Assembly (NCBI GenBank): GCA_016210545.1
Contig: JACQTY010000032.1
Coordinates: 1 to 53,212 of the forward strand
From: Chloroflexota bacterium
Lineage (GTDB): Bacteria > Chloroflexota > Dehalococcoidia > JACVQG01
Reading direction: 5' to 3'
Length of the DNA stretch: 53,212 nucleotides
Shown: in pieces, positions 1-53,212 of the stretch
How the letters are laid out: the number at the start of each line of letters is the position of its first letter
Position numbering within the stretch: the first letter of the stretch is position 1
Made by a program: the position numbers and the translations under genes
Notes under the pieces: generated by a model
The model's database searches: none
Told to the model about the DNA's origin: nothing
What the model saw: only the letters and a program-made list of their open reading frames with translations

Positions 1-198
1 CGCAATGACGGGGGTTGTTTGTTTTCAGAGCAGTAACCGCGACCAATGTCCCACAACCCCGAAATCCCCCTGTGTCCAGCAACCCAGGATATGGGTAAGG
101 GTCAGTTTACTAAAGGGGGCGCTCCGATGCACACGAGGCGCATCGGAGCGGGGGATTATCGCAACTGACTCAGCGGGATGAGTTCCGTATGCATGAAG

Positions 199-966
199 TT
201 ACTTATGCTTCCACGTGGGCTTGCGCTTCTCCAGGAAGGCGGTCAGGCCCTCTTTGGCGTCGTCCGTCATGAAGGACAGGGCCCCCAAGTCATTGGCCAC
301 GCCTAAAGCCTCGTGCAGGTTCAGGTTCAGCGTTCGGTATACTGCCCTGCGTCCATAGAGGAGGGCTATGCCGCTCTTGGCAGTGAACCGCTGGGCGAAT
401 TCCATCGACACCTTCTCCAGGTCGGCCTCAGGGACTACTTTGTTGACCAGTCCCAGGCGCTCGGCCTCTCTGGCGTCGATGCTGTCGCCGCTGAGGACGA
501 ACTCCATGCCTTTCTTTATGCCGAAGAGCCGGGGCGAGAAGACGGCTGCCACGGGGGGAATCACAGATAGCTTTATCTCGGGTTGCCCGAACTGGGCCTT
601 CTCGGAGGCGACTACCATATCGCAGGCCAGGGCGACCTCGCAGCCGCCGCCCAGGGCTATGCCGTTGACCACGCCAATTATGGGCTTGTCCAGGTCCAGC
701 ATGATCTTGAACAGCCGGTCGAAGACCTCTACCATTATCGGCGCCCGGTCGCCCAGGTGGTCCCGGATCTCAACGCCGGCCGAGAACGCCTTGGTCCCCG
801 AGCCGGCGATTATCTGCACCCTTACATCGGGGTCTGTTTTGGCCGCCGACAGGCAGGTGCACATCTCCTCCAGGGTCTCGATGTCCATGACATTGACCGG
901 AGGCTTGTTGATGACCAGCTTACCGATGCCATCGGCCTTGGTGACGATGATATTCTTGTATGCCAC
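199..966 (-). CDS. enoyl-CoA hydratase/isomerase (crotonase superfamily)
   Basis: 255-aa ORF with crotonase hallmarks (KPPVNVMD, AFSAGVEI, GVVNGIALGGGCEVALACD). GTG start is preceded by a GGAGAG Shine-Dalgarno. Confidence 0.85.
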   Translation of the reverse strand: MAYKNIIVTKADGIGKLVINKPPVNVMDIETLEEMCTCLSAAKTDPDVRVQIIAGSGTKAFSAGVEIRDHLGDRAPIMVEVFDRLFKIMLDLDKPIIGVVNGIALGGGCEVALACDMVVASEKAQFGQPEIKLSVIPPVAAVFSPRLFGIKKGMEFVLSGDSIDAREAERLGLVNKVVPEADLEKVSMEFAQRFTAKSGIALLYGRRAVYRTLNLNLHEALGVANDLGALSFMTDDAKEGLTAFLEKRKPTWKHK

Positions 967-1043
967 TGTAACTCTCCTCTCGCGCAGAATAGGCCGTTGA
1001 CGGGTTTCGGCCCCGGGACTCCCAGGGGCGGAGCCATTATAGA

Positions 1044-2165
1044 CTAAATCTTGTGGTAGGGGAAGACCAGTTTCTTGACCTCGTCCACCTTCTTCTTGAC
1101 AGAACGGCGGGCATAGGCCTTCTCCGCGGGGTTCAGCCCGGGGCCTTCACTATCGTGCAGCTTCTTAAGTCCGTAGAGTTCCTGATAGCTTGGCGGGATA
1201 TCAACCGGCCAGTCCCTGTCCATAAGGATGCCGTAGGCCACTGCCCAGGAGCGGGCAACCACTCCCACATCGTAGCCGCCGCCGCCCAGGGCCAGCCAGG
1301 GGCGGTCCAGGGAGCGTATCTCCTTCACCACCGCCGCATACCCGCGGGTGGTGAGGCAAAGGTGGGTGAGCGGGTCCAGGTAGTGAGTATCGCAGCCCAG
1401 TTGGGTAACCAGGATGTCGGGTTTGAAGACGTTGACCAGCGGGGGGACGATCTGTCTGAAGGCCCAGAGATAGGCATCGTCATCGGTGTGGGGCGCCAGC
1501 GGCAGGTTGACGGAATAGCCCTCTCCGGGGCCTTCGCCGATCTCGTCCGTCTCGCCGGTGCCGGGGAACAGCAAACGGCCCGTTTCGTGCAAGGATATGG
1601 TAAGCACCTGGTCCGTCGAGTAGAAAGCCCGCTGCACGCTGTCCCCGTGGTGGGCATCGATGTCGATGTAGGCCACCCTCAGGCCGCTCTGCAAGAGATA
1701 GTTAATAGCTATCACGGCGTCGTTGAAGATGCAAAAGCCGGAGGCGCAACGGGGTTCAGCGTGGTGATGGCCGCCGGTGACATTGAACGCCGCGTCCACT
1801 TTTCCCTGCACCACAAGTTCGGCGGCAGCCAGCGAGCCGCCCACGGCGGCCATAGCCGCCTCGTACATGCCGGGGTAGGCAAGGTTATCGCCATGTTCGC
1901 TGAAGTTGTAGAGCTGAGGGTTAAAGCGGCGGTCCCCCCGGCTGATTCCCCTTACAGCCTCGATGTACTCGCGGGCATGAAAGGACAACAACTCCGATTC
2001 GTTGACCTCACGCGGCGATACGAGCTTCGATCCCGGCAGCTTGAAGGCGTCATAGGCTTTCAGAAGCTCGTACGTGTACTGCAAACGGGTAGGCTGAGTT
2101 ACACCTGGTGGAAACAGGTCCTTGTTGCCCAGAGCCGGCTCATAGATGAAGGCTGCTCTTCTCAT
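1044..2165 (-). CDS. histone-deacetylase-family (AcuC-like) deacetylase
   Basis: Track ORF 1044..2186. HDAC motifs GGHHHAEP, DIDAHHGDS, SLHE..FPGTG, GGGGYD. Preferred start ATG 2165 forms an ATGA overlap with the stop of the upstream gene. Confidence 0.85.
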   Translation of the reverse strand: MRRAAFIYEPALGNKDLFPPGVTQPTRLQYTYELLKAYDAFKLPGSKLVSPREVNESELLSFHAREYIEAVRGISRGDRRFNPQLYNFSEHGDNLAYPGMYEAAMAAVGGSLAAAELVVQGKVDAAFNVTGGHHHAEPRCASGFCIFNDAVIAINYLLQSGLRVAYIDIDAHHGDSVQRAFYSTDQVLTISLHETGRLLFPGTGETDEIGEGPGEGYSVNLPLAPHTDDDAYLWAFRQIVPPLVNVFKPDILVTQLGCDTHYLDPLTHLCLTTRGYAAVVKEIRSLDRPWLALGGGGYDVGVVARSWAVAYGILMDRDWPVDIPPSYQELYGLKKLHDSEGPGLNPAEKAYARRSVKKKVDEVKKLVFPYHKI

Positions 2166-2644
2166 GGACGCACCCCCGCTTGCCATTGCTCCAAATCATG
2201 ATTCATGTTCTGCCAGTGTGTGCCCCGCCAGTAAACGCGCTTACACCCGGGGCACTGCCGGAACTCCGTTTGAGTTTTGAATACGTATGGCGGCACCAGG
2301 TCCCTCATGTCCTCTTTGGCCCGCTCAACAAGGACCTCATTGCACTCCAGGCAGCGTGTGAACCGGCCCAGGTTGTAGTCGAGTCGGAGAGCCGACACTA
2401 CCTGGCGGAGCTGTTGCTCCGGGCGGTCGTCTTGAACGAGCAATGCCTTGAGGCGACCTATGGTCACTATCCTGCGCCGCATGATCTGGGTGTCCCTGGT
2501 CAACAGTATCCTATCCTCCTTCAACGCCGTGGCGATGAGGTGGTTGTCGTCTTCGTCAGGGATCACCTTGGCATCATAGCCCAGCACCCGCAACAGGCGA
2601 GCGAGCTTGACTACGTTCACGTCTGCCAGGAAACGGACTTCCAT
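2162..2644 (-). CDS. Mut7-C RNase-domain (DUF82) protein with C-terminal zinc ribbon
   Basis: Track ORF 2162..2779; likely start ATG 2644 (MEVRFLADVN). Pattern LARLLRVLGYD .. RILLTRD .. RCLECN .. CPGCKRVYWRGTHW is typical of the family. Confidence 0.8.
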   Translation of the reverse strand: MEVRFLADVNVVKLARLLRVLGYDAKVIPDEDDNHLIATALKEDRILLTRDTQIMRRRIVTIGRLKALLVQDDRPEQQLRQVVSALRLDYNLGRFTRCLECNEVLVERAKEDMRDLVPPYVFKTQTEFRQCPGCKRVYWRGTHWQNMNHDLEQWQAGVRP

Positions 2645-2815
2645 GACACCAGTATACAATTTCCCGCACGACCGTTCCTGTGTGAAACGAGTCCCGGACG
2701 CTTCCGTTGTTCTGCTGATTGCCACTTGACCCCCAACCCCTTCCCGTTTCGGGAATCCCGATACATCGGGACTTCCCACCCTGGGAAGGGACTGAGGGTT
2801 AGGTCGAAAAGGGGT

Positions 2816-3580
2816 CTACACCCTTAGCCTCATCCCCTCCTTGGCCAGCGTTATGGATGCATTTAGATCCTCGGCTACCGCTTTCACCTCGGCTGCCAGC
2901 TCTTCATGGTCGCGTATGGGGAGATGCACCAGGACGACCCTGGGCAGGTATCCCTTCAGCTTCTGGAACTGTACCAGCTCGTCGCGCAGGGAGGCGGGGG
3001 TAAAGTGCTGCGCTGCGGCCATCCGCTGGGCCAGGCGGTTTGGCCCGCTCATCTCCGTGATCAGAAGCTGCGGTGAAATGTGTTCCCAGCACGATGCCAG
3101 CCCGGGACCGGTGTCCCCAGTATAGAAAAAGCTTTTTCCGCCGCGGCTGACCAGATAGCCGACGGTGGGGACGGCGTGGCTGACAGGCGCCGGCAGGATA
3201 GTGTAGCCGTGAAGCTGGAACGGCTTCAACGGCTCGACGGCGCGAAGTTCCAGCGCCGGCTTTTCCGGCGGCCACTGAGAGAAATTGGGGTAAAGCCTGC
3301 CGTTGATGAGGTGGGTTGTTAACATCTCCAGCACCGGCGCCGTGGCGTAAAGCGGCGTGGTCCCGATGAAGGCGGTAGCCAGCCCGAAGGTGGCCACGTC
3401 TCGAACGTGATCGAAGTGGTGATGGGTGAGCAGGATGGCGGACAGCTTCTCCTGGGCTGGCAGCGACAGGCTCGAAGTAAGCCCGCCGGCGTCTAAGACC
3501 AGCGAGTTGTCGACAAGAAGCGAAGTCAGTCTGGTCTCCGAGGACTCCAGATTGTGGGCGCCCAGGATGCGGATTTCCAT
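2816..3580 (-). CDS. MBL-fold metallo-hydrolase
   Basis: 254-aa ORF with the HHHFDH metal-binding motif and downstream ligand-like H/D residues. Confidence 0.8.
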   Translation of the reverse strand: MEIRILGAHNLESSETRLTSLLVDNSLVLDAGGLTSSLSLPAQEKLSAILLTHHHFDHVRDVATFGLATAFIGTTPLYATAPVLEMLTTHLINGRLYPNFSQWPPEKPALELRAVEPLKPFQLHGYTILPAPVSHAVPTVGYLVSRGGKSFFYTGDTGPGLASCWEHISPQLLITEMSGPNRLAQRMAAAQHFTPASLRDELVQFQKLKGYLPRVVLVHLPIRDHEELAAEVKAVAEDLNASITLAKEGMRLRV

Positions 3581-3625
3581 GCTTACCTCTATGGCAGATG
3601 AAGGTCTATTGAAGCAGAGGCTCTT

Positions 3626-4603
3626 CTATATCCACCGGCGGTGTCTGAAGAAATACAACATGCCGGCCACAACGGCAACTTGAAGGATAACGGTGCCTAT
3701 GAACACGTTCGTGTTGTTCACCCACGAAGCGGGTATGGTGTTGGACCCGGCCACGGTAGATAGCAGCTCCACCGGCATGAGGACCGCGATGAATATGGTC
3801 AGCACACGCATTATCTCCTGGATGCGGTGAGAGGTGAGCCAGTTGCTGGTGTCGGACAGGGAGTCCACGATCTCCCTGTGGTCCTCCAGTGTGCCGCGGA
3901 TCTTGTGCAGGTGGTCGCCAATGTCGCCGAAGTAGACTCCCAGGTCTTCGTCCAGGAACGGGTACTTCTGGTTCTCCAGGTTCCGCTCCAGACCGTCGAT
4001 CACGTCGATCTGGGGGCGGATGATCCGGCGCAAGGAGATTATGTCCCTGCGGAGCACCAGGATGCCCTGGGCCGTCTGGGGCACCGGCTTACTTATGACA
4101 GCGTCCTGCAGGGACTCGATGTTGTCGTTGATCTTGTCCAGCATGGGGAATATGGCATCCACCAGGCGGTCTATGACCTGATAGAAGAGGTAGCCGGAGC
4201 CCTTCTCCATGTATTTGCGGCGCAATTGCTCGTCCAACTGGCACTCCTTGAAGAGTTTGGCCAGAGGCTTGAGGTCGCCGCCGCAGTGCACGGTCACCAG
4301 GAAATTCTTCCCGACGAAGATATCCACCTCGCTGGGCAGGCTGATACGGGCCTGCTTATCGAAAACCGGGAAGTGCAACACTGTGAACAGGTGCTCGTCG
4401 TATTCGTCGATCTTGGGTCGCTGGATACGGCTGAGGCAGTCCTCCAGATTCAACGGATGAAAATAAGTATACTCCTTAGCCAGTATGTCTATCTCTCGCG
4501 GCGTAGGGCGTTCGATATAAGTCCATGTGAGGTCGCCCCAGGTGACCTTCCACAGGTTCATCTGTGCCGGCTGCTTCTCCCTGGTCGGTTGGACTACCGC
4601 CAT
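3626..4603 (-). CDS. CorA-family divalent-cation transporter-like protein (non-canonical GSN in place of GMN)
   Basis: 325 aa. C-terminus LTIFIAVLMPVELLSTVAGSNTIP aligns to the CorA LT..F.P..F..G.YGMNF..MP signature, followed by a second TM helix and a basic tail (FRHRRWI). ATG 4603 is preceded by AGAGGAGAAAG. Confidence 0.75.
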   Translation of the reverse strand: MAVVQPTREKQPAQMNLWKVTWGDLTWTYIERPTPREIDILAKEYTYFHPLNLEDCLSRIQRPKIDEYDEHLFTVLHFPVFDKQARISLPSEVDIFVGKNFLVTVHCGGDLKPLAKLFKECQLDEQLRRKYMEKGSGYLFYQVIDRLVDAIFPMLDKINDNIESLQDAVISKPVPQTAQGILVLRRDIISLRRIIRPQIDVIDGLERNLENQKYPFLDEDLGVYFGDIGDHLHKIRGTLEDHREIVDSLSDTSNWLTSHRIQEIMRVLTIFIAVLMPVELLSTVAGSNTIPASWVNNTNVFIGTVILQVAVVAGMLYFFRHRRWI

Positions 4604-4832
4604 CTTTCTCCTCTGCTAGGCCCGGGTACGGGCGCGGTGCACCATGCCCGTACCGAAATCCCAAGCAATCCCAAATCTCAACGACCAAAGAGTTCTGGCG
4701 ACTCCTCCCTGCTAGGCCCAACAGGTCGAAAAAGTCCCCCGCCAAAGGTTTGACCACGCCTGTCTCAGTGTTGAGATTTGGGTCATTTGGATTTGCCTGG
4801 AGTTTAGAAATTAGTGCTTGGGATTTCCGTGT

Positions 4833-5828
4833 CTATATCCAGCGCCAGCGGTGGAACAAGAACACCATTCCTATCACGATAGTTACTTGCACAGCGACTG
4901 CGCTGGCGAAGTGAGGGCTGTTGTGGACCCAGGCCCGGGGTATGCTGTTGGCGCCTTCCATATCGGAAAGCAGCTTGACAGCCGTAAAGACCGCCAGGAA
5001 CATGGTCAGGAGTCGCATTATGCCCTGAATACGATGGGATGTCAGCCAGTTACTGGTGTCGGAGAGTGAGTCTATTATGTCTTTTTGGTCTTCCAACACA
5101 CCACGGATCTTGTGGAGGTGGTCTCCCACGTCGCCGAAGTACTCCCCCAGGTCCTCCTCCAGAAAAGGATGCCTCCGCCTTTTCAATTGGCGCTCCAGAC
5201 TGTCCATTACCTCTATCTGAGGCCGCACGACACGCTGCATGGAAATGATATCGTGGCGGACGACCAGGATACGTTGCGCGGTACGGGCCTCGGGTCTAGT
5301 TATGACTGTGTCCTGCAGCGACTCGATCTTATCATTGATCTTGTCCAGCATGGGGAATATGGCATCCACCAGCCGGTCTATGATCTGGTGGAAGAGGTGG
5401 CCGGAGCCCTTTCCCATATACTTGCGGCGCGCTGTTTCGTCCGTCTGGCAGTCCCTGAAGAACTGGGACAGGCGTTTCAGGTTCCCCGAGCAGTGAACGG
5501 TTACCAGGAAGTTCTTGCCGATGAAGAAGTCCACCTCGCTGGGGGAGCTGACTTGCGCCTGTCTGTCGTAGACAGGGAAGTGCAACACCATGAACAGGTG
5601 TTCGTCGTACTCGTCGATCTTGGGGCGCTGGATGCGGCTGAGGCAGTCGTCCAGGTTCAGCGGGTGGAAGTATGGGTGATTCCTGGCCAGGTTCTCCATT
5701 TCACGTTGCGCAGGCCGCTCGATATACGTCCAGGTGAGGTCACCGAAGGCGATCTCTGACATGGCAGGCTGCGCCTGCAATTCGTCTTTTGCGCGTTGGG
5801 TTAGGGCCACATAGCGCCTCGCATACAC
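4833..5828 (-). CDS. CorA-family transporter-like paralogue (GAN in place of GMN)
   Basis: 331-aa ORF, clearly paralogous to 3626..4603 along its whole length (GDLTWTYIERP, YFHPLNLEDCLSRIQRPKIDEYDEHLF, DTSNWLTSHRIQ). Start is uncertain: GTG 5828 or ATG 5762. Confidence 0.75.
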   Translation of the reverse strand: MYARRYVALTQRAKDELQAQPAMSEIAFGDLTWTYIERPAQREMENLARNHPYFHPLNLDDCLSRIQRPKIDEYDEHLFMVLHFPVYDRQAQVSSPSEVDFFIGKNFLVTVHCSGNLKRLSQFFRDCQTDETARRKYMGKGSGHLFHQIIDRLVDAIFPMLDKINDKIESLQDTVITRPEARTAQRILVVRHDIISMQRVVRPQIEVMDSLERQLKRRRHPFLEEDLGEYFGDVGDHLHKIRGVLEDQKDIIDSLSDTSNWLTSHRIQGIMRLLTMFLAVFTAVKLLSDMEGANSIPRAWVHNSPHFASAVAVQVTIVIGMVFLFHRWRWI

Positions 5829-5865
5829 GTCTGGGGGTCACAGTTTGGCCTGCCCGGGACTGGTC

Positions 5866-6786
5866 CTACAGCTTCAGGTAGCTGTGGGCGTAGAGGATCT
5901 TGCCTTCCAGCATCTGGATGGTCTTCGCTATATCCTTGACTTCCTGATTGGACATGTTCACGCCGCCAGCGTCGAATTTCTCCGCTGCGGCATAAGTATC
6001 GTAAAGGGCCAGGTAGACTTTGCCTTTGGGGGTCGAATCGTCCCGCTTCTCAAGAATGCGCAGCGCCCCCATTAGCTCCTTATCCATCGGGTCGGCGATG
6101 GCTGAGTCCAGGCCGGCCCCCAGCAGCATGACCATGAACACACGGTTGATGAGCGGGCGCAGTTCGTTGGGGGCCCCGTTGGAAATGTTCGAGAGGCCGC
6201 AGGTCGTCATGGGCGGCGGGTCCGACATCTGCTTGAAGAAGCGGACGGCTTCCACGGTGTTCATAGCCTGGTCCTGGTTGCCGTTGACCGTGAGCACCAG
6301 CGGGTCAAGATATATGTGCTGCGACGGCACGTTGTGCTGGGCGCAGATCGGCAGGATGTGTTCCGAGGCCAGTTCGATGCGGGCGTCCGCGGTAGTGGGC
6401 AGACCAGTGGCGGCTAACGTCAGGGCAATGATGTTTGCGTTGTATTGGGCAGCCAGCGGCACCAGGGCGTTCAGTCGCTCGGGGGTGGCGTCGGTGCTGT
6501 TGATGATGGGCTGCATGGTCGTTACCTTGAGGCCGGCCTCGATGGCGACGGGGTTGGTGGTATCCAGCGAAAGGGGGGTATTGGTGACCTCCTGCACGGT
6601 GTTGACTATCCACTCCATGACCGCCGCCCCATCCTTCTTGCGGGGGCCGATATTGAGGTCGATCACGTTCGCGCCTGCTTTGACCTGCCGCAGGGCCAGG
6701 TCCTGGATGAATGCCTTGTCCCGGGTATCGATCGCGGCCCGTACCTTGGGGGAGATTACATGGATGGACTCACCGATTACGATCAT
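5866..6786 (-). CDS. acsE: methyltetrahydrofolate:corrinoid/iron-sulfur protein Co-methyltransferase
   Basis: 306 aa. Pterin-binding fold, collinear with Moorella MeTr (IIGE.I.., DLN.GP, MEW.V..VQEV.., SLD.TN..AIEAGLK, INST, GLSN.S). Confidence 0.85.
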   Translation of the reverse strand: MIVIGESIHVISPKVRAAIDTRDKAFIQDLALRQVKAGANVIDLNIGPRKKDGAAVMEWIVNTVQEVTNTPLSLDTTNPVAIEAGLKVTTMQPIINSTDATPERLNALVPLAAQYNANIIALTLAATGLPTTADARIELASEHILPICAQHNVPSQHIYLDPLVLTVNGNQDQAMNTVEAVRFFKQMSDPPPMTTCGLSNISNGAPNELRPLINRVFMVMLLGAGLDSAIADPMDKELMGALRILEKRDDSTPKGKVYLALYDTYAAAEKFDAGGVNMSNQEVKDIAKTIQMLEGKILYAHSYLKL

Positions 6787-6825
6787 GACGTCCTCTCCTT
6801 CCTCAATTTGGTTTCGTGATTGACT

Positions 6826-7584
6826 CTATACCAGCCCCAGCTTCCCGGCTACTTCTTCTACGCCACGCCGCAGGGGCGAGTCTGCCGGCAGCTCCTTGAG
6901 GGCCGTGCCCCGGCCATCCAGTTCGGTTACCATAGGGTCGGTGTGCAGGGTAGCCAGGAGGTCCAGGCCCGATTCCCCTATGCTCCGTTCCGCCTCCGAC
7001 GACAATGGCCCGCTGGCCCGGTTTATCACCAGGCCTATCCTCTCCACCCGGGTGCGGATCTCTTTGATGAGGTCTCTGGTCCGCACCGCGGTGATGATCC
7101 CGCGCAGCGACGGGTCCGAAACGATAAGCAAGATGTCCACGTCACGGGTCGTCTGGCGGCTGATGTGCTCCATCCCGGCCTCGTTGTCTATCACCACGTA
7201 ATCGTAGTTGGTCTCCAGGCGGTCGATGACGGTGCGCATCATGTTGTTGGCGGCGCAGTAACACCCCGGTCCCTCCGGCCGTCCCATAGCCAGGAGGTCC
7301 AGTCCCGACGCCTCAACGATGGACTCGTGGATCCTGAGGTCGATGTAGTCATGCTTGGCCATGCCCGGGTTGAATTTGTTTCCCCTGACTGCCGTGAGCA
7401 TCTCCTCACGGACCTCGCCTACCGTGCTGGTCAAGGGTAGCCCCAGGGCCAGGTGCAGATTGGAGCTGGGATCGCCGTCGATGGCCAGCACCACGCCCTT
7501 TTTCGTAAGAATTTGAATGAGGAGGGCGGCGATAGTGGTCTTGCCCACGCCACCCTTCCCGGCAATTGCGATAGTCTTGGTCAT
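6826..7584 (-). CDS. cooC: CooC/AcsF-type nickel-insertion ATPase (CODH/ACS maturation factor)
   Basis: 252 aa. N-terminal deviant Walker A AGKGGVGKTT, MinD/ParA-like fold, CxC-type motif (GPGCYCAANN). Its start abuts the AOR stop. Confidence 0.85.
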   Translation of the reverse strand: MTKTIAIAGKGGVGKTTIAALLIQILTKKGVVLAIDGDPSSNLHLALGLPLTSTVGEVREEMLTAVRGNKFNPGMAKHDYIDLRIHESIVEASGLDLLAMGRPEGPGCYCAANNMMRTVIDRLETNYDYVVIDNEAGMEHISRQTTRDVDILLIVSDPSLRGIITAVRTRDLIKEIRTRVERIGLVINRASGPLSSEAERSIGESGLDLLATLHTDPMVTELDGRGTALKELPADSPLRRGVEEVAGKLGLV

Positions 7585-9522
7585 CTACACCTTCAAAGCG
7601 TCGGCTACGTATTCCAGCCCTAGCTCTGCGAGATTCTTTCGGGTGGGGATGCCCGTCTTCGGGTCCCAGCCCTTCTCCTCGTAGTACCTGTCCAGCATGG
7701 CATCCACGTCCCCGGCTGTGACCGGGGCTATGCCGAAGTAATCTTTGAGAACGGTCTCGTCCCCCTTGTCAGGCCGCTTCAGGGGTTGGAGCCACCGTTG
7801 GGGAAACCGGTCGTCTTTGCGGTCAAAGCCTTCCCGGGCGTTGAGCGCCCTGTAAATATTGTATGCCCTTTCCGCAGCTTTTGAAAGGTCTTCAGGTTGT
7901 CGCGGTATGCCGGTAGCGGCGGAATAGACGTCGGCGCAAATGGGAAGGTCATACAGGCGCGACGACTGCATTCGGAAGCAGATTCCCAGGCAATTGAGTA
8001 CCGTAGCCCAGTTCTCGTAGTGGGCCAGCAGCCGGCCCAGATCGAAGCCGGGCGAGACAAAGATGCGCTCGATATCCTTGTCCGACAGCCCGCGGCGGGC
8101 CATGACCTTTTTGAAGAAGTCGGGGTTGCGGCCCTTGGCCACAGTGAGGCCGCCGACGGGCATGTCGTGGGCGCCCCTGGGGTTGGTCACTGCCCCCAGC
8201 GCCTCCACGCCGAAGCTGATGCGGGCGTCGAAGTCCGGCTCCGTGCCCTTGATGTGGTAGGCGTACTTCTCCACTCCCTTGCCGAGCTTTTGAATTGCGC
8301 CCAGCCAGCCCGCCCCAAGCACCTGTCCGAAGCCCTCGGCCCTGGCGGTCATCTCCAACAGGCGGTACGTAGTCTCGAATCCCCGGTCCAACGCCAGGCC
8401 GCCGGTGTCCTCTCTGTTGATTATGCCCTTTTCGTACAGGTCCACGCAGAAGTCCAGGATGGCGCTAAAGGTGAGGCAGTCTATTCCATAGCGATTGGCC
8501 ATGTCCAGGAGCTTCACCGCCCGGTCCAGGCTGCCAACCTCGTTCTTTGTGCCGAAGGCCAGGGCCATGGTGTCCGCGGTAGACGTCGTCATACTCAGCC
8601 CGGCGAACTCCCCGGACTTTATCTCCAGTTGAAACTTGTCAGGGACGAGACATCCCGGGCAGCCGACGGTGCACCGGCGCATTTCCAGAAACCTCTGCGC
8701 CCCGTACTGCTCTATCGCCTGTTTCTCGGGGAAGACCTGGGTCTGGTTGCGGTGGATGAAATACCCGGCCTTGGCCCAGGTATCGAAGACCAGGTACAGG
8801 CCCAACTGCGCCCACTTGTCCCGCAGCGGGTCCCTGAGCGAGTCATCCCGCAACGCCTCCACTGAGGTCTTGAACCTGGTGCTGTGGCATACGGCCAACC
8901 CTTTTGTGCCCTTAACCACAATGGCCTTCAGGTTCTTGGAACCGAAGTTGGCCGCGTTGGAGCGGCCCAGCGTGGCGCACTTGTCGATAAGCACCATGCC
9001 GGTCCGGACCAGCCGTTCTCCGGCCGGACCGATGCAGACAGCGCTGCTTTGCTGCCCGTACTGGCTGTGCAGCTCGTCGGTGGCCTCCACGATGTCTTTC
9101 CCCCAGAGATTGCCGGCGTCATGGAGCTTCACTTCGTTGTCGAAGATGGTGAGATAGACGGGTTGGGGCGCCCGCCCGGTGACGATGACGTGGTCGTAGC
9201 CGGCCCACTTGAGCATGGGGCCGAAGTAGCCGCTGCCCACGGCGGTGGAGATGGCGCCTGAGGCCGGGCACTTGGTGGTGAGAAAAGACTTGGGGGCGCT
9301 GGGCGCTAAGGTGCCATTGAGGACCCCGGCGCCGAAGATCAGGGGCATCTCCGGCGACAGGGCGTCGGTCTTCGGCCTAATGAGGTCGAAGGCCAGCCTG
9401 GCGTTCATCCCCCAGCCGCCAATGAACGCCTCCGCAAGGGACAGGTCCAGGGGGTCCTGCTGCACTCTCCCCGTCGTCAGGTCAACTCTGAGTATCCGGC
9501 CGGCATAACCGTAGAATTTCAT
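7585..9522 (-). CDS. aor: aldehyde:ferredoxin oxidoreductase (tungsten/molybdopterin AOR family)
   Basis: 645 aa. N-terminus GYAGRILRVDLTTG is typical of AOR. Strong SD (GAGGAGG). Stop TAG 7585-7587 lies directly next to the cooC ATG. Confidence 0.9.
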   Translation of the reverse strand: MKFYGYAGRILRVDLTTGRVQQDPLDLSLAEAFIGGWGMNARLAFDLIRPKTDALSPEMPLIFGAGVLNGTLAPSAPKSFLTTKCPASGAISTAVGSGYFGPMLKWAGYDHVIVTGRAPQPVYLTIFDNEVKLHDAGNLWGKDIVEATDELHSQYGQQSSAVCIGPAGERLVRTGMVLIDKCATLGRSNAANFGSKNLKAIVVKGTKGLAVCHSTRFKTSVEALRDDSLRDPLRDKWAQLGLYLVFDTWAKAGYFIHRNQTQVFPEKQAIEQYGAQRFLEMRRCTVGCPGCLVPDKFQLEIKSGEFAGLSMTTSTADTMALAFGTKNEVGSLDRAVKLLDMANRYGIDCLTFSAILDFCVDLYEKGIINREDTGGLALDRGFETTYRLLEMTARAEGFGQVLGAGWLGAIQKLGKGVEKYAYHIKGTEPDFDARISFGVEALGAVTNPRGAHDMPVGGLTVAKGRNPDFFKKVMARRGLSDKDIERIFVSPGFDLGRLLAHYENWATVLNCLGICFRMQSSRLYDLPICADVYSAATGIPRQPEDLSKAAERAYNIYRALNAREGFDRKDDRFPQRWLQPLKRPDKGDETVLKDYFGIAPVTAGDVDAMLDRYYEEKGWDPKTGIPTRKNLAELGLEYVADALKV

Positions 9523-9534
9523 ACCCGCACCTCC

Positions 9535-9759
9535 TCAGGTGAGCTTCAAGGCGCCAAAAGCGCAGTTCTCGGCGCACAGGCCGCAGGATGTGCAGTCCTC
9601 AGTGAAGCCGATACGGTACTCGTAGCCGAGCGTCGGTTCGACGGCTATCCACGCTTTGAGAGGGTTGTAGGTGTCGGTGTAGAAGTGAGAGCATACCAGC
9701 CCGCAGCGCAGGCAGCCGACGCACTTAGCTTCATCTATGGCAATATTTTCTGGTTTCAT
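9535..9759 (-). CDS. small 2x[4Fe-4S] ferredoxin
   Basis: 74 aa with CVGCLRCGLVC and CTSCGLCAENC cluster motifs. Sits immediately upstream of the AOR gene. Confidence 0.8.
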   Translation of the reverse strand: MKPENIAIDEAKCVGCLRCGLVCSHFYTDTYNPLKAWIAVEPTLGYEYRIGFTEDCTSCGLCAENCAFGALKLT

Positions 9760-9975
9760 CGTCCTGTCACCACCCTAGTACGATTCGGCCCCGATGTGTC
9801 GGGGCGCGGTCTTGCTTGATTATAACCAAGTGATAGCGTGGGGGCAAATGAAGGGGTGGGGCAGATATAAACCGCGGGGTTTGTGCCCGTTGCGGTGGCA
9901 CCGGAGCAGACCTCCCGGGCCGCGCCGCCTTTTGCCAACGTCATGCATTGTGATACGATGACCTTGTAACGCTGA

Positions 9976-10004
9976 TTGACAGCATTTCCAAACAGCATTA
10001 CTAT
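9976..10004 (+). promoter_or_regulatory. sigma70-type promoter of vapBC (TTGACA-17-TACTAT) overlapped by an 8-bp inverted repeat
   Basis: TTGACA 9976-9981, 17-nt spacer, TACTAT 9999-10004. Inverted repeat AGCATTAC-N11-GTAATGCT at 9994-10020 overlaps the -10 box. Confidence 0.6.
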
Positions 10005-10044
10005 TACGGTAGGTAATGCTTATTGTTGAGGTAAGGTGATACGC

Positions 10045-10299
10045 ATGGGGACCACAGCAGTTAAGATCACGCGGAAGGGACAGGTAACGATTCCGAGGGA
10101 AATTCGGGAAGAACTGAATGCCAACGCCGTCTATTTTGAAGTGGCGAACGGGATCGTCATGGTAAAGCCGGTGCGCGACGCTGCCGGCTCTCTGAAGGAA
10201 TACGCCAGGACCGTCAAGCCGGGCATCTCCATGAAGCGGATGAAAGACAGGGCGTGGGAGGAGGCGGTTCGTGAAAAAAGAGGCAAGAAGTCTTCCTGA
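10045..10299 (+). CDS. vapB: AbrB/SpoVT-family antitoxin (VapB-like)
   Basis: Motif VKITRKGQVTIPREIREEL (SpoVT-AbrB swapped hairpin). Track start is GTG 10036; ATG 10045 has better spacing to AAGGTG. Confidence 0.75.
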   Translation: MGTTAVKITRKGQVTIPREIREELNANAVYFEVANGIVMVKPVRDAAGSLKEYARTVKPGISMKRMKDRAWEEAVREKRGKKSS

Positions 10300-10684
10300 C
10301 ACCAACACCATCGTCCGGTACCTTGTCAGCGACGATCCTGCCCTCTACGCGAGGGCCAAGGAATTCTTCGATAAGGTGAAAGAGGGCGGCGCCAGGGCGG
10401 TCATTCTGGAAAGCGTAATTGCCGAATGCGTCTACGTCCTGACGAAGATATATCGTGTCCCGAGGGACCGGGCCGCAGGGAGCCTCATCGATATTCTTCG
10501 CTACAAAGGGATTGCCAACGACGACCGGCAGGAGCTTATCCGGGCGTTGTCCCTGTTCGCGGAACAAGGTCTCGACATCGTTGATTGCATTCTATGCGCC
10601 AAGGCTGCGGCCGAAGGAAGTCACCTGTTCACCTTCGATGCCGGACTGAATAAGATGAATGAAAGACTAAGAATCGGGGATTAG
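10271..10684 (+). CDS. vapC: PIN-domain ribonuclease toxin (VapC-like)
   Basis: 137 aa. N-terminal acidic motif LPDTNTIVRYL and later acidic residues (E..V, DIVD). Overlaps the antitoxin gene by 29 nt. Confidence 0.75.
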   Translation: MKKEARSLPDTNTIVRYLVSDDPALYARAKEFFDKVKEGGARAVILESVIAECVYVLTKIYRVPRDRAAGSLIDILRYKGIANDDRQELIRALSLFAEQGLDIVDCILCAKAAAEGSHLFTFDAGLNKMNERLRIGD

Positions 10685-10876
10685 GAGGGGGACACACTCC
10701 GTCAATATGGTCAGTCAGTGACCATCAGTCTGGGGCCCTGATTAGGCCGGAGCGAAACCCACCACCGCCCGCAATTCCACATACAAGATACCCCACCCCG
10801 ATGTAACGGGGCGGGGTACTCTTTCGTTCAGCGAGAGGGCACGGTCCCGATGAATCGGGATGCCCCAACCGCATCG

Positions 10877-11662
10877 TTATTTCCCCTTGAAGATCGGCTT
10901 CCTCTTCTCCAGGAAAGCTTTTATCCCTTCCTTCATGTCCTCGGTCAGGAAGAGCATCGACTGTGCCCGGGTCTCCGCTTCCAGGGCAGATCCCAGGCTC
11001 ATGTTCATTGCCTGGTATACCGATGTCTTGGTGAAGGCGACGGCCAGCGGCGGGGCGTCGGCTAGCTTGCGGGCCAGTTCCTGGGCCGTCGCTTCTAGCT
11101 TATCGGCTGGCACGACCTTGGTCACAATCCCCAGCCTCTCCGCCTCTTTGGCGTCGAAGAGCCGGCCGGTCAGCATCAGCTCCATCGCCTTGCCCACACC
11201 GATGAGTTGGGGAAGCAGATAAGTGCCCCCGTAGTCCGGCTGCAGGCCGATATTCACGAAGACCTCGCCGAAGCGGGCCGTCTCCGAGGCGATGATGATG
11301 TCGCAGGCCAGCACCATGTTCATGGCGCCGCCCACCGCCGGCCCATTCACGGCCGCGACAACGGCCTTGGGCATGTTGCGGATGGCCAGGACGGTGCGGC
11401 TCACCGGGCCGAAGAATTCCTTGATGTCGGCCGGGTTTGTCATGGAGAAAATCGGCGAGTCCAGCTCGGCCCCCGCCGAGAACGCCCGGCCGTTCCCGGT
11501 GAGCACCACGGCGCGCACCGACTTGTCCGCCCCGACCTCCTCCAGGGCATCGGGGATCTCGTTGATCAGTTTGGGGCTTAATGCGTTCAGTTTGTCGGGG
11601 CGGTTCAGAGTGATGGTGGCTACGCCGGCTTCCCTTTTCAGTATGAGTGCTTCGTAAGCCAT
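10877..11662 (-). CDS. enoyl-CoA hydratase/isomerase (crotonase superfamily)
   Basis: 261 aa. RPDKLNAL, GRAFSAGAEL, VAAVNGPAVGGAMNMVLACD. Strong SD AAAGGAG. Confidence 0.85.
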   Translation of the reverse strand: MAYEALILKREAGVATITLNRPDKLNALSPKLINEIPDALEEVGADKSVRAVVLTGNGRAFSAGAELDSPIFSMTNPADIKEFFGPVSRTVLAIRNMPKAVVAAVNGPAVGGAMNMVLACDIIIASETARFGEVFVNIGLQPDYGGTYLLPQLIGVGKAMELMLTGRLFDAKEAERLGIVTKVVPADKLEATAQELARKLADAPPLAVAFTKTSVYQAMNMSLGSALEAETRAQSMLFLTEDMKEGIKAFLEKRKPIFKGK

Positions 11663-11862
11663 ATGACTCCTTTCGGACTAAATTCCAAATTCCAAGCCTT
11701 GTCCCCGCGAACGCGGGGAGCCAAATCCCAAACCGAACATGAGGTCGAAAGGCCGAACCGGAGAGGTCCGAGGCAACCCCCAGACCCCCGTCGGGAAGTC
11801 TCCTGAACCTCTCTTGCGGCGGTTTCCGTCAGTTTAGCGTTTCGAATTTCGTGCTTGGGATC

Positions 11863-13791
11863 TCACCTTGTTGCTGCCTTTTCCAGCGCCGCCTTCACCG
11901 TAGGGAACTGGTCGATGTCCGTATGGGGCAGGAACATGGCCGCCATAAGCTCGTTCATGAAGCTGTTGTCGGCGATAAGCTCCAGGTACGTCATCTTCCC
12001 CGCCATCTCGTCTGCCTTTTCCCGGGCGTATTTGGACAGCAGCACATTGTAAGCGCCCCATAGCGAAGTGTTGCCCAGAAACTTGAACCGGTCCCAGGGC
12101 AGGTCGGGGAGCAGGCCTATCTGGATGGCCTCCTCGATGTCGATGTGCTGCCCGAAAGCCCCGCCGATAAGGACCTCTTCAATGTCGGACAGGTTTATGC
12201 CCAGGTTGCGGGCCATGACGGCCATCCCGGCGTAGATAGCTGCCTTGGTCCGGATAAGATTATTAATGTCCACCTCGGTGAGGACTATGTCCTGCCCGTT
12301 GCCGGACTCGGCGGCCCAGGCCAGCACGTATTCCGCGCCGTGGTCGCCCTTGCGTACGCGGGAGCGATCGCCCATGACCTCTTGGACGTAAGAGGTCTTC
12401 ATGTGGCCGGAGCGGTCGATAACCCCGGTGACCAGCATTTCGGCCAGGGCTGTGATCATGCCCGAGCCACAGATGCCCAGGGGCGGTACATCGCCGATGG
12501 TATGCAGGGATGGACCCAGGGTCTTGTTGCTGATCCTGACTTCCTCGATGGCCCCTGTGGTAGCCCGCATGCCGTGGCGCACTCCCGCGCCCTCGAAGGC
12601 GGGGCCGGCGCTGCAGGCGCAGGTGGTCATCCAGTCCTTGTTCCCCAGGACTATCTCGCCGTTGGTGCCCACGTCCAGGAACAGCGTCAGCCTGTCGGTA
12701 TTGAACAGGCAGGCTGCCAGGACGCCCGCGGTTATGTCGCCGCCCACGTAGGCGGCCACCGCCGGCAGGTTGTAGATGGACGCCAGGGGGTTTATGTCTA
12801 CGCCCAACTGGGCGGCGGTCAACACCGGGAATTGGTTGGCGGTGGGCACGTAAGGCTCTTCCCGGATGGACTTGGGCGGCATGCCGAGGAAGAGGTGCGT
12901 CATGGTGGTATTCGACGCCACCACCATCTGGTACACCTGTCTGGTATCGAAGCTGTGCTTCTGAGAAAGCTCTTTTACGAGATTATTGATGGCGTCTACC
13001 ACCAGGTGTTGCAGCTCTCCGAGGCCCCCCTTCTCGCTGTAGACGATGCGGGAGATGACATCCTCGCCGCGAGCGATCTGCCGGTTGCGCTCCGAGACCC
13101 GCTCAATGGCCCGTCCCGACCGGAGGTCCACCAGGTCCATGACCACATTCGTGGTACCGATGTCCAGGGCGATGGCCAGCAGCGGCCCCTTCGGCTTGCC
13201 CGGCTGAATATCGATGAGGCGGGCCTCCCCCAGTCGGCTGTCGGCGTCCAGGGTCAGCGTTACCTTCCAAGCCGACTGGCGGAGGGTAGAGGCCAGACGT
13301 TGGAGCACAGGCAGCTCAACGTAAAGCTGCTCAATGCTGTGCTCCTGCGACAGCACCCTCTGAAGCCTGTCAACGTCGGTGAAGGCGTCCTCCAGGGTGG
13401 GGGGCGTCAGTTCTACATATATCTGGCGGACCGCGGGATAGCGGGGCCATTCGTACTTGAGGGCAGTGGCGGTGCGGGTCCCTGCCCGCTCCTCGACCAC
13501 CTTCTCCCGCTCCTTGCGCGGCGGGACATTCAGGCTGAGGTCTCCGGCTACTCTGGCCACGCAGGCCAGCACCCAGCCTTCCTGAAGCTGTTTTGCCGAA
13601 AGGTGAGGGTTCTCGCGGTGGCTGACCTCGCCGCTCTCCACCCTCACCAGGCAGCGGCCGCACCGGCCCTGGCCGCCGCAAGGGGTATCGATAAGAAGAC
13701 CAGCCTTGGCGGCGGCGTCCAAAAGGAGCGTACCGGCGGGCGCCTCAATTGATTTGCCGCTGGGTTGAAAGGTTATCTTTGGCACTGGCAC
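11863..13791 (-). CDS. acsV: corrinoid activation/regeneration protein (RACo/AcsV type: 2Fe-2S ferredoxin + ASKHA ATPase)
   Basis: 642 aa. N-terminal plant-type ferredoxin motif CGGQGRCGRC. Large C-terminal actin-like ATPase region (DIGTTN.., DVGTNGE). Genomic context with acsCDE. Confidence 0.8.
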   Translation of the reverse strand: MPVPKITFQPSGKSIEAPAGTLLLDAAAKAGLLIDTPCGGQGRCGRCLVRVESGEVSHRENPHLSAKQLQEGWVLACVARVAGDLSLNVPPRKEREKVVEERAGTRTATALKYEWPRYPAVRQIYVELTPPTLEDAFTDVDRLQRVLSQEHSIEQLYVELPVLQRLASTLRQSAWKVTLTLDADSRLGEARLIDIQPGKPKGPLLAIALDIGTTNVVMDLVDLRSGRAIERVSERNRQIARGEDVISRIVYSEKGGLGELQHLVVDAINNLVKELSQKHSFDTRQVYQMVVASNTTMTHLFLGMPPKSIREEPYVPTANQFPVLTAAQLGVDINPLASIYNLPAVAAYVGGDITAGVLAACLFNTDRLTLFLDVGTNGEIVLGNKDWMTTCACSAGPAFEGAGVRHGMRATTGAIEEVRISNKTLGPSLHTIGDVPPLGICGSGMITALAEMLVTGVIDRSGHMKTSYVQEVMGDRSRVRKGDHGAEYVLAWAAESGNGQDIVLTEVDINNLIRTKAAIYAGMAVMARNLGINLSDIEEVLIGGAFGQHIDIEEAIQIGLLPDLPWDRFKFLGNTSLWGAYNVLLSKYAREKADEMAGKMTYLELIADNSFMNELMAAMFLPHTDIDQFPTVKAALEKAATR

Positions 13792-14435
13792 CTCGGAAGG
13801 GTAGATCCCTCTTTGTCCCCCTTATTAAGGGGGATACAGGGGGATTAGGGCGTTACGTTCCTCGCAAGGACAAGCACCTGTGAAGCGCAGGAGTTATCCC
13901 TAGACGACTCGCGAACAAAGTCCATTTTATCACACTTGGAGTCGGAGGCGTATAGGTCCGGGCTGCATCGGAAGAGATGACGGCCCCTCCGGTACCTGTG
14001 TGGGGAGATACGGCAGAGGACCACAATTGGTTTTTGAGCAACTGCGAGGGGCTATTGACAACGGTGGGAGGTATGCTATTGTGGCTGTGCCGGCCGCAAC
14101 TGCACCATCTTGACTTTTGTACACTGGGCCTGCGAGACCCCGCCTTCTCACCTGGTATCGCAACCTGATATAATAGTGCCGCAATTGACAACAGGACGTA
14201 GGGTCGATGGCCTTGGACAACCAGGTTCGCTAGACCGTCAGGCAAGCGGATTCCAGTCATTAACCTATGAGTACGAGGCATAAAAAGAGAAGAGCATCGG
14301 AACGCAGACTTGCCAAGGCCAGCAAGCGCACCCCAATCACAATCTGGACAATAATCATCACTCCTTTGGTGGCTCTGGCCGTGGGGATAGCCAGAGAGAT
14401 AGCCCAGGCATGATAACAGTGGGAGGTGTCGACAA

Positions 14436-15113
14436 GTGACAGGGCCTATGTCAAAGGGAAAGTGTAGTTTTTGCAATGCCACTTTTAGTAAGGCGGCAAT
14501 GACCAGGCATCTGAAGTCATGCAAGCAAAGAAAAACTGCGTCAGAGAAATCAGCGCAGAATCAGAATTTACAGAAAGCTAAAAGTTTTCATCTTGTGGCT
14601 GAGGGACGCTACTTACGTGAATACTGGATGCATCTGATGGTACCATCTGCTGCAACGCTTGAGGACCTCGACAATTTTCTCAGAGGTATGTGGCTAGAAT
14701 GTTGTGGACACTTAAGTGCATTCACAATCGAAGAGAGAACGTACTCCATAAGTCCCATGAGAGAGTATAACGAAAGGAGTATGGCGGTTGCACTTGGTCG
14801 TATTCTCAGGCCCGGAATGAAAGTTTATCATGAGTACGACTTCGGCACGACTACAGAGCTCGTCCTGCGAGTTATGTCAGAACTGGGAAGTGGATCTAGA
14901 GGTAAATCTATTCAGCTTATGGCCAGGAATGAGCCGCCACTGATAGTCTGTGAATCGTGTGGCAAAGTTGCTACACAAGTATGCACTGAATGTATCTCAT
15001 CGGGCGAAGGATGGCTTTGTGATGAGTGCGCTCTGGAGCATGAGTGTGGCGAAGAGATGCTTTTGCCGGTAGTTAACTCCCCACGCGTTGGGATGTGTGC
15101 ATATGGCGGATAG
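14436..15113 (+). CDS. zinc-ribbon protein with pRiA4b ORF-3-like core (function unknown)
   Basis: 225 aa in a low-GC stretch. N-terminal CSFC..H..C. Central L.DLDNFLRGMWLECCGHLSAF resembles the PRiA4_ORF3 family. C-terminal Cys-rich CESCG..CTEC..CDEC. GTG start 7 nt after GGGAGGTG. Confidence 0.45.
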   Translation: MTGPMSKGKCSFCNATFSKAAMTRHLKSCKQRKTASEKSAQNQNLQKAKSFHLVAEGRYLREYWMHLMVPSAATLEDLDNFLRGMWLECCGHLSAFTIEERTYSISPMREYNERSMAVALGRILRPGMKVYHEYDFGTTTELVLRVMSELGSGSRGKSIQLMARNEPPLIVCESCGKVATQVCTECISSGEGWLCDECALEHECGEEMLLPVVNSPRVGMCAYGG

Positions 15114-15295
15114 CAACATAATTCATGCCGAACGCTGAAGAACGCAGTGTATATACTTCGGGCTGCCCTTAACGCCATTACACCCCGGGACAGTGCTCCC
15201 TTCGGTCGCATCGTCTTTATTGCTTGGAACGTCCTATTATGTGGAAAAGCTACACGTTTGCCCCGACTGTGCAATGAACAGGCGGGGAGCGTGGT

Positions 15296-15532
15296 TGGAC
15301 AGGCTGTTCGGGCGTGAGTGGGAACGGCCGGAGCGGCTTGGGCCTTATCGAAAGCTTGCTTGCGCATGCCCGGGTCCCTCAGGATTTTCTATATGGTAGC
15401 GGGTCTGAGGTCCTGAGGCGTCCGGAGGAATACACCGGGCCGCTGGCTCGCCAGGACTGTCGTGTGTTGACCCGCCGTTCGGACTGGGGTACTATCAATC
15501 TGCGGAGTGAACGATGGACAAGCTACTTATTG
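15296..15532 (+). repeat. direct repeat P1 (promoter/leader plus first 7 codons of the Phd-like antitoxin), copy 1
   Basis: Aligns base-for-base with 16060-16288 (roughly 85% identical by eye). The antitoxin reading frame here stops after 9 codons (15514-15543). Confidence 0.85.
15467..15495 (+). promoter_or_regulatory. sigma70-type promoter TTGACC-17-TACTAT (copy in P1)
   Basis: TTGACC 15467-15472, 17-nt spacer, TACTAT 15490-15495, followed by a GGAG SD and ATG 15514. Confidence 0.55.
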
Positions 15533-15559
15533 GATACCGTTGAGGTTGAGGCGTAGCCG

Positions 15560-15760
15560 TTGAATATCGAGATGGGACGCGAAGAGGATGGCCGGTGGAT
15601 AGCCGAAGTGCCTGATTTGGCAGGCGTCATGGTGTACGGAAAGAGCAAGAAAGAAGCTGTTTCCAAAGTCAAGGCTTTGGCCTTGCGTGTGATGGCTGAT
15701 CGGCTTGAACACGGGGAAGAAATCCCGGAACTCCGTGACATCTTCGCAGTAGAAGCATGA
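15560..15760 (+). CDS. hicB: HicB-family antitoxin (UPF0150 fold)
   Basis: 66 aa. EEDGRWIAEVPDLAGVMVYGKSKKEAVSKVKAL matches the HicB N-terminal domain pattern. Start is TTG 15560 or ATG 15572. Stop overlaps the hicA ATG (ATGA). Confidence 0.75.
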   Translation: MNIEMGREEDGRWIAEVPDLAGVMVYGKSKKEAVSKVKALALRVMADRLEHGEEIPELRDIFAVEA

Positions 15761-15971
15761 GCCAATGGCCGTCAACCAAAGCACGATTAGTTCTGGCTGC
15801 CTTGCTACGGATTGGCTGGATGGTCAGCGTCAATCTGGCACATCGCACCGAGTCTTATCCTGTCCCGGGCGGCCAGATTTCATTTTCGCGTTTCATGATA
15901 GAGAAGAAATAGGCCCTCAGATGCTGGCCCGTATTGCTAAGCGTACAGGGCTAACACCGGATGATCTATGA
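15757..15971 (+). pseudogene. hicA: HicA-family mRNA interferase toxin, frameshifted
   Basis: The N-terminus MSQWPSTKARLVLAALLRIGWMV is in the frame of ATG 15757. The C-terminus QSGTSHRVLSCPGRPDFIFAFHDREEIGPQMLARIAKRTGLTPDDL is in the track ORF frame (15765..15971). The frames switch near 15820-15830. Confidence 0.75.
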
Positions 15972-16001
15972 TTGGGGGCCTAAAGACAAATTCTCCCAAC
16001 T

Positions 16002-16059
16002 CCCCTTAGTAAGGGGGGCAGGGGGATTCCGGTACGGCAGTTCTTCCCCTTCTGCTCAC
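16002..16059 (+). repeat. repeat X1: degenerate copy of the REP hairpin plus acsC 3' end
   Basis: GGATTCCGGTACGGCAGTTCTTCCCCTTCTGCTCAC matches GGATTCCGTTACGTCAGTTCTTCCAGTTCTGCTTCA at 16664-16702. The latter contains the acsC stop and last codons. Confidence 0.75.
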
Positions 16060-16288
16060 TGGACGGGTTGTTCGGCGTAAGGGGGAACCGCCGGAGCGGT
16101 TTAGGCCTTATGGAAATCTTGCTTACGTACGCCCGGGTCTCTCAGGATTTTCGATATCGTACCGCGGGTCCTGAGGCGTCCGGAGGAATACACCGGGCCG
16201 CTGGCTCGCCAGCACCGTCGTGTTGACCTGCCATTCGGAATGGGGTACTATCAATCTGCGGAGTGAACGATGGACAAGCTGCTTATTG
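16060..16288 (+). repeat. direct repeat P2 (promoter/leader plus antitoxin start), copy 2
   Basis: See P1. Carries TTGACC 16223-16228, a 17-nt spacer and TACTAT 16246-16251, then a GGAG SD and ATG 16270. Confidence 0.85.
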
Positions 16289-16476
16289 ACAGCGTGCTTC
16301 ACCTCAAGCCAGCCGAACGTATGCGACTGCTGAAGCTCATCTACACCAGCCTTGAGCGGCCGGATACAACGATCGACAACATATGGTATGACGAAGCCGA
16401 GAGGCGGTTGGCTGCGTACAACGCGGGTAAAATCCAGGGCATTCCGGCTGATCAGGTGCTTGGCAAGCGCTCATGA
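16270..16476 (+). CDS. putative addiction-module antitoxin (Unstab_antitox / TIGR02574-like)
   Basis: 68 aa. LKPAERMRLL..L..SL ... WYDEAERRLAAYNAGK..GIPADQV is typical of this antitoxin family. ATGA overlap with the downstream toxin remnant. Confidence 0.7.
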   Translation: MDKLLIDSVLHLKPAERMRLLKLIYTSLERPDTTIDNIWYDEAERRLAAYNAGKIQGIPADQVLGKRS

Positions 16477-16631
16477 CCCTGGTCTTCGATCCTCTCGCTA
16501 AGAGGGAGTACGAGGATAGCTTCCAGTACTACGAAGGGGAGGGGGTTGGACGGGTTGTCCGCTCTAGCATGAGGAAAGGGCCTGCAGTAGGGGCAATTCA
16601 TGAATTGCCCCTACGGGCGGAGACGGGATGA
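16473..16631 (+). pseudogene. RelE/ParE-family toxin remnant (only about 25 N-terminal codons retained)
   Basis: MTLVFDPLAKREYEDSFQYYEGE matches the ParE/RelE N-terminus (F.P.A..E..ea..YYE). The frame then runs into REP hairpin sequence (GTAGGGGCAATTCATGAATTGCCCCTAC) and stops. Confidence 0.55.
16587..16614. repeat. representative GTAGGGGC...GCCCCTAC palindrome
   Basis: Perfect 28-nt palindrome GTAGGGGCAATTCATGAATTGCCCCTAC. Related elements are at 25447-25497, 25961-25984, 28092-28155 and 31694-31722. Confidence 0.8.
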
Positions 16632-16679
16632 ATCCCCCTACCCCCTTTACTAAAGGGGGCGAAGGAGGATTCCGTTACG

Positions 16680-18032
16680 TCAGTTCTTCCAGTTCTGCTT
16701 CAGGAAGCCGCCCACATCCACTGCCTCCCTGGGCCCGACCAGTATCTTCCAATCAGGCAGCTCTTCCTCCAGCTCGCCGCGGAGGACGGCCACGTGCCCG
16801 GGGATAACCACATTGCGGTGGCTGACGTTGTCGGCTATCTTGAAGTTCTTCACCGACTTGGCGATCTTTTCGGCGTCGAACTTGCCGGCGGCCCAGGCGG
16901 TGAGCACGGAGAGGCCCTCGGTATCGCAGACCACGAGCCAGGCGGCCCACCCCGCCGCTTCCAGCTCTCCGGCGATGGCGAAGTAGGTCAGCGAGAAGTT
17001 GGTGGTGATGCACACCGGACTTGTCGCCTTCGGCGTGCCTATCTGGACAATCTGCGGCGTCACCTGGATGGGCTTCTGCGGGTCGGTGTATATGTTCAGT
17101 CGCATGGTTAGCAGCGGGTATACCAGCGCCGGAGAGAAGTGGTCCAGGACTATGATGCCGGCATACTTGGCCACCTGTTGGGCAGCCAGCATGGCCTCGG
17201 TATCGAGGGAAGCAGCGGCCTCGCCGGGGAAGGTGATGACCGGGTAGCCCAGCGGGCGGAAGTTCTTCTTCAGGGCCAGGCGGCGGATCTGGGTCAGGGT
17301 GCTGAGCGAGGGGCCGAAGTCCCTGGCGCCGGGGTCCAGCACTATCTCTTCGATGCCTTTCTTGCTTACCTGATCCACCAGGGCGGTCAGGTCGTCCAGG
17401 GCGCCGTTGCTGGAGACAGCCAGCGGGCACTTGTTCTTGACGGCCAGATCGGCCATCTTTTCCCAGTTATCCTTGTTGGCGGCGTAGATGAGGGGCCTGC
17501 CCGGCGTCGCCTTGGCCAGGGCGGCCTCCATAGCCGCCGGGTCCTGCGAAATGAGCACCAGGGGCAGGTCGCTCTTGCTCTTGACCGCCTCCACCGCCTT
17601 GGCGAAGGTGGCGGCGTCCTTGGAGGTGTTCTCCACGGCGAACCCGTCCATGGTGAGGAACCTGCCTACTCTTTCCACCTTATACTCGGCTGCCGCCTGC
17701 ACCTGCTGCTGCAGGCTATCGGCGGGGGCGTTGTCCTTCACACGGAGGACGAGGCCCGGCGGATGGAAGAAGGTCTTCTCGTGACGGAACATCACCGTCT
17801 CGTTGCCCACCTCGAGCTTCTTGCTGTCCGAGCCGAGGGTGACCAGTTGAATCGGGGGACGCCCGGCAGCCTCCAGGGCAGCGCGGGACTCAGCCGAGAG
17901 GTCGGGGCAGGTGGTGATGTTCACGGTCTTCTGCGCCACCTTCATGGCGAAGGCCAGGCAGGTGGGGAAACCGCACTTTTTGCAGTTAGTCTTGGGCAGG
18001 AACTTGTAGATCTCTATTCCGGTAAGTGCCAT
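16680..18032 (-). CDS. acsC: corrinoid iron-sulfur protein large subunit (CFeSP gamma)
   Basis: 450 aa. N-terminus LTGIEIYKFLPKTNCKKCGFPTCLAFAM is the [4Fe-4S] motif of AcsC/CdhE. Confidence 0.9.
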   Translation of the reverse strand: MALTGIEIYKFLPKTNCKKCGFPTCLAFAMKVAQKTVNITTCPDLSAESRAALEAAGRPPIQLVTLGSDSKKLEVGNETVMFRHEKTFFHPPGLVLRVKDNAPADSLQQQVQAAAEYKVERVGRFLTMDGFAVENTSKDAATFAKAVEAVKSKSDLPLVLISQDPAAMEAALAKATPGRPLIYAANKDNWEKMADLAVKNKCPLAVSSNGALDDLTALVDQVSKKGIEEIVLDPGARDFGPSLSTLTQIRRLALKKNFRPLGYPVITFPGEAAASLDTEAMLAAQQVAKYAGIIVLDHFSPALVYPLLTMRLNIYTDPQKPIQVTPQIVQIGTPKATSPVCITTNFSLTYFAIAGELEAAGWAAWLVVCDTEGLSVLTAWAAGKFDAEKIAKSVKNFKIADNVSHRNVVIPGHVAVLRGELEEELPDWKILVGPREAVDVGGFLKQNWKN

Positions 18033-18280
18033 TGGAGCTATTAACCCCCTTTATGAAAGTGCTGCGAAACTCTTGGTCAACTAAATCCCCCAGCGTTAGA
18101 GGACTTAGGATCTGCCCCAGTAATAGTCATTAACAAGACAGATTGACAGAGCCATAGCCTCACCCCCTTGATCCCCCTCTCCGAAACTGAGAGGGGGAAA
18201 AGAGGTTATCTAGGGGACACCCCTAGAACCCCGCCAGACCCCGATGCATCGGGGTGGACTGCCTGCTTTCCGCAATCTAC

Positions 18281-19225
18281 TCACGCAGAAAGTTTGTTGA
18301 TGGCCGCTTTGACGTCTTCCACGGTCCTGGGATGGCGCAGCACGATGACGTTGGCGCCGGCATTGAGCAAGCCTATGGCCGTGATCTTCTCCCAGAGGAT
18401 GGCCCGCTGCTCCTGTTCGCCCCAGGACTGGGGCACGCCTGCAGTGGCCTTGGACTCCTTCTGCCGCCAGGACTCCTCGCCCGCGGTACAGATCATGGGC
18501 GGGGAGGTCATTTTGTCGCCCATCAGAGCGGTGATCCGGAGTCGCTCCATTACCGAGTAGGTATATTCCAGTCCGTAGCCCAGGGCGCCGGTGGTCGGGT
18601 CCATGAGGATCGCGTCCAGAGGCAGGCCCAGGTCGCTGAGCAGGATGTTGAGTTGCTTGGCCAGGTTCATGTCGATAGGCGTCTTGGCGATGGCGACGTG
18701 GCCGTCGGCCAGACAGGTAGCGCCAATAGTGCGGTAGTTCTTGTCCAGACAATCGCCCAGGCCCAGACGCTGTCCGCGGCCCACCTCGGAAGCGGCTACC
18801 AGCACCTCATTGTCCTTCTGGGCCACTTCAGGCCCCAGGACGATGACCGGCAGGTCAACCGCGGCGAGGACGGCCGCTACGACCTTCCTGGCGTGGTCAG
18901 CGCCGGTATTGCCCTCTTCAGGGTGGGCGCTGCGCAAACGGAGGGAAATGAGGTCGGCGCCGTATTCGGCGGCCTTCTTGGCCCAGGCAGCCGGGTCCTG
19001 GAGGACGTTGCCCCAGGCTTTCACCAGCGGCTCGGCCCAGCCTTGCGGCGGCTGGTCCACTACTTCTATGGCCACAGCCGGGCGATGGGGGATATTCCCT
19101 TCGAACTTGAGGAATGGCAGGGTGTTTTCGCCGCCGACCACCAGTTCCTTGCGCCCGCCGGCGCCTCCCAACTTGACCTGGTGGACCTGGCCGTTCCACT
19201 TTTCCACCGGTATTTCGACTGGCAT
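18281..19225 (-). CDS. acsD: corrinoid iron-sulfur protein small subunit (CFeSP delta)
   Basis: 314 aa. VKLGG...VVGGENTLPFLKFEG resembles the AcsD/CdhD N-terminus. SD AAAGGAG. Adjacent to acsC and acsB. Confidence 0.85.
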   Translation of the reverse strand: MPVEIPVEKWNGQVHQVKLGGAGGRKELVVGGENTLPFLKFEGNIPHRPAVAIEVVDQPPQGWAEPLVKAWGNVLQDPAAWAKKAAEYGADLISLRLRSAHPEEGNTGADHARKVVAAVLAAVDLPVIVLGPEVAQKDNEVLVAASEVGRGQRLGLGDCLDKNYRTIGATCLADGHVAIAKTPIDMNLAKQLNILLSDLGLPLDAILMDPTTGALGYGLEYTYSVMERLRITALMGDKMTSPPMICTAGEESWRQKESKATAGVPQSWGEQEQRAILWEKITAIGLLNAGANVIVLRHPRTVEDVKAAINKLSA

Positions 19226-19506
19226 GAGACTCCTTTCTCACTCACGAGGGATTTGCCGAACTGTCATTCTGAACGAAGTGAAGAATCTGGGGAGGCGCCG
19301 TTCCGTACCTGGATACCCCTCTCTACCCCAGACCCTTCGCTCTGCTCAGGGTGACAGTGAGAGCGCTCTCGGGGAAAGCCCGCTTGCGACTCACGCACCT
19401 TCCTGCAACAGATTCAGAGGGGATACGCCCCTCTGGGGACCCCCTTTATGCCAAAACATCAAACAGGGCCGACTTGTCGGCCCTGTTGGTTCCAAATACT
19501 ATTTGG

Positions 19507-21732
19507 TTACTGCAGGATGGCGTCCATCGCCAGCGCCGGGTGCCCCTTCTCCTGGAGCCAGGGCACCAACTGCTCGACGGTGGTGCAAATGGTGCCATCG
19601 GCGATCTTGTCCATGAGGTCGGGGACGCCCTCCCGCTCGCACACTTCCTTCAGCTCCTCGGCCATCTCCTCCTTGAGGTTCTTGGACAGCCACACCACCC
19701 GCTTGATGCCGCCTTCTTTGGAGATGAACTTCTTGCTCAGGATGTAGAACTTGCCGTGGCCCATCATGCCCGGCGTCTGTAGGCCGCCGCCCACGGTACC
19801 CATGAGGCTGGTGAAGGTCATGCCGGACGGGGTCTGCCCATAGTCGTCGCGAGACACTATCATCACGCCGTTGGTCTCGGGCAGCAATACCATTACGCAC
19901 TCGCAGCAGCCGCAGGTCGTCATGGGGGCGTCCATCAGCGAGTACAGGGTCATGCGCTGCACCGCCATGTTGGTGTGCTCGTAAACGAACTTGTTGGACC
20001 CCTCCCACTCGCCCTTCGAGGCGTCTACCACAGCGCCCTTGGGCACCGGCTGGTTGGGACCCCTGGGGTTGATCTCATAGGAAGCCCGGCAGTCCAGCCA
20101 GTTGTAAGCGCCGCACAGCCCCACCCGTTCCGGATTGATGACGCAGATATGGGTGGGGGCGAAGGACTGGCACAGCGAGCAGCTATAATACGTGTCCACC
20201 GCCTCATCGGTGAGGTTGGCGGTACGCACGTTGCGCTCCTGGTAGACCACCCTGGCTTGCTCCAGAAGGTCCTTGACCTTGGCCGGGTCGGTGTACAGGG
20301 TTATCTGAATCTTGTCCACGATAGCGCCGAACTGGTTGTGGAAAGCGGCGTGCAATATGTCTCCAATGTTCTTGATATGGAAGCCCTTGCTCACCGCCGA
20401 CTTACTGAAGCGGATCCAGGTTATGTCGCGCTGGCCCATGTGCTGGATACCCTCGGCGCCATTGGTGAAGTGGTGGATCTGCCTTTCCAGCACGGGCTCG
20501 AAGTCCTTGTTCATCTTGCGACCGGCGACATCGACCATGATGGCCAGGGGCATCTTGGACCCCATCGGGGCGTCGTCGAGTTCCGGGCCGACCACGGTTA
20601 TCTTGCCGTCCTCGACCTCATCCAGGTTCTTTGTCTGCAACCATTCGAAGGCCATGCCACCCTTGCCGCCGAACTCTACCCGCAGGTTCTCCTTGCGGAC
20701 AACCTCGCCCTCGAAGGCCGGGCCGTAGGCGACGGGGATCTTGATCTGGGCGACCTTGATCTTGATGCCTCGAATTTCGATGCAGCGCTGCACCAGCCTC
20801 TCGGCCTTCTCCAGGTCGTCCTTGCCGGCGATATCATCGAAGGGGAGGCTCACCACGTGCTCATACTTGGTAACGCCCGTAGGCAGGATGTTGGGGATGG
20901 CGGTATCGGCGATGACGGGGAAGCCATAGTTGATGGCGCCGGCGGCGGTGGCATACTTCAGGTCGTCCACCGGACCCAGCGCCAGGGCGAAGGCGAAGCA
21001 GCGGAACTTGTTGTACAGCAGGTTGGCCCGGGCATCGCCCGCTTTGAACCCGCCGAAGCTGATGCCGGCGCGGGTGGCGTAGCCCAGGGCGTAGATGGCC
21101 GAGACGGTGTCCGTGCCGAAGGTCACGGTGAAGGTATCGTAACCCAACTCCACGCCCGACTCCAGCAACTGGTCGATGATGGAGCGGCCCTTGTTGTTGC
21201 CGATGAGGAAGACGAGCTGTCCCTTGGACTGAAGCTCACGGACGATCTTGACGGCGACCTCGTTGCTCTTGGCGGCGCCGATGATAGCGGCGAAACCGGG
21301 CATGCGGCCGTCCACCATCTGGATGCCCCAGGCCCTCATCTGCACGTCGTCGATGGGGCCGTTGAGCTTGTAGCCGTTCCTGACCTCCGGCTGCTCCCCC
21401 TTGGCCCAGCGCACGCCCTCGATTATCTCTTCGGCATAGAGGGTAGCCATGCCGGCGTCCAGCGTCTCACCCAGGTAGGGCAGCCACAGGTTGCCGCGAG
21501 GCACCGGGGGCAGCAGGTCTTTGGCGTGCTGCAGAGGCCAGTTCAAATCAGAGAGCTTCTGGACCTTGTGGGCGGTCAGACCGTAGATCACGGGGAGAAA
21601 ATAGGTGGTATTGGGGAAGGCGACCGGCGTATCCGGGCCGAGTTTCTGGACCGCGTCCGTCAGGAGCTTGTCGGCCTCATCAACGATGGCGCGGGCGCCG
21701 CGGATGGCGGCAGTGGCGATAAATCTAGACAT
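19507..21732 (-). CDS. acsB: acetyl-CoA synthase catalytic subunit (A-cluster)
   Basis: 741 aa, the length and collinearity of bacterial AcsB. A-cluster Cys motifs (CSLCQSFAPTHIC, MTTCGCCEC). SD GAGGAGG. Confidence 0.9.
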   Translation of the reverse strand: MSRFIATAAIRGARAIVDEADKLLTDAVQKLGPDTPVAFPNTTYFLPVIYGLTAHKVQKLSDLNWPLQHAKDLLPPVPRGNLWLPYLGETLDAGMATLYAEEIIEGVRWAKGEQPEVRNGYKLNGPIDDVQMRAWGIQMVDGRMPGFAAIIGAAKSNEVAVKIVRELQSKGQLVFLIGNNKGRSIIDQLLESGVELGYDTFTVTFGTDTVSAIYALGYATRAGISFGGFKAGDARANLLYNKFRCFAFALALGPVDDLKYATAAGAINYGFPVIADTAIPNILPTGVTKYEHVVSLPFDDIAGKDDLEKAERLVQRCIEIRGIKIKVAQIKIPVAYGPAFEGEVVRKENLRVEFGGKGGMAFEWLQTKNLDEVEDGKITVVGPELDDAPMGSKMPLAIMVDVAGRKMNKDFEPVLERQIHHFTNGAEGIQHMGQRDITWIRFSKSAVSKGFHIKNIGDILHAAFHNQFGAIVDKIQITLYTDPAKVKDLLEQARVVYQERNVRTANLTDEAVDTYYSCSLCQSFAPTHICVINPERVGLCGAYNWLDCRASYEINPRGPNQPVPKGAVVDASKGEWEGSNKFVYEHTNMAVQRMTLYSLMDAPMTTCGCCECVMVLLPETNGVMIVSRDDYGQTPSGMTFTSLMGTVGGGLQTPGMMGHGKFYILSKKFISKEGGIKRVVWLSKNLKEEMAEELKEVCEREGVPDLMDKIADGTICTTVEQLVPWLQEKGHPALAMDAILQ

Positions 21733-22011
21733 CCAGTATCCTCCTCAGTAATTGTACAAAAACGTGTACGCTTGGCATTCTTCATCTCCTCTCCCCTCCG
21801 AGGGAGAGGGGAGACGTGTGCAACCCAAACCCGGACGAGCCGGACCCAATCATCGGTGCCACGTCATGTCATTCCAGCGTCCCGACGAGTCGGGAGAATC
21901 CAGGCCCTCGCAATCTCTTCTGGATTCTGGCCTTCGCCAGAATGACAATTAAGCGGGCGTTTTCTTTTCATTTCGCGCAAGACTTCAGTCCTAAGCGCCT
22001 AAGTAGGCGCG

Positions 22012-22515
22012 CTAGTAGCGGCGGAAATCACCGGTCATCTTGGCATCCATCGGGTCAGTAGCGGCCATCCGGCTGGCGTTATTGAAACCGGCGTTAGGGG
22101 TCTTCCTCTGGATAGGCAGCACACCGTTCTGCGCCGAGCGCAGCAGACGCAAAGCCTGGGCCAGGTGGGCCTCCTCGCCGTGAACGGTGACGAGGACGCC
22201 GCCGGTAGTCAGGCCGAACTCATAATAGGAATAGGTCTCCGGGCTGGCCCCGATGGCTTTGGCCAGCGCCTTGCCGGCGTCTTCCTTCTCCGCGGCCAGG
22301 TCTTTGGCCAGGGCGCCCAGCGCCGTGACCTCGCCGACCCTGGGCAGGGTGACCTCGGCGGTCTTGGAGCCGACGAGGGAGAGCAGGCGGCGGCCGTCCT
22401 TGAGGCGCATGAGCAGGCCGATCTCCTCCTGCTTATAGCCCTTGGCCAGAAGCTCGCCTATAGCTTTTGTGGCGCTTTCGGGGTCGCGAAAGAGCCTGGC
22501 GATGGTTTTTGTCAT
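22012..22515 (-). CDS. hypothetical protein with YflT/general-stress-17M-like N-terminus
   Basis: 167 aa. The N-terminal pattern (F.D.ESA.KAI.EL...GY..EEI) recalls the stress-protein family. No catalytic motif seen. Confidence 0.4.
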   Translation of the reverse strand: MTKTIARLFRDPESATKAIGELLAKGYKQEEIGLLMRLKDGRRLLSLVGSKTAEVTLPRVGEVTALGALAKDLAAEKEDAGKALAKAIGASPETYSYYEFGLTTGGVLVTVHGEEAHLAQALRLLRSAQNGVLPIQRKTPNAGFNNASRMAATDPMDAKMTGDFRRY

Positions 22516-22795
22516 GGGGGGACTCCTTAACTACAGATTCAGCCTGCATTGCATGACCCAAGACGAGGTAACACTATTGTAAGCAGGACACCGAAGTTAT
22601 TTTAGCATCAGGTAGAGGGAGAGTCAAACAAGGGGGGGTGCGCGACGGGGGACGGTGGGAGGGCCGGTTGTCCGTACACCACCAACTTTTGGAGAAAGGT
22701 GCGCCCTTGGAGGTGGAAGCCTCTATCGAGTGCTCGGCGCTCTGGAGATAAGAGCTACGGGATCCCCTGTTGTTGAAGCCAGATTGCCTGATGAT

Positions 22796-22824
22796 TTCAC
22801 AAACGTGGCGACTTATGCTAATAT
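22796..22824 (+). promoter_or_regulatory. extended -10 promoter TTCACA-17-(TGc)TAATAT for the unknown two-gene operon
   Basis: TTCACA 22796-22801, 17-nt spacer ending in TGC, TAATAT 22819-22824. GAGGTG SD lies 9 nt before ATG 22886. Confidence 0.55.
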
Positions 22825-22885
22825 TTGGGCAAGATTAACGGCCAATCCGCGTGGAGAGAGCCACACGGCATGAGGTGCAGCAACA

Positions 22886-23992
22886 ATGAACCGCATGGAC
22901 TTTACATATCTATTTTACGATCAAGTTCGGGGCCGGGATAGTCTCTTTGCGGGGCTGGATGCGCTGCAGGGGACTGAGCCTCACAAGTTGACCATGGTTC
23001 CGTACGGCAGCGATTGCGCCCCAAGTGAATGCTTCAAATCCGATGCAAGAAACAGAAGCTTTGAACTAGTTCGGGACTCTGGGGAAGTGTGGCTTTTCAA
23101 GTTGCTTTTCAAGCCTGCGAAGGGAAGCGGAAACGAGGACGCACTAGAAGGGTCCTTCTTTGTCTCCGCCCACCCCACTCTTTCAAAGGTATTCTTGGTC
23201 ACGACGATCGAGCCTGTTGATTTTGTCCGTAGGGCTCTCATGCCGTTTATTAGGCGAAAGCGGGCTCAAATCTATCTCACGTTTGTGAAACACGATGACC
23301 TCCGTAGATTGCTGCAAGAATTCCGCAGGAACAACGCATACACAGACCTGAGAGTGGTTCGGGCTTCGTCGGTTAGCCGCTTCGGCGCAGAGAAGGGCGA
23401 AGCCATGATTCCATCTGTCAGTTGGCCTGGACTTGGGCTGGAGCAAGCGTTTCTTTATGCGGAGGAGCAGAACGGCTGGTTTAGATCCCTAACGTTCGAG
23501 GCCCTGAAAGACTCCAGAGTGCTGGGCGAAACCACCGTGTACAGGAACGGCGTGACAAAAACTGACGGTGGTTTCTCGGGGGTTTACCGGGGTCTCATTT
23601 CACCCATATGTGAGTTGGTGGGTAGCAACCTAGAGCTTTTCGCGAAACGCGGCAGGCGCGAGAATCCACATTTGGCTGTGAGGCCACTCACGATTGAATT
23701 CCCAAAAGAACAGTTTTCGAAGGTTGAAGAAAACGCCCGGTTTATCAGCGCTGTCCGCAAGCTTGATAATGCTTCTATATCTGTGATTCACGGCAATCCC
23801 TATATAGCCTTGTCCGTCGTCGACTACACCGACGGGAGTACGTTCGACTTGTGGGTTTTGAATCCCCGCGAGGTTGTCATTGTTCCCCAGTTGAAAAGCA
23901 CTGTCCTTGGAATAAAGCGGCTGATCAGCTGCGTTTTCGATAATTATGCTGAGGGATTGATACGAGAGTTTTCGGCGGCAGGAGCGGTGTAG
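22886..23992 (+). CDS. hypothetical protein (368 aa), no recognisable domain; gene A of a foreign two-gene operon
   Basis: Long ORF with its own SD. Codon usage is rich in AGA/AGG, TTG and A/T-ending codons, unlike the flanking genes. No P-loop, TM helix or metal motif seen. Confidence 0.7.
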   Translation: MNRMDFTYLFYDQVRGRDSLFAGLDALQGTEPHKLTMVPYGSDCAPSECFKSDARNRSFELVRDSGEVWLFKLLFKPAKGSGNEDALEGSFFVSAHPTLSKVFLVTTIEPVDFVRRALMPFIRRKRAQIYLTFVKHDDLRRLLQEFRRNNAYTDLRVVRASSVSRFGAEKGEAMIPSVSWPGLGLEQAFLYAEEQNGWFRSLTFEALKDSRVLGETTVYRNGVTKTDGGFSGVYRGLISPICELVGSNLELFAKRGRRENPHLAVRPLTIEFPKEQFSKVEENARFISAVRKLDNASISVIHGNPYIALSVVDYTDGSTFDLWVLNPREVVIVPQLKSTVLGIKRLISCVFDNYAEGLIREFSAAGAV

Positions 23993-25038
23993 TGACCTCG
24001 GACGACTTACGCCGATTGATACGGGACAAAGAGAAAGTAATCCGCGACCAAATTGACGACTACACCGATACTGTGTACGCCATCCTGGGATTTTGCAGCA
24101 TGTGGTTGTTCGATCCGGCGACGCGGGCTGACAGGCCAAATGTGAAAGTGTTCCAGGGTCGGCATCTTTCGCCAAGGGGAAATGAGGCTCAAGCAGTTGT
24201 AACTCCGGATCTCGGCATAGTAATGCGTGAAGAGACCGGAATTCTGGGCGAAGTGAAGAAGAATTTTCCCAGGGATGGCGAACTGCGCAAAAAAGACATA
24301 TTCGACCAGCTCAAGTCATATGATCAGCAAATGACAGGGTGGCCCACTCAAGACGAGCAACTTAGGCGTCACGACATAGCGCTGCTTGTACATCAAACAA
24401 CATCGCGCTCGGCAAGCGACTACCTAGCCGCAGAAACCCGTGCGGGCAGACTCAAATTCGACCGCTCGCTTGGCATATTTGAATTCAATCGGTCGGACCA
24501 GCGGATCCCCTACTTCTTCTTTAGGCTTGTCGAAGGGCAAGCAAGCGAAGTGTTAGGTACCATTGATGTTCGCCAAGGGGTTCAAGTGCCCATGCAGGCA
24601 CTACTTGAGTCATACTCCAGAAGCAAGTTGTATGATGCCAAACCGCCTCAGCCGTATCTCTTGCATCTGATATGGGAGAACGTCGTCGTACCAATTGCAT
24701 CCCAAGACGAACGCTTTTCTCGGCTTCGGCGGAACCAGACGATAGAGGTTAGCCTAACTGTGGAGGACATCGTGGAGAGACTTCACGAGAGTTTTTCCTT
24801 CTTGCACTGGCACAGAGGCTATCCCAATAGGCAACCACATATTCCAAAGAGTGAATGGATCGGGGAAGCTTGCCAGGCCATGGTGGACGTGGGAGAAGCG
24901 AAGTGGGTAACTGGAGGCTCCCAGGTGGTCGTGTCCTACCGTAAGTATGACGATGTCTTGAAGCATTTTGTTGACTCACAGGCTGAATTGGAAGCAAAGT
25001 CAGATCAACAGCCGAGGCTCTTTAACAACAATGGTTGA
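23992..25038 (+). CDS. hypothetical protein (348 aa) with a PD-(D/E)XK nuclease-like motif; gene B
   Basis: GTG start overlaps the gene A stop (TAGTG). AVVTPDLGIVMREETGILGEVKK (P72-D73 ... E87-V88-K89; nt 24205-24258) has the spacing and hydrophobic-strand context of PD-(D/E)XK. Same atypical codon usage as gene A. Confidence 0.65.
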   Translation: MTSDDLRRLIRDKEKVIRDQIDDYTDTVYAILGFCSMWLFDPATRADRPNVKVFQGRHLSPRGNEAQAVVTPDLGIVMREETGILGEVKKNFPRDGELRKKDIFDQLKSYDQQMTGWPTQDEQLRRHDIALLVHQTTSRSASDYLAAETRAGRLKFDRSLGIFEFNRSDQRIPYFFFRLVEGQASEVLGTIDVRQGVQVPMQALLESYSRSKLYDAKPPQPYLLHLIWENVVVPIASQDERFSRLRRNQTIEVSLTVEDIVERLHESFSFLHWHRGYPNRQPHIPKSEWIGEACQAMVDVGEAKWVTGGSQVVVSYRKYDDVLKHFVDSQAELEAKSDQQPRLFNNNG

Positions 25039-25201
25039 AGGGCGCAGCGCAGTTGAGACGCCGTTCGTGTGCCAGCTTTGTGGCTCCAGTGATCCTCACC
25101 TAGTGCGGTTCTGTCCAACTTCAAATACGAAAGCATTCCCGCCGCCCTCTCCGCCCGCGCTGCGTACTGCAACGGCGCTGAACCTCGGAAGCCCGCGGGA
25201 T

Positions 25202-25411
25202 TCAAGGGTGCGACACCTCAACCTGGACCATCTCCTCTTCCGCCTTTGGTTCCAACGGCGTGCTGAGCATGTCCTCGGCGCCGATTCTCAGCGATTCGAT
25301 TAGTTCCTCCCCGCTTCTTTCCTGGGCGTTCACGCCCGGCAAGTCCACCAACCAGCCTATCCACCAGCCATCGCCCTTCTTGATGACAGCCCGGAACTGC
25401 ATGGATTTCAC
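25202..25411 (-). CDS. HicB-like antitoxin, orphan (no hicA partner)
   Basis: 69 aa. FRAVIKKGDGWWIGWLVDLPGVNAQERSGEELIESL fits the HicB/UPF0150 pattern. The upstream region is REP sequence only. Confidence 0.65.
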   Translation of the reverse strand: MKSMQFRAVIKKGDGWWIGWLVDLPGVNAQERSGEELIESLRIGAEDMLSTPLEPKAEEEMVQVEVSHP

Positions 25412-25571
25412 CCTCCCTATTTGGGAAAAGGGACATCCAGGTCCCTGTAGGGGCGACCCTTGTGGTCGCCCAGGGCAGGCACGAGACCTGCCCCTACGGA
25501 CGGGGGTCTCCCCCGCTGCATCATGACGCGTTCTACGCGGCAGTTAGCTCCTAGGCTGGCTGTACCGCGGT

Positions 25572-25712
25572 CTATTGCGGCCAGTTCTCTATTGTGGCCC
25601 TCTCCCATTCCTTGTTGAGCGCGGCGTCCTCTTCACGCGCAGCCTTGTAGCCTTCAATGAGGGCCTGTGTGAGATGTTCCTGTTCCAATTTGTTCAGTTT
25701 CTCCGTGTCCAT
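25572..25712 (-). CDS. small hypothetical protein (46 aa), antitoxin-like helical peptide
   Basis: Internal ATG 25712 of track ORF 25572..25778, preceded by GGGGTGG. The charged helical sequence LTQALIEGYKAAREEDAALNKEWE recalls small antitoxins. Weak call. Confidence 0.3.
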   Translation of the reverse strand: MDTEKLNKLEQEHLTQALIEGYKAAREEDAALNKEWERATIENWPQ

Positions 25713-25847
25713 CAGCCACCCCCCGCTGGAGACCACTTCCAATTTACTTGTTATCTCTACTCGCAGCAAGGGTAACAAGTTCGCATGGGGTTGGTCAAAT
25801 GACGGGGTGGTTCAGTGGCCGGTCATTGATGGGTCGAAAACCCCCTC

Positions 25848-25869
25848 GCCCCCTTTGCGTAAAGGGGGC
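25848..25869. repeat. representative CCCCCTTT-N4-AAAGGGGG hairpin
   Basis: GCCCCCTTT-GCGT-AAAGGGGGC. Related copies are at 13817-13833, 16002-16016, 16641-16659, 25996-26014 and 35053-35072. Confidence 0.8.
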
Positions 25870-26108
25870 AACGGGGGCCCAAGCAATGCCAGACTTCCCG
25901 TGTGCAAGGAGAAGGCTTTCCTGGCAGCCCGTCCCGCCAGGAAACAAAGGCGTAACACGGGCGATTCACGAATCGCCCCTACGGAATCCCCCTGGCCCCC
26001 TTTAATAAAGGGGGGGACCAGCCCGCTTTGGCGGACTGGCCGGGAGATTCAGCCGTCAATTTCCGCAAAAACTGCACCTGCCCCTATCTGTCGGGGCACA
26101 AAAACGCC

Positions 26109-26137
26109 TTGACACAGATTTCACGAAACCGTATAAT
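26109..26137 (+). promoter_or_regulatory. perfect consensus sigma70 promoter TTGACA-17-TATAAT upstream of the glutamate synthase operon
   Basis: TTGACA 26109-26114, 17-nt spacer, TATAAT 26132-26137. About 217 nt lie between it and the first start codon (26355). Confidence 0.7.
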
Positions 26138-26354
26138 GAAACATGCTTTGTCGGCAAACGGTTGCCGATGTCGTCTGGTCGGTTCGGAGGGTGCTGGAAA
26201 AGTCCTAATCAACCCCCTAAATCCCCCAATCTCATTCGGCAAGCTCAGGGCAGGCTTGGGGGAGTGGGGATTCTGTCCCGATATATCGGGAAGACCCCCG
26301 TCCCCGATTTATCGGGGAACCTCTTTTTCGGCATCTCGTTTGTGTGGAGGCCCT

Positions 26355-26828
26355 ATGAAACGTATTTATCCCCGGGAAGAGGTCTGCATCGGCTGCCGCC
26401 TGTGCGAGGTCCACTGCCTGGTGGCCCATTCCAAATCAAAGGACATCATCAAGGCGTACAAGCGGGAGACGCCCCGGGCCGTGCCCCGCATCCGCCTGGA
26501 GGCCAGGGGGCCTGTCTCCTTCGCCCTCAATTGCCGCCACTGCGAAGAGCCGTCGTGCGTCCAGGCATGCCTCACCGGCGCTCTCAAGAAGGACCCCGAT
26601 ACCGGTATAGTTACCGTAGATACCGAGAAGTGCGTCGGCTGCTGGACCTGCGTCCTCTTCTGCCAATATGGCGCCATCACCCCCGATGTGGAGCGCGGCA
26701 AGATAGCCAAGTGCGATTTCTGCATGCATCTCAAGGAGCCGGCCTGCGTGGCCAACTGCCCCAACGAGGCCCTGCTCCTGGTAGAGGAAACCCCGGAGAA
26801 GCCGCCTAAGGAGCCTGCCCATGCCTGA
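26355..26828 (+). CDS. 4Fe-4S polyferredoxin (DmsB/NrfC-like) of the glutamate-synthase-type operon
   Basis: Track ORF 26028..26828; real start is ATG 26355 after GGAGG. Cluster motifs CIGCRLCEVHC, CRHCEEPSCVQAC, CVGCWTCVLFC, CDFC..ACVANCP. Confidence 0.8.
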   Translation: MKRIYPREEVCIGCRLCEVHCLVAHSKSKDIIKAYKRETPRAVPRIRLEARGPVSFALNCRHCEEPSCVQACLTGALKKDPDTGIVTVDTEKCVGCWTCVLFCQYGAITPDVERGKIAKCDFCMHLKEPACVANCPNEALLLVEETPEKPPKEPAHA

Positions 26829-28095
26829 ATACCTTATTATAGGCAACTCCGCCGGCGGCATCGGCGCCGTTGAAGCCATCCGCGAGGTGGACAAAGATGG
26901 CGCCATCACCATTGTCTCCGACGAGCCTTACCCGGCCTATTCCCGGCCTATGATCTCGGAGTACCTCTGCGGCGAGCGCAATCTGGAGCAGATACTCTAC
27001 CGGCCTTCCGATATGTACAGCCGTAACCACATCGACGCCCGGCTGGGCAAGAAGGTTGTGAAGCTTCACATCGACGCCCGGCAGGCCGAGTTAGAGGGTG
27101 GCGAGAAGATCGGCTGGGAGAAGCTGCTGTTGGCTACCGGAGGCACGCCCATCGTCCCGGCTATGGAGGGCATGGGCAAGCGGGGCATCTCCACCTTCAC
27201 CACTCTGGACGACGCCAAGGCCATCGAAGCCCTGAAAGGCCAGGCCCGCCGCGCCGTGGTCATCGGCGGCGGGCTCATCGGCATGAGCGTTACCGAGGCC
27301 CTGGTCAAGCTGGGCCTGGAGGTGGCGGTCGTCGAGTTGATGGACCGCGTGCTGGGCGCCCTCCTGGACGAGCCAGCCTCCCGCCTGGTGGAGACAAAGC
27401 TGCTGTCCAACGGGGTCAAGCTCTACACCGACAAGACGGTCAAGACCATCGCCGGCCGGGGCGCCAACGACAGCATCGTGGGTGGGGTTGTGCTGTCCGA
27501 CGGCCAGAAGCTGGACTGCGACCTGGTAATTGTGGCCATCGGCGTCAGCCCGCGGACGCAACTGGTCAAGGATACCCTGGTGAAGCTCAACCGGGGCATT
27601 GTGGTGGACAACCACATGGCTACGAACGTCGCCGGCATCCATGCCTGCGGCGACGTGGCCGAGGCCTACGACTATGTTTACAGGACCTTCCGTTTGACGC
27701 CCATCTGGCCCAATGCCTACGTGGGCGGGCGCGTTGCCGGGTTCAACATGGCGGGGAAGACCACCGAGTACCGGGGCGGCACCAATGCCAACTCGCTGAA
27801 ATACTTCGGCCTGCCAGTGGTGACCGCCGGAATGGTGAACCCGCCGTCGAAAGACGGGCTGGAGATTATCTCGAAGGCTGAGGGCGATGTCTACAAGAAG
27901 GTTATCCTCAAGGGTGGCCGCATCCAGGGCATAGTGTTCATGGGGGATATCCAGCGGTCGGGGATAGTCTTCGGGCTGATGCGGGATGGGGTGGATGTGA
28001 CCGGTTTCAAGGACAAACTGCTTTCCGAGGACTTCGGTCTGAGCTATCTGCCGGAGTCAATGCGCAAAGAGAAGATAAAGGCCGGCTCCCGGTAG
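26821..28095 (+). CDS. NAD(P)/FAD-dependent pyridine-nucleotide-disulfide-family oxidoreductase
   Basis: 424 aa. Two Rossmann dinucleotide motifs (IIGNSAGGIGA, VVIGGGLIGMS) plus ACGDVA. Overlaps the preceding gene by 8 nt. Confidence 0.85.
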   Translation: MPEYLIIGNSAGGIGAVEAIREVDKDGAITIVSDEPYPAYSRPMISEYLCGERNLEQILYRPSDMYSRNHIDARLGKKVVKLHIDARQAELEGGEKIGWEKLLLATGGTPIVPAMEGMGKRGISTFTTLDDAKAIEALKGQARRAVVIGGGLIGMSVTEALVKLGLEVAVVELMDRVLGALLDEPASRLVETKLLSNGVKLYTDKTVKTIAGRGANDSIVGGVVLSDGQKLDCDLVIVAIGVSPRTQLVKDTLVKLNRGIVVDNHMATNVAGIHACGDVAEAYDYVYRTFRLTPIWPNAYVGGRVAGFNMAGKTTEYRGGTNANSLKYFGLPVVTAGMVNPPSKDGLEIISKAEGDVYKKVILKGGRIQGIVFMGDIQRSGIVFGLMRDGVDVTGFKDKLLSEDFGLSYLPESMRKEKIKAGSR

Positions 28096-28190
28096 GGGCG
28101 ACCCCCTGTGGTCGCCCGCCCGTGCCGGAGGGCAGGCACGGGGGCCTGCCCCAACATAGGGTTACAAGGATGTTTTTCAGGGGTGAACTG

Positions 28191-29348
28191 ATGAAGGATC
28201 TAGCACTCATACAGAACCCACATCGGGATGACAAGGTCATGGATGCCTGCGGCCTTTTCGGCATCATGGACACCTCCGGGAAGCGGTTCTCCGGAGCGGA
28301 CATCCTCAAGGCCATGACCAACATGCACGACCGCGGCAACGGCCTCGGCGGGGGCTTCGCCGCCTATGGCATCTACCCCGATCACGCGGAGTATTATGCC
28401 CTTCACATCATATTCATGACGCCGGCGGCCCGCCGCGAGACCGAGGACTTCCTCAAGCATAGTTTCTACCGTGTCCACGACGAGGACGTACCTACCCGCC
28501 CCACCAAAGGCATTGTCAACCCGCCCCAGTTGCGGCGGTACTTCGTGGACGTTGGCGAGCACCGCCCCGCCGACGTGGTCGACAACGACTATGTGGTGGA
28601 ACGGGTCATGGAGATAAATGCCAGGATCGACGGCGCCTTTGTGTTCTCCAGCGGCAAGAACATGGGCGTCTTCAAGGGCGTCGGCTTCCCCGAGGACATC
28701 GGGAACTACTTCCGGCTGGAGGAGTACCAGGGCTATCTGTGGACCGGCCATAGCCGCTTCCCCACCAATACCCCCGGCTGGTGGGGTGGGGCGCACCCCT
28801 TCAACATCCTCGACTGGACCGTCGTGCACAACGGTGAGATCTCTTCATACGGCATCAACCGGCGCTACCTGGAGCAGTTCGGCTACAAGTGCACCATGCA
28901 GACCGACACCGAGGTAGTGGCCTACGGGGTCGACCTGCTCATCCGTCGCCACGGCCTGCCCATCGAGGTGGTGGCCAAGGTCTTCGCCCCGCCCTTCTGG
29001 AGCCAGATCGAACGGGCGCCGAAGGCCGACCAAGAGCTATTCCGCACGCTGCGACAGGTCTATCCCAGCCTGCTGCTTAACGGGCCGTTCACCGTCATTA
29101 TCGCCCACCAGGGGGAGATGATCGGCCTCACCGACCGCATACGCCTGCGCCCCCTGACGGTGGGCGTGAAAGGCAGCATCGTGTATCTGGCATCGGAGGA
29201 AGCGCCTATCCGTCTTGTCTGTCCTGACGTGGAGAAGACGTGGATACCCAACGGCGGCGAGCCTGTTGTAGGCCGCCTGAGCACGGCGCCCGGCCCGCAG
29301 TTGCCGACGCCGACCCGGCGTGGAATTCTAGTAGAGGTAGCCCCATGA
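28191..29348 (+). CDS. class-II glutamine amidotransferase domain protein (archaeal-type GltB domain 1)
   Basis: The catalytic Cys context MDACGLFGIM and HSRFPTNT are typical of Ntn GATase-2. Start is uncertain (ATG 28170, 28191 or 28239). Confidence 0.8.
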   Translation: MKDLALIQNPHRDDKVMDACGLFGIMDTSGKRFSGADILKAMTNMHDRGNGLGGGFAAYGIYPDHAEYYALHIIFMTPAARRETEDFLKHSFYRVHDEDVPTRPTKGIVNPPQLRRYFVDVGEHRPADVVDNDYVVERVMEINARIDGAFVFSSGKNMGVFKGVGFPEDIGNYFRLEEYQGYLWTGHSRFPTNTPGWWGGAHPFNILDWTVVHNGEISSYGINRRYLEQFGYKCTMQTDTEVVAYGVDLLIRRHGLPIEVVAKVFAPPFWSQIERAPKADQELFRTLRQVYPSLLLNGPFTVIIAHQGEMIGLTDRIRLRPLTVGVKGSIVYLASEEAPIRLVCPDVEKTWIPNGGEPVVGRLSTAPGPQLPTPTRRGILVEVAP

Positions 29349-30850
29349 AGACCTACGTTCCCAACAAGTTCATTGTCGAGAGAGACGAGAGCAAGTGCGT
29401 CGGTTGCCAGGTGTGCGTCACCCAGTGTAGCTTTGAGACCCATTCCTGGGATGGCGAGGAGCAGGCGGTGAAGAGCCAGCAGGACCGCTGCGTGGGCTGT
29501 CACCGTTGCGCCATGTTCTGCCCCACCGGCGCCATCACCATCCGGCGCAACCCGCTGGAGTACCGCGAGAACTATAACTGGCGGGCGGAGTACATCGAGG
29601 ACGTTTACAAGCAGGCGGAGACGGGCGGCGTGCTGCTGACCGGCATGGGCACCGACAAGCCCCACAAGATCTACTGGGACCATCTGGTGCTGAATGCCAG
29701 CCAGGTTACCAACCCCTCCATAGACCCGCTGCGCGAGCCGATGGAGCTGCGCACCTATCTGGGCCGCAAGCCGGAGAAGGTGGAGCTTGGTCCGGGCAAC
29801 GCCTCTCTGAAGACCCGGCTGGCGCCCCAGGTGCCCATCGAGGTGCCGGTGATGTTCTCGGCTATGTCGTACGGGGCCGTCAGCATCAATGTCCACGAGT
29901 CCCTGGCGCGGGCGGCTACTGAGGCGGGCACGCTGTTCAACACCGGCGAGGGTGGCCTCCATCCCAAGCTGTACAAATATGGCCAGAACACCATTGTCCA
30001 GGTGGCGTCGGGGCGCTTCGGCGTCCACGCCGAGTACCTGGACGTGGGCCGGGTTATTGAGATAAAGATCGGACAGGGGGCCAAGCCGGGCATCGGCGGG
30101 CACCTGCCCGGCGAAAAGGTGAGCAAAGAGGTCGCCGAGGTGCGCATGATCCCCATGGGGACCGATGCCCTGTCCCCCGCCCCGCACCATGACATCTACT
30201 CCATCGAGGACCTGTCCCAGCTTATCTATGCGTTGAAGGAGGCCACCAACTACACCAAGCCGGTATCGGTGAAGATCGCCGCTGTCCACAACGCCGCGGC
30301 CATAGCCAGCGGCATGGTGCGGGCCGGCGCCGACATCATCGCCCTGGACGGCATCCGCGGGGCCACCGGCGCTGCCCCCAAGATAATCCGGGACAACGTG
30401 GGCATACCCATCGAGCTGGCCATCGCCTCGGTGGACTCCCGGCTGCGGGCCGAGGGTATCCGGAACCAGGCGTCGCTGGTGGCGGCGGGCGGCTTCCGCA
30501 ACGCCGGCGACGTGGTCAAGGCCATCGCCCTGGGAGCCGATGCCGTCTACATCGGCACCGCGGCCCTGATCGCTATGGGCTGCGCCGTGTGCCAGCAGTG
30601 CCACACCGGCAAGTGTGCCTGGGGCATCTGCACCTCCGACATTACCCTGACCAAGCGCCTCAATCCTGACATCGGCTCCCGGCGTCTGGCCAATCTGCTC
30701 CGGGCATGGAGCCTGGAGATAAAAGATATCCTGGGCGGCCTGGGCGTCAACGCCCTGGAGAGCCTGCGGGGCAACCGCCTGCACCTGCGGGGCGTCGACC
30801 TGACCGACACCGAGTTGAAGGTCCTGGGCGTGCAGATGGCGGGGGAATAG
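29345..30850 (+). CDS. glutamate synthase FMN-binding domain protein (GltB domain 2) with N-terminal 2x[4Fe-4S]
   Basis: Start ATG 29345 (ATGA overlap with the upstream stop). CVGCQVCVTQC and CVGCHRCAMFCP. GOGAT core FSAMSYGA, NTGEGG, IKI.QGAKPG.GG.LPG.KV, DG..GATGAAP. Confidence 0.85.
   Translation: MKTYVPNKFIVERDESKCVGCQVCVTQCSFETHSWDGEEQAVKSQQDRCVGCHRCAMFCPTGAITIRRNPLEYRENYNWRAEYIEDVYKQAETGGVLLTGMGTDKPHKIYWDHLVLNASQVTNPSIDPLREPMELRTYLGRKPEKVELGPGNASLKTRLAPQVPIEVPVMFSAMSYGAVSINVHESLARAATEAGTLFNTGEGGLHPKLYKYGQNTIVQVASGRFGVHAEYLDVGRVIEIKIGQGAKPGIGGHLPGEKVSKEVAEVRMIPMGTDALSPAPHHDIYSIEDLSQLIYALKEATNYTKPVSVKIAAVHNAAAIASGMVRAGADIIALDGIRGATGAAPKIIRDNVGIPIELAIASVDSRLRAEGIRNQASLVAAGGFRNAGDVVKAIALGADAVYIGTAALIAMGCAVCQQCHTGKCAWGICTSDITLTKRLNPDIGSRRLANLLRAWSLEIKDILGGLGVNALESLRGNRLHLRGVDLTDTELKVLGVQMAGE
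30684..30850 (+). repeat. direct repeat R1 = functional 3' end of the FMN-domain gene
   Basis: Near-identical to 31483-31652. The copies share 71 nt, then 1 substitution, 10 identical nt, a 13 vs 16 nt replaced block, then 68 identical nt. Confidence 0.9.
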
Positions 30851-30918
30851 ACCAGCTTGTTTTTCGCATTCCTGCCGGAGAACTAAGTTTTAGTTGAGCG
30901 TATGCTATAAGGACACAC

Positions 30919-31233
30919 GTGTTAGATAGTGTGCGTAAATGCTTTGCGTTGGAGAGGGCGCTCTATACCAGGCATGCCAGGCAAGAAATGCTGGGTGAGG
31001 AACTTGGGACTATAACTGATGGTGAGGTATTTGAGGCAATCCAAGCGGGGGAGGTCATTGAGAGCTATCCAGAGGATGAACCATATCCGAGCATCTTAAT
31101 ACTCGGCAAAACAGCACAAAAGAGGACTCTTCACCTGGTGTGCGCTTATTCTGAACAGGATGACCTTGCCATAGTAATAACTACTTATGAGCCGGATCCA
31201 TCTCGTTGGGTTGATGAGAGGAGGAGACGATGA
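30919..31233 (+). CDS. DUF4258-domain toxin-like protein
   Basis: 104 aa, low GC. YTRHARQEM...GEVIESYPEDEPYPSILILG...LHLVCAY...IVITTYEPD matches the DUF4258 pattern. Confidence 0.75.
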   Translation: MLDSVRKCFALERALYTRHARQEMLGEELGTITDGEVFEAIQAGEVIESYPEDEPYPSILILGKTAQKRTLHLVCAYSEQDDLAIVITTYEPDPSRWVDERRRR

Positions 31234-31463
31234 AGTGCGTAATCTGCAATAGTCCACATGTTGAAAATAAGCTGGTAGAAGAAGAAATCCACTCCGGACA
31301 GGATATCGTTATTGTGCCTATTGAAGTAGTGGTCTGCATGAATTGCGGCGAGCGGTACTATGACCGCAGGATGATGAGGTTTCTGGAGGAAACCGAGAGG
31401 AAGATAGCTAACAAGCAGATGAACCTTTCTCCTGTAGGGAAGGTACTTAGACCTACTGCTTAG
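31230..31463 (+). CDS. YgiT-type zinc-finger (MqsA N-terminal-like) antitoxin
   Basis: 77 aa. CVIC...(28)...CMNCGERYYD is the typical YgiT zinc ribbon. 4-nt overlap with the upstream gene. Confidence 0.75.
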   Translation: MKCVICNSPHVENKLVEEEIHSGQDIVIVPIEVVVCMNCGERYYDRRMMRFLEETERKIANKQMNLSPVGKVLRPTA

Positions 31464-31482
31464 CCCGGATATGGCGCCTGCT

Positions 31483-31652
31483 GTCTGGCCAATCTGCTCC
31501 GGGCATGGAGCCTGGAGATAAAAGATATCCTGGGCGGCCTGGGCGTCAACGCCATGGAGAGCCTTCCCGATGCATCGGGACTGCACCTGCGGGGCGTCGA
31601 CCTGACCGACACCGAGTTGAAGGTCCTGGGCGTGCAGATGGCGGGGGAGTGA
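31483..31652 (+). repeat. direct repeat R2 = orphan copy of the FMN-domain gene 3' end carrying a CCCGA-TGCA-TCGGG hairpin
   Basis: See R1. It still reads in frame to a stop (..ESLPDASGLHLRGVDLTDTELKVLGVQMAGE*). The hairpin is at 31565-31580. Confidence 0.9.
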
Positions 31653-31754
31653 GAGGCGAGATGTGGGAAGTGGGAGGTGGGGGGCACGGTCCTGTAGGGG
31701 CAGACCACCGTGTCTGCCCTACGCAAGCATCCTTCGAAAGGTAGTAGAGGAGAT

Positions 31755-32396
31755 ATGCCTTCCGAGCAGAAAGGGCCTAACGAAGACGCCCAGGGCTTGC
31801 ATGATTTTGTTAGCTGGCTGGTTCGCCCGCATCTCCCCTGGGAGAAGCCCAGCGAACAGGCACTTCAACATGTGTCCTCGCTAGTCCGGCGGCCGCCGTA
31901 CAGGGTTTTCTGCGACCAGCTACTTGAGGGCAGCGCCAAGAGTTTTCAAGATTTCATCGCAGAGCTTTTTCGGAAACGGGGGTTTGATGTAAGCCCAGGA
32001 CCACCGGGAGCAGACGAAGGGGTAGATTTACTACTTACAAGCTCTGAAGGAAACTTCATTGTCCAATGCAAAAGATGGAAAGGAAAAGTGGGCGTTCCAG
32101 TTGTAAGAGAGGTTTATGGAGCGTTCAATTGGTTCCAGAAGAAGATGGCACTCAAAGGTGCGCTTATAATACTAATGGTCTCATAATAGTCTGAAGCCAA
32201 ATGACCTTTGTGCTGAGGCCAGCAAGACCATACTAATATAAGACGATTAGTAACCGTAAGCGAATTTACCGACCAAGCCAAGGATTTTGTAAGCGAATTG
32301 GAAGTCCCACTGCAACTTATTGATGGTAGGCAATTGTTTGAGTTGGTTAGCCAGCATTGGCCAGATGCCCTGGTAAGCCAGAAGAAGGGGAATTAG
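31755..32396 (+). pseudogene. Mrr-cat restriction-endonuclease-domain gene, disrupted
   Basis: N-terminal part FQDFIAELFRKRGFDV..GADEGVDLLL..IVQCKRWKGKVGVPVVREVYGA ends at TAA 32184. The C-terminal part LVTVSEFTDQAKDFVSELEVPLQLIDGRQLFELV continues in the same frame from about 32247. Between them lie four in-frame stops (TAA TAG .. TGA .. TGA). Confidence 0.65.
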
Positions 32397-32430
32397 GGAC
32401 ATATAGCGTCCCGTAAGGGGCTAGAGCTTC

Positions 32431-32787
32431 ATGGGTACTTTTTCCCAATCAGTGCAAATCGCACCTTCGCCGGACGGCCCTTTCCAAACTGTGAAAGCGC
32501 TGGTGGACACAGGCGCCACCTACACCTGCCTTCCCCGAACTCTTCTGGAGAAGCTGGGCATAGCCCCGCGGGAAAAGCAAATGTTCATTCTGGCGGACGG
32601 GCGACGAGTGGAATACGAGCTAGCCGAGGTGCGACTGCGCATTGATGGACGGGAAAGGTTCACCGTCTGCGTCTTCGGGGAAGAGGGTGCCCCCGCTTTG
32701 CTGGGAGCGGTTACCCTTGAGGAATTCGGACTGGGTGTTGACCATGTCGGAAAGCGTTTAGTCCCCGTGCCGGGATACCTGGTCTGA
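32431..32787 (+). CDS. retropepsin-like (clan AA) aspartyl protease
   Basis: 118 aa with the catalytic LVDTGAT motif and a C-terminal LLG..L pattern, as in bacterial single-domain retropepsins. Confidence 0.75.
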   Translation: MGTFSQSVQIAPSPDGPFQTVKALVDTGATYTCLPRTLLEKLGIAPREKQMFILADGRRVEYELAEVRLRIDGRERFTVCVFGEEGAPALLGAVTLEEFGLGVDHVGKRLVPVPGYLV

Positions 32788-32825
32788 GAAGATTATAGAG
32801 AAGCTCTTTCCTTGAGGAGTCATTC

Positions 32826-33590
32826 ATGAACACGACTGTAAAGACCGTAAAGATCGATGCTGCCGGGGTCTACTACCGGGACCTGAACGCCCGCCTGCGG
32901 GAGCACGTCCAGAACAGTCCCGATGGATTGGGATACATCGAGATCCGTAACGTCTGCGGCCAGCGCTACATCGGCACCGACCTGGACAAGCCCGTCAAGA
33001 TCGACATCTACGGCGTCCCCGGCAACGACCTGGGGGCGTTCATGGATGGGCCGCAGATAACGGTCCATGGCAACGCCCAGGACGGCCTGGGCAACACCAT
33101 GAACAACGGAGAGATTGTCGTCCACGGCCATGCCGGCGATATCCTGGCCATGTCAGCCCGCGGCGGCAGGATCTTCGTCAAGGAGGACGTGGGCTACCGG
33201 GCGGGAATCCACATGAAGGAATACAAAGAGAAGAAGCCGATCGTGGTCATCGGCGGCGTCGCCCAGGACTTCATGGCCGAGTATATGGCCGGAGGGGTTA
33301 TGGTGGTGCTGGGACTCGGCCTGGAGAAAGGCGAATATCACCGGGCCAACTTCATCGGCACCGGCATGCACGCCGGCGTCGTCTACCTGCGGGGCAAGGT
33401 CCACGATTTCCAGTTGGGCAAAGAGGTCGGCGTCAAAGACCTGGATAGCGCCGACCAGCAGGTCCTGGAGGGCCTGGTCAAGGACTTCTCCGGCTACTTC
33501 GGCTACCAGGCAAACGAGATCCTCAAAGAGAAGTTCATCAAGCTGTTCCCGCTGTATTTGAGGCCGTACGGACGGCTGTATGCCGGGTGA
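32826..33590 (+). CDS. glutamate synthase GXGXG-domain protein (GltB domain 3)
   Basis: 254 aa. Repeated beta-helix motifs (VHGNAQDGLGNTMNNGEIVVHGHAGD, GGRIFVKEDVGYRAG, MAGGVMVVLG). Confidence 0.85.
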   Translation: MNTTVKTVKIDAAGVYYRDLNARLREHVQNSPDGLGYIEIRNVCGQRYIGTDLDKPVKIDIYGVPGNDLGAFMDGPQITVHGNAQDGLGNTMNNGEIVVHGHAGDILAMSARGGRIFVKEDVGYRAGIHMKEYKEKKPIVVIGGVAQDFMAEYMAGGVMVVLGLGLEKGEYHRANFIGTGMHAGVVYLRGKVHDFQLGKEVGVKDLDSADQQVLEGLVKDFSGYFGYQANEILKEKFIKLFPLYLRPYGRLYAG

Positions 33591-33893
33591 CCCGGAAATC
33601 CGAAATCCGAAGCACCAAATCTAAACAATATCCAAGCGCGAATGATCCAAACAGGCCTTCGCACTATCACAAACGCTTGGAGTAGTGATGCGTTCGTCAT
33701 TGCGAGAAGTCCCGAATCTTCGGGACGACTAAGCAATCTCCCCTCTAAGAGGGGAGATCAGCCTGACGTCATGAGATTGCTTCGCTGCGGCTCGCAATGA
33801 CGAGGTGGGATTTCGCACAGGCAACTCATTTCATGCTAGTGCGTTTGCATTAGTTTGGAGCTTGGGGCTTGGTATTTGGAGCTTACGTAGAAA

Positions 33894-34928
33894 ATGGTCC
33901 TTTACGATTCCACTGACATAAAACGCAAGCTCTCGGCCATCCTCCGGGTGCTGAGCGAGGCCCGGGAGCCTCTGGGCGCCCGTATCATTGCGCGGCAACT
34001 GGAGACGCAGGGCATCTCCCTCAGCGAGCGCGCTGTCCGTTATCATCTCCAGCTCATGGACGAGCGTGGCCTTACCCAGGGCTTCGGCCGCGATGGACGT
34101 CTCATCACGCCTGCCGGGCGGGAAGAGCTCAAGAATGCCCTGGTCTCCGACAAGGTGGGTTTTGTCATCTCCAAGATCGAGCTTCTCGCCTTCGCCACTA
34201 CCTTCGACATTCAGAAGTGCTGCGGGTTCGTGCCGGTCAACATCTCCTTCTTCCCCAGGGAGAAGCTGGGCGCGGCCGTGGAGGCCATGAAGGTGGCGTT
34301 CAATGCCGGCCTGTGCGTCGCCGACAGGGTGGCTGTGGCCAGGGAAGGCGAAAGACTGGGTGACACTGTCGTCCCGCCGGGCAAGGTGGGCCTGGCCACG
34401 GTGTGCAGCATCTCCGTCAACGGGACGTTGCTCCGGAACGGCGTGCCTATGGACTCGCGCTTTGGCGGCGTCCTGGAGATGCGCAACGGCAAGCCGCTGC
34501 GGTTTGTAGAGCTTATCAGCTACGCCGGGTCGTCGGTGGACCCCTCCTCAGTCTTCATCCGCGGCCGCATGACCAGTGTTCGCGAGGCCGCCAGCCGCGG
34601 CGACGGCAAGATCCTGGCCAATTTCAGGGAGATACCCGCGCCGTGCCGTCCGCTAGCCGAGGCAGCTATTCAGAAGCTGCGAGAGGCAGGCGTTGGGGGC
34701 CTGGTTATAATGGGCCAGCCCAACGAGCCAGTATGCGAGATACCTGTCGGCCTGAACCGGGTGGGTGTGGTGTTGCTGGGTGGGTTGAACCCGGTGGCGG
34801 CTGCGGAAGAGGCCGGCGTCCAGACCGAGAACCGGGCCATGAGCACTACCCTGGAGTACTCGGCGCTACGCCCCTTCGGGGAGCTCGCGGGGACGGTCTA
34901 CCCGGCGGCTGCTCCGCTGGTGTCCTGA
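33894..34928 (+). CDS. nrpR: NrpR-like nitrogen regulatory repressor (wHTH + DUF128 domains)
   Basis: 344 aa. The N-terminus ILRVLSEAREPLGARIIARQLETQGISLSERAVRYHLQLMDERGLT parallels methanogen NrpR, and a long DUF128-like region follows. Confidence 0.75.
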   Translation: MVLYDSTDIKRKLSAILRVLSEAREPLGARIIARQLETQGISLSERAVRYHLQLMDERGLTQGFGRDGRLITPAGREELKNALVSDKVGFVISKIELLAFATTFDIQKCCGFVPVNISFFPREKLGAAVEAMKVAFNAGLCVADRVAVAREGERLGDTVVPPGKVGLATVCSISVNGTLLRNGVPMDSRFGGVLEMRNGKPLRFVELISYAGSSVDPSSVFIRGRMTSVREAASRGDGKILANFREIPAPCRPLAEAAIQKLREAGVGGLVIMGQPNEPVCEIPVGLNRVGVVLLGGLNPVAAAEEAGVQTENRAMSTTLEYSALRPFGELAGTVYPAAAPLVS

Positions 34929-35077
34929 CGGACATTATTTTACAGTATTTGGCTTCTCCTCAGTCGGGTCACCGAACCCAAGCTCCTCACTTGCGAGTCG
35001 TCCACGCCCTGCTTGCTTGCGAAGATGTGCCAGGCCGACGCGTCGGCCCAACCCCCCTTTACGTAAAGGGGGCAGTT

Positions 35078-35099
35078 TCGTCCCGACATGTCGGGACGA
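35078..35099. repeat. representative CCCGA-N4-TCGGG intergenic hairpin (TCGTCCCGA-CATG-TCGGGACGA)
   Basis: One of at least 14 copies in this window; coordinates are listed in the findings. Confidence 0.8.
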
Positions 35100-35276
35100 A
35101 GCGGGGGTTTTCGATGCTAAGCAAAGACATGACGGCAAGTCCCGATGCATCGGGATTGGCCCGGCTTTGTCCGAGTCCGGGTTCCGCGGCCAAAAATATG
35201 ATAACCCGGCGGCCACGGTCGCGTTGGAAAACACGACCTACAAATTGAATCGCTGATTTTGGGCGCGACACTACCC

Positions 35277-35306
35277 TTGACATCCGGGGTGATAGGGGAG
35301 TATCCT
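35277..35306 (+). promoter_or_regulatory. candidate promoter TTGACA-18-TATCCT
   Basis: TTGACA 35277-35282, TATCCT 35301-35306. GAAGGAGAG SD precedes ATG 35335. Confidence 0.4.
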
Positions 35307-35334
35307 CTAGGCCATCGGGCTGAAGGAGAGTAGT

Positions 35335-36102
35335 ATGTGGAACCAGTTCAAGACTGATGCCTACGAGGGCCTGCTTGCAGACACCACCACCATCACCGGG
35401 CATAAAGGTGATCTCATCAACTCCTACTTGGTACGGCCGCTGGGACCGGGGCCCTTCCCCGGCATTGTCCTGGTCCACCACCTTCCCGGATGGGACGAGT
35501 TCTACAGGGAGACGGCCCGCCGCTTCACCCAGCACGGCTATGTGGTCATCTGTCCAAACCTCTTCTATCGTTTCGGACATGGAACGCCGGAGGATGTGGC
35601 AGCCAGGGCGCGGGGGCAGGGCGGCGTCCCCGATGACAGCGTGGTGGGCGACTGCGAGGCAGCCCTGCGCTACCTGAAGTCGCTTCCGTACAGCAACGGC
35701 AAGGCGGGTATTATCGGCACCTGCTCCGGCGGCCGCCACGCCTTCCTGGTGGCCTGCCGCGCTAAGGGGTTCAACGCGGCGGTGGACTGCTGGGGCGGAC
35801 GGGTGGTCATGTCCAAGGAGGAGCTGACGGCCCAAACCCCGGTCGCCCCCATCGACTACACCCGGGACCTGTCGTCCCCTTTGCTGGGACTCTTCGGCAA
35901 CGACGACCAGAACCCCTCGCCCGAGCACGTCAACCGGCTTGAGGCGGAGCTGAAGAAGCATGGAAAGACCTACGAGTTCCACCGCTACGACGGCGCCGGC
36001 CACGGCTTCTGGTACTACGACCGGGCCGCCTACCGCCCTCAGCAGGCTATGGACGCCTGGCAGAAGGTCTTTGCATTCTTCGGCAGGCATTTGTCGGGCT
36101 GA
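35335..36102 (+). CDS. dienelactone hydrolase-family alpha/beta hydrolase
   Basis: 255 aa. The PGIVLVHH..G pattern, nucleophile-elbow-like GTCSGG and a C-terminal GAGHGF are typical of the DLH family. Confidence 0.8.
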   Translation: MWNQFKTDAYEGLLADTTTITGHKGDLINSYLVRPLGPGPFPGIVLVHHLPGWDEFYRETARRFTQHGYVVICPNLFYRFGHGTPEDVAARARGQGGVPDDSVVGDCEAALRYLKSLPYSNGKAGIIGTCSGGRHAFLVACRAKGFNAAVDCWGGRVVMSKEELTAQTPVAPIDYTRDLSSPLLGLFGNDDQNPSPEHVNRLEAELKKHGKTYEFHRYDGAGHGFWYYDRAAYRPQQAMDAWQKVFAFFGRHLSG

Positions 36103-36273
36103 CAAAGGATGAAGATGGGCTTCAGCGTCGCGTGGAGCGCAAGGCAGGCGCCATCCTGTCGCAGCGAAGCGAAGACTCCGTGCGCGGAGAGCTTGTCGAA
36201 GGACCCCGACAGGTCGGGGCCGACGCTTCGATCCCGACAAGTCGGGACGCGGCGTCCGATCGCCTTGTTTTCG

Positions 36274-36540
36274 ATGGATATAGGAGGTAATGTGTCATCC
36301 CTGCAGTTCATCATAGATAGCATCTGCGCCAACTTCACCATCGACTCCATGTACGAACTGGTGAAGGCGCGGCTTGGACAGGGGCCATTGTTGGTGGGCG
36401 AGATCGCCCGGGACATCCGTTGCAAGGACCGTACCCTGGACTTCGATAGCTCGAAAAAGCTCGCCGAGGCGGCCCTGGAGGCCCTGGCGCAGCGCGGGGA
36501 CATAACGATAGAAGGCAACTACGTCTATCCGGCGGGCTGA
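36274..36540 (+). CDS. small hypothetical protein
   Basis: C-terminal part of track ORF 36109..36540; the upstream part is REP hairpin sequence. Start is ATG 36274 or GTG 36292 (after AGGAGG). Confidence 0.4.
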   Translation: MDIGGNVSSLQFIIDSICANFTIDSMYELVKARLGQGPLLVGEIARDIRCKDRTLDFDSSKKLAEAALEALAQRGDITIEGNYVYPAG

Positions 36541-36552
36541 AAGGAATGCAGG

Positions 36553-37695
36553 ATGAGGAACCTATTAGCATTGAGTGTGGCTATGTCAATCGTGCTCCTC
36601 GTGATGGTGGGCTGTGCTTCAAGTTCACCTGTTCCTCTCTCGGGTACCCCCACGCCTGTAGCATCGGCGCCCTCCACATCGGCGCCCGCCTCAATGCCTG
36701 CCCCAACAGGGGATGCCGAGTGGGCGAAGGTGGTAGCAGAGGCTCAAAAAGAGGGAAAGGTTAACATTTATACCTTTTGGATAACTGGCGACGCCAGTAA
36801 AGCTGTGGCCGATGCTTTCGAGAAGAGGTATGGCATCAAGGTGGAAATGGTTACTGGTGTGGGCTCAGTCCTGATTGAAAGGATCAAAACCGAACAGATT
36901 GCTACTAAATATGTCGCCGACACCTTCGATTCTGCCATTTCCCTCGTGGCCATGGCCAAGGAACAAGGTCTTCTGCAGAAGTGGGGTTATCTCCCCATTC
37001 TTTCTGAGAAGGACGTGTGGCGAATACCTCCGCGTGTAGATGCCGAAGACCAGATCGTTGACGGTGGTGTAGGGCACGTGACCACGATGGTTAATACATC
37101 CCTTGTAAAGTCGGGCGATGAACCCAAATCCTTTAAGGATTTCCTGGACCCCAAATGGGGTGGCGGCAAGATATCAATTGCATCCCCCGTCACTGCACCG
37201 GTCTCGATAATGGCCTATGTGGCCAAGATGGTTGACGATGACTTTTTCATACGCCTGGGTAAGAACAATCCGAAAATAGGGCCGACTGTGCGCGACTCTA
37301 TAAACGCTGTTGCAAGGAGTGAAGCAGCCGTTGAGTTCTTGATGACAGACTCCATTACAGCTACGTTGGTGGCCAGGGGCGCTCCGTTAAAGGCCATCGA
37401 ACTGACAGAGGGCGCACTGCGCATCCACGGCTTGACCATAACGCTGGCGAAGAATGCCCCACACGCCAATGCGGCGCGGGTCTTCACCAACTGGCTTCTC
37501 TCACGTGAAGGTCAAGAGGCTTACCACAAGGCATCGTCAAGTACCCCGGTCAGGAAGGACATGCCCAGCTTTATGCCCGCTGCGGTGACAGTCGACTACA
37601 AGAAAGTTACCAACCTCGGCCTTGAAGACATGTTGAAAGTTTCTAAGATACAGGGGGAAGGGACTGTGGCGAAGCTTTTGGGCCTTATGAAATAG
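36553..37695 (+). CDS. ABC-transporter periplasmic substrate-binding lipoprotein (family 1, iron(III)/polyamine-like)
   Basis: 380 aa. Signal peptide with lipobox LVMVGC. Fold pattern of SBP_bac_1/6 proteins. Confidence 0.7.
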   Translation: MRNLLALSVAMSIVLLVMVGCASSSPVPLSGTPTPVASAPSTSAPASMPAPTGDAEWAKVVAEAQKEGKVNIYTFWITGDASKAVADAFEKRYGIKVEMVTGVGSVLIERIKTEQIATKYVADTFDSAISLVAMAKEQGLLQKWGYLPILSEKDVWRIPPRVDAEDQIVDGGVGHVTTMVNTSLVKSGDEPKSFKDFLDPKWGGGKISIASPVTAPVSIMAYVAKMVDDDFFIRLGKNNPKIGPTVRDSINAVARSEAAVEFLMTDSITATLVARGAPLKAIELTEGALRIHGLTITLAKNAPHANAARVFTNWLLSREGQEAYHKASSSTPVRKDMPSFMPAAVTVDYKKVTNLGLEDMLKVSKIQGEGTVAKLLGLMK

Positions 37696-37724
37696 GCCCC
37701 TTCGCCGCGTCCTGCCGCATATTT

Positions 37725-38948
37725 CTATTCCAGTTGCCGTACCTTCGGCTGGGTGATGGCCAGGGCGGCGGCCGCCAGCATGATCACGGCGCCGCCCATC
37801 CCCAGGGCGAAGGGAGCGCCCAGCAGGCCCGCCACGGCGCCCGCCTGCAGACTGCCCAGCGGCACGGCGCCCCAGGTGAACACATAGATACCCATGACCC
37901 GGCCGCGAAGTTCATCGGACACGCTGCCCAGGAGCAGCGTCTGCACCATTATCATCACAGTGGTATGCATCAGACCTACCACTGCCAGCATGAGCAGCGA
38001 AAGATAGAACCATGAGGACAGGGAAAAGAGGAGCAGCACCGCTCCCAATCCCAGGAATCCTCCCAGCATCAGCCACCCCCGTCGACGCACCTGGCTGAAA
38101 GAGGCCAGCACCAGAGCGCCTGCCATCTCTCCAAAGCCCTCAGCGGCATAAAGGAAGCCCAGGCCGGTTGGCCCTACTTCCAGGATGTCCCGTGCAAACA
38201 AAGGCATCAGCATATGATAGGCGCCGAAGGTATCGAAAGCGATCTCTACAGCCAGGATGCCCAGTATCTGGGGCTGGCCCCGAACATAGTTCCATGCCAA
38301 AAGGAAGTCCTTCCAGATAGACTGCCTCCTCAGACTGGCCAGGACCGGCGGCGAATGCAGCATCAGGAGCGATACTACCCCGAGGAGGAAAGCGGCCCCA
38401 ACTACGTAGAGAGTCCCTCCAACACCGAGAAAGCCGATCAACGCCCCGGCCAATGGGGCGCCGGCAATGGAACCGGTGCGCTGGGCGATGCGGTTGAGGG
38501 CCACGGCATTCAGGAGATCATGCTTGCCCACCAGATCGTAGATCATGGTCTGCCGCGCGGGCTGGTCGAAGGCCAGAGCCGTGCCCCCTAGCAGGGCGAT
38601 AACCAGGACCTGCCATATCTCGACGCGCCCGGCAACCACGAGGGATGCGGCGAGAAACTGGAGGGACACCATGCATGTCTGGGCTATCAGCATCAGCCGG
38701 CGCCGGCCCATGGTGTCAGACAGCACGCCCGCCAGGGCGCCGAAGAACACGGAGGGTAGTGTCCGGCAAGCCCAGACCGCTCCCAGGACAAAGGGTGAGC
38801 CGCCGAGGTCCAGCACCAGCCAGCTCAGCGCCACCCACTCCATCCACCTCCCCATGGTCCAGAAGAAGATGTTGAGCCACAGCCACCGGTAGTCCTGGTG
38901 GCGCAAGGCAGAGAACGTCTGAAGTCTTCCCGATCTGTGTTCGGCCAC
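37725..38948 (-). CDS. MFS transporter (EntS/MFS_3-like)
   Basis: 407 aa, about 12 hydrophobic helices, with the MFS loop motif D..GRRR. Confidence 0.8.
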   Translation of the reverse strand: MAEHRSGRLQTFSALRHQDYRWLWLNIFFWTMGRWMEWVALSWLVLDLGGSPFVLGAVWACRTLPSVFFGALAGVLSDTMGRRRLMLIAQTCMVSLQFLAASLVVAGRVEIWQVLVIALLGGTALAFDQPARQTMIYDLVGKHDLLNAVALNRIAQRTGSIAGAPLAGALIGFLGVGGTLYVVGAAFLLGVVSLLMLHSPPVLASLRRQSIWKDFLLAWNYVRGQPQILGILAVEIAFDTFGAYHMLMPLFARDILEVGPTGLGFLYAAEGFGEMAGALVLASFSQVRRRGWLMLGGFLGLGAVLLLFSLSSWFYLSLLMLAVVGLMHTTVMIMVQTLLLGSVSDELRGRVMGIYVFTWGAVPLGSLQAGAVAGLLGAPFALGMGGAVIMLAAAALAITQPKVRQLE

Positions 38949-39067
38949 TGTGCGTCAATATTGCCACAGCGGGCTTCGGGAAGCAATGGCATGGAGGCTA
39001 ACAGGATTTCCCCTGGCCGCTCTGCCGGGTCATACGGCATGGCGTTGGGTTGGGCAAGGCCCGTTGA

Positions 39068-40996
39068 CTACGCCACCCCCGGTCCGCCGGGACTGTTCTT
39101 CAACCCCTCTCCGATATCCCCCATCCCCAGGTCGGCCAGTTTAGACATGGTCTGAAGCCCCGTAGCCACGTCCCAACCCCTCAGGGCATAGTACTCATCC
39201 TTCATCTTCTCGAACTTCTGCCGGTCAAACACCTCTCCCTTGCGGCAAAGGGGTTCCCCGTTCTTCCCCGGCACCAGGCAGTCGGGCTGCACGAAGTGCT
39301 GGCGCAACGGCGAGGTGAACCACGCGGGCGTTACGGTATCGGCATCCCTGCCCCGGTGTCCCTCCCTGGTCAGGATGGCCCTCTGCAGGTTGAAAATCCG
39401 CTCTCCAAATCTGTTAAGCTCCGCCTCACTCGTCTCTTTGCCGGTGACAGCCGAGTATACCTTGCTTTCAAAAGCAGGATCGCCCACATGGTCTTCAGAA
39501 TTCTCCACGTCGATGATGGGCCACAAGCAGTCACAGAGAATGAGGCTTTCCTTGACGTACTGACGGTCCTGGATTTTCAGGGCGCACAGCGCTTTTCCCT
39601 CGTAGGTGGAGAAGTCGGCGGCCAGTTCGCCGCCCCAGAACCTCCGGGCGATAGCGCGGACTGCGTCGGTGGAAAGGTAGGCCCCCGGCTCTTTCTTGAC
39701 CCACCTGACCCACCTGCCCATGAGCAGACTCAACTCGTGGAGTTGCTGAATGGGCCGGCGCGGCTCCATGGCCAGGATAAGCCCGGTGGTGAGGTACAGA
39801 CGAGGCTCGTAGCCGCTGCGCTCACCCGACAAAGTAAGGTAGTCGGTAAGTTCCGCTTGTGCTTTCGGCCCCAGGCTCTCCGCCGCTTTGAGAGTCCCCC
39901 GGGCCAGCACCTCACCGAAGCCCTCGCGCAGGGCCATCTTCCTGACCAGGGACTCCATGAACTCCAGGCTACCGGCCTTGGATAGCGGTATGCCTGTGCT
40001 TTCATCGGTAAGGATACCGGCCTGGAAGCAGCGCCACAACCAGAGGACCATGACCTCCAGGGCGTTGGTATCTACGCCATACTGATTGCAGAGGTGCGCC
40101 GTCAGAAAGGGCACCTCAGTCTTGCCCCCGTAATACTTCTCGGCGCGGGCCTGGTAAAAGAAGCTGGCCTGGCACATGAACTTGCTCTTCAGACCGTTCT
40201 TCGCCTGATAGATGCGGCGGGCGCAGTTGCCGATGCAGCCATAGCACACATCTTTCTTGGTCTGGGGGCCGGTTGTCAGAGCCTCTCCCGAGGGCGGAGC
40301 GCCTCCCCTCAGCAACCGGAAGGTATCCAGCAACTCGTGGAACCTCTCGGGGCTAGCCACGGGAAAGGCTTTCCTGGCGCCCTTCACCACCACGGCCTTG
40401 AGTTTCTTGGAGCCCATGACCGCCCCCAGCCCACCCGATCCGCTGGCATCGTTATCGGCCAGGAGAGTGGCCAGGGCCACCTGGTTTTCCCCCGCCGGCC
40501 CGGTAGTCACCACCTTTACCGAGCTTCCCAGCTCAGCCTTGAGCGTCTCCCGCGTTTCTATAGCCCCCTTGCCCCACAGGGCGGAGGCATCCCTTAACTC
40601 GGCTTTATCGTCATGCAGGAAGAGATACGTCGGCTTATCGGCCTTGCCGTGGACGACCAGGGCATCGTAGCCAGCGAACTTGAGCTCAGCCCCCCAGTGG
40701 CCGCCGAAGTTGGAGTAGGTGAAATGCTCCGGAGAGAGGGCCGGCGACTTGCCGCAGGCCACCCAGCGAGTCGCGCCGATGGCCGGATAGCAGCCCAGGG
40801 GGCCGGTGGCAAAGATGAGGCGGTTTTCCGGGTCCAGGGCCTTGACCTGGGGAGGGACTTCGTCCCAGTAGATCTTGGCGGCAATGCCCCGTCCCCCCAG
40901 GAACCTTTCGGCGCAGGCCGCCGTCGGCGCCTCAGTGCTCTTTCCCGTGGACAAGTCCACCCGGAGGACCTTTCCTGTATATGGGGAGACACCCAT
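39068..40996 (-). CDS. aldehyde:ferredoxin oxidoreductase family protein (second paralogue)
   Basis: Track ORF extends to 41062. Start ATG 40996 lies 6 nt after AGGAGG (MGVSPYTGKVLRVDLSTG..). AOR N- and C-terminal domains are recognisable. Confidence 0.85.
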   Translation of the reverse strand: MGVSPYTGKVLRVDLSTGKSTEAPTAACAERFLGGRGIAAKIYWDEVPPQVKALDPENRLIFATGPLGCYPAIGATRWVACGKSPALSPEHFTYSNFGGHWGAELKFAGYDALVVHGKADKPTYLFLHDDKAELRDASALWGKGAIETRETLKAELGSSVKVVTTGPAGENQVALATLLADNDASGSGGLGAVMGSKKLKAVVVKGARKAFPVASPERFHELLDTFRLLRGGAPPSGEALTTGPQTKKDVCYGCIGNCARRIYQAKNGLKSKFMCQASFFYQARAEKYYGGKTEVPFLTAHLCNQYGVDTNALEVMVLWLWRCFQAGILTDESTGIPLSKAGSLEFMESLVRKMALREGFGEVLARGTLKAAESLGPKAQAELTDYLTLSGERSGYEPRLYLTTGLILAMEPRRPIQQLHELSLLMGRWVRWVKKEPGAYLSTDAVRAIARRFWGGELAADFSTYEGKALCALKIQDRQYVKESLILCDCLWPIIDVENSEDHVGDPAFESKVYSAVTGKETSEAELNRFGERIFNLQRAILTREGHRGRDADTVTPAWFTSPLRQHFVQPDCLVPGKNGEPLCRKGEVFDRQKFEKMKDEYYALRGWDVATGLQTMSKLADLGMGDIGEGLKNSPGGPGVA

Positions 40997-41300
40997 TCCT
41001 AGCCTCCTATCCCTCGGGGCTGCGTTTTCCGACATTATACACCCTCGTGGCCGGACTTCCACGTTAACGTAGCCAACGGGTGACGGATTTCAACGGCCCC
41101 TGGTTCCTTGACGCACTTTGGAGGGCGGGCGTACAATATGATGCTAACCATAGGCAATACTATTCATAGGCAGCTTGGGCATGTGGGGTCTGAGTCATCT
41201 ATGAAACACATTATCACGTCCTTGAAGGACCGGGTATGATGGGCAAAGACCTCAAGTCAGAGCTCCAGAATAGCGTAATCTGGATAGTGGGAGGAGAAAA

Positions 41301-41807
41301 ATGAGTGTCATATTGAGGGGAGGGAATCCCTGGAATAGGCTGGTAGCCCTTTTGGCAATCGGGCTATTGGTCCTGGGAGGGTGCGCCCCGTATCGCGCCC
41401 CTGTGGCTCCCGCGCCGGGGCCGGCTGCACCTTCGCAGATGCAGCCTGCCGTGAGCGTCGTGTCGCCGGGCGAGGGGGCGAGCCTGCTGGCAGGAGACAT
41501 CCCGGTTACCGTCCAGGTGAGCGACTTCACCGTGGTGGACAAGCAGGGGCTGGCAGCCGTGGCTGGAGAGGGGCATATTCACTACTTCCTGGACGTGAGT
41601 GCTCCAACCACGCCCGGTAAGCCGGCAGTCCCCGAAAGCGGCGAGTGGGCACATGTGGCGTCGACCAGCCATACGTTTGTCAACGTAGGCGAGGGCATGC
41701 ATACCATCTCGGTGGAGCTGGTCAATAATGACCACACCCCGCTGACGCGACCCGTCGTAGCCACCGTGACCTTCACAGTGGCCGCCGAGGGTGGGACCCT
41801 TTATTAG
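41301..41807 (+). CDS. secreted lipoprotein, function unknown (DUF4399-like GEGHIHYFLD motif)
   Basis: 168 aa. Signal peptide with lipobox LVLGGC. SD GGGAGGAG. Confidence 0.5.
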   Translation: MSVILRGGNPWNRLVALLAIGLLVLGGCAPYRAPVAPAPGPAAPSQMQPAVSVVSPGEGASLLAGDIPVTVQVSDFTVVDKQGLAAVAGEGHIHYFLDVSAPTTPGKPAVPESGEWAHVASTSHTFVNVGEGMHTISVELVNNDHTPLTRPVVATVTFTVAAEGGTLY

Positions 41808-41920
41808 CGTATATGCGGTGTAGAGGTCGGGATGAAGCATGTCCCCGGACTTCCGGGGGCATGCTTTTTGGCATGTTATGCCTGTAGACTTGCCATTTTC
41901 AGGGCTGGTCAGGGTGGTAG

Positions 41921-41994
41921 CGCGCCTGGGGGGATTCGAACCCCCGACCCTCAGTTCCGAAGACTGATGCTCTGGTCCGCTGAGCTACAGGCGC
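41921..41994 (-). tRNA. tRNA-Arg (anticodon TCG)
   Basis: Hand-folded 74-nt cloverleaf. Acceptor GCGCCTG/CAGGCGC, D stem GCTC/GAGC, anticodon stem TCAGT/ACTGA with loop CTTCGGA, T arm GGGGG-TTCGAAT-CCCCC. No CCA is encoded. Confidence 0.85.
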
Positions 41995-42156
41995 ACATCC
42001 AATTGCCCCCACGCGATGGACATCAGAAAAGGCTTGGTGGGGACTTCTCGGGGCCATCCCGTCTGGCGGGACCACCGGCCCGAGCGGGGGGACCGGTCAT
42101 TCGGATTCCGACATTGTTAGGGATTTAGAGCTTCGGGTTTGGGATTTATCGGTAGT

Positions 42157-42234
42157 TGGGGTGAGCGGAGGGATTTGAACCCTCGATCTCCAGGGCCACA
42201 ACCTGGCGCCTTAAACCACTGGGCTACGCCCACC
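42157..42234 (-). tRNA. tRNA-His (anticodon GTG) with encoded G-1 and CCA
   Basis: Hand-folded. G-1 plus acceptor GTGGGCG/CGCTCAC, anticodon stem CCAGG/CCTGG with loop TTGTGGC, T arm GAGGG-TTCAAAT-CCCTC, then C73-CCA. Confidence 0.85.
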
Positions 42235-42406
42235 ATACGACACCATCATATTCTAGCCTGTGCCCAAGACAGGGTCAAGGCGCATTGCCCGGTAGACCCT
42301 CCCCGCCGGGACCGGAGTCGCCGGCTGCGATGGTGTCACGATTGGAGAACCGCGGACGCCGCCTCTGCCCCTGTCTCACGTCTCCGTTTCCGTCTCGGGA
42401 CCGCCC

Positions 42407-43798
42407 CTACTTGCCGACGCAGAACTGGCTGAAGATGGTGTCCAGCAGGTCTTCGCTGGCCGTCTCGCCGGTGATCTCCCCCAGGGCATTCAGGGCATCG
42501 GTAAGGTCCATGGTTATGAAGTCATCGGGCAAGCCGTCCTTCACGCCGGAGAGGGCGCGCCCCAGGCATTGTCGGGCTCGGGCCAGCGCCTGCTGGTGCC
42601 GGGGATTGCTGACCAGCAGCTCGTCAGAGGCGGACACTCGGCCTCCGAGCACATGGCTGACCATCGCCGACTCCAGCTCCGGGAGCCCCTGGCCCGTCAG
42701 CGCGGAAACGGTCAACTTTGGCCAGGCGGCGCCGTCCTTCGACAGGCCCTCCGAGACGGAGTCTTCGCTGCGCTGCGACAGAGTGGCCCCTAACTCGGCC
42801 CTGGCCGGCAGGTCGCACTTGTTGGCCGCGATGAGGCATTGCTTCCCTCGCACCATCTGCCAGATGTCCCGGTCCTCCGGCGTCAACGGCTGGCTGAGGT
42901 CGATAACCATGAGCACCAGGTCGGCCTGCTCCAGCGCCTGCCGGCTCCGTTCCGCGGCGACCGGCTGAAGGGGGTCGGCGGTTACGCCGATCCCGGCGGT
43001 ATCTATGAGCACGAAGGGCACCCCCGACAGGTCGATGGCCTCTTCCAGAGTGTCCCGAGTAGTGCCCGGCAACGGGCTGACGATGGCCCGCTCCCGCTTC
43101 AAAAGGGCATTGAGCAGGTTTGACTTGCCGACGTTAGGGCGGCCTACCAGGGCCACCCTGACGCCCTGCCTGTAGATGATGCCCGCCCGGGCGCTATCGA
43201 TAAGCCGGGCAACCTCTTCGTGCGCCGCCTCCAGAGACGGCAATATCTCCCTCTCCTCGACCTCATCGTCGGGGAAATCGATGCGGGCCGTCAGGTAGGC
43301 CAGGCAGTTGAGCAACGACTGGCGGAGCCCTTTGACCTGCCCGGAGAGCCTGCCCTGAAGGCCGTTCAGCGCCAAACGCCGGCTGGCGTCGGTCTTTGAG
43401 CGGATCATGTCAAGAACGGCCTCGGCCTGGGCCAGGTCAATTCGGCCGTGCAGGAAGGCCCGCAGGGTGAACTCCCCGGGGTGGGCCAGCCTGGCGCCCT
43501 CGCTGAGGACCAACTCCAGGATACGTTGCAACGGGAGCGGCCCGCCGTGGCAGTTTATCTCCACCACGTCCTCGCGGGTGTACGTGTGCGGCGTCGGCAT
43601 CCATGTCGCCAGCACCTCGTCGACCGTCTCGCCATTCGCGGGGTCGACTATGTGGCCGTAGGCGAGCCGGCGGGGGACCAGCTTGCCGGTAAACAGCCGC
43701 CCCACAATGGGAAACGCCTCCGGCCCGCTGAGGCGGACAATGCCTATGCCTCCTTCGCCGATGGGCGTGGAGATGGCGGCGATCGTGTCGTCAATCAC
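42407..43798 (-). CDS. mnmE: tRNA uridine-5-carboxymethylaminomethyl modification GTPase
   Basis: DTIAAISTPIGEGGIGIVRLSG N-terminus, G-domain motifs (GRPNVGKSNLLN, DTAG, NKCD) and the C-terminal FCVGK tail. The track start 43885 is TTG; GTG 43798 gives the canonical N-terminus. Confidence 0.85.
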   Translation of the reverse strand: MIDDTIAAISTPIGEGGIGIVRLSGPEAFPIVGRLFTGKLVPRRLAYGHIVDPANGETVDEVLATWMPTPHTYTREDVVEINCHGGPLPLQRILELVLSEGARLAHPGEFTLRAFLHGRIDLAQAEAVLDMIRSKTDASRRLALNGLQGRLSGQVKGLRQSLLNCLAYLTARIDFPDDEVEEREILPSLEAAHEEVARLIDSARAGIIYRQGVRVALVGRPNVGKSNLLNALLKRERAIVSPLPGTTRDTLEEAIDLSGVPFVLIDTAGIGVTADPLQPVAAERSRQALEQADLVLMVIDLSQPLTPEDRDIWQMVRGKQCLIAANKCDLPARAELGATLSQRSEDSVSEGLSKDGAAWPKLTVSALTGQGLPELESAMVSHVLGGRVSASDELLVSNPRHQQALARARQCLGRALSGVKDGLPDDFITMDLTDALNALGEITGETASEDLLDTIFSQFCVGK

Positions 43799-43878
43799 TT
43801 TTCTGCGCAACCCTGCCTGACGGGTGAGATATGCCAGACTATAGTCAAACAAATTTCTAAATTGTTCCAATAAACTAC

Positions 43879-43938
43879 TTGACAAACAGATAAAGGTGCT
43901 ATAATGGTATTGACAAAGTTAACCCGGTGTGCTACTGT
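43879..43938 (+). promoter_or_regulatory. two tandem near-consensus promoters (TTGACA-15-TGcTATAAT and TTGACA-17-TGcTACTGT)
   Basis: First: TTGACA 43879-43884 and TATAAT 43900-43905. Second: TTGACA 43910-43915 and TACTGT 43933-43938. Both -10 boxes are preceded by TGC. Confidence 0.5.
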
Positions 43939-44132
43939 GATTCGGCTTTACGCCAACTGATCCTGGGGACGCCCGATGCGACTGGGAAAGGGGCAGGATC
44001 CATGGTGAGCATGCGGCGAATTGTGAATCACGCTCCCCTTCTTGCATCTCCCCGCTTCGGCCCCATCAGTATAGGCAGTTACTGGACAGCAAGTCAAACC
44101 ACTCCGAGCAAAATCAGAAAACCGAGGAAACC

Positions 44133-44339
44133 ATGGCTTTAGATTCACTAAAGGGTCTCTTTCTGGGCAGACAGGACATAATCAACGTCGAACTCGGCGA
44201 GCCAAAGTTAGACAAGGCGCTGACGAAGAGATTCTCTGCTCGCAACCGAGGCAGCGTCAGACTGTCCCTCGGACGCTACTACACCAGACAGGAATGGGAG
44301 CAAAGAAGGGCGGAGTTGGTGGCGAAGCAGCTTCCATGA
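44133..44339 (+). CDS. small hypothetical protein (68 aa)
   Basis: ATG preceded by GAGGAAACC. Low GC. Followed by a strong hairpin terminator. Confidence 0.5.
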   Translation: MALDSLKGLFLGRQDIINVELGEPKLDKALTKRFSARNRGSVRLSLGRYYTRQEWEQRRAELVAKQLP

Positions 44340-44360
44340 ATTAGCTTAGGGTCGTCCTCA

Positions 44361-44392
44361 AATAAGGGGCACAAGAGTGCCCCTTATTGTTT
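44361..44392 (+). terminator. rho-independent-type terminator hairpin
   Basis: Perfect 12-bp stem AATAAGGGGCAC-AAGA-GTGCCCCTTATT followed by GTTT. Confidence 0.55.
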
Positions 44393-44426
44393 CCGCCCAT
44401 ACTTCGGTTCGAGGGGGTATGTCAGC

Positions 44427-45089
44427 ATGCCTGTCAGTCTAACGTTTGACAGCGATGAAGCTACATACTTGGACAAGATATCGAAGTTTTACGAGATAAC
44501 AAAAGAGCTACTGATTTTTGGGGAGCAAATAGATCCAGAGAACAATACCCTCAGTCAGACGATAAACGAACTGAGAAACTGCCTCGACCACCTCATGCGG
44601 GTGGTGTCGTTCAAGTTCGGCAACCGTGAAATGGCCGAGGGCGCGAACTACGCAAGAACCAACCTTGACAAAGCTTACGGCCATGTTTATCGAGCAGCTT
44701 ATGATACTCTGGACTGGGTCTCGCTAAACCTGAAAGACCGAATGATATCTGAGTTGAACGGCTTTACGATTGAGACGATACAGGCTGTAATACCAGAGTA
44801 CTTCACAGACATAAAACCGAAGCTAGACCGAATACTCAATGAGGAAGTGACGAAGTTACGATCGGAAAAGGATATAGCCGCCTCCAGCGAAGATAACTTT
44901 ATCAAATACGTCAAGGTTACCGCAGAACTGAAGCAATTGGTGCAGGCAGTCATAGACAAGAAACCCGCGCTGGTGGAGCATCGAACTCGACTCGGGCGAT
45001 CGAATCGCAGGAAGTTGGTAGGGAGAATCCTCGAAAACATAGCCGTGGCGGCCGCCGCTGGCCTACTTGTGTGGGCCTTGACGCGTTGA
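44427..45089 (+). CDS. hypothetical helical protein with an Rx4H motif and a C-terminal membrane anchor
   Basis: 220 aa, low GC. ELRNCLDHLMR (R50-x4-H55, nt 44574-44591). C-terminal hydrophobic helix ILENIAVAAAAGLLVWAL after a basic stretch RLGRSNRRK. Confidence 0.55.
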   Translation: MPVSLTFDSDEATYLDKISKFYEITKELLIFGEQIDPENNTLSQTINELRNCLDHLMRVVSFKFGNREMAEGANYARTNLDKAYGHVYRAAYDTLDWVSLNLKDRMISELNGFTIETIQAVIPEYFTDIKPKLDRILNEEVTKLRSEKDIAASSEDNFIKYVKVTAELKQLVQAVIDKKPALVEHRTRLGRSNRRKLVGRILENIAVAAAAGLLVWALTR

Positions 45090-45188
45090 TGCCTTCACAC
45101 TAGTGAAGTTGTGTAGTCTCACCAGAGTCGTAGTTAGTCCATTACTGGCGCCTCTCGCCAGCATTGCACAGGAGCAATCCGCGTCCCC

Positions 45189-46355
45189 TTAGATCACTCC
45201 CTGTCTTCTTAACTTCACCAGAACCTCATAAGAGTACCCCAACCGCCCGCAGTAGACCTCATCGTTGTGCTGGCCCAGTGTCGGCGCCGGTCGCTCCAGG
45301 CGCCACGGAGTCGCCGAAAGGCGGAACGGGGCGCCGGGAAAGGTCACCTTTCCGCCCCCGCCGAAGTCCTGCGAAACGAAGAACCCCCTCGACTGGAACT
45401 GCGGAAAGGCGAGCGCATCCTTCGGCGATAGCACCGGCGAGATGGGACAGCCCAGGGCCTGCCCTCTGGTGAAGATATCCTCCGTGGTGTGCTCCCGCAT
45501 CCAGGCCTCTATCCTGGGCCGGATCTCGCCATAGTGCACCCCCCGGTAGCTCAGGTCCTCGTAATCCGGCGTGGCCCACTCCGGATTACCCATGAGCTCC
45601 GCGAACGCCTTCCACTGCCGGCCATCGGCGAAGATGGCAACTATGTGGCCGTCCTTGCACTCCATCAACCCTCCGGTCCCCGCGGGCTGGTCTACCCGGG
45701 TAGGCGTGACCCCCTCATTGGGGTGGCGGGCGGCCTGGGGACGGTTCATGCTGAGCAAAGCCTCCTGCTGTGAAACGTCGATGATCTGCCCGCGGCCGGT
45801 CATTCGCCGCCAGAACAACGCGGCCAGCGCGGCCACCGCGGCGCTTACCCCGCAGGCGCACTCGCCAGCAAAGCCGCCCATCCGGGTCGGCTCCCGTTTC
45901 AAGTCCGGTGAAGCTGGCGTTAGATAGCCCAGGCCGCTGCCGTGGTACGTATTGAGATAGTAAGCCTTGAAGTCCCGGTACGGGCCGGTCAGGCCGAAGG
46001 CGGTGATGCAGGTAATCACGAGGCGGGGGTTATTCCTCCGTATCGCGGCGTAGTCCAGCCCCGGGCCCACCCCCATGTGTCGGGATTCTGTCCTGTCCGA
46101 GATCAGCACATCGGCGGTGGACAGCAGCTCCGAGAAGACATCCCGGCCCTGCGGGCTTCCAATGTCCAGGGTCACGCCCAGTTTGTTGGTGTTCAGATAG
46201 AGGAAAGCCCGTCTGTCCCTGGCCACATCCCCCGAAGGCGGCTCAACTTTGATCACCTCTGCCCCCAGGTCAGCCATCAGTTTACCGCAGTACGGCCCGG
46301 CGACAAACCGGGCGATCTCAACAACCTTAACGTCAGCGAGGGCTTGGGATGTCAT
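45189..46355 (-). CDS. family III (CaiB/BaiF) CoA-transferase
   Basis: Start ATG 46355 (MTSQALADVKVVEIARFVAGPYCGKLMADLGAEVIKVEPP), a typical family III N-terminus. The track ORF extends to 46505. Confidence 0.85.
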   Translation of the reverse strand: MTSQALADVKVVEIARFVAGPYCGKLMADLGAEVIKVEPPSGDVARDRRAFLYLNTNKLGVTLDIGSPQGRDVFSELLSTADVLISDRTESRHMGVGPGLDYAAIRRNNPRLVITCITAFGLTGPYRDFKAYYLNTYHGSGLGYLTPASPDLKREPTRMGGFAGECACGVSAAVAALAALFWRRMTGRGQIIDVSQQEALLSMNRPQAARHPNEGVTPTRVDQPAGTGGLMECKDGHIVAIFADGRQWKAFAELMGNPEWATPDYEDLSYRGVHYGEIRPRIEAWMREHTTEDIFTRGQALGCPISPVLSPKDALAFPQFQSRGFFVSQDFGGGGKVTFPGAPFRLSATPWRLERPAPTLGQHNDEVYCGRLGYSYEVLVKLRRQGVI

Positions 46356-46392
46356 GCAGCGGCTCCGAGGGATAAAGGCGCCACGTCGCGCC

Positions 46393-47367
46393 CTACTTCT
46401 TGCGGCGGAGGACATATTCGGTGAGGTCGTGCAGGGAGCGGCCTGCGGCTGTAGTGGAAAACGGCTGGATGGCCTCCCGGGCCCGCGCATTGAGTCCGCA
46501 GGCAATGGAATAGCATTCGTCGATTACTTTGGAGTTGGCTACCATCTCCGTGACCTGCCTGACCCCGGCGTCGCCTTCCGCGCCGTCCAGGGCATTTCTG
46601 AGCTTCGTGTCCTGGGGATAGTGCTCCAGCAACAGGATCACCGGCAACGTCAGGGCGCCGTGAAGAAGGTCGGCGCCTACCGGCTTGCCCATTTCCGCCT
46701 CATGGCCAACAAAGTCCAGGATATCATCCACGATCTGGAAGGCCAGCCCGATGTTCCAACCGTAGTCCCGCATGGCCTTTACCGCGGACGGCGGCGCCTG
46801 GCTCAGTACAGCCCCCGATTCACTGGCCAGCCGGAAGAGGGAGGCAGTCTTGCTGCCGATCCATTCGAAATAGTGCTCTTTGCTCCGTTTGGACTCCGGC
46901 GGGGTAAACCCTTGCCGCAACTCGCCGCTGGATACGATCCTCAGGGTCTGGGCAAACAGACTGACGACATGGATGTTCCCGGTGCTGCACACCTTCTCCG
47001 CAGACCGGGCAAAAACGTAGTCGCCGAGCAGCACCGCGACGTTCTGGCCGTGCAAGAAGCTCACTGTGGGCTTGCCGCGTCTCAGTTCGGCCTTGTCGAC
47101 GATGTCATCGTGTACGAGGGTAGCTATGTGGAACAGCTCCACCGAGGCAGCCATAGGGACGAGGCGCCGTGGATCGTACTCATAGAATTGGCCGGAGAGG
47201 AGAGTGACAGCGGGTCGCACCCGCTTGCCCGCCAGCTTCAGAGGGTATTCCAGCAAAGGAGGCATCTGCCTCAGGCTCTCCTCCGAAATGGCGTGCAGGC
47301 ATTCCTCCACCCTCAGCAACTCCGCTTGAACCGGGGCGTAAATCGCCGATAGCTGTGGAGGCTCCAC
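46393..47367 (-). CDS. trans-polyprenyl diphosphate synthase
   Basis: 324 aa with both aspartate-rich motifs (LVHDDIVD and FQIVDDILD). Confidence 0.85.
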   Translation of the reverse strand: MEPPQLSAIYAPVQAELLRVEECLHAISEESLRQMPPLLEYPLKLAGKRVRPAVTLLSGQFYEYDPRRLVPMAASVELFHIATLVHDDIVDKAELRRGKPTVSFLHGQNVAVLLGDYVFARSAEKVCSTGNIHVVSLFAQTLRIVSSGELRQGFTPPESKRSKEHYFEWIGSKTASLFRLASESGAVLSQAPPSAVKAMRDYGWNIGLAFQIVDDILDFVGHEAEMGKPVGADLLHGALTLPVILLLEHYPQDTKLRNALDGAEGDAGVRQVTEMVANSKVIDECYSIACGLNARAREAIQPFSTTAAGRSLHDLTEYVLRRKK

Positions 47368-47369
47368 TG

Positions 47370-49022
47370 TTACGCCCTCCCCATCTTAGCAGTCTCAGCC
47401 TCCACCAACTCTTCCTCCAGCTTGGTGAACAGCGGCTTTGGTTTTGGCAACGGCTGCCCCGGAGAGGGTTTCTGCCACTGCCATCCCCCAGCCTCCACGG
47501 CGCCCTGGAACCCCAGATATTCGTGGAGCTTCTGGGAGCTGAAGGGCAGGAAAGGGTACAGGAGAGTCTTCAGACAGGAGATGGTTGAGATGGCGACATA
47601 TAGAGACGTTCCGGCAGCCGCTTTGTCCTTGTTCTTCCACGGCGCGGTATCGTCCAGGTAGCGGTTAGCCTCCTGGGCCAGCGTCATCGCCGCCCTGATG
47701 GCTTCACGGAAACGGCAGGCCGCCAGGGACTGCTCCACGGCGTTGAACGCAGCCTCGGCTTTGGTCAGCAACGCCTGATCGGTCCCGTTCAGCGGTCCGG
47801 GATGCGGCACGGCGGCATCGAAGTTGCGCTGCACATAGGTCAGCACCCGGTGGGCCAGGTTCCCATAGGTGGCCACCAGCTCGTCATTGTTGCGGCGGAA
47901 GAACTCCTGCCACGAGAAATCGGCGTCCGACGTCTCGGGCATATTAGCGGATAGCAGGTAGCGCAAAGGGTCGGGATCGTAGCGCGCCAGGTAGTCGGGA
48001 AGCCACACCGCCCAGTTGCGGCTGGTAGAGAACTTCCCGCCCTGAAGGGTCAGGAACTCGTTGGCCGGGACATCGTAAGGCAAGCTGTGGCCCTCGTAGC
48101 CCATCAGCATGGCCGGCCAGATTATGGTGTTAAACGGGATGTTGTCCTTGCCGATGAAGTAATAGGCTTTGGCGTCGCCCTCCCAGAAAGGTCGCCACTT
48201 CTCGGGTTGCCCCCCCGCCCACTCGATGGAAGCTGAAAGATAGCCGATTACGGCCTCGAACCACACGTAAATGCGTTTCTTCTCGAAGCCCTCCACAGGC
48301 ACGGGGATGCCCCACTCGATGTCCCTGGTTATGGCTCGGTCCTTCAGCCCCTCCTCCAGATAGCGCTGGGTGAAGTTGAGGACATTGGGCCGCCAGTGGG
48401 TCTGTTTCTTGACCCAGTCCAGCAACCGGGACTGGAAGGCGGTGAGCCGCAGGAAGTAATGCTCCGAGTCCGTCATCTCGGGGTGAGCGCCGCAGATGCG
48501 GCACTTGCTGTCCACCAGATCGACAGGGTTGAGGGGTTTGCCGCACCTGTCGCACTGGTCGCCGCGCGCCCCGGTGAAGCCGCAGAGCGGGCAATTGCCC
48601 TCCACGTACCGGTCGGGCAGGAAGCGGCGGCACTGCGGGCAGTAGGGCTGGGGAGTGGAGTCTTTGAATATGAACCCCTTCTTGAGAAGGGAAAGGAAGA
48701 TGTCGTGGACGACTTTCCGGTGGTTCTCGGTCTCAGTGCTGGTGTAGAGGTCGAAGGAGATGCCCAGCTTCTGCCAGCACTCCATGAACTCCCGGTGCCA
48801 GAAGTTGGCCACATCCTGCGGAGTCTTGCCTTCCTGCTCCGCCCGGATGGTTATGGGTGTGCCGTGCATATCGCTGCCCGATACCATAAGGACCTCGTGG
48901 CCTTTGAGGCGGTGGTAACGGGCAAAAATATCCGGAGCCAAATAGGCCCCGGCGATGTGCCCCAGGTGAAGGGAGCCGTTGGCGTAGGGCCAGGCTACCC
49001 CGATGAGAATTCGCTCCGCCAT
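47370..49022 (-). CDS. metG: methionine--tRNA ligase
   Basis: Start ATG 49022 (MAERILIGVAWPYANGSLHLGHIAG). HIGH motif HLGH, KMSKS-type KFSTS, and zinc knuckles CPQC/CPLC/CDRC/CRIC. The track ORF extends upstream into REP sequence. Confidence 0.9.
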   Translation of the reverse strand: MAERILIGVAWPYANGSLHLGHIAGAYLAPDIFARYHRLKGHEVLMVSGSDMHGTPITIRAEQEGKTPQDVANFWHREFMECWQKLGISFDLYTSTETENHRKVVHDIFLSLLKKGFIFKDSTPQPYCPQCRRFLPDRYVEGNCPLCGFTGARGDQCDRCGKPLNPVDLVDSKCRICGAHPEMTDSEHYFLRLTAFQSRLLDWVKKQTHWRPNVLNFTQRYLEEGLKDRAITRDIEWGIPVPVEGFEKKRIYVWFEAVIGYLSASIEWAGGQPEKWRPFWEGDAKAYYFIGKDNIPFNTIIWPAMLMGYEGHSLPYDVPANEFLTLQGGKFSTSRNWAVWLPDYLARYDPDPLRYLLSANMPETSDADFSWQEFFRRNNDELVATYGNLAHRVLTYVQRNFDAAVPHPGPLNGTDQALLTKAEAAFNAVEQSLAACRFREAIRAAMTLAQEANRYLDDTAPWKNKDKAAAGTSLYVAISTISCLKTLLYPFLPFSSQKLHEYLGFQGAVEAGGWQWQKPSPGQPLPKPKPLFTKLEEELVEAETAKMGRA

Positions 49023-50531
49023 GAACGTCCTTCTTTCCGAAGGTTCATTGTAACATAAAGCAGAGTTATTAGGCAAAGGTATCACGGCCCCCGTCAGGGT
49101 CTTTGCATTTTCGGACACGAGGGAAGCAAAGCGCGATCCTCTTGCAGCGCTGTCACTCAGAGAAGTCCGCCTAGGGCGGACGTCCGAAGAGTCTGGGGCG
49201 GGGTTCGACTCCTTCAGGCGCCCCTCAACCCTCCCGATGTATCGGGACTTCGCGGAGTTTACCCTGAGCAACGCCGAAAGGGGCTCAGCATGACAGATGG
49301 CGCCGCTATTTTCGTGTGATGCGTTTCATAATGCAAAGACCCTGCGGCCCCCGTAATCCGTGGACTGCAATCTAAAATGGTCGACTCCCGGGCGAGCGAG
49401 TTTCCTGGCGTTCCTTCTCGCCACTGGTCCGAGCTGGTATCGGACTCCGCAGTGTGAAGTGGAAGAGAGCCCGAGAGGGGGCAACAGCCTTACCCCTATC
49501 CCTTCCGGATACCGGAAGGGGCCAAAGCGACAGGTGAATCAACGGAGAGTTTCAGTATACGATTGGTCCTGATTCAGGCGGAGAAACGGAGACGCACACG
49601 GCTTGAAGCTGTTCCCGATGCGGTCATCTGGTCCGTTATTTTTCTCTATTCATGCTCCAGTCTCCTCGTCCTCCGCGCCTCCGCGTCTGTCTACACCATC
49701 TTGCCAGAGCGGGGGATTTGCTCCCTCTTTGCCGTCTCTTCGCTTCCCCGTTCGCTTAGGCTCAGAGCTTCAGCTCGCAATGGCAGATAGAACTCCATCC
49801 GCCCCGCCAGGCCATTTGGCCTAGGCGCGCATCTGTCTAAGGGGCTTTTGCCAGGAAATCGCGTACCGCTACGGATTGCCCGTGACTTGCAACGGGACTA
49901 AAGTAAAAGAAAAGACCTCCGCCGCTCTTGAAGGATGGGACGGAGGTCTCGGCGCGAAGAGGGGGCGCCTTTGGGGCCGAAGTGTCGGCCTCCCTTTGGC
50001 AAAGGGAGATTGAGAGAGATTTTGATGGCGGATTCAGGGGTCTTGGGATAGCACAATCAGCAAAAACCCGTAGGAAAAACCCGTAGGTCACACCGATATG
50101 TCGGGACGCCCTCGCCGCTAGCTGCCAAGTATGTGGGCGATTCTACGGGACTTTTTCAGGGAATCTACGGATATTAACAATTGTGGGCAACTCCGTGCAA
50201 GAGTAAGTTGGATAGGAAGACCCCTGCCGCCCTTGCAGGATGGCCGGGGGGTTCAACGCCCAGGGTAACAGGCAGCGCGCCGTTTGCTTCCTAACATCTG
50301 ACGGACGGGCGGCCCCTGACAGCAGGGGGAGGTAGCGACTATGAGGATATGACATCAGACGGTTTGCGTTCCGAAAGGCAGATGCGGCCCAGGGGGTAGT
50401 CCCATCCGAATACGGCATACCCCGGGGACCCGGAACTCTGTACGGGAGACAGGCGACGCCGTGGTGCGGGCCACGATATATCGGGGCTTATACAATGGAC
50501 CCGGCCGCCAGAAGAAAGAGGGTCAGATAAC

Positions 50532-53212
50532 ATGTCGAAAGCGATAGCCATATTTACTGTAGCGGTCATGCTGCTAACACTTATCCCGTTTTTCCCCGGG
50601 ACTGCCAGCGCGGCCCCGGCGCTTCACCGGGTACCAGCGGCGGCGACGACTTCCCAGGTCGCGCTGCTTGACCCTGCCGCGGTGCGGGCGGCGGCCACCG
50701 CCGCCGGCCTGGTCAGCCTGGCCACTGTGGGGGTACCACAGGTCAACAATCTGGGCGATTTCCTCAATGCCGGCCCGGCAGCCAAGAGTATGGCAGTGGT
50801 ACTGGGCAAGTCCCTATTCTGGGACCAGCAGGTGGGCAGCGACGGCCAGGCATGCGCCTCCTGCCATTTTGCCGCCGGCGCCGATAACCGGGCCAAGAAC
50901 CAGTTGAACCCCGGATTCAGAGCCGTTACCTCGGACAACACCTTCGGCAACGCCGCTGTAGCCGGGACTGGCGGCTTTCCCCAGTTCAGACCCAACTACA
51001 CATTAACCGCAAGTGACTTCGCCACCCATCAGGTCACGGAGGCCGACCTGGAGAACTTTAACCACCGGGTCATTGTGCGCAGTACCAATGACGTGGTCTC
51101 CTCCCAGGGGAACTTCAAGGCGAACTTCACAGGCAGCGTCGCCGGGCAGCTAAATGACAATGGCACCGCCGTCGCTGACAATGTCTTCAACGTCGGCGGA
51201 GTCAATGTCCGACGAGTTCCGCCGCGCAACACGCCAACCAACATCAACGCTGTGTTCAATGTCTCCAACTTCTGGGACGGCCGGGCGCACAACAAGTTCA
51301 ACGGTATTAGCCCGATCGGCCCCCTGGACTCCACCGCCACCATCCTGGTCAATGTAAGCGGCACGCTGACGCCGACCGCCGTCAGCATCCCCAACTCCAG
51401 CCTGGCTTCCCAGGCAGTGGGACCGCCGCTGAGCACGGAAGAGATGACGTTCGCCGGCCGGACCTTCCCCGACGTGGGGAAGAAAATGCTGGCGGCGCGG
51501 CCGCTGGCCTTCCAGACGGTCCACCTGAACGACAGCGCTCTGGGTCCCTTCTCCAGGGCGGGCCAGGCTGCCCCGAACAACAAGGGATTGACCTTTGCCA
51601 CCTATACCGAGCTGGTCCAGGCCGTTTTCCAGTCCAAATACTGGGACTCCACCAACGTCATAACCTTCCCGGGCGGTGTCAGGACAATCAATCCAGCGGG
51701 CACGCCCGGCGGGTATACCCAGGCGGAGGCCAACTTCAGCCTGTTCTTTGGCCTCGCCATCCAGGCATGGGAGTCCACGCTGGTGTCGGAAAAGACGCGT
51801 TTTGACCGGTTCATGGAAGGGGATAATGCAGCCCTTGACCAGGACGAGATGAGGGGGCTTCTCATCTTTATCAACGAGGGCACAGGCCCCCAGAAGCTAA
51901 ATCCAATCTTCACTGGCTTAAGTCAGGGCGCCTGCACGGGATGCCACGGCGGCCCGCTATTCAGCGATGCCACCTTCCCCGGCGGGGCGGCCGTGGCGCC
52001 GATCGCCCTGGAAATAGCTCCGGTCATAATCGATGGTCTGCTCTCGGCCGCCGGCAACGAGAAAGTGCTGGTGGACGAGGGGTTCTACAACATCGGCGTC
52101 CGGCCCACCAGTGACGACCTGGGGCGGGGTGGCGTCGAGGCCGGCAAACCCCTTTCCTTCAGCCGCCAGGCGCTGGCTGGACTCCCCTTCGCTCCCGCGG
52201 TACCGTCGGGCGCGCCGGTAAACCCCAGGGCGGCGGTTGACGGGACCTTCAAGGTACCCAGCCTGCGCAACGTGGAGCTGACCGCTCCGTACTTCCATAA
52301 TGGCGGTACGCGCACCCTCAGAGACGTGGTGGAGTTCTACCGCCGGCATGGCGACTTCAGCGATACCAATATCATCAACGTGGATGCTCCCCTGGCTGAC
52401 GTCCTCATAAGGCCACCCGACTTCGCCGGGCGGGACCCGGATGTGGACCGTCTGGTGAGGTTCATGTTGACCCTGACCGATGAGCGGGTGCGCAACGAGA
52501 TGGGCCCGTTCGACCACCCCCAGATCTCAGTGCCCAACGGCCATCCGGTCGATGGCGCCGGCGCTATCCAGTTCACAGTGGTGGATGGAGTGCAGCGGGC
52601 TAACGACACCCTGCTTGATGTCCCCGCGGTAGGCCGCGACGGCAGACAGGCTCAGGCGCTCACGCCGATGAGCGGCTTCCTGAACAATGGCGCCGTTCAG
52701 AGCATCAAGGTCCTGCTCAGTCCAGGATGGAACACCCTATCGACGCCCGTCAGGTTGCACAGCACCAGCGACACCCTGGGTGAGTTTACCACTCTCAATG
52801 GACTGAGTATCCAGGCAGCTTACTCGTGGAACGGGACCATTTTCCAGTTGCTGGACGCCACCTACGTTCTGAATCCCCTCGACGCCATCTATATACAGAT
52901 GAACGCGGCGGCTTCCCCCCAGATCATTCCTTTCGAAGGCACGTCGGCGCCACCCAGTAAGGCGCTGACCGCCGGCTGGAACCTGATCGGGGCAGCCTTC
53001 CTGCAGACGGAGATGCCGGTCACGGACGCCCTCGTTTCCGCCTTCTTTGCCCCCAACACCGGCGTCAACCAGGCCGTTGCCAACCCGCTCTGGGGGTACA
53101 GTCAGGTGGTCAGCCCGACTACCAATATGTTCGACTGGACCTATATACGGGGTTCCGCGGTCATTCCCAACATGCAGGTGGGTGAAGGTTACTGGGTATA
53201 CATGGTTAATGC
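50532..53212 (+). CDS. secreted di-haem cytochrome c peroxidase/MauG-family protein with large insertion and C-terminal extension (3' partial)
   Basis: Not in the supplied ORF track. I translated frame 50532 onward codon by codon and found no stop to the window end (over 890 codons). Signal peptide MSKAIAIFTVAVMLLTLIPFFPGTASA. Haem motifs CASCH (50853-50867) and CTGCH (51933-51947). FKVPSLRNVELTAPYFHNGG signature. Confidence 0.85.
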   Translation, partial: MSKAIAIFTVAVMLLTLIPFFPGTASAAPALHRVPAAATTSQVALLDPAAVRAAATAAGLVSLATVGVPQVNNLGDFLNAGPAAKSMAVVLGKSLFWDQQVGSDGQACASCHFAAGADNRAKNQLNPGFRAVTSDNTFGNAAVAGTGGFPQFRPNYTLTASDFATHQVTEADLENFNHRVIVRSTNDVVSSQGNFKANFTGSVAGQLNDNGTAVADNVFNVGGVNVRRVPPRNTPTNINAVFNVSNFWDGRAHNKFNGISPIGPLDSTATILVNVSGTLTPTAVSIPNSSLASQAVGPPLSTEEMTFAGRTFPDVGKKMLAARPLAFQTVHLNDSALGPFSRAGQAAPNNKGLTFATYTELVQAVFQSKYWDSTNVITFPGGVRTINPAGTPGGYTQAEANFSLFFGLAIQAWESTLVSEKTRFDRFMEGDNAALDQDEMRGLLIFINEGTGPQKLNPIFTGLSQGACTGCHGGPLFSDATFPGGAAVAPIALEIAPVIIDGLLSAAGNEKVLVDEGFYNIGVRPTSDDLGRGGVEAGKPLSFSRQALAGLPFAPAVPSGAPVNPRAAVDGTFKVPSLRNVELTAPYFHNGGTRTLRDVVEFYRRHGDFSDTNIINVDAPLADVLIRPPDFAGRDPDVDRLVRFMLTLTDERVRNEMGPFDHPQISVPNGHPVDGAGAIQFTVVDGVQRANDTLLDVPAVGRDGRQAQALTPMSGFLNNGAVQSIKVLLSPGWNTLSTPVRLHSTSDTLGEFTTLNGLSIQAAYSWNGTIFQLLDATYVLNPLDAIYIQMNAAASPQIIPFEGTSAPPSKALTAGWNLIGAAFLQTEMPVTDALVSAFFAPNTGVNQAVANPLWGYSQVVSPTTNMFDWTYIRGSAVIPNMQVGEGYWVYMVN

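Follow-up and report, generated by a model that had tools for sequence, protein, structure and literature searches.

The window analysed here, a stretch of 53,212 nucleotides from a Chloroflexota metagenome bin (263 contigs, 3.34 Mb), carries acsC and acsV, genes of an acetyl-CoA-synthase operon, parted by a lineage-specific accessory islet of foreign DNA of 2.9 kb that is encoded on the opposite strand and contains, in the order P1-hicBA-X1-P2-antitoxin/parE'-X2, what look like two toxin-antitoxin (TA) units with similar flanks (Table 1). Among relatives, acsV lies directly downstream of acsC in G001, G002 and G003 as well as in most of 80 metagenome loci (the spacer in G001, a member of the same genus, is 19 nt), and a single unit with an intact 96-aa ParE adjoining REP-acsC occupies the same site in L021, whose AcsC is 94% identical at the aa level (acsC 88% at the nt level, non-coding sequence 81%). 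The comparison of gap occupants proposed in the earlier note has thereby been answered, and three states of the site are known: an empty-site relative, a single-unit relative and the two-unit locus of the window; a scan of JGI metagenomes with AcsC returned relatives of at most 70% identity and no further close versions of the gap. The islet also holds a pRiA4b-like gene, a widespread accessory gene (4749 homologues) forming a conserved DNA unit at 14422-15134, which the L021 version of the islet lacks. An insert of this size, antisense to the genes it separates, may affect Wood-Ljungdahl gene expression in the host organism.

Table 1. Features of the acsC-acsV region, with positions in the window.
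Feature	Position	Strand	Evidence
acsV (RACo, corrinoid activation protein)	11863..13791	-	Pfam RACo_C_ter, Raco_middle, RACo_linker, Fer2
X0, bracketing the islet on the left: REP hairpin and, like X2, the exact 8-mer CGTTACGT after it	13817..13858	+	
Left part of the islet	13909..14042	+	75% identity to L021 (blastn, L021 vs window)
Cys-rich pRiA4b ORF-3-like protein, 225 aa	14436..15113	+	PF07929, 24.5 bits, under cut-off
P1: E1 (15296-15336), context, -35 (15467-15472), -10 (15490-15495), SD, first 6 Unstab_antitox codons	15296..15532	+	
hicB antitoxin, intact, 66 aa, TTG start	15560..15760	+	2837 homologues, nearly all 66 aa, named HicB at source
hicA toxin pseudogene with 1 nt deleted between 15825 and 15826	15757..15971	+	Alignment with five relatives
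Stub of the attC R'' box of the hicBA cassette (GGCCTAAAGAC)	15977..15988	+	GCCTAAC or GCCGAAC there in homologous cassettes
X1: REP hairpin, decayed copy of last acsC codons, 10 nt downstream	16000..16059	+	
P2: E2 (16060-16099), context, -35 (16223-16228), -10 (16246-16251), SD, antitoxin start	16060..16288	+	
Antitoxin, intact, 68 aa, PF09720 Unstab_antitox / TIGR02574	16270..16476	+	53.6 bits vs cut-off 23.3
parE' remnant, keeping about 22 initial codons of the gene for a 96-aa ParE toxin	16473..16546	+	blastn/tblastn vs intact L021 ParE
E3, third E-element copy (TGGACGGGTTGTCCG...), native tail downstream of parE	16547..16586	+	
Palindrome of a second REP family (GTAGGGGCAATTCATGAATTGCCCCTAC)	16587..16614	.	
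X2: REP hairpin (16641-16659), true acsC 3' end and stop codon	16630..16704	+	
acsC (corrinoid iron-sulfur protein, large subunit)	16680..18032	-	Pfam CdhD 352 bits, FeS

The promoter blocks P1 and P2, which had been judged by eye to be about 85% identical, turned out to share 87% identity over 229-237 nt in a search against the whole genome (E 1e-76); the figure is 83% for the extended blocks with gaps counted, and 85%, 96% and 94% for the three ungapped segments. Both carry the TTGACC-17-TACTAT promoter, the GGAG SD and the ATGGACAAGCT(A/G)CTTATTG start that the earlier note had read in them, the frame in P1 does end after 9 codons (stub ORF 15514-15543), and X1 does abut P2 directly, the boundary falling at 16059/16060. 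P2 has a perfect operator-like palindrome (CCATTCGGAATGG, 16231-16243) between -35 and -10, of which P1 keeps a degraded form. The P copies are 756-764 nt apart and the X copies 643 nt. As the 3.34-Mb assembly contains P twice only, the possibility, allowed for earlier, that its similarity is mere REP background falls away; P was likewise not found in 60 related genomes or in GTDB contigs (exact core pattern search), and among plasmids and viral contigs neither the array nor the 5' pattern of P was matched. The homology reaches 170 nt upstream of -35, whereas other hosts match from -35 onward only, which makes this 170-nt stretch context of the locus and not part of the mobile TA. Two other identities for P were rejected: its 5' part as a decayed 3' half of parE (local alignments to three parE genes were no better than shuffles) and the whole block as a structured RNA (with E values of up to 1 admitted, Rfam returned no match over 14300-17300).

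The X repeats are of a composite nature, and the possibility, allowed for earlier, that they too belong to the REP background accordingly holds for their left half but not for the right one. The left half is a short G+C-rich palindrome with many intergenic copies, as in REP or BIME-type repeats (roughly 100 oriented copies in the genome); the motif, CCCCCTTTACTAAAGGGGG..GGGGGATTC, has 258 genome matches, 104 of them oriented, to which the hairpins of X0, X1 and X2 belong. The right half, CCG(G/T)TACG(G/T)CAGTTCTTCC..TTCTGCT, agrees between X1 and X2 at 29 of 33 positions and occurs nowhere else in the genome, and the acsC stop TCA can be read directly as GCA in X1, as had been noted. The exact 8-mer at the X0 position would be expected by chance about 1e-4 times per REP arm. 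X1 seems to be a pseudo-copy of the acsC end decaying freely and without selection, and it should therefore resemble the X of L021 less than X2 does; the identities are 78-80% for X1 and 85% for X2. A Y1_Tnp gene is carried by contig C63.

The cargo of the upstream unit comprises a HicB of full length by comparison with its homologues (its Pfam match, HicB_lk_antitox, is 20.6 bits, under the cut-off of 27) and no intact HicA partner such as a type II HicAB pair would have: reading through the hicA deletion restores a match to PF07927 (39.6 bits vs cut-off 27), which the split frame does not give. hicA is also broken in the relatives L107, L109 and L115. Homology to L106, L107 and L109 spans 15529 to about 15995, and canonical attC sites flank the hicBA relatives, while the piece in the window is without both recombination points; judging by these homologues, the hicBA cargo is a fragment of an integron-type cassette, attC-flanked in other genomes. 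The same promoter with a longer antitoxin stub stands upstream of hicBA in L106 and L107, two unrelated metagenome contigs whose upstream context is unrelated to that of the window; such a promoter and stub were found upstream of hicB in none of 80 GTDB hicB loci.

In the downstream unit the antitoxin, labelled Phd-like earlier, has instead a profile match to PF09720 (Unstab_antitox, 53.6 bits); it has 76 homologues at 50-90% identity, with a ParE partner in L021-L025. Its gene overlaps parE' by ATGA (16473-16476), the open frame of which continues into unrelated sequence to 16631. The resulting 52-aa ORF has no Pfam match, and about 22 of its codons align with the L021 ParE, which itself matches PF05016, so that of a ParE/Unstab_antitox type II pair the antitoxin is there and an intact toxin of about 96 aa is not. 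Exact-protein look-ups of this antitoxin and of HicB found no other assembly. The 15-mer of E3 is one of only two genome copies at up to 1 mismatch, and E3 together with its tail can be aligned to that of L021 (z 3.7); E1 and E2 as homologues of the L021 parE tail were rejected, the alignments of P1 and P2 to it not being significant. The GTAGGGGCAATTCATGAATTGCCCCTAC palindrome is common to many organisms, since its summed depth in groundwater runs reaches 5867. From the reading frames, both toxins (hicA and parE) are dead and both antitoxin genes intact.

Because P1 and P2 resemble one another more (89%) than either resembles L021 (81% each over the shared 150 nt; 16142-16288 of the window is common to L021) and X1 is a decayed pseudo-copy, the best reading of the locus, to which we would give about even odds (a probability of roughly 0.5), is that a [context-promoter-TA-REP-acsC 3' end] segment was duplicated head to tail, with a change of cargo and decay following. 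The copies do lie head to tail, with a single novel junction at 16059/16060 and paralogues closer than the orthologue. The ancestral state, still seen in L021, would have been one unit beside acsC, consisting of the context, a sigma-70-type promoter, an Unstab_antitox antitoxin, a ParE toxin, a tail and REP. A segment of about 0.65-0.76 kb that starts at the E element and reaches roughly 25 nt into acsC at its 3' end would then have been doubled by an illegitimate, microhomology-level join (X1 'CTGCTCAC' against P2 'TGGAC'), a single event giving rise to both P1/P2 and X1/X2, of which X1, unselected, decayed. The upstream copy would have exchanged all of its sequence between antitoxin codon 7 and REP, by a putative route but with junctions that are visible, for a promoter-less hicBA fragment that begins 31 nt before hicB and ends in the attC R'' box stub, and since such a fragment took the place of the former cargo, hicBA would now be transcribed from P1, a promoter of parDE type, downstream of a relic ORF of 9 codons. 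The source probably resembled L106/L107 (promoter, 33-codon stub, attC, hicBA) and lost sequence through a deletion at an ATTG microhomology. Decay is visible as the one nucleotide missing from hicA and as the loss of parE from about codon 22 to the E3 tail. No enzyme dedicated to swapping would be needed, and none is present.

The tandem duplication offered in the earlier note is thus supported by the unit order, the single unit of L021, the sister relation of P1 and P2 and the decay of X1, but the cargo change placed after it there was not purely local, because the promoter-stub-hicBA adjacency exists in two unrelated metagenome contigs. What this reading describes is ordinary duplication and decay, and no new mobility or gene-swapping mechanism. 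Several observations speak against it: the copies are far diverged (85% in the 5' part of P, about 80% in X), so that two diverged lineages are possible instead; E3 lies exactly at the end of the parE' deletion and E1 and E3 share 11-12 nt on the left, which a single event does not predict; and the junction region folds into a closed attC-like structure.

A further difficulty is that X0 and X2 bracket the whole islet as [REP+CGTTACGT] direct repeats, enclosing exactly the DNA missing from G001-G003, which hints at a recurrent target-duplicating process at the site and not at one random duplication. Such a process could be the serial accretion of small integrase-less elements, with the acsC 3' end and REP serving as an att-like site. 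The elements would have been added successively, each duplicating the target, whether they were mobilised in trans or entered as circles bearing a copy of the acsC end through Campbell-type homologous recombination, to give acsC-X2-[P2 unit]-X1-[older 2.2-kb element]-X0-acsV. There are indeed three direct [REP+CGTTACG..] copies, decay and shortening grow with distance from acsC (X2 intact, X1 about 80% with acsC codons, X0 with REP and 8 nt only), and in L021, too, this site is occupied by an islet. Accretion is nonetheless rather unlikely: the islet has no integrase or recombinase and the tyrosine recombinases of the genome look Xer-like only, the homology of P1 and P2, which takes in 170 nt of non-mobile context, needs a separate explanation, E2 abuts X1 but E1 is internal to the older element, and with respect to L021 the two P blocks are sister copies.

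At about 11-20%, the units are roughly as far diverged from each other as the window is from L021, and the REP loop and spacer of X1 are more like L021's than X2's, as might be expected had two populations carried P-hicBA-REP-acsC and P-antitoxin-parE-REP-acsC alleles, respectively, whose flanks guided homologous replacement of the cargo before an unequal or illegitimate exchange stacked both. A promoter-stub-hicBA chimera does exist elsewhere, and Hakubella contigs show strain-to-strain replacement of small TA-like pairs beside a pRiA4b-like gene. We consider recombination between two such alleles unlikely, however: a single-unit hicBA allele beside acsC was found in no collection searched, the upstream context in L106/L107 is unrelated, and an illegitimate X/E join is still needed, making for more steps than duplication.

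A degenerate integron cassette array (CALIN-like), in which the E elements would be attC 3' halves, P would start at a cassette boundary and the three units would be former cassettes of a now absent integrase, seems distinctly improbable. The attC-flanked cassettes among the hicBA relatives would fit it, as would the single orientation of all units, the GCCGAAC 13 nt past the stop of the pRiA4b-like gene (complementary to GTTCGGG in E1) and 15977-16107, where the R'' stub, at the homologous place after hicA, pairs 8/8 with TTTAGGCC (16100-16107) of P2 in a predicted ssDNA fold with a bulged L''/L'-like stem (z -3.3, or -2.2 without REP) and GTTTAGGC is near GTTRRRY; an attC-like relic may thus span the X1/P2 junction. 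No attC array and no other attC cluster was found in the genome. In the islet, where an integron or CALIN would call for at least two R''-L''...L'-R' sites (RYYYAAC...GTTRRRY, 55-141 nt) bounding the gene units, 15977-16107 is the one attC-like candidate; the strict motif and fold scan saw no attC in the islet while recovering that of L109, and a relaxed scan, which adds the sites of L106 and L145, is too non-specific to serve as a test (27 matches in the 53-kb window). A candidate attC after the pRiA4b-like gene (15127-15312) was rejected, as its terminal 12-bp inverted repeat pairs but the whole 186-nt fold is no more stable than shuffles. The L021 tail, moreover, is unstructured, the copying of the acsC coding end in X1 is left unexplained, and the best match to the integron integrase (IntI, TIGR02249) in the genome scores 79.5 bits where the cut-off is 265, a weak signal that 14 of 14 control genomes share.

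With no integron integrase, attC array or further P copy, a dedicated flank-guided exchange of cassettes, the other option of the earlier note, is unsupported, P being confined to this locus and half of X being ordinary REP; of the "integron-like behaviour" without an integrase that it spoke of, the origin of hicBA from an attC-flanked cassette type and the lack of an integrase stand. The wider idea that the acsC 3' end with REP is a recurrent docking site (recombinase-independent or served in trans) and the islet a relic integron-type cassette array, with E as attC 3' halves and 15977-16107 as a REP-invaded attC, is to be regarded with considerable doubt; were it true, the shared flanks would be recombination substrates for TA cargo exchange in a core metabolic operon of an integrase-less genome.

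Concerns about the assembly of the repeats, also raised earlier, are largely met by Logan contigs from three samples of one study, which independently recover the hicBA-X1-P2 path (15495-16196, 15921-16196 and 15989-16177, with at most 1 mismatch) and break only at cores of 39-46 nt identical between P1 and P2; linkage across these cores comes from the original assembly and equal depth. That an assembler collapsed or chained two strain variants of one locus, as a 263-contig bin and exact shared cores at which de Bruijn contigs break might invite one to suppose, can practically be dismissed, given that these contigs run continuously from hicB through X1 to P2, that others join the pRiA4b-like gene to P1 and P2 to parE', that the middle piece ends inside P copies at both sides, so that the sole linear path takes all three pieces, and that depth is even, about 8-17x, and single-copy throughout.

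If segmental duplication is the right reading, the locus is a clean, datable case of small TA islets growing and rotting within an essential operon, and it illustrates how one duplication, combined with a REP background, can produce repeated flanks that resemble a cassette system. It would also offer a candidate regulatory chimera, hicB behind a ParE-family promoter, whose regulation may be rewired.

Among known systems, the TA cassettes of sedentary chromosomal integrons and CALINs (Cury et al. 2016, PMC4889954; Richard et al. 2024, PMC13108822) are similar in being small same-orientation TA operons with their own promoters, the hicBA here being homologous to attC-flanked cassettes and an attC relic being possible; unlike them, the locus has no integrase and no recognisable attC array, its hicBA piece is without both recombination points, and its flanking repeats consist of a promoter block and of a gene end with REP instead of attC. 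Segmental tandem duplication with pseudogenisation in an islet is matched by two head-to-tail units sharing both flanks, one novel junction, a gene-end copy decaying as a pseudo-copy and paralogous flanks closer than the orthologue, whereas the cargo of one copy has here been replaced and not merely diverged, the duplicated segment takes in the last codons of a core metabolic gene, and E3 and X0 are unexplained by one event. Tandem accretion of the CIME/ICE type occurs at the 3' ends of tRNA or protein genes; there, as here, direct repeats copying the target 3' end separate the inserts and the in-gene copy stays intact while distal copies decay, but the inserts here are only 0.6 and 2.2 kb, lack a recombination module and have REP included in the repeat. 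Finally, chromosomal type II TA systems are said to decay leaving orphan antitoxins (the anti-addiction idea, reportedly of Saavedra De Bast et al. in 2008), and the locus is alike in that both toxins are inactivated and both antitoxins with their promoters are kept, although here hicB would seem to sit behind the promoter of another TA family.

The plus-strand islet that parts acsC from acsV in the window measures 2.9 kb and is flanked by direct repeats, the spacing of the two genes being 19 nt in the same-genus genome G001, 40-50 nt in the comparison genomes G002 and G003, and less than 250 nt in 44 of the 53 metagenome loci where both are visible, so that the islet is lineage-specific. The antisense islet cuts acsV off from acsC, and a promoter search of the minus strand ahead of acsV (13792-13900) gave nothing promoter-like. 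Elsewhere, a pRiA4b-ORF3-like 225-aa gene lies between housekeeping genes, beside two-gene TA-like pairs (DUF4258 plus partner), in Candidatus Hakubella (L194-L196) and Nitrospira (L198-L200); the neighbouring pair differs between Hakubella locus L194 (DUF6788 and a 78-aa ORF) and L195/L196 (DUF4258 and an 86-aa ORF) with unchanged flanks, and this Hakubella site is a small replacement hot spot.

Features of the acsC-acsV islet and of related repeats (window positions unless a contig is named)
Feature	Position	Strand	Remarks
acsV (RACo)	11863-13791	minus	
X0, outer REP bracket	13817-13858		next to acsV start; REP, then exact 8-mer CGTTACGT, as in X2
Surplus over L021	14043-16141		48-aa ORF, Cys-rich pRiA4b-ORF3-like gene (widespread), P1, hicBA, X1, first 82 nt of P2
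E element copies	15296, 16060, 16547		E1, E2, E3
P1	15296-15532		
Palindrome, P1 copy	15475-15487		CCGTTCGGACTGG
P1 reading frame	15514-15543		9 codons, then stop
hicB	15560-15760		TTG start; full length vs 2837 homologues
R'' box stub	15977-15988		GGCCTAAAGAC
P2	16060-16288		
Palindrome, P2 copy	16231-16243		CCATTCGGAATGG
Other palindrome	16587-16614		GTAGGGGCAATTCATGAATTGCCCCTAC
acsC	16680-18032	minus	
Other local direct repeat	30674-30846 / 31473-31648		
ACCTAACCC..GGGTTAGGT palindromic family	C125 23174-23254, C187, C195, C205, C243		contigs of the window's genome

The promoter blocks P1 and P2 are recovered by repeat search and gapped alignment as one repeat, which three small indels split into segments of 85%, 96% and 94% identity, and a search of the whole 3.34-Mb assembly with P2 returns only itself and P1 (87%, E 1e-76), so that the recurrence put at roughly 85% by eye in the earlier note holds; P-like sequence was found neither in 60 relatives nor in GTDB contigs (exact 46-nt core), plasmids or viral contigs. 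As had been claimed, both copies carry the TTGACC-17-TACTAT promoter, GGAG and ATGGACAAGCT(A/G)CTTATTG, and the P1 frame stops early. Between the -35 and -10 boxes of P2 lies a perfect palindrome, positioned as an autoregulatory operator would be, of which the P1 copy has lost 2 of 6 pairs; because of this loss P1, the present driver of hicBA, may escape repression by the antitoxin.

Each X block fuses two parts. The left half belongs to a REP family (CCCCCTTTACTAAAGGGGG..GGGGGATTC) with about 100 oriented copies across the genome, whereas the right half, CCG(G/T)TACG(G/T)CAGTTCTTCC..TTCTGCT, comprises the final acsC codons plus 10 nt, matches between the copies at 29 of 33 positions and has no other occurrence in the genome; the proposed X1/X2 similarity therefore exceeds the REP background in its right half only, and the change of the acsC stop from TCA to GCA in X1 is as described. 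Another palindrome in the islet, GTAGGGGCAATTCATGAATTGCCCCTAC, matches contigs with depths adding up to 4000-5900 in two groundwater runs and is evidently common to many organisms of that community, and a further local direct repeat in the window has copies some 800 nt apart (95-100% identity over 92 and 68 nt).

L021, a 2.1-kb Logan contig of a close relative (AcsC fragment 94% identical), has a simpler islet at the same site, made up in order of REPs, then a homologue of 13909-14042, 160 nt of unrelated sequence and the 3' 150 nt of P, and, towards acsC, the antitoxin gene, a 96-aa ParE that is intact, a tail and the REP. In six other hosts of the TA family (L022-L025, L106, L107) there is no similarity ahead of the -35 box, and the 170 nt of P that precede the promoter are therefore locus context rather than part of the mobile module; that P1 and P2 both have them speaks for copying inside the locus and against separate arrivals of the two. 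Along the 150 nt common to L021, P1 and P2 are 89% identical, and either is 81% identical to L021; X2 and the L021 X block are 85% identical, X1 being at 78-80% to both. This is the pattern left by a duplication that postdates the divergence from the L021 lineage, with X1 a pseudo-copy free to decay, and it supports the tandem duplication of a P-cargo-X unit suggested earlier. The X1|P2 junction (...CTGCTCAC|TGGACGGG...) offers GGA-type microhomology at most. In a groundwater contig (L023, 2112-2846), a Y1_Tnp (IS200/RAYT-type) gene lies immediately upstream of a homologous antitoxin/ParE pair.

The antitoxin belongs to PF09720 (Unstab_antitox) and is not Phd-like, as had been supposed. Of parE', about 22 codons are left; its homology to L021 ends at 16534, and beyond this point comes E3, which can be aligned with the tail that follows parE in L021 (z 3.7), so that the gene has lost about 265 nt by internal deletion. 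The E element 15-mer has no further copy at up to 1 mismatch in the genome, and the left edge of the element coincides with two rearrangement end points.

The hicA gene carries a 1-nt deletion at 15825/15826 (PF07927 at 39.6 bits when read through the frameshift); hicA is also inactivated in L107, L109 and L115, the lesions being an in-frame stop, deletions of 1 and 7 nt and truncation, with hicB intact in each, and its losses among several of the closest relatives are independent. With L106, L107 and L109, which carry the closest hicBA copies, the window shares DNA homology (82-89%) from 15529 to about 15995, starting 31 nt ahead of hicB. A canonical 61-nt attC (GCCTAAC...GTTAGGT) follows hicA in L109, GCTAAAC...GTTAGGC precedes hicB in L106 and L107, attC-like sites also accompany hicBA in L145 and L162, and an R''-like box directly follows the hicA stop in 19 of 63 loci; in these and other genomes hicBA is an integron-type cassette, the window retaining only a stub of the box. 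Upstream of attC and hicBA, L106 and L107, from two unrelated runs, share with the window the promoter and the antitoxin, the latter as a stub of 33-34 codons (an arrangement seen in 0 of 80 GTDB hicB loci), so that the adjacency predates its form in this genome; a deletion of some 325 nt between two ATTG motifs could have turned it into the 6-codon fusion of the window.

The best reading, to which we give a probability of about 0.5, is a head-to-tail duplication followed by upstream cargo replacement and toxin decay: a single illegitimate event would have duplicated the segment from E-context through promoter, TA, tail and REP to the acsC end, a cassette-derived hicBA fragment would next have taken the place of the upstream cargo, with P1 now its driver, and the toxins would have decayed last. 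Accretion in series at the acsC end, each step duplicating the target, in favour of which X0, X1 and X2 and their graded decay can be cited, seems rather unlikely, and the stacking of two diverged alleles somewhat more so. A degenerate cassette array is more doubtful still: although the predicted 15974-16112 fold, in which a REP hairpin is joined by a bulged stem pairing the X1 right half with the P2 5' arm, closes with GGCCTAAA/TTTAGGCC paired 8/8 (z -3.3, or -2.2 without the REP), no integron integrase was found (79 bits, cut-off 265), nor an attC cluster in the genome, nor any match in a strict attC scan of the islet. Three of the four X1-specific substitutions strengthen this stem, and the fold could be an attC relic, the outcome of quasi-palindrome correction or a hairpin at the 3' end of hicBA. 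Scanning the genome for attC also gave false positives, which belong to a further palindromic repeat family (ACCTAACCC..CCCTTCCC..GGGAAGGG..GGGTTAGGT, about 80-100 nt). An assembly artefact is very improbable, as the region is covered at even depth by Logan contigs that show 0-1 mismatches and come from three samples of a single groundwater study; one of 702 nt (15495-16196) starts in the 3' end of P1, crosses hicBA and X1 and ends in P2, and two more span the X1|P2 junction, while breaks are confined to 39-46-nt cores identical in P1 and P2 (expected at k=31) and both ends of the middle piece lie inside P copies, leaving a single possible linear path; this is contig-level support.

Integrons with TA cassettes are known already, as are attC clusters that lack an integrase (PMC4889954, PMC13108822). 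By the tests run, the locus falls outside the integron/CALIN class. Plain REP makes up half of its 3' flank. Of the integron-like exchange without integrase envisaged in the earlier note only the cassette ancestry of hicBA stands; the locus behaves as a duplicated, decaying TA islet.

Follow-up and report, generated by a model that had tools for sequence, protein, structure and literature searches.

A horizontally acquired, translationally coupled gene pair encoding a predicted PD-(D/E)xK nuclease and a partner of RdgC-like fold is a candidate undescribed immunity module

The window analyzed here is a 53,212-nucleotide stretch of a Chloroflexota genome (Dehalococcoidia; GenBank assembly GCA_016210545.1, contig JACQTY010000032.1). 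It contains two co-directional open reading frames (ORFs), called gene A and gene B below, which are flanked by acsB and, downstream, by oxidoreductase-type genes. Positions are those of the window.

22796..22824, + strand: promoter-like site 5′ of gene A, TTCACA-17-(TG)cTAATAT (consensus scan)
22872..22877, + strand: Shine-Dalgarno-like GAGGTG, 8 nt 5′ of the ATG of gene A (read from the sequence)
22886..23992, + strand: gene A, ORF of 368 aa with an ATG start
23771..23968, + strand: most conserved part of A, residues 296-361 (alignment A1, 52 sequences)
23990..23994, + strand: TAGTG junction of A and B, with TAG at 23990-23992 and GTG at 23992-23994 having one base in common (read from the sequence)
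23992..25038, + strand: gene B, ORF of 348 aa with a GTG start
24205..24321, + strand: putative catalytic motif block of B, P72-D73, 13 residues, E87-V-K89, then Q106-x-x-x-Y110-D111
24649..25011, + strand: C-terminal winged-helix-like region of B, residues about 220-340 (DSSP order, Foldseek)
25202-25411: small ORF
25572-25778: small ORF
26028-26828: 4Fe-4S ferredoxin-type protein, downstream of the cassette
26821-28095: FAD pyridine-nucleotide-disulfide oxidoreductase of the PadH/NirB type, downstream of the cassette

The overlapping two-gene layout and the Shine-Dalgarno sequence proposed in an earlier, sequence-only reading of this DNA are both present, and the start codons of A and B match the N termini of their homologues in the alignments. 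The extended -10 promoter that had been assigned to the pair fared less well. A site with the TG element does exist, but it scores 9/12, and the region holds five promoter-like sites compared with 1.8 ± 1.4 in shuffled sequences, so the promoter is weak evidence; the promoter rules of Dehalococcoidia, moreover, lie outside the consensus used in the scan. A terminator scan found no terminator after B. Of the features claimed around the pair, the two “orphan antitoxin-like genes” could not be upheld: neither small ORF has a match in Pfam, NCBIfam or PDB sequences, and comparison with the HicB neighbor of another locus gave no support. The supposed downstream glutamate synthase is better described as the ferredoxin-type protein and FAD oxidoreductase listed above. 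The “dense REP cluster” proved to be a real dispersed palindrome (four sites in the window, where chance predicts 0.16) but with just two copies at that place. No DNA methylase lies within or adjoining the cassette in the window.

The base composition and codon choice of the pair are foreign to the surrounding DNA, as had been claimed. GC content is 0.50-0.54 over 22.8-25.0 kb compared with 0.60-0.66 in the flanks, and the GC3 values of A (0.59) and B (0.57) contrast with those of acsB (0.87) and the downstream oxidoreductase (0.84). In this Dehalococcoidia window, typical genes have GC3 values of 0.78-0.87; A and B lie about 0.25 below host genes. AGA/AGG, TTG and CTT codons are heavily used in A and B, while CGC/CGG and CTG are used in the flanking genes. 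Among 47 host loci compared, 45 have a cassette with a lower GC content than the flanking DNA, with a mean difference of 6.7 points. In the three closest relatives, as judged by AcsB, the YflT-like/acsB gene pair is conserved, A-B is absent beside it, and everything beyond it is different, with no clean insertion boundary. The gene pair is horizontally acquired. At the boundary, direct or inverted repeats flanking the cassette did not go beyond short matches at chance level, and no tRNA gene, integrase or Rfam element was found near the cassette in the window. The pair was also considered as the core of a transposon or integrative element; this was rejected because it has no terminal repeats, nearby tRNA or conserved recombinase, recombinases being only sporadic neighbors.

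Conserved A-B adjacency in other genomes, proposed beforehand as a check, was found in 94 of the 94 loci with sequence at that place, archaeal and viral contigs included; in each of them, B follows A immediately and in the same orientation. The A stop and B start codons overlap in 59 of 72 nonredundant loci and lie no more than 10 nt apart in 70 of the 72. A-B is an obligate unit. A conserved third gene was sought and rejected, the best neighbor cluster occurring in 7 of 98 loci of a partly redundant set. Family A, with 120 matches in a first search and 730 cluster representatives (50% identity) in a deep search, is more widely conserved than family B, with 68 matches; no fusions of A were present among the 150 matches listed. 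At one locus (L107), A has been kept and B lost.

The pair is found in about 10 bacterial phyla, in Nitrosopumilus, on plasmids of haloarchaea and Arthrobacter (carriers include a plasmid of Haloarcula marismortui ATCC 43049) and on one viral contig. Named hosts are Aminicenantes, Acidobacteriota, Planctomycetes, Verrucomicrobiota, Omnitrophota, Bacillota, Syntrophorhabdaceae, Pirellulales, Chloroflexi and Nitrosopumilus, and one carrier element has a serine recombinase, ArdC and a primase aboard. The cassette is mobile, and its distribution is patchy. No relatives of A were found in 50,697 phage genomes, and 2.9 million viral contigs gave a single distant match; A is thus not a typical phage gene. 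These distributions bear on whether A and B could be a housekeeping DNA repair pair of the host that is foreign in looks only. Core metabolic genes do neighbor the pair in the window and at several other loci, but the pair is missing from the equivalent position in the three closest relatives, is scattered over unrelated phyla of both prokaryotic domains and departs from host composition as described above, all of which makes this explanation very improbable.

Neither protein could be placed in a named family, in agreement with the sequence-only reading. Searches of Pfam, PADLOC, NCBIfam and PHROGs were empty for the window proteins: A had no Pfam match at an E value of ≤1, and PADLOC-DB v2.0.0 gave zero matches at an E value of ≤1 for either protein. 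When 129 members of the two families were scanned singly, no recurrent Pfam or PADLOC match emerged from scattered noise, the PADLOC-DB matches being single, unrelated and at E values of ≥7e-4. Among the 75 A-family members scanned against Pfam at an E value of ≤0.1, there was no match, RdgC (PF04381) included. Family profiles searched against PDB sequences gave nothing meaningful for either A or B (cryptochrome and uL30 at E values of 0.01-0.1). A described system, a transposon or a housekeeping function had been named as what such profile searches might reveal, and no confident match of any of these kinds was obtained for A or B. The libraries date from 2023 to 2026, and “undescribed” is used here as judged against these libraries alone, not against the literature.

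Gene B encodes an acidic protein (pI 6.2) in which a PD-(D/E)XK motif had been pointed out from the sequence. The motif, AVVTPDLGIVMREETGILGEVKK, was found in B and is borne out across the family: in alignment A2, P72, D73, Q106, Y110 and D111 are invariant (54/54), E87 is conserved in 53 of 54 sequences (one has D) and K89 in 52 of 54. An AlphaFold2 (AF2) model of B (pLDDT, 92.9; pTM, 0.90) has the alpha-beta-beta-beta-alpha-beta order around D73, E87 and K89 that had been named beforehand as a test of the nuclease assignment (DSSP: H3-39, E51-54/59-61, E74-78, E82-88, H97-108, E126-134). In the model, D73 immediately precedes strand 74-78, E87 and K89 are at the end of strand 82-88, and helix 97-108 contains Q106; a conserved acidic residue, D22, is in helix 1. 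With these residues on this core, B looks like an active PD-(D/E)xK nuclease. The Q-x-x-x-Y that follows the ExK strand is a signature of the RecB/Cas4/lambda-exonuclease branch. Cas4-type nucleases carry a four-cysteine Fe-S cluster. B departs from the Cas4 type in this respect; Q-x-x-x-Y is present in 54 of 54 sequences, but the window protein has only two cysteines (C35 and C293), with none among the invariant or near-invariant columns of A2. The C-terminal region of B (DSSP: H220-236, E251-256, H257-268, H270-274, H287-299, E303-307, E311-316, H322-339) aligns by Foldseek with the winged-helix domains of ROQ, MarR, GntR, Cdt1 and cullin WHB at target-normalized TM scores of up to 0.59. The best structural match of B, a weak one, is the type IIS enzyme PaqCI (8em1; E = 1.3e-3, probability 0.8, TM 0.26), followed by weaker matches to SduA (E = 0.42), McrC and Bax1 at E values of 0.4-0.5.

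Gene A encodes a basic protein (pI 8.8; family median, 8.1) in which no recognizable motif had been seen. A is not featureless. Its AF2 model (pLDDT, 90.4; pTM, 0.90) comprises three alpha/beta domains and resembles, by fold only, RdgC and TBP-like-domain proteins. In the PDB, Foldseek aligned A with E. coli RdgC (2owl) at E = 1.5e-5 and probability 1.0 over about 299 columns, with superposition at TM 0.29-0.33 and an rmsd of about 10 Å. In a viral library, phage RdgC models were matched at probability 1.0, several at E values of about 1e-4, with TM scores of 0.28-0.37. TM scores confined to 0.28-0.37 indicate that the RdgC-like domain arrangement differs in A. Membership of A in the RdgC family PF04381 by sequence was ruled out, there being no profile match in either direction; a profile of alignment A1, for example, did not match RdgC chains among PDB sequences. 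Since the likeness is at the level of fold, without a sequence or profile signal, a ring form of A and DNA binding by A are assumptions. The invariant residues of A (A1, n = 52) are S299, H302, N304, P305, Y306, D313, D316, G317, S318, W323, P334, Q335, E356 and G357, and residues 296-361 are a candidate functional site or interface with B.

Structures of RnlA (Foldseek probability, 0.8-0.94) and a phage RNase LS-like model were also matched by A, and this partial likeness to the N-terminal TBP-like domains of a toxin raises the possibility of a toxin-antitoxin, addiction or abortive-infection module. A would then restrain a toxic nuclease B until infection or loss of the cassette released it; B would kill the cell, and the carrier plasmid or island would thereby be stabilized. 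Tight translational coupling, a fixed gene order and carriage on plasmids and islands would suit such a module, and the loss of B with retention of A at L107 fits a costly B. However, A, at 368 aa, is a large protein; it is conserved more widely than B, does not have the small DNA-binding or labile character of a type II antitoxin and contains no HTH, RHH or AbrB domain. The pair has no conserved small gene beside it, and no toxin-antitoxin or Abi model in PADLOC or Pfam matches. We regard an addiction role as improbable.

The defense-type label given to the pair by the sequence-only reading draws its support from gene context. Restriction-modification, NACHT, Abi_2, SNF2 and mobile-element neighbors recur, but many loci are flanked by housekeeping genes; this is so, with no other kind of flanking gene, for roughly half of the sampled loci, the present window included. 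A restriction-modification, NACHT, Abi or SNF2 gene lies within 5 kb at no fewer than 18 of 51 loci, a raw count from crude ORF calls, without a matched background and with several positive loci contributed by just two clades. Among 249 neighboring ORFs, ResIII was found in 12 and DNA methylase domains in about 10 (N6_Mtase, 4; N6_N4_Mtase, 5; Eco57I, 2; one protein may count under more than one of these). The neighbors also included type I S subunits, SNF2, Schlafen/AlbA_2, NACHT, integrases and transposases. One locus (L011) has the order SNF2, SMC-like ATPase, A-B, Mod, Abi_2, Res; the viral contig has the order Mod, Res, HhH-GPD, A-B; and at a third locus (L067) B is followed by a methylase gene whose start overlaps the B stop codon. 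Methylases adjoin A-B in some clades only.

Such neighborhoods, together with the match to PaqCI, invite comparison with a modification-dependent (type IV-like) or solitary heteromeric restriction endonuclease, in which B would cut and A would be the specificity subunit for marked foreign DNA. Recognition of marked DNA by A would explain why no methyltransferase is needed, and none is conserved with the pair. The PD-(D/E)xK core and winged helix of B, its best match being a restriction enzyme, and the repeated adjacency to type III-like Mod/Res genes, including the overlap at L067, point the same way. Against this, Pfam and Foldseek revealed no modified-base reader (SRA, YTH, EVE, DUF3427 and the like) and no NTPase, and the fold of A resembles nonspecific DNA binders rather than base-flipping readers. 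This form of the idea seems unlikely. It is a subcase of a defense role and not an exclusive alternative to it.

A role in recombination is a live alternative because phage RdgC-like proteins are annotated as recombination proteins, although we judge it unlikely. Here the pair would be a recombination or repair module of mobile elements, with B as an end-resecting exonuclease of the RecB or lambda-exonuclease type and A as an RdgC-like recombination modulator, the cassette serving recombination in the element or its host instead of immunity. Consistent with this, Foldseek matches A best to cellular and phage proteins named “recombination-associated protein RdgC”; the Q-x-x-x-Y of B is typical of end-processing RecB-family nucleases; and the pair occurs on plasmids and a viral contig. 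However, the pair has no conserved association with a single-strand annealing protein, recombinase or helicase, and its near absence from the phage and viral collections counts against this role. On the viral contig, the pair adjoins Mod/Res and not a replication or recombination module, and the neighbors that recur are restriction-modification and NTPase defense genes.

A linked pair found across phyla, without an annotated family and often beside restriction systems, makes A-B a good candidate for an undescribed immunity module. We put the probability that it is a self-contained, mobile, two-protein nuclease defense module, independent of a methylase, at about 0.5. Such a module would act against invading DNA, whether phage, plasmid or other mobile elements. 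B would be the effector, a metal-dependent PD-(D/E)xK nuclease whose C-terminal winged helix probably holds nucleic acid. A would be made in fixed proportion with B by translational coupling and would probably bind it in a complex. Its part may be to recognize targets or to exert control: it would bind or encircle DNA and recruit, activate or restrain B. A bolder version, which we consider rather improbable, is that A-B represents an ATP-independent class of immune nucleases in Bacteria and Archaea. In that version, a ring of RdgC-like A would load only on free DNA ends, tell foreign from self DNA by its topology and clamp the RecB-type B for processive destruction of linear invaders, as a motorless counterpart of RecBCD/AddAB or of Shedu-type end sensing.

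If confirmed, the proposed function would make A-B an additional, compact immunity system of two genes, drawn from two protein families that lack annotation; family A by itself comprises hundreds of 50%-identity clusters. Carriers of the pair occur in many poorly studied anaerobic and sediment phyla, in ammonia-oxidizing archaea and in haloarchaea, lineages with thin defense inventories because discovery work is mostly done in E. coli and Bacillus. The unusual part is the RdgC-like partner, since a ring or clamp binder joined to a nuclease would suggest recognition of foreign DNA without a methylase or ATP. The idea is directly testable because members occur in cultured, genetically accessible hosts (H. 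marismortui ATCC 43049 and the hosts of the Arthrobacter plasmids). Should the pair instead serve recombination or addiction, a fold assignment and a functional partner would still be gained for two sizeable orphan families.

Several known systems resemble A-B in part. Classical type I-III restriction-modification was rejected, as the window cassette has no methylase and no third gene is conserved over 98 loci. RnlA has TBP-like N-terminal domains, and RnlA-RnlB and LsoA-LsoB are likened to the pair through the alignment of A with RnlA structures; A, however, lacks the HEPN RNase domain, the effector role would fall to a second protein, a DNA-type nuclease, and no gene for a small antitoxin accompanies the pair. 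Shedu consists of one protein, SduA (8ps5), whose nuclease domain is of the DUF4263 type. Like the effector proposed here, SduA is of the PD-(D/E)xK kind and has no methylase or ATPase, and it is weakly matched by B in Foldseek, but B has no PADLOC or Pfam match to it and A has no Shedu counterpart. Methylase-independent restriction endonucleases (type IV and type IIS-like, such as PaqCI) likewise combine a nuclease with a DNA-binding domain and share restriction-rich neighborhoods with B, but the match to PaqCI is weak and B is accompanied by a separate A. With the RecB/Cas4/lambda-exonuclease branch, B has in common the acidic residue of helix 1, PD, ExK and Q-x-x-x-Y; it differs in having no profile match, no helicase or other partner domain and a C-terminal winged helix. 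RdgC is a ring-shaped dimer that binds double-stranded DNA (entry titles of 2owl and 2owy), is encoded by a stand-alone gene not known to be coupled to a nuclease and is linked to the control of recombination, not immunity. It has no sequence or profile similarity to A, but it is the best structural match of A in both the PDB and the viral libraries, and A is of similar size and basic like a DNA binder.

Genes A and B are co-directional, overlapping ORFs, as the sequence-only reading had described: in the window sequence, one base is common to the TAG stop codon of A and the GTG start codon of B, and both start codons match the N-termini of homologues.

Features of the gene pair and its surroundings in the window
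19507-21732, minus: acsB, directly preceded by the YflT-like gene
22012-22515, minus: YflT-like protein, 167 aa (weak match, Pfam E=0.01)
22599-22670 (region), minus: promoter-like site TTGACT-17-TAAAAT with TG (10/12, strong)
22796-22824, plus: promoter-like site TTCACA-17-TAATAT with upstream TG (consensus scan, 9/12)
8 nt upstream of A, plus: GAGGTG, read from the sequence
22886-23992, plus: gene A, 368 aa, ATG start
23992-25038, plus: gene B, 348 aa, GTG start
25202-25411, minus: small ORF
25572-25778, minus: small ORF
16640-16660, 25849-25868, 25995-26015 and 35053-35072: REP-like palindrome CCCCCTTT-N3-TAAAGGGGG

The foreign composition claimed for the pair was borne out. GC content is 0.50 to 0.54 over A-B versus 0.60 to 0.66 in the flanks, GC3 is 0.59 (A) and 0.57 (B) versus 0.78 to 0.87 in typical window genes, and the described bias toward AGA/AGG, TTG, and CTT codons is present. 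The same was found elsewhere: cassette GC was below that of the flanks in 45 of 47 loci (mean difference, 6.7 points), and foreign composition is therefore a trait of the family. A promoter had also been proposed; the site exists, but at 9/12 it constitutes weak evidence for an A-B promoter. A scan downstream of B for intrinsic terminators found none. The minus-strand promoter-like site faces the YflT-like and acsB genes, divergent from the A-B site, and is adjoined by a very G-rich tract (GGGGGGGTGCGCGACGGGGGACGGTGGGAGGG, ~22620-22670). Further low-GC ORFs, at 14436-15113 (plus; 0.47), 44427-45089 (plus; 0.49), and 36553-37695 (plus; 0.53) in a window of 0.60, may be additional foreign insertions; the first two had no match in an NCBIfam search, and the third bears a weak resemblance to an ABC substrate-binding protein of the PhnS type.

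Other descriptions of the surroundings fared less well. The two small ORFs, called antitoxin-like, had no match in Pfam, NCBIfam, or PDB, and no profile or PDB search supports that identity. A GC-rich hairpin element (GGGGCGACCCTTGTGGTCGCCC plus following sequence; 25440-25510), present once in the window, sits in the gap separating the two. The "REP cluster" reflects a real dispersed palindrome, with four window sites versus 0.16 expected by chance, but the supposed cluster consists of two copies just 3′ of the cassette, within 34-nt repeat units (25835-25868 and 25982-26015). The downstream "glutamate synthase" is not one in the narrow sense; the genes there encode a 4Fe-4S ferredoxin-type protein and an FAD pyridine-nucleotide-disulfide oxidoreductase.

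The nearest relatives of the window's AcsB, 81 to 92% identical, come from organisms named Dehalococcoidia or Chloroflexota. Three of them with long contigs lack A-B and keep the YflT-like gene and acsB; beyond these two genes each differs, with SurE, a xanthine-dehydrogenase-type operon, or UvrD. Because the pair is absent and the region divergent in all three, A-B lies at a synteny breakpoint and is specific to the window genome. Repeats, a tRNA gene, and a recombinase were sought around A-B as marks of insertion, and none was found. The YflT-like gene directly precedes acsB in the window and in 3/3 relatives (L099, L100, and L101), and the L099 protein has a PF11181 match on record, which suggests that, in Dehalococcoidia, the acetyl-CoA synthase operon has a conserved, uncharacterized partner gene. 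In an unrelated host (L105:1-11044; identity to the window proteins, 35% for A and 37% for B), A-B likewise lies ~4.5 kb from a CODH/ACS cluster (RACo, CdhD, and a pterin-binding protein); this shared proximity is probably coincidence.

Adjacency of the two genes beyond the window, a point raised in the sequence-only reading, proved general. The sample comprised 98 loci taken from genomes, metagenomes, and one viral contig. Sequence continues past A in 94 of them, and in 94/94 the next gene is B, encoded on the strand of A; the remaining four contigs stop at A. Stop and start codons overlap in 59 of 72 non-redundant junctions (45 of these by 4 nt), and spacing is at most 10 nt in 70/72. A toxin-antitoxin or addiction module could also take the form of such a linked pair, although we regard this as quite improbable. 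The sole locus seen with A alone, fetched after the linkage sample, is L107:10001-11290 (GCA_040960995.1, JBFONA010001492.1), where B has shrunk to a short remnant ORF that retains the family's C-terminal Q-x-x-L-F tail. Its next gene is convergent and encodes a KAP-NTPase/FGE-sulfatase protein.

The distribution is patchy and spans both prokaryotic domains. Bacterial hosts include Aminicenantes, Acidobacteriota, Planctomycetes, Verrucomicrobiota, Omnitrophota, Bacillota, Syntrophorhabdaceae, Pirellulales, and Chloroflexi; archaeal hosts include two Nitrosopumilaceae. Distant A-B-like pairs (24 to 27% identity), every gene annotated hypothetical, occur on plasmids of Haloarcula marismortui ATCC 43049 (plasmid pHMA33, L102:6956-9210, also NC_006389.1; WP_049938376/WP_049938374), Halosegnis marinus (L104:6599-8781; WP_276236300/WP_276236299), Natrinema, Halosimplex, and Arthrobacter. 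Their downstream genes match the B profile weakly (hhalign probability of about 50%). The Halosegnis pair neighbors genes for a DUF1156 protein, an HNH endonuclease, and an IS5 transposase. Plasmid pairs of cultured haloarchaea are possible experimental entry points. Host housekeeping repair is a highly improbable role for a pair distributed in this way, even with the purely housekeeping contexts described below.

Both families are orphans by sequence. A and B had no match in Pfam, PADLOC, NCBIfam, or PHROGs at E≤1 except one meaningless NCBIfam match (E=0.21), single scans of 129 members of the two families gave no recurrent Pfam or PADLOC family, and the family profiles matched no PDB chain. 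Word-indexed search returned 120 relatives for A and 68 for B; each is annotated "hypothetical," and none carries a Pfam domain. An exhaustive profile search for family A returned 730 cluster representatives (50% identity) at E≤1e-3, with 336 reaching E≤1e-30; among the matches listed, most were about 360 to 390 aa long, some were shorter fragments, and none was a fusion protein.

The AF2 model of B is confident (pLDDT, 92.9; pTM, 0.90). It comprises a long helix (residues 3 to 39), strands at 51 to 54, 59 to 61, 74 to 78, and 82 to 88, a helix at 97 to 108, and a strand at 126 to 134, in the modeled order of an alpha-beta-beta-beta-alpha-beta core. D73 (54/54 sequences) lies just ahead of the second core strand, and the third strand ends in E87 (53/54) and K89 (52/54), in agreement with the proposed PD-(D/E)XK core. 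Helix 1 carries D22 (49/54), and Q106-x-x-x-Y110, in the helix after the ExK strand, is invariant; we take this motif to be the signature of the RecB/Cas4/lambda-exonuclease branch. Residues ~220 to 340 are modeled in a winged-helix-like helix/hairpin order, and B matched many winged-helix domains (e.g., ROQ, MarR, GntR, Cdt1, and cullin WHB). In Foldseek against PDB no match fell below E=1e-3; PaqCI, a type IIS enzyme, ranked first (E=1.3e-3; probability, 0.8; TM, 0.26), followed by SduA, McrC, and Bax1 (E of 0.4 to 0.5). We consider it likely that B is a divergent, probably active member of the PD-(D/E)xK nucleases, equipped with a winged-helix domain that binds nucleic acid.

The model of A is likewise confident (pLDDT, 90.4; pTM, 0.90), with three alpha/beta domains. 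Its best PDB matches were RdgC of E. coli and P. aeruginosa (E=1.5e-5 to 3e-4; probability, 1.0), with about 260 to 300 aligned columns and a TM of 0.28 to 0.33, followed by the kinetochore proteins Iml3, CENP-L, and CENP-N, then RnlA, and weakly TBP. A viral library returned several models of phage "recombination-associated protein RdgC" at probability 1.0, as well as TBPs and an RNase LS-like protein. No sequence-level link between A and RdgC was found, and A falls outside the RdgC family in the sequence test. Invariant residues cluster in the C-terminal domain (S299, H302, N304, P305, Y306, D313, D316, G317, S318, W323, P334, Q335, E356, and G357); R220, R255, and R257 are invariant as well. 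Family A is basic (median pI, 8.1) and family B acidic (median pI, 5.8). We tentatively regard A as related to RdgC only remotely and by structure, with presumed TBP-like domains and probably nucleic-acid-binding.

Neighboring genes would fit a role in conflict with foreign DNA. Among 249 crude ORFs within four genes of A-B at non-redundant loci, the Pfam families that recurred most were ResIII (12), Helicase_C (10), DEAD (8), SNF2-related (5), N6_N4_Mtase (5), N6_Mtase (4), Eco57I (2), Methylase_S (2), Schlafen/AlbA_2 (3), HATPase_c_4 (3), the rve-type integrase cores rve_3 (3) and rve (2), and Phage_integrase (2). Matches to NACHT and YhcG nuclease were also present; the rest were housekeeping enzymes. 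PADLOC matches in the first half of the sample were type I S subunits, type III and type II methylases, and mad2/mad5, with 3 to 4 neighbors each. DNA methylase genes, and likewise ResIII helicase genes, account for well below 1% of genes in prokaryotes; a share of 4 to 5% among immediate neighbors here suggests substantial enrichment over that general rate. A count seeded with 16 previously annotated neighbors places such defense-type genes within 5 kb of A-B at 18 or more of the 51 non-redundant loci whose flank reaches at least 3 kb; the figure is a lower bound, and several positive loci fall in two clades.

One clade has A-B in an uninterrupted same-strand series with an N6_N4 methylase, sometimes Abi_2, and a ResIII helicase. 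The order at L011 (8874-16529) is SNF2, SMC-like ATPase, A-B, N6_N4 methylase, Abi_2, and ResIII; in the related L067 (2422-8973), B's stop codon and the methylase start overlap. Mod/Res genes of type III-like kind also lie near A-B in at least three independent lineages. The loci behind these observations are L067, L011, L069:11089-17620, L014, L018, and L103 (the Arthrobacter plasmid pJ337-114); the arrangement could reflect a functional link or mere defense-island clustering. No third gene is conserved beside A-B across the 98 loci. A type IV-like restriction enzyme would be a sub-case of defense, for which the PaqCI likeness of B may be noted; we consider it unlikely.

A viral contig with a tail-tube gene carries Mod, Res, HhH-GPD, and A-B, in that order, and one A-B element bears a serine recombinase, ArdC-N, primase, and Vsr plus a C5 methylase. 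An exonuclease with an RdgC-like accessory could serve mobile-element recombination in such settings, but this too seems unlikely; no relative of A was found in 50,697 phage records. Other contexts hold a type IIG enzyme and DUF4917; NERD and a Y1 transposase; DndB-like, radical SAM, HATPase_c_3, SNF2, and Toprim genes; and NACHT- or KAP-NTPases fused to FGE-sulfatase domains. Among nine contexts picked for long available sequence alone, about five or six show defense or mobile-element genes at distances up to 10 kb; three or four look purely housekeeping.

The simplest account, which we infer, is a mobile nuclease module of two proteins that works independently of a methylase in conflicts with foreign DNA, and we put the probability of a generic defense nuclease module at about 0.5. 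B would be the effector nuclease and A a stoichiometric, nucleic-acid-binding partner, presumably in complex with B, that would recruit B, activate it, or hold it in check. More speculatively, if A formed an RdgC-like closed ring, loading at free DNA ends only would provide topological discrimination of self from foreign DNA, and the RecB-type motifs of B would suit degradation directed from DNA ends.

Judged by libraries alone, the pair is undescribed in Pfam (2025), NCBIfam (2026), PHROGs v4, PADLOC v2 (2023), PDB sequences and structures to 2026, and BFVD; a recent publication may have named it. In kind, A-B is a nuclease-based accessory cassette, a familiar category. What is distinctive is its RdgC-like partner and its reach across both prokaryotic domains.

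Follow-up and report, generated by a model that had tools for sequence, protein, structure and literature searches.

How does a toxin-antitoxin (TA) cassette that carries no mobility gene come to lie between two copies of the end of a core gene? Chromosomal TA loci are patchy in distribution, horizontally transferred and mostly devoid of mobility genes, and their movement is a long-standing gap. The glutamate synthase locus of a Dehalococcoidia bacterium (Chloroflexota; contig JACQTY010000032.1 of assembly GCA_016210545.1) raises this question in a compact form. The window, that is, the whole analysed stretch of 53,212 nt, has the following features at this locus.

29240..30850, plus strand: glutamate synthase FMN-domain gene (archaeal-type split gltB), intact; Pfam Glu_synthase, E = 1.6e-138; the true start is probably the ATG at 29342
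30684..30850, plus strand: R1, the gene-attached copy of the gene end, containing the conserved ...ESLRGNRLHL... block
30851..30918, plus strand: cassette leader; 30851-30905 is without counterpart in the cassette of locus L111, homology to which starts at 30906
30919..31233, plus strand: DUF4258 toxin gene, 104 aa, GTG start; Pfam PF14076, E = 2.7e-20
31230..31463, plus strand: antitoxin gene, 77 aa, YgiT/MqsA-type zinc ribbon, no HTH domain; TIGR03831
31464..31482, plus strand: junction stretch that continues the orphan copy leftward in degenerate form
31483..31652, plus strand: R2, the orphan gene-end copy, in frame to TGA; its tail and the downstream sequence are native
31565..31580, no strand: 16-nt perfect palindrome TCCCGATGCATCGGGA in R2, replacing the native 13 nt GCGGGGCAACCGC
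31653..31720, no strand: native intergenic sequence with a GTAGGGGCA...TGCCCTAC hairpin, colinear with the spacer between the FMN-domain and GXGXG-domain genes in L031
31710..32186, plus strand: Mrr_cat restriction-endonuclease fragment; Pfam Mrr_cat, E = 2.1e-16, profile positions 5-76 of 115
32170..32253, no strand: 84-nt dispersed repeat with 99-100% copies on C235, C184 and C86
32431..32787, plus strand: small retropepsin-like aspartyl protease gene; Pfam Asp_protease_2, E = 7.5e-10; TIGR03698 below the cut-off
32826..33590, plus strand: glutamate synthase GXGXG-domain gene; Pfam GXGXG, E = 2.2e-32; in relatives it adjoins the FMN-domain gene

A first-pass annotation of the bare sequence had described a 167/170-nt duplication of the FMN-domain gene end, and both exact alignment and BLAST bear it out. 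R1 and R2 form a direct repeat with 94% identity over 166 nt (E = 1e-66), longer than 30 bp and unique, with just two copies in the whole 3.34-Mb genome. The alignment has the same anatomy as described there: 71 identical nt, a C/A difference (30755 / 31554), 10 identical nt, a block of 13 versus 16 nt, and 68 identical nt, R1 ending in GAA-TAG and R2 in GAG-TGA. The orphan copy indeed reads in frame to its TGA. The RGNRL block is kept in all relatives; orthologues of the FMN-domain gene with 74-81% identity were found there.

The cassette between R1 and R2 is ~0.63 kb long and contains the toxin and antitoxin ORFs alone. The earlier description of a lone low-GC TA pair holds, given the Pfam and TIGRFAM matches and a GC content of 0.455-0.50 between the copies against 0.62-0.72 in the flanks. 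Likewise, no integrase or transposase was seen among the called ORFs at 26.8-35 kb (six of them scanned against Pfam), which are glutamate synthase parts, the Mrr_cat fragment, the aspartyl protease and a regulator. The toxin scores 72.9 bits against PF14076 (cut-off 25) and has 54 homologues, mainly in Dehalococcoidia/Chloroflexi; the DUF4258 family has been placed in the BECR / RelE-ParE fold superfamily (PMC11980606). The antitoxin scores 27.9 bits against TIGR03831 YgiT_finger, above the cut-off of 20.2, and its residues 1-63 match Pfam MqsA_antitoxin below the cut-off (E = 1e-4, 22.8 bits, cut-off 30). An exact-protein look-up with the antitoxin matched no record, and a PDB sequence search with both proteins gave nothing significant. 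The antitoxin start overlaps the toxin stop (ATGA at 31230-31233), the two genes being translationally coupled. Compared with the L111 cassette, dN/dS equals 0.18 (toxin) and 0.15 (antitoxin), with dS at 0.51, so both genes appear to be under purifying selection, and the pair is a putative type II TA module. The promoter and terminator scan found no plus-strand promoter for the cassette, and thus read-through transcription from the gltB genes is possible.

The empty site that had been expected in relatives does exist. The FMN-domain gene is directly followed by the GXGXG gene at all 75 of the 75 metagenome loci containing both genes, and the same order holds at L002, L004 and L012, the plus-strand GTDB loci in which the two could be placed. 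The gap between the two genes is -8 to +123 nt in relatives versus 1975 nt here. The closest relative, L031 (94% identity at the protein level), aligns to both R1 and R2. However, its gene ends in GAG TGA, not GAA TAG, and ~53 nt past its stop are colinear with the R2 tail and 31653-31704, whereas R1 continues into unrelated low-GC DNA, the cassette. The final four nucleotides of R1 (A-TAG, 30847-30850) are absent from R2 and from the relatives. Judging by these alignments, the R2 tail and the downstream sequence are native, and the R1 tail and the DNA after it foreign. In the same-genus genome G001 (66% complete) the gene is absent.

In the window, R2 is not directly followed by the GXGXG gene, since an unrelated second insertion of 1.1 kb occupies ~31721-32825. 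The Mrr_cat fragment is part of this insertion, separate from the TA cassette, and is truncated by the 84-nt repeat. The latter is an IS or MITE end; its first 23 nt occur within ~140 nt of an end on six contigs. The aspartyl protease gene is likewise missing from relatives at the same site (gaps of -8 to +123 nt). The intergenic sequence 31653-31720 has short matches on other contigs of the genome.

An assembly error had been named as a possible objection. All four junctions are present at equal depth (~9-15) in independently built Logan contigs from a groundwater metagenome, which answers it as far as the junctions are concerned; k = 31 unitigs do not phase the identical stretches of 71 and 68 nt, so it is the junctions and not their order that these data confirm. 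There is accordingly room for a mis-phased assembly, in which the chromosome would have the empty site, and the cassette with the palindrome-bearing copy would form a separate 799-bp circle or a tandem array. Such an arrangement would put every non-native feature on one molecule, and run X3 contains the gene and the downstream sequence with no cassette words, at very low depth. However, in run X1 the cassette is as deep as the flanks (~10 versus 9-15), and the MAG assembler crossed the repeat without a contig break. Integration is unambiguous for related cassettes whose repeats have 84-92% identity, and a single Logan contig (L124, the hycI locus) spans R1, cassette and R2. The diverged repeats at other loci of this genome are not open to mis-phasing. 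We consider mis-phasing very unlikely.

For the integrated structure, it is fairly probable that incoming "gene end + cassette" DNA recombined within the conserved gene end and displaced the resident end. The donor would be a related lineage that already had the cassette directly behind its FMN-domain gene, and the incoming DNA would consist of the gene 3' end, the stop codon and the cassette. One exchange would occur inside the homologous gene end. The other joint, of the cassette 3' end to ~31464-31483, would be illegitimate. It would be the point at which a small circle had closed, in a Campbell-type single crossover, or the place where the end of a linear fragment was joined, by homology-facilitated illegitimate recombination. 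Circle and linear fragment, each with a homologous and an illegitimate junction, yield the same product, and the joint of a circle would be identical to the cassette-to-R2 junction. This product would be a gene with a foreign but equivalent end (R1, GAA TAG), then the cassette, then the resident orphan end (R2, GAG TGA), and no recombinase encoded by the element would be required. Afterwards the cassette would be flanked on both sides by homology to the same gene, and a double crossover could carry it into any genome having that gene. This last, portability step is inferred, as are the donor and the form in which its DNA came in; a donor in which the cassette cleanly follows the FMN-domain gene was not found. 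The suggestion of the first-pass annotation that the incoming DNA brought its own copy of the gene end and so regenerated the host gene gains support from the empty site and from the polarity of the tails.

Since R1 and R2 are nearly identical, a very close donor or later gene conversion is needed. The same identity, over 71 + 10 + 68 nt, is what would be expected soon after an in-place long target duplication, where insertion at a widely staggered break, or template switching in the course of repair or replication, copied ~167 nt of the recipient to either side of the cassette and the orphan diverged later. Long repeats of variable length across loci, as in the restriction-modification insertions of PMC2853133, also fit it. 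On the other hand, the homology does not reach the last 4 nt of the gene, stop codon included; the insert supplies A-TAG there and the protein is unchanged, for which the chance is estimated at ~2% for a random insert. Further evidence on this alternative comes from the other loci considered below.

The weak homology of R2 to the gene extends ~19 nt leftward to 31464, immediately past the antitoxin stop. This extension, with one gap, comes from the BLAST match of L031 (2925-3164) to window positions 31464-31704 and is suggestive only; an ungapped in-register extension of the repeat against the gene was unconvincing. Within this stretch CCCGGATAT matches the allele of L031 at 9/9 positions and the window's own gene at 6/9. 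The similarity of 31464-31482 to the gene is patchy, and the part following CCCGGATAT matches at 6/10 positions. Thus CCCGGATAT, or 31464-31482 as a whole, may be the microhomology of the illegitimate joint.

The palindrome TCCCGATGCATCGGGA is a copy of one iterated genome-wide, with 32 exact copies and 160 with at most one mismatch in 3.34 Mb. A link between the palindrome and cassette insertion was considered and rejected: three copies lie near the 21 cassettes versus 1.3 expected, and one, that of R2, lies within a repeat. We take its presence in R2 to be an independent event, in which it colonised a gene end that was already dead. Two readings fit the Met SNP and the palindrome of R2: under the circle model the incoming copy brought them, and under the linear model they arose once R2 had become an orphan.

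The locus is one of many in this genome, which contains ~21 unique local repeat pairs of 46-273 nt and 82-98% identity. Twelve of them, the gltB locus included, enclose Pfam-supported TA-type cassettes; the cargo comprises HicAB, DUF4258/DUF2283, PIN, MNT/HEPN and PaREP1. A second repeat-flanked locus in the window is organised as follows.

15296..15532, plus strand: X1, left copy of the flank duplicated at this second locus, with 87% identity over 237 nt to 16060-16288
15560..15971, plus strand: HicB-like and HicA-like pair between X1 and X2; weak Pfam HicB_lk_antitox and HicA_toxin matches
16060..16288, plus strand: X2, the right copy, which runs into the resident Unstab_antitox / ParE-like cassette (16270-16631)

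X1 corresponds to the promoter region and first codons of the Unstab_antitox antitoxin gene. The HicAB assignment of the pair at 15.3 kb rests on Pfam matches below the cut-off. The pair is followed by a degenerate copy of the acsC 3' end at ~15995-16060, and the Unstab_antitox / ParE-like cassette lies directly against the genuine 3' end of acsC, whose stop is at 16680 on the minus strand. The acsC end had been proposed as a parallel, and the region 15.3-16.7 kb does follow the same logic. The more general proposal, that TA cassettes recurrently land on the 3' ends of core genes, stands as to recurrence, with ~20 further inserts, mostly TA, and the etfA and hycI cases; the restriction to 3' ends does not, as at three loci (C32, C206, C208) the 5' end of the gene is duplicated.

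In 18 pairs, the differences between the copies in the coding part fall on codon positions 1:2:3 as 41:29:136 (66% third-position), with 114 synonymous versus 63 non-synonymous codon differences, and 15 of the 18 have no indels. Each of the 14 orphans tested has an open frame as far as a stop, which in 10 of them lies exactly where that of the gene does, and their substitutions look conservative. In the C25 pair the stop codons also differ at the repeat end (TGA versus TAG). On this pattern of substitutions, the repeat pairs at the other loci look like alleles of two lineages and not like duplicates decayed in place; the argument applies to those loci, to the tails and to 31464-31482, R1 and R2 being near-identical outside the block.

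A third-position bias could also result from later allelic recombination that replaced the working copy and left the orphan unchanged. Another alternative is that the gene end was tandemly duplicated at an earlier time, the cassette was then inserted between the copies, and the working gene later underwent allelic recombination; this accounts for the bias alone as well as incoming DNA does. However, it needs three separate events at each of ~20 loci, it leaves unexplained the exact position of the inserts between the copies as well as the same architecture of one cassette family at three genes in different genomes, and no tandem gene-end duplication without insert was noticed in the census. 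This makes it quite unlikely.

As for the cassette family, a search for the same TA cassette with different flanks had been suggested, and it was found in other Dehalococcoidia MAGs behind etfA and hycI, again with duplicated gene ends. In L111-L113 it is located behind etfA, with gene-end duplications of 170-225 nt; the toxin is 83% identical at the amino acid level and the DNA 86% (over 30906-31465 of the window, BLAST). L111 and L112 have an identical cassette-to-R2 joint, and their R2 tails and downstream genes differ. In L123/L124 the cassette is behind hycI with a 159-nt duplication, the tails of which are homologous at the protein level only and so represent two diverged ends of hycI. 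A 33-nt repeat is present at the cassette in L119-L121. L114 and L116 contain homologous cassettes with no flanking repeats; thus the footprint is frequent, not universal.

The two diverged hycI tails, the different stop codons of C25, the mostly synonymous differences elsewhere and the intact frame of all tested orphans speak, like the A-TAG at gltB, against copying of the recipient's own sequence in place, which we therefore regard as unlikely.

One more possibility is a site-specific recombinase acting in trans, the cassette being a non-autonomous, cis-mobilisable-like element flanked by attL and attR with the repeat as att identity segment. Duplicated gene 3' ends are indeed the classic footprint of tyrosine-integrase elements, and the leaders of L111 and L116 contain remnants resembling tRNA 3' ends. 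However, the targets are many unrelated genes, at three of which the 5' end was used, no integrase was seen among the ORFs around the locus (26.8-35 kb), and the copies differ by 2-18% along their full length, with no exact core. The 21 duplicated sequences have no common core, their commonest 7- to 9-mers being at random expectation. Site-specific insertion, which the first-pass annotation had kept as an option, is thus disfavoured, and we rate a recombinase in trans as the least probable of the readings considered.

The recurrence at other genes points to a recombination route that spreads cassettes without a mobility gene. Tentatively, TA and small nuclease cassettes in Dehalococcoidia, perhaps wider, may be non-autonomous mobile elements with neither a recombinase nor specific ends, which use duplicated core gene ends as portable homology arms and are installed by host homologous recombination. 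If true, the repeat-flanked loci would be the footprint of a general, undescribed route of TA spread, and this would help to explain operons peppered with TA pairs. The gltB locus and its parallels offer a concrete footprint, the duplicated end of a neighbouring gene, and a testable mechanism for which host recombination would suffice. With this footprint, the gain of TA pairs in metagenome-assembled genomes could be dated and traced. It is also a warning for annotation, as short orphan "gene ends" beside TA pairs may be recombination scars rather than genes.

Among known processes, homology-facilitated illegitimate recombination in natural transformation was reportedly described by de Vries and Wackernagel in 2002. 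This process and Campbell-type integration share with the proposed mechanism a homologous anchor that is duplicated, a non-homologous joint and the lack of a dedicated recombinase. To our knowledge, such integration has mostly been documented with constructs in the laboratory and in transformation assays, and not as a route by which TA cassettes recurrently spread in nature. Integron cassettes are similar in being small, promoter-poor, often TA and added singly, and L117 has an array of TA cassettes with repeated junction sequences between them. However, the cassettes described here are dispersed beside core genes, and their flanks are copies of neighbouring genes, not attC, with no common recombination motif found. 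The DUF4258 systems of PMC11980606 have the same PF14076 toxin and MqsA/YgiT zinc-ribbon partner; that study lists DUF4258-MqsA fusions and calls the family undescribed in the literature. As a difference from these systems, the antitoxin here is only the 77-aa zinc-ribbon part with no HTH.

The nearest precedent is insertion with long target duplication, described by the Kobayashi group for restriction-modification gene units (Nobusato et al. 2000, Gene 259:99; Furuta, Abe and Kobayashi 2010, PMC2853133). Literature searches on TA loci flanked by direct repeats or inserted with long target duplication returned only restriction-modification papers and unrelated matches. [quoted passage not shown] PMC2853133 ascribes the insertions to a property of the restriction enzymes, e.g. 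double-strand breakage. In contrast, the cargo here is a DUF4258 / YgiT-type TA pair instead of restriction-modification genes, the frequency is high, with at least twelve loci in a genome of 3.3 Mb, and the repeat copies are allele-like across the loci tested, though near-identical at the gltB locus. The allele-like copies favour homology-anchored addition over duplication of the recipient's own target, and with this mechanistic evidence the phenomenon of long target duplication would be extended from restriction-modification units to TA modules.

The 3' end of the glutamate synthase FMN-domain gene (gltB) occurs twice in direct orientation, with a spacing of 799 nt between a copy attached to the gene (R1) and an orphan copy (R2). 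The copies enclose a candidate toxin-antitoxin (TA) cassette:

30684-30850: R1, gene-attached copy of the direct repeat
30919-31233: DUF4258 toxin ORF (Pfam, E = 2.7e-20)
31230-31463: antitoxin ORF, 77 aa, YgiT/MqsA-type zinc ribbon, overlapping the DUF4258 ORF
31483-31652: R2, orphan copy of the direct repeat

The anatomy of the repeat described in the first-pass annotation was reproduced exactly: 71 identical nt, one C/A difference, 10 identical nt, a block of 13 versus 16 nt, and 68 identical nt, with stop ends GAA-TAG in R1 and GAG-TGA in R2. In a BLAST comparison with the whole 3.34-Mb draft (263 contigs) these are the only two copies in the genome (E = 1e-66). The two ORFs alone lie between them, again as described, and GC is 0.455-0.50 there versus 0.62-0.72 in the flanks. 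The antitoxin ORF matches TIGR03831 above the cut-off and Pfam MqsA below it, and it has no HTH domain. DUF4258 has been assigned to the BECR / RelE-ParE toxin superfamily in PMC11980606, according to which the family is still without description in the literature; DUF4258-MqsA fusions are listed there.

In all 75 metagenome loci that contain both genes, the FMN-domain gene is directly followed by the adjoining glutamate synthase gene (GXGXG). The same is true for the GTDB relatives with a plus-strand locus and both genes (L002, L004, L012). Thus the empty site, which the first-pass annotation had suggested looking for, is present in every relative examined, and the gap between the two genes is -8 to +123 nt in relatives versus 1975 nt in the window. 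All relatives encode ...ESLRGNRLHL..., the block of R1, and ...ESLPDASGLHL... was found in R2 alone. In the closest relative (L031, JGI1356J14229_10008089; 94% aa identity) the gene ends with GAG TGA. In the alignment, about 53 nt past this stop, containing the GTAGGGGCA hairpin, are colinear with the R2 tail and window positions 31653-31704, and the sequence following R1 has no counterpart. Hence the orphan R2 stands on native downstream DNA, and the working gene now ends in a foreign A-TAG leading into the cassette. The hairpin, being at the same position in L031, is older than the cassette. REP-type hairpins GTAGGGGCA...TGCCCCTAC are located at 31697-31727 and 16593-16620.

A separate, unrelated insertion of about 1.1 kb (31721-32825) lies downstream of R2:

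31710-32186: Mrr_cat ORF, truncated by the dispersed repeat
32170-32253: 84-nt dispersed repeat, 99-100% identical copies on contigs C235, C184 and C86
32431-32787: small gene (118 aa) for a retropepsin-like aspartyl protease, shortly before the GXGXG gene

On six contigs the first 23 nt of the 84-nt repeat lie no more than about 140 nt from a contig end; the repeat is thus probably one terminus of an IS or MITE at which the assembly breaks. The protease gene was not found at this site in any relative.

Logan contigs from groundwater metagenome runs of one study, which may include the sample behind the genome assembly, contain sequence of this stretch. In run X1 all four junctions are on separate contigs (30586-30713, 30817-30948, 30919-31512, 31619-32171) at depth 9-15; the junction of the cassette with R2 is covered in run X4 too, and in run X2 the R1-specific and R2-specific blocks have equal depth. 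As unitigs with k=31 cannot phase the identical stretches of 71 and 68 nt, the arrangement of the pieces depends on the original assembler. Among the Logan contigs no empty-site joint was found. A mis-phased assembly accompanied by a free circle is very unlikely. In run X3 (about 3x, too shallow for calling an empty-site strain), the gene and the downstream region are covered within 30300-32900, and the cassette and the R2-specific block are uncovered.

Self-comparison of the genome yielded about 21 local, genome-unique repeat pairs (46-273 nt, 82-98% identical, 467-1061 nt apart), with GC usually reduced in the DNA that they enclose. TA-type cassettes with Pfam support are enclosed in 12 of them, gltB included: HicA/HicB, DUF4258/DUF2283, PIN with a MazE-type partner, MNT/HEPN or HepT, and PaREP1. 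For the HicAB pair at 15.3 kb all Pfam matches lie below the cut-off, and three further pairs look HicB-type, judged by eye only. Other pairs enclose GIY-YIG, DUF559, ORF6N or DUF6036 genes; repeat-flanked inserts of a single GIY-YIG, DUF559 or ORF6N gene are located at C25 19011-19641, C87 5739-6367, C3 6306-6997 (with additional copies of the repeats elsewhere in the genome) and C69 11978-12715. Landing on the 3' ends of core genes, proposed in the first-pass annotation, holds for most duplicated pieces but not for three, which are 5' ends. The parallel drawn there with the acsC end (16.0/16.7 kb) is justified, since this second locus follows the same duplicated-flank pattern. Its repeat copies (15296-15532 and 16060-16288) enclose a HicBA-like pair and a degenerate copy of the acsC end, and the second copy runs into a different resident cassette adjoining the real acsC end.

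The toxin has 54 homologues, mostly in Dehalococcoidia/Chloroflexi, and DUF4258 cassettes were indeed found with different flanks, behind etfA and hycI. In three Dehalococcoidales MAG contigs (L111-L113; 83% toxin identity, 86% DNA identity over window positions 30906-31465) the cassette follows etfA, whose end is duplicated over 170-225 nt, with a spacing of 826 nt versus 799 nt in the window. Between the window and L111, dN/dS of the two cassette genes is 0.18 and 0.15 at dS 0.51, which indicates purifying selection on both. More distant cassettes behind hycI (L123, L124) have a 159-nt repeat (88%), past which the copies run on as different, recognisably homologous C-termini, EQVDGLQESIVNSLAEF versus RRMDEMKTLIISQINSQILSH; these are two diverged hycI ends. 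The repeat is 33 nt at L119-L121, and no flanking repeat was found at the L114 and L116 cassettes.

The cassette leaders at L111 960-1000 and L116 3430-3470 share GGGGAGCCAATT, a stretch resembling a tRNA 3' end, which may have been carried along as a relic of an earlier site of insertion. In the Dehalococcoidia MAG contig JACVQG010000029.1 (L114, 1-7315), the row leuC-leuD-leuB-leuA is broken by three addiction-type inserts: MqsA-like with RelA_SpoT, a DUF4258 pair with GyrI-like, and a ParE-like pair. In this group, core operons studded with TA cassettes appear to be typical. In JGI Ga0209979_1002074 (L117, 1700-5050), TA cassettes (PIN, DUF4258, CopG and others) stand in a row, separated by a recurring junction repeat of 60-130 nt, an arrangement that recalls an integron-like cassette array.

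The coding parts of 18 repeat pairs (15 from this genome and three from other MAGs, the near-identical gltB pair being excluded) differ at codon positions 1, 2 and 3 in the ratio 41:29:136. Third positions account for 0.66 of the differences (p = 5e-6 when tested against 0.5), 114 codon differences are synonymous versus 63 non-synonymous, and 15 pairs have no indels. All 14 orphans tested run in frame to a stop, ten of them exactly at the position of the gene's own stop, and their substitutions look conservative; in the C25 pair the stop codons differ too (TGA versus TAG). The third-position bias, the synonymous excess and the intact frames are unlike a dead copy that has drifted by 5-18%. At these comparable loci the copies resemble functional alleles from two lineages that were brought side by side.

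In R2, a perfect 16-nt palindrome, TCCCGATGCATCGGGA, stands where 13 native nt were, so that R1 and R2 form a clean without/with pair. It has 32 exact copies and 160 with at most one mismatch in 3.34 Mb, often with extra locus-specific complementary flanks; the copies in the window are at 31565-31580 and 35140-35155. No enrichment near cassettes was found. Our reading is that a separate process colonised a dead gene end.

With moderate confidence, we favour additive, homology-anchored integration of incoming DNA consisting of a gene end and the cassette. The donor would be a related lineage already having the cassette behind this gene; exchange would occur inside the conserved gene end, and the other DNA end would be joined illegitimately. 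Such integration explains why the working gene has a foreign tail and the orphan a native one and why the repeat breaks off at the stop codon; it also accounts for the allele-like differences elsewhere and for the absent recombinase. Integration of a small circle (Campbell) or of a linear fragment (homology-facilitated illegitimate recombination) would yield an identical product. With a circle, crossing over within the final 68 nt would make the SNP and the palindrome part of the incoming copy; with a linear fragment, both would have arisen in the orphan afterwards. Of the earlier proposal of Campbell-type or site-specific circle insertion, the incoming gene-end copy is retained. Motif sharing among the 21 duplicated sequences is no greater than expected by chance, and a recombinase acting in trans seems the least probable explanation. 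Tandem duplication followed by insertion is also very unlikely. Once in place, the cassette would be flanked on either side by sequence homologous to this one gene, and ordinary double-crossover transfer could follow whatever the downstream synteny. L111 and L112, with identical cassette-to-R2 joints and different R2 tails and downstream genes, are consistent with such portability.

The nearest precedent is the "insertion with long target duplication" reported for restriction-modification units (Nobusato et al. 2000; PMC2853133), and the gltB cassette locus has its structural features. In the literature searched, which left out most subscription journals, no description of a duplicated-gene-end footprint at TA loci was found. 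The cargo here is a TA pair rather than a restriction-modification unit. The likely mechanism differs too, in-place long target duplication being unlikely given the allele-like repeats at comparable loci. The strength of the finding lies in its recurrence and a testable mechanism, rather than in the gltB locus by itself.
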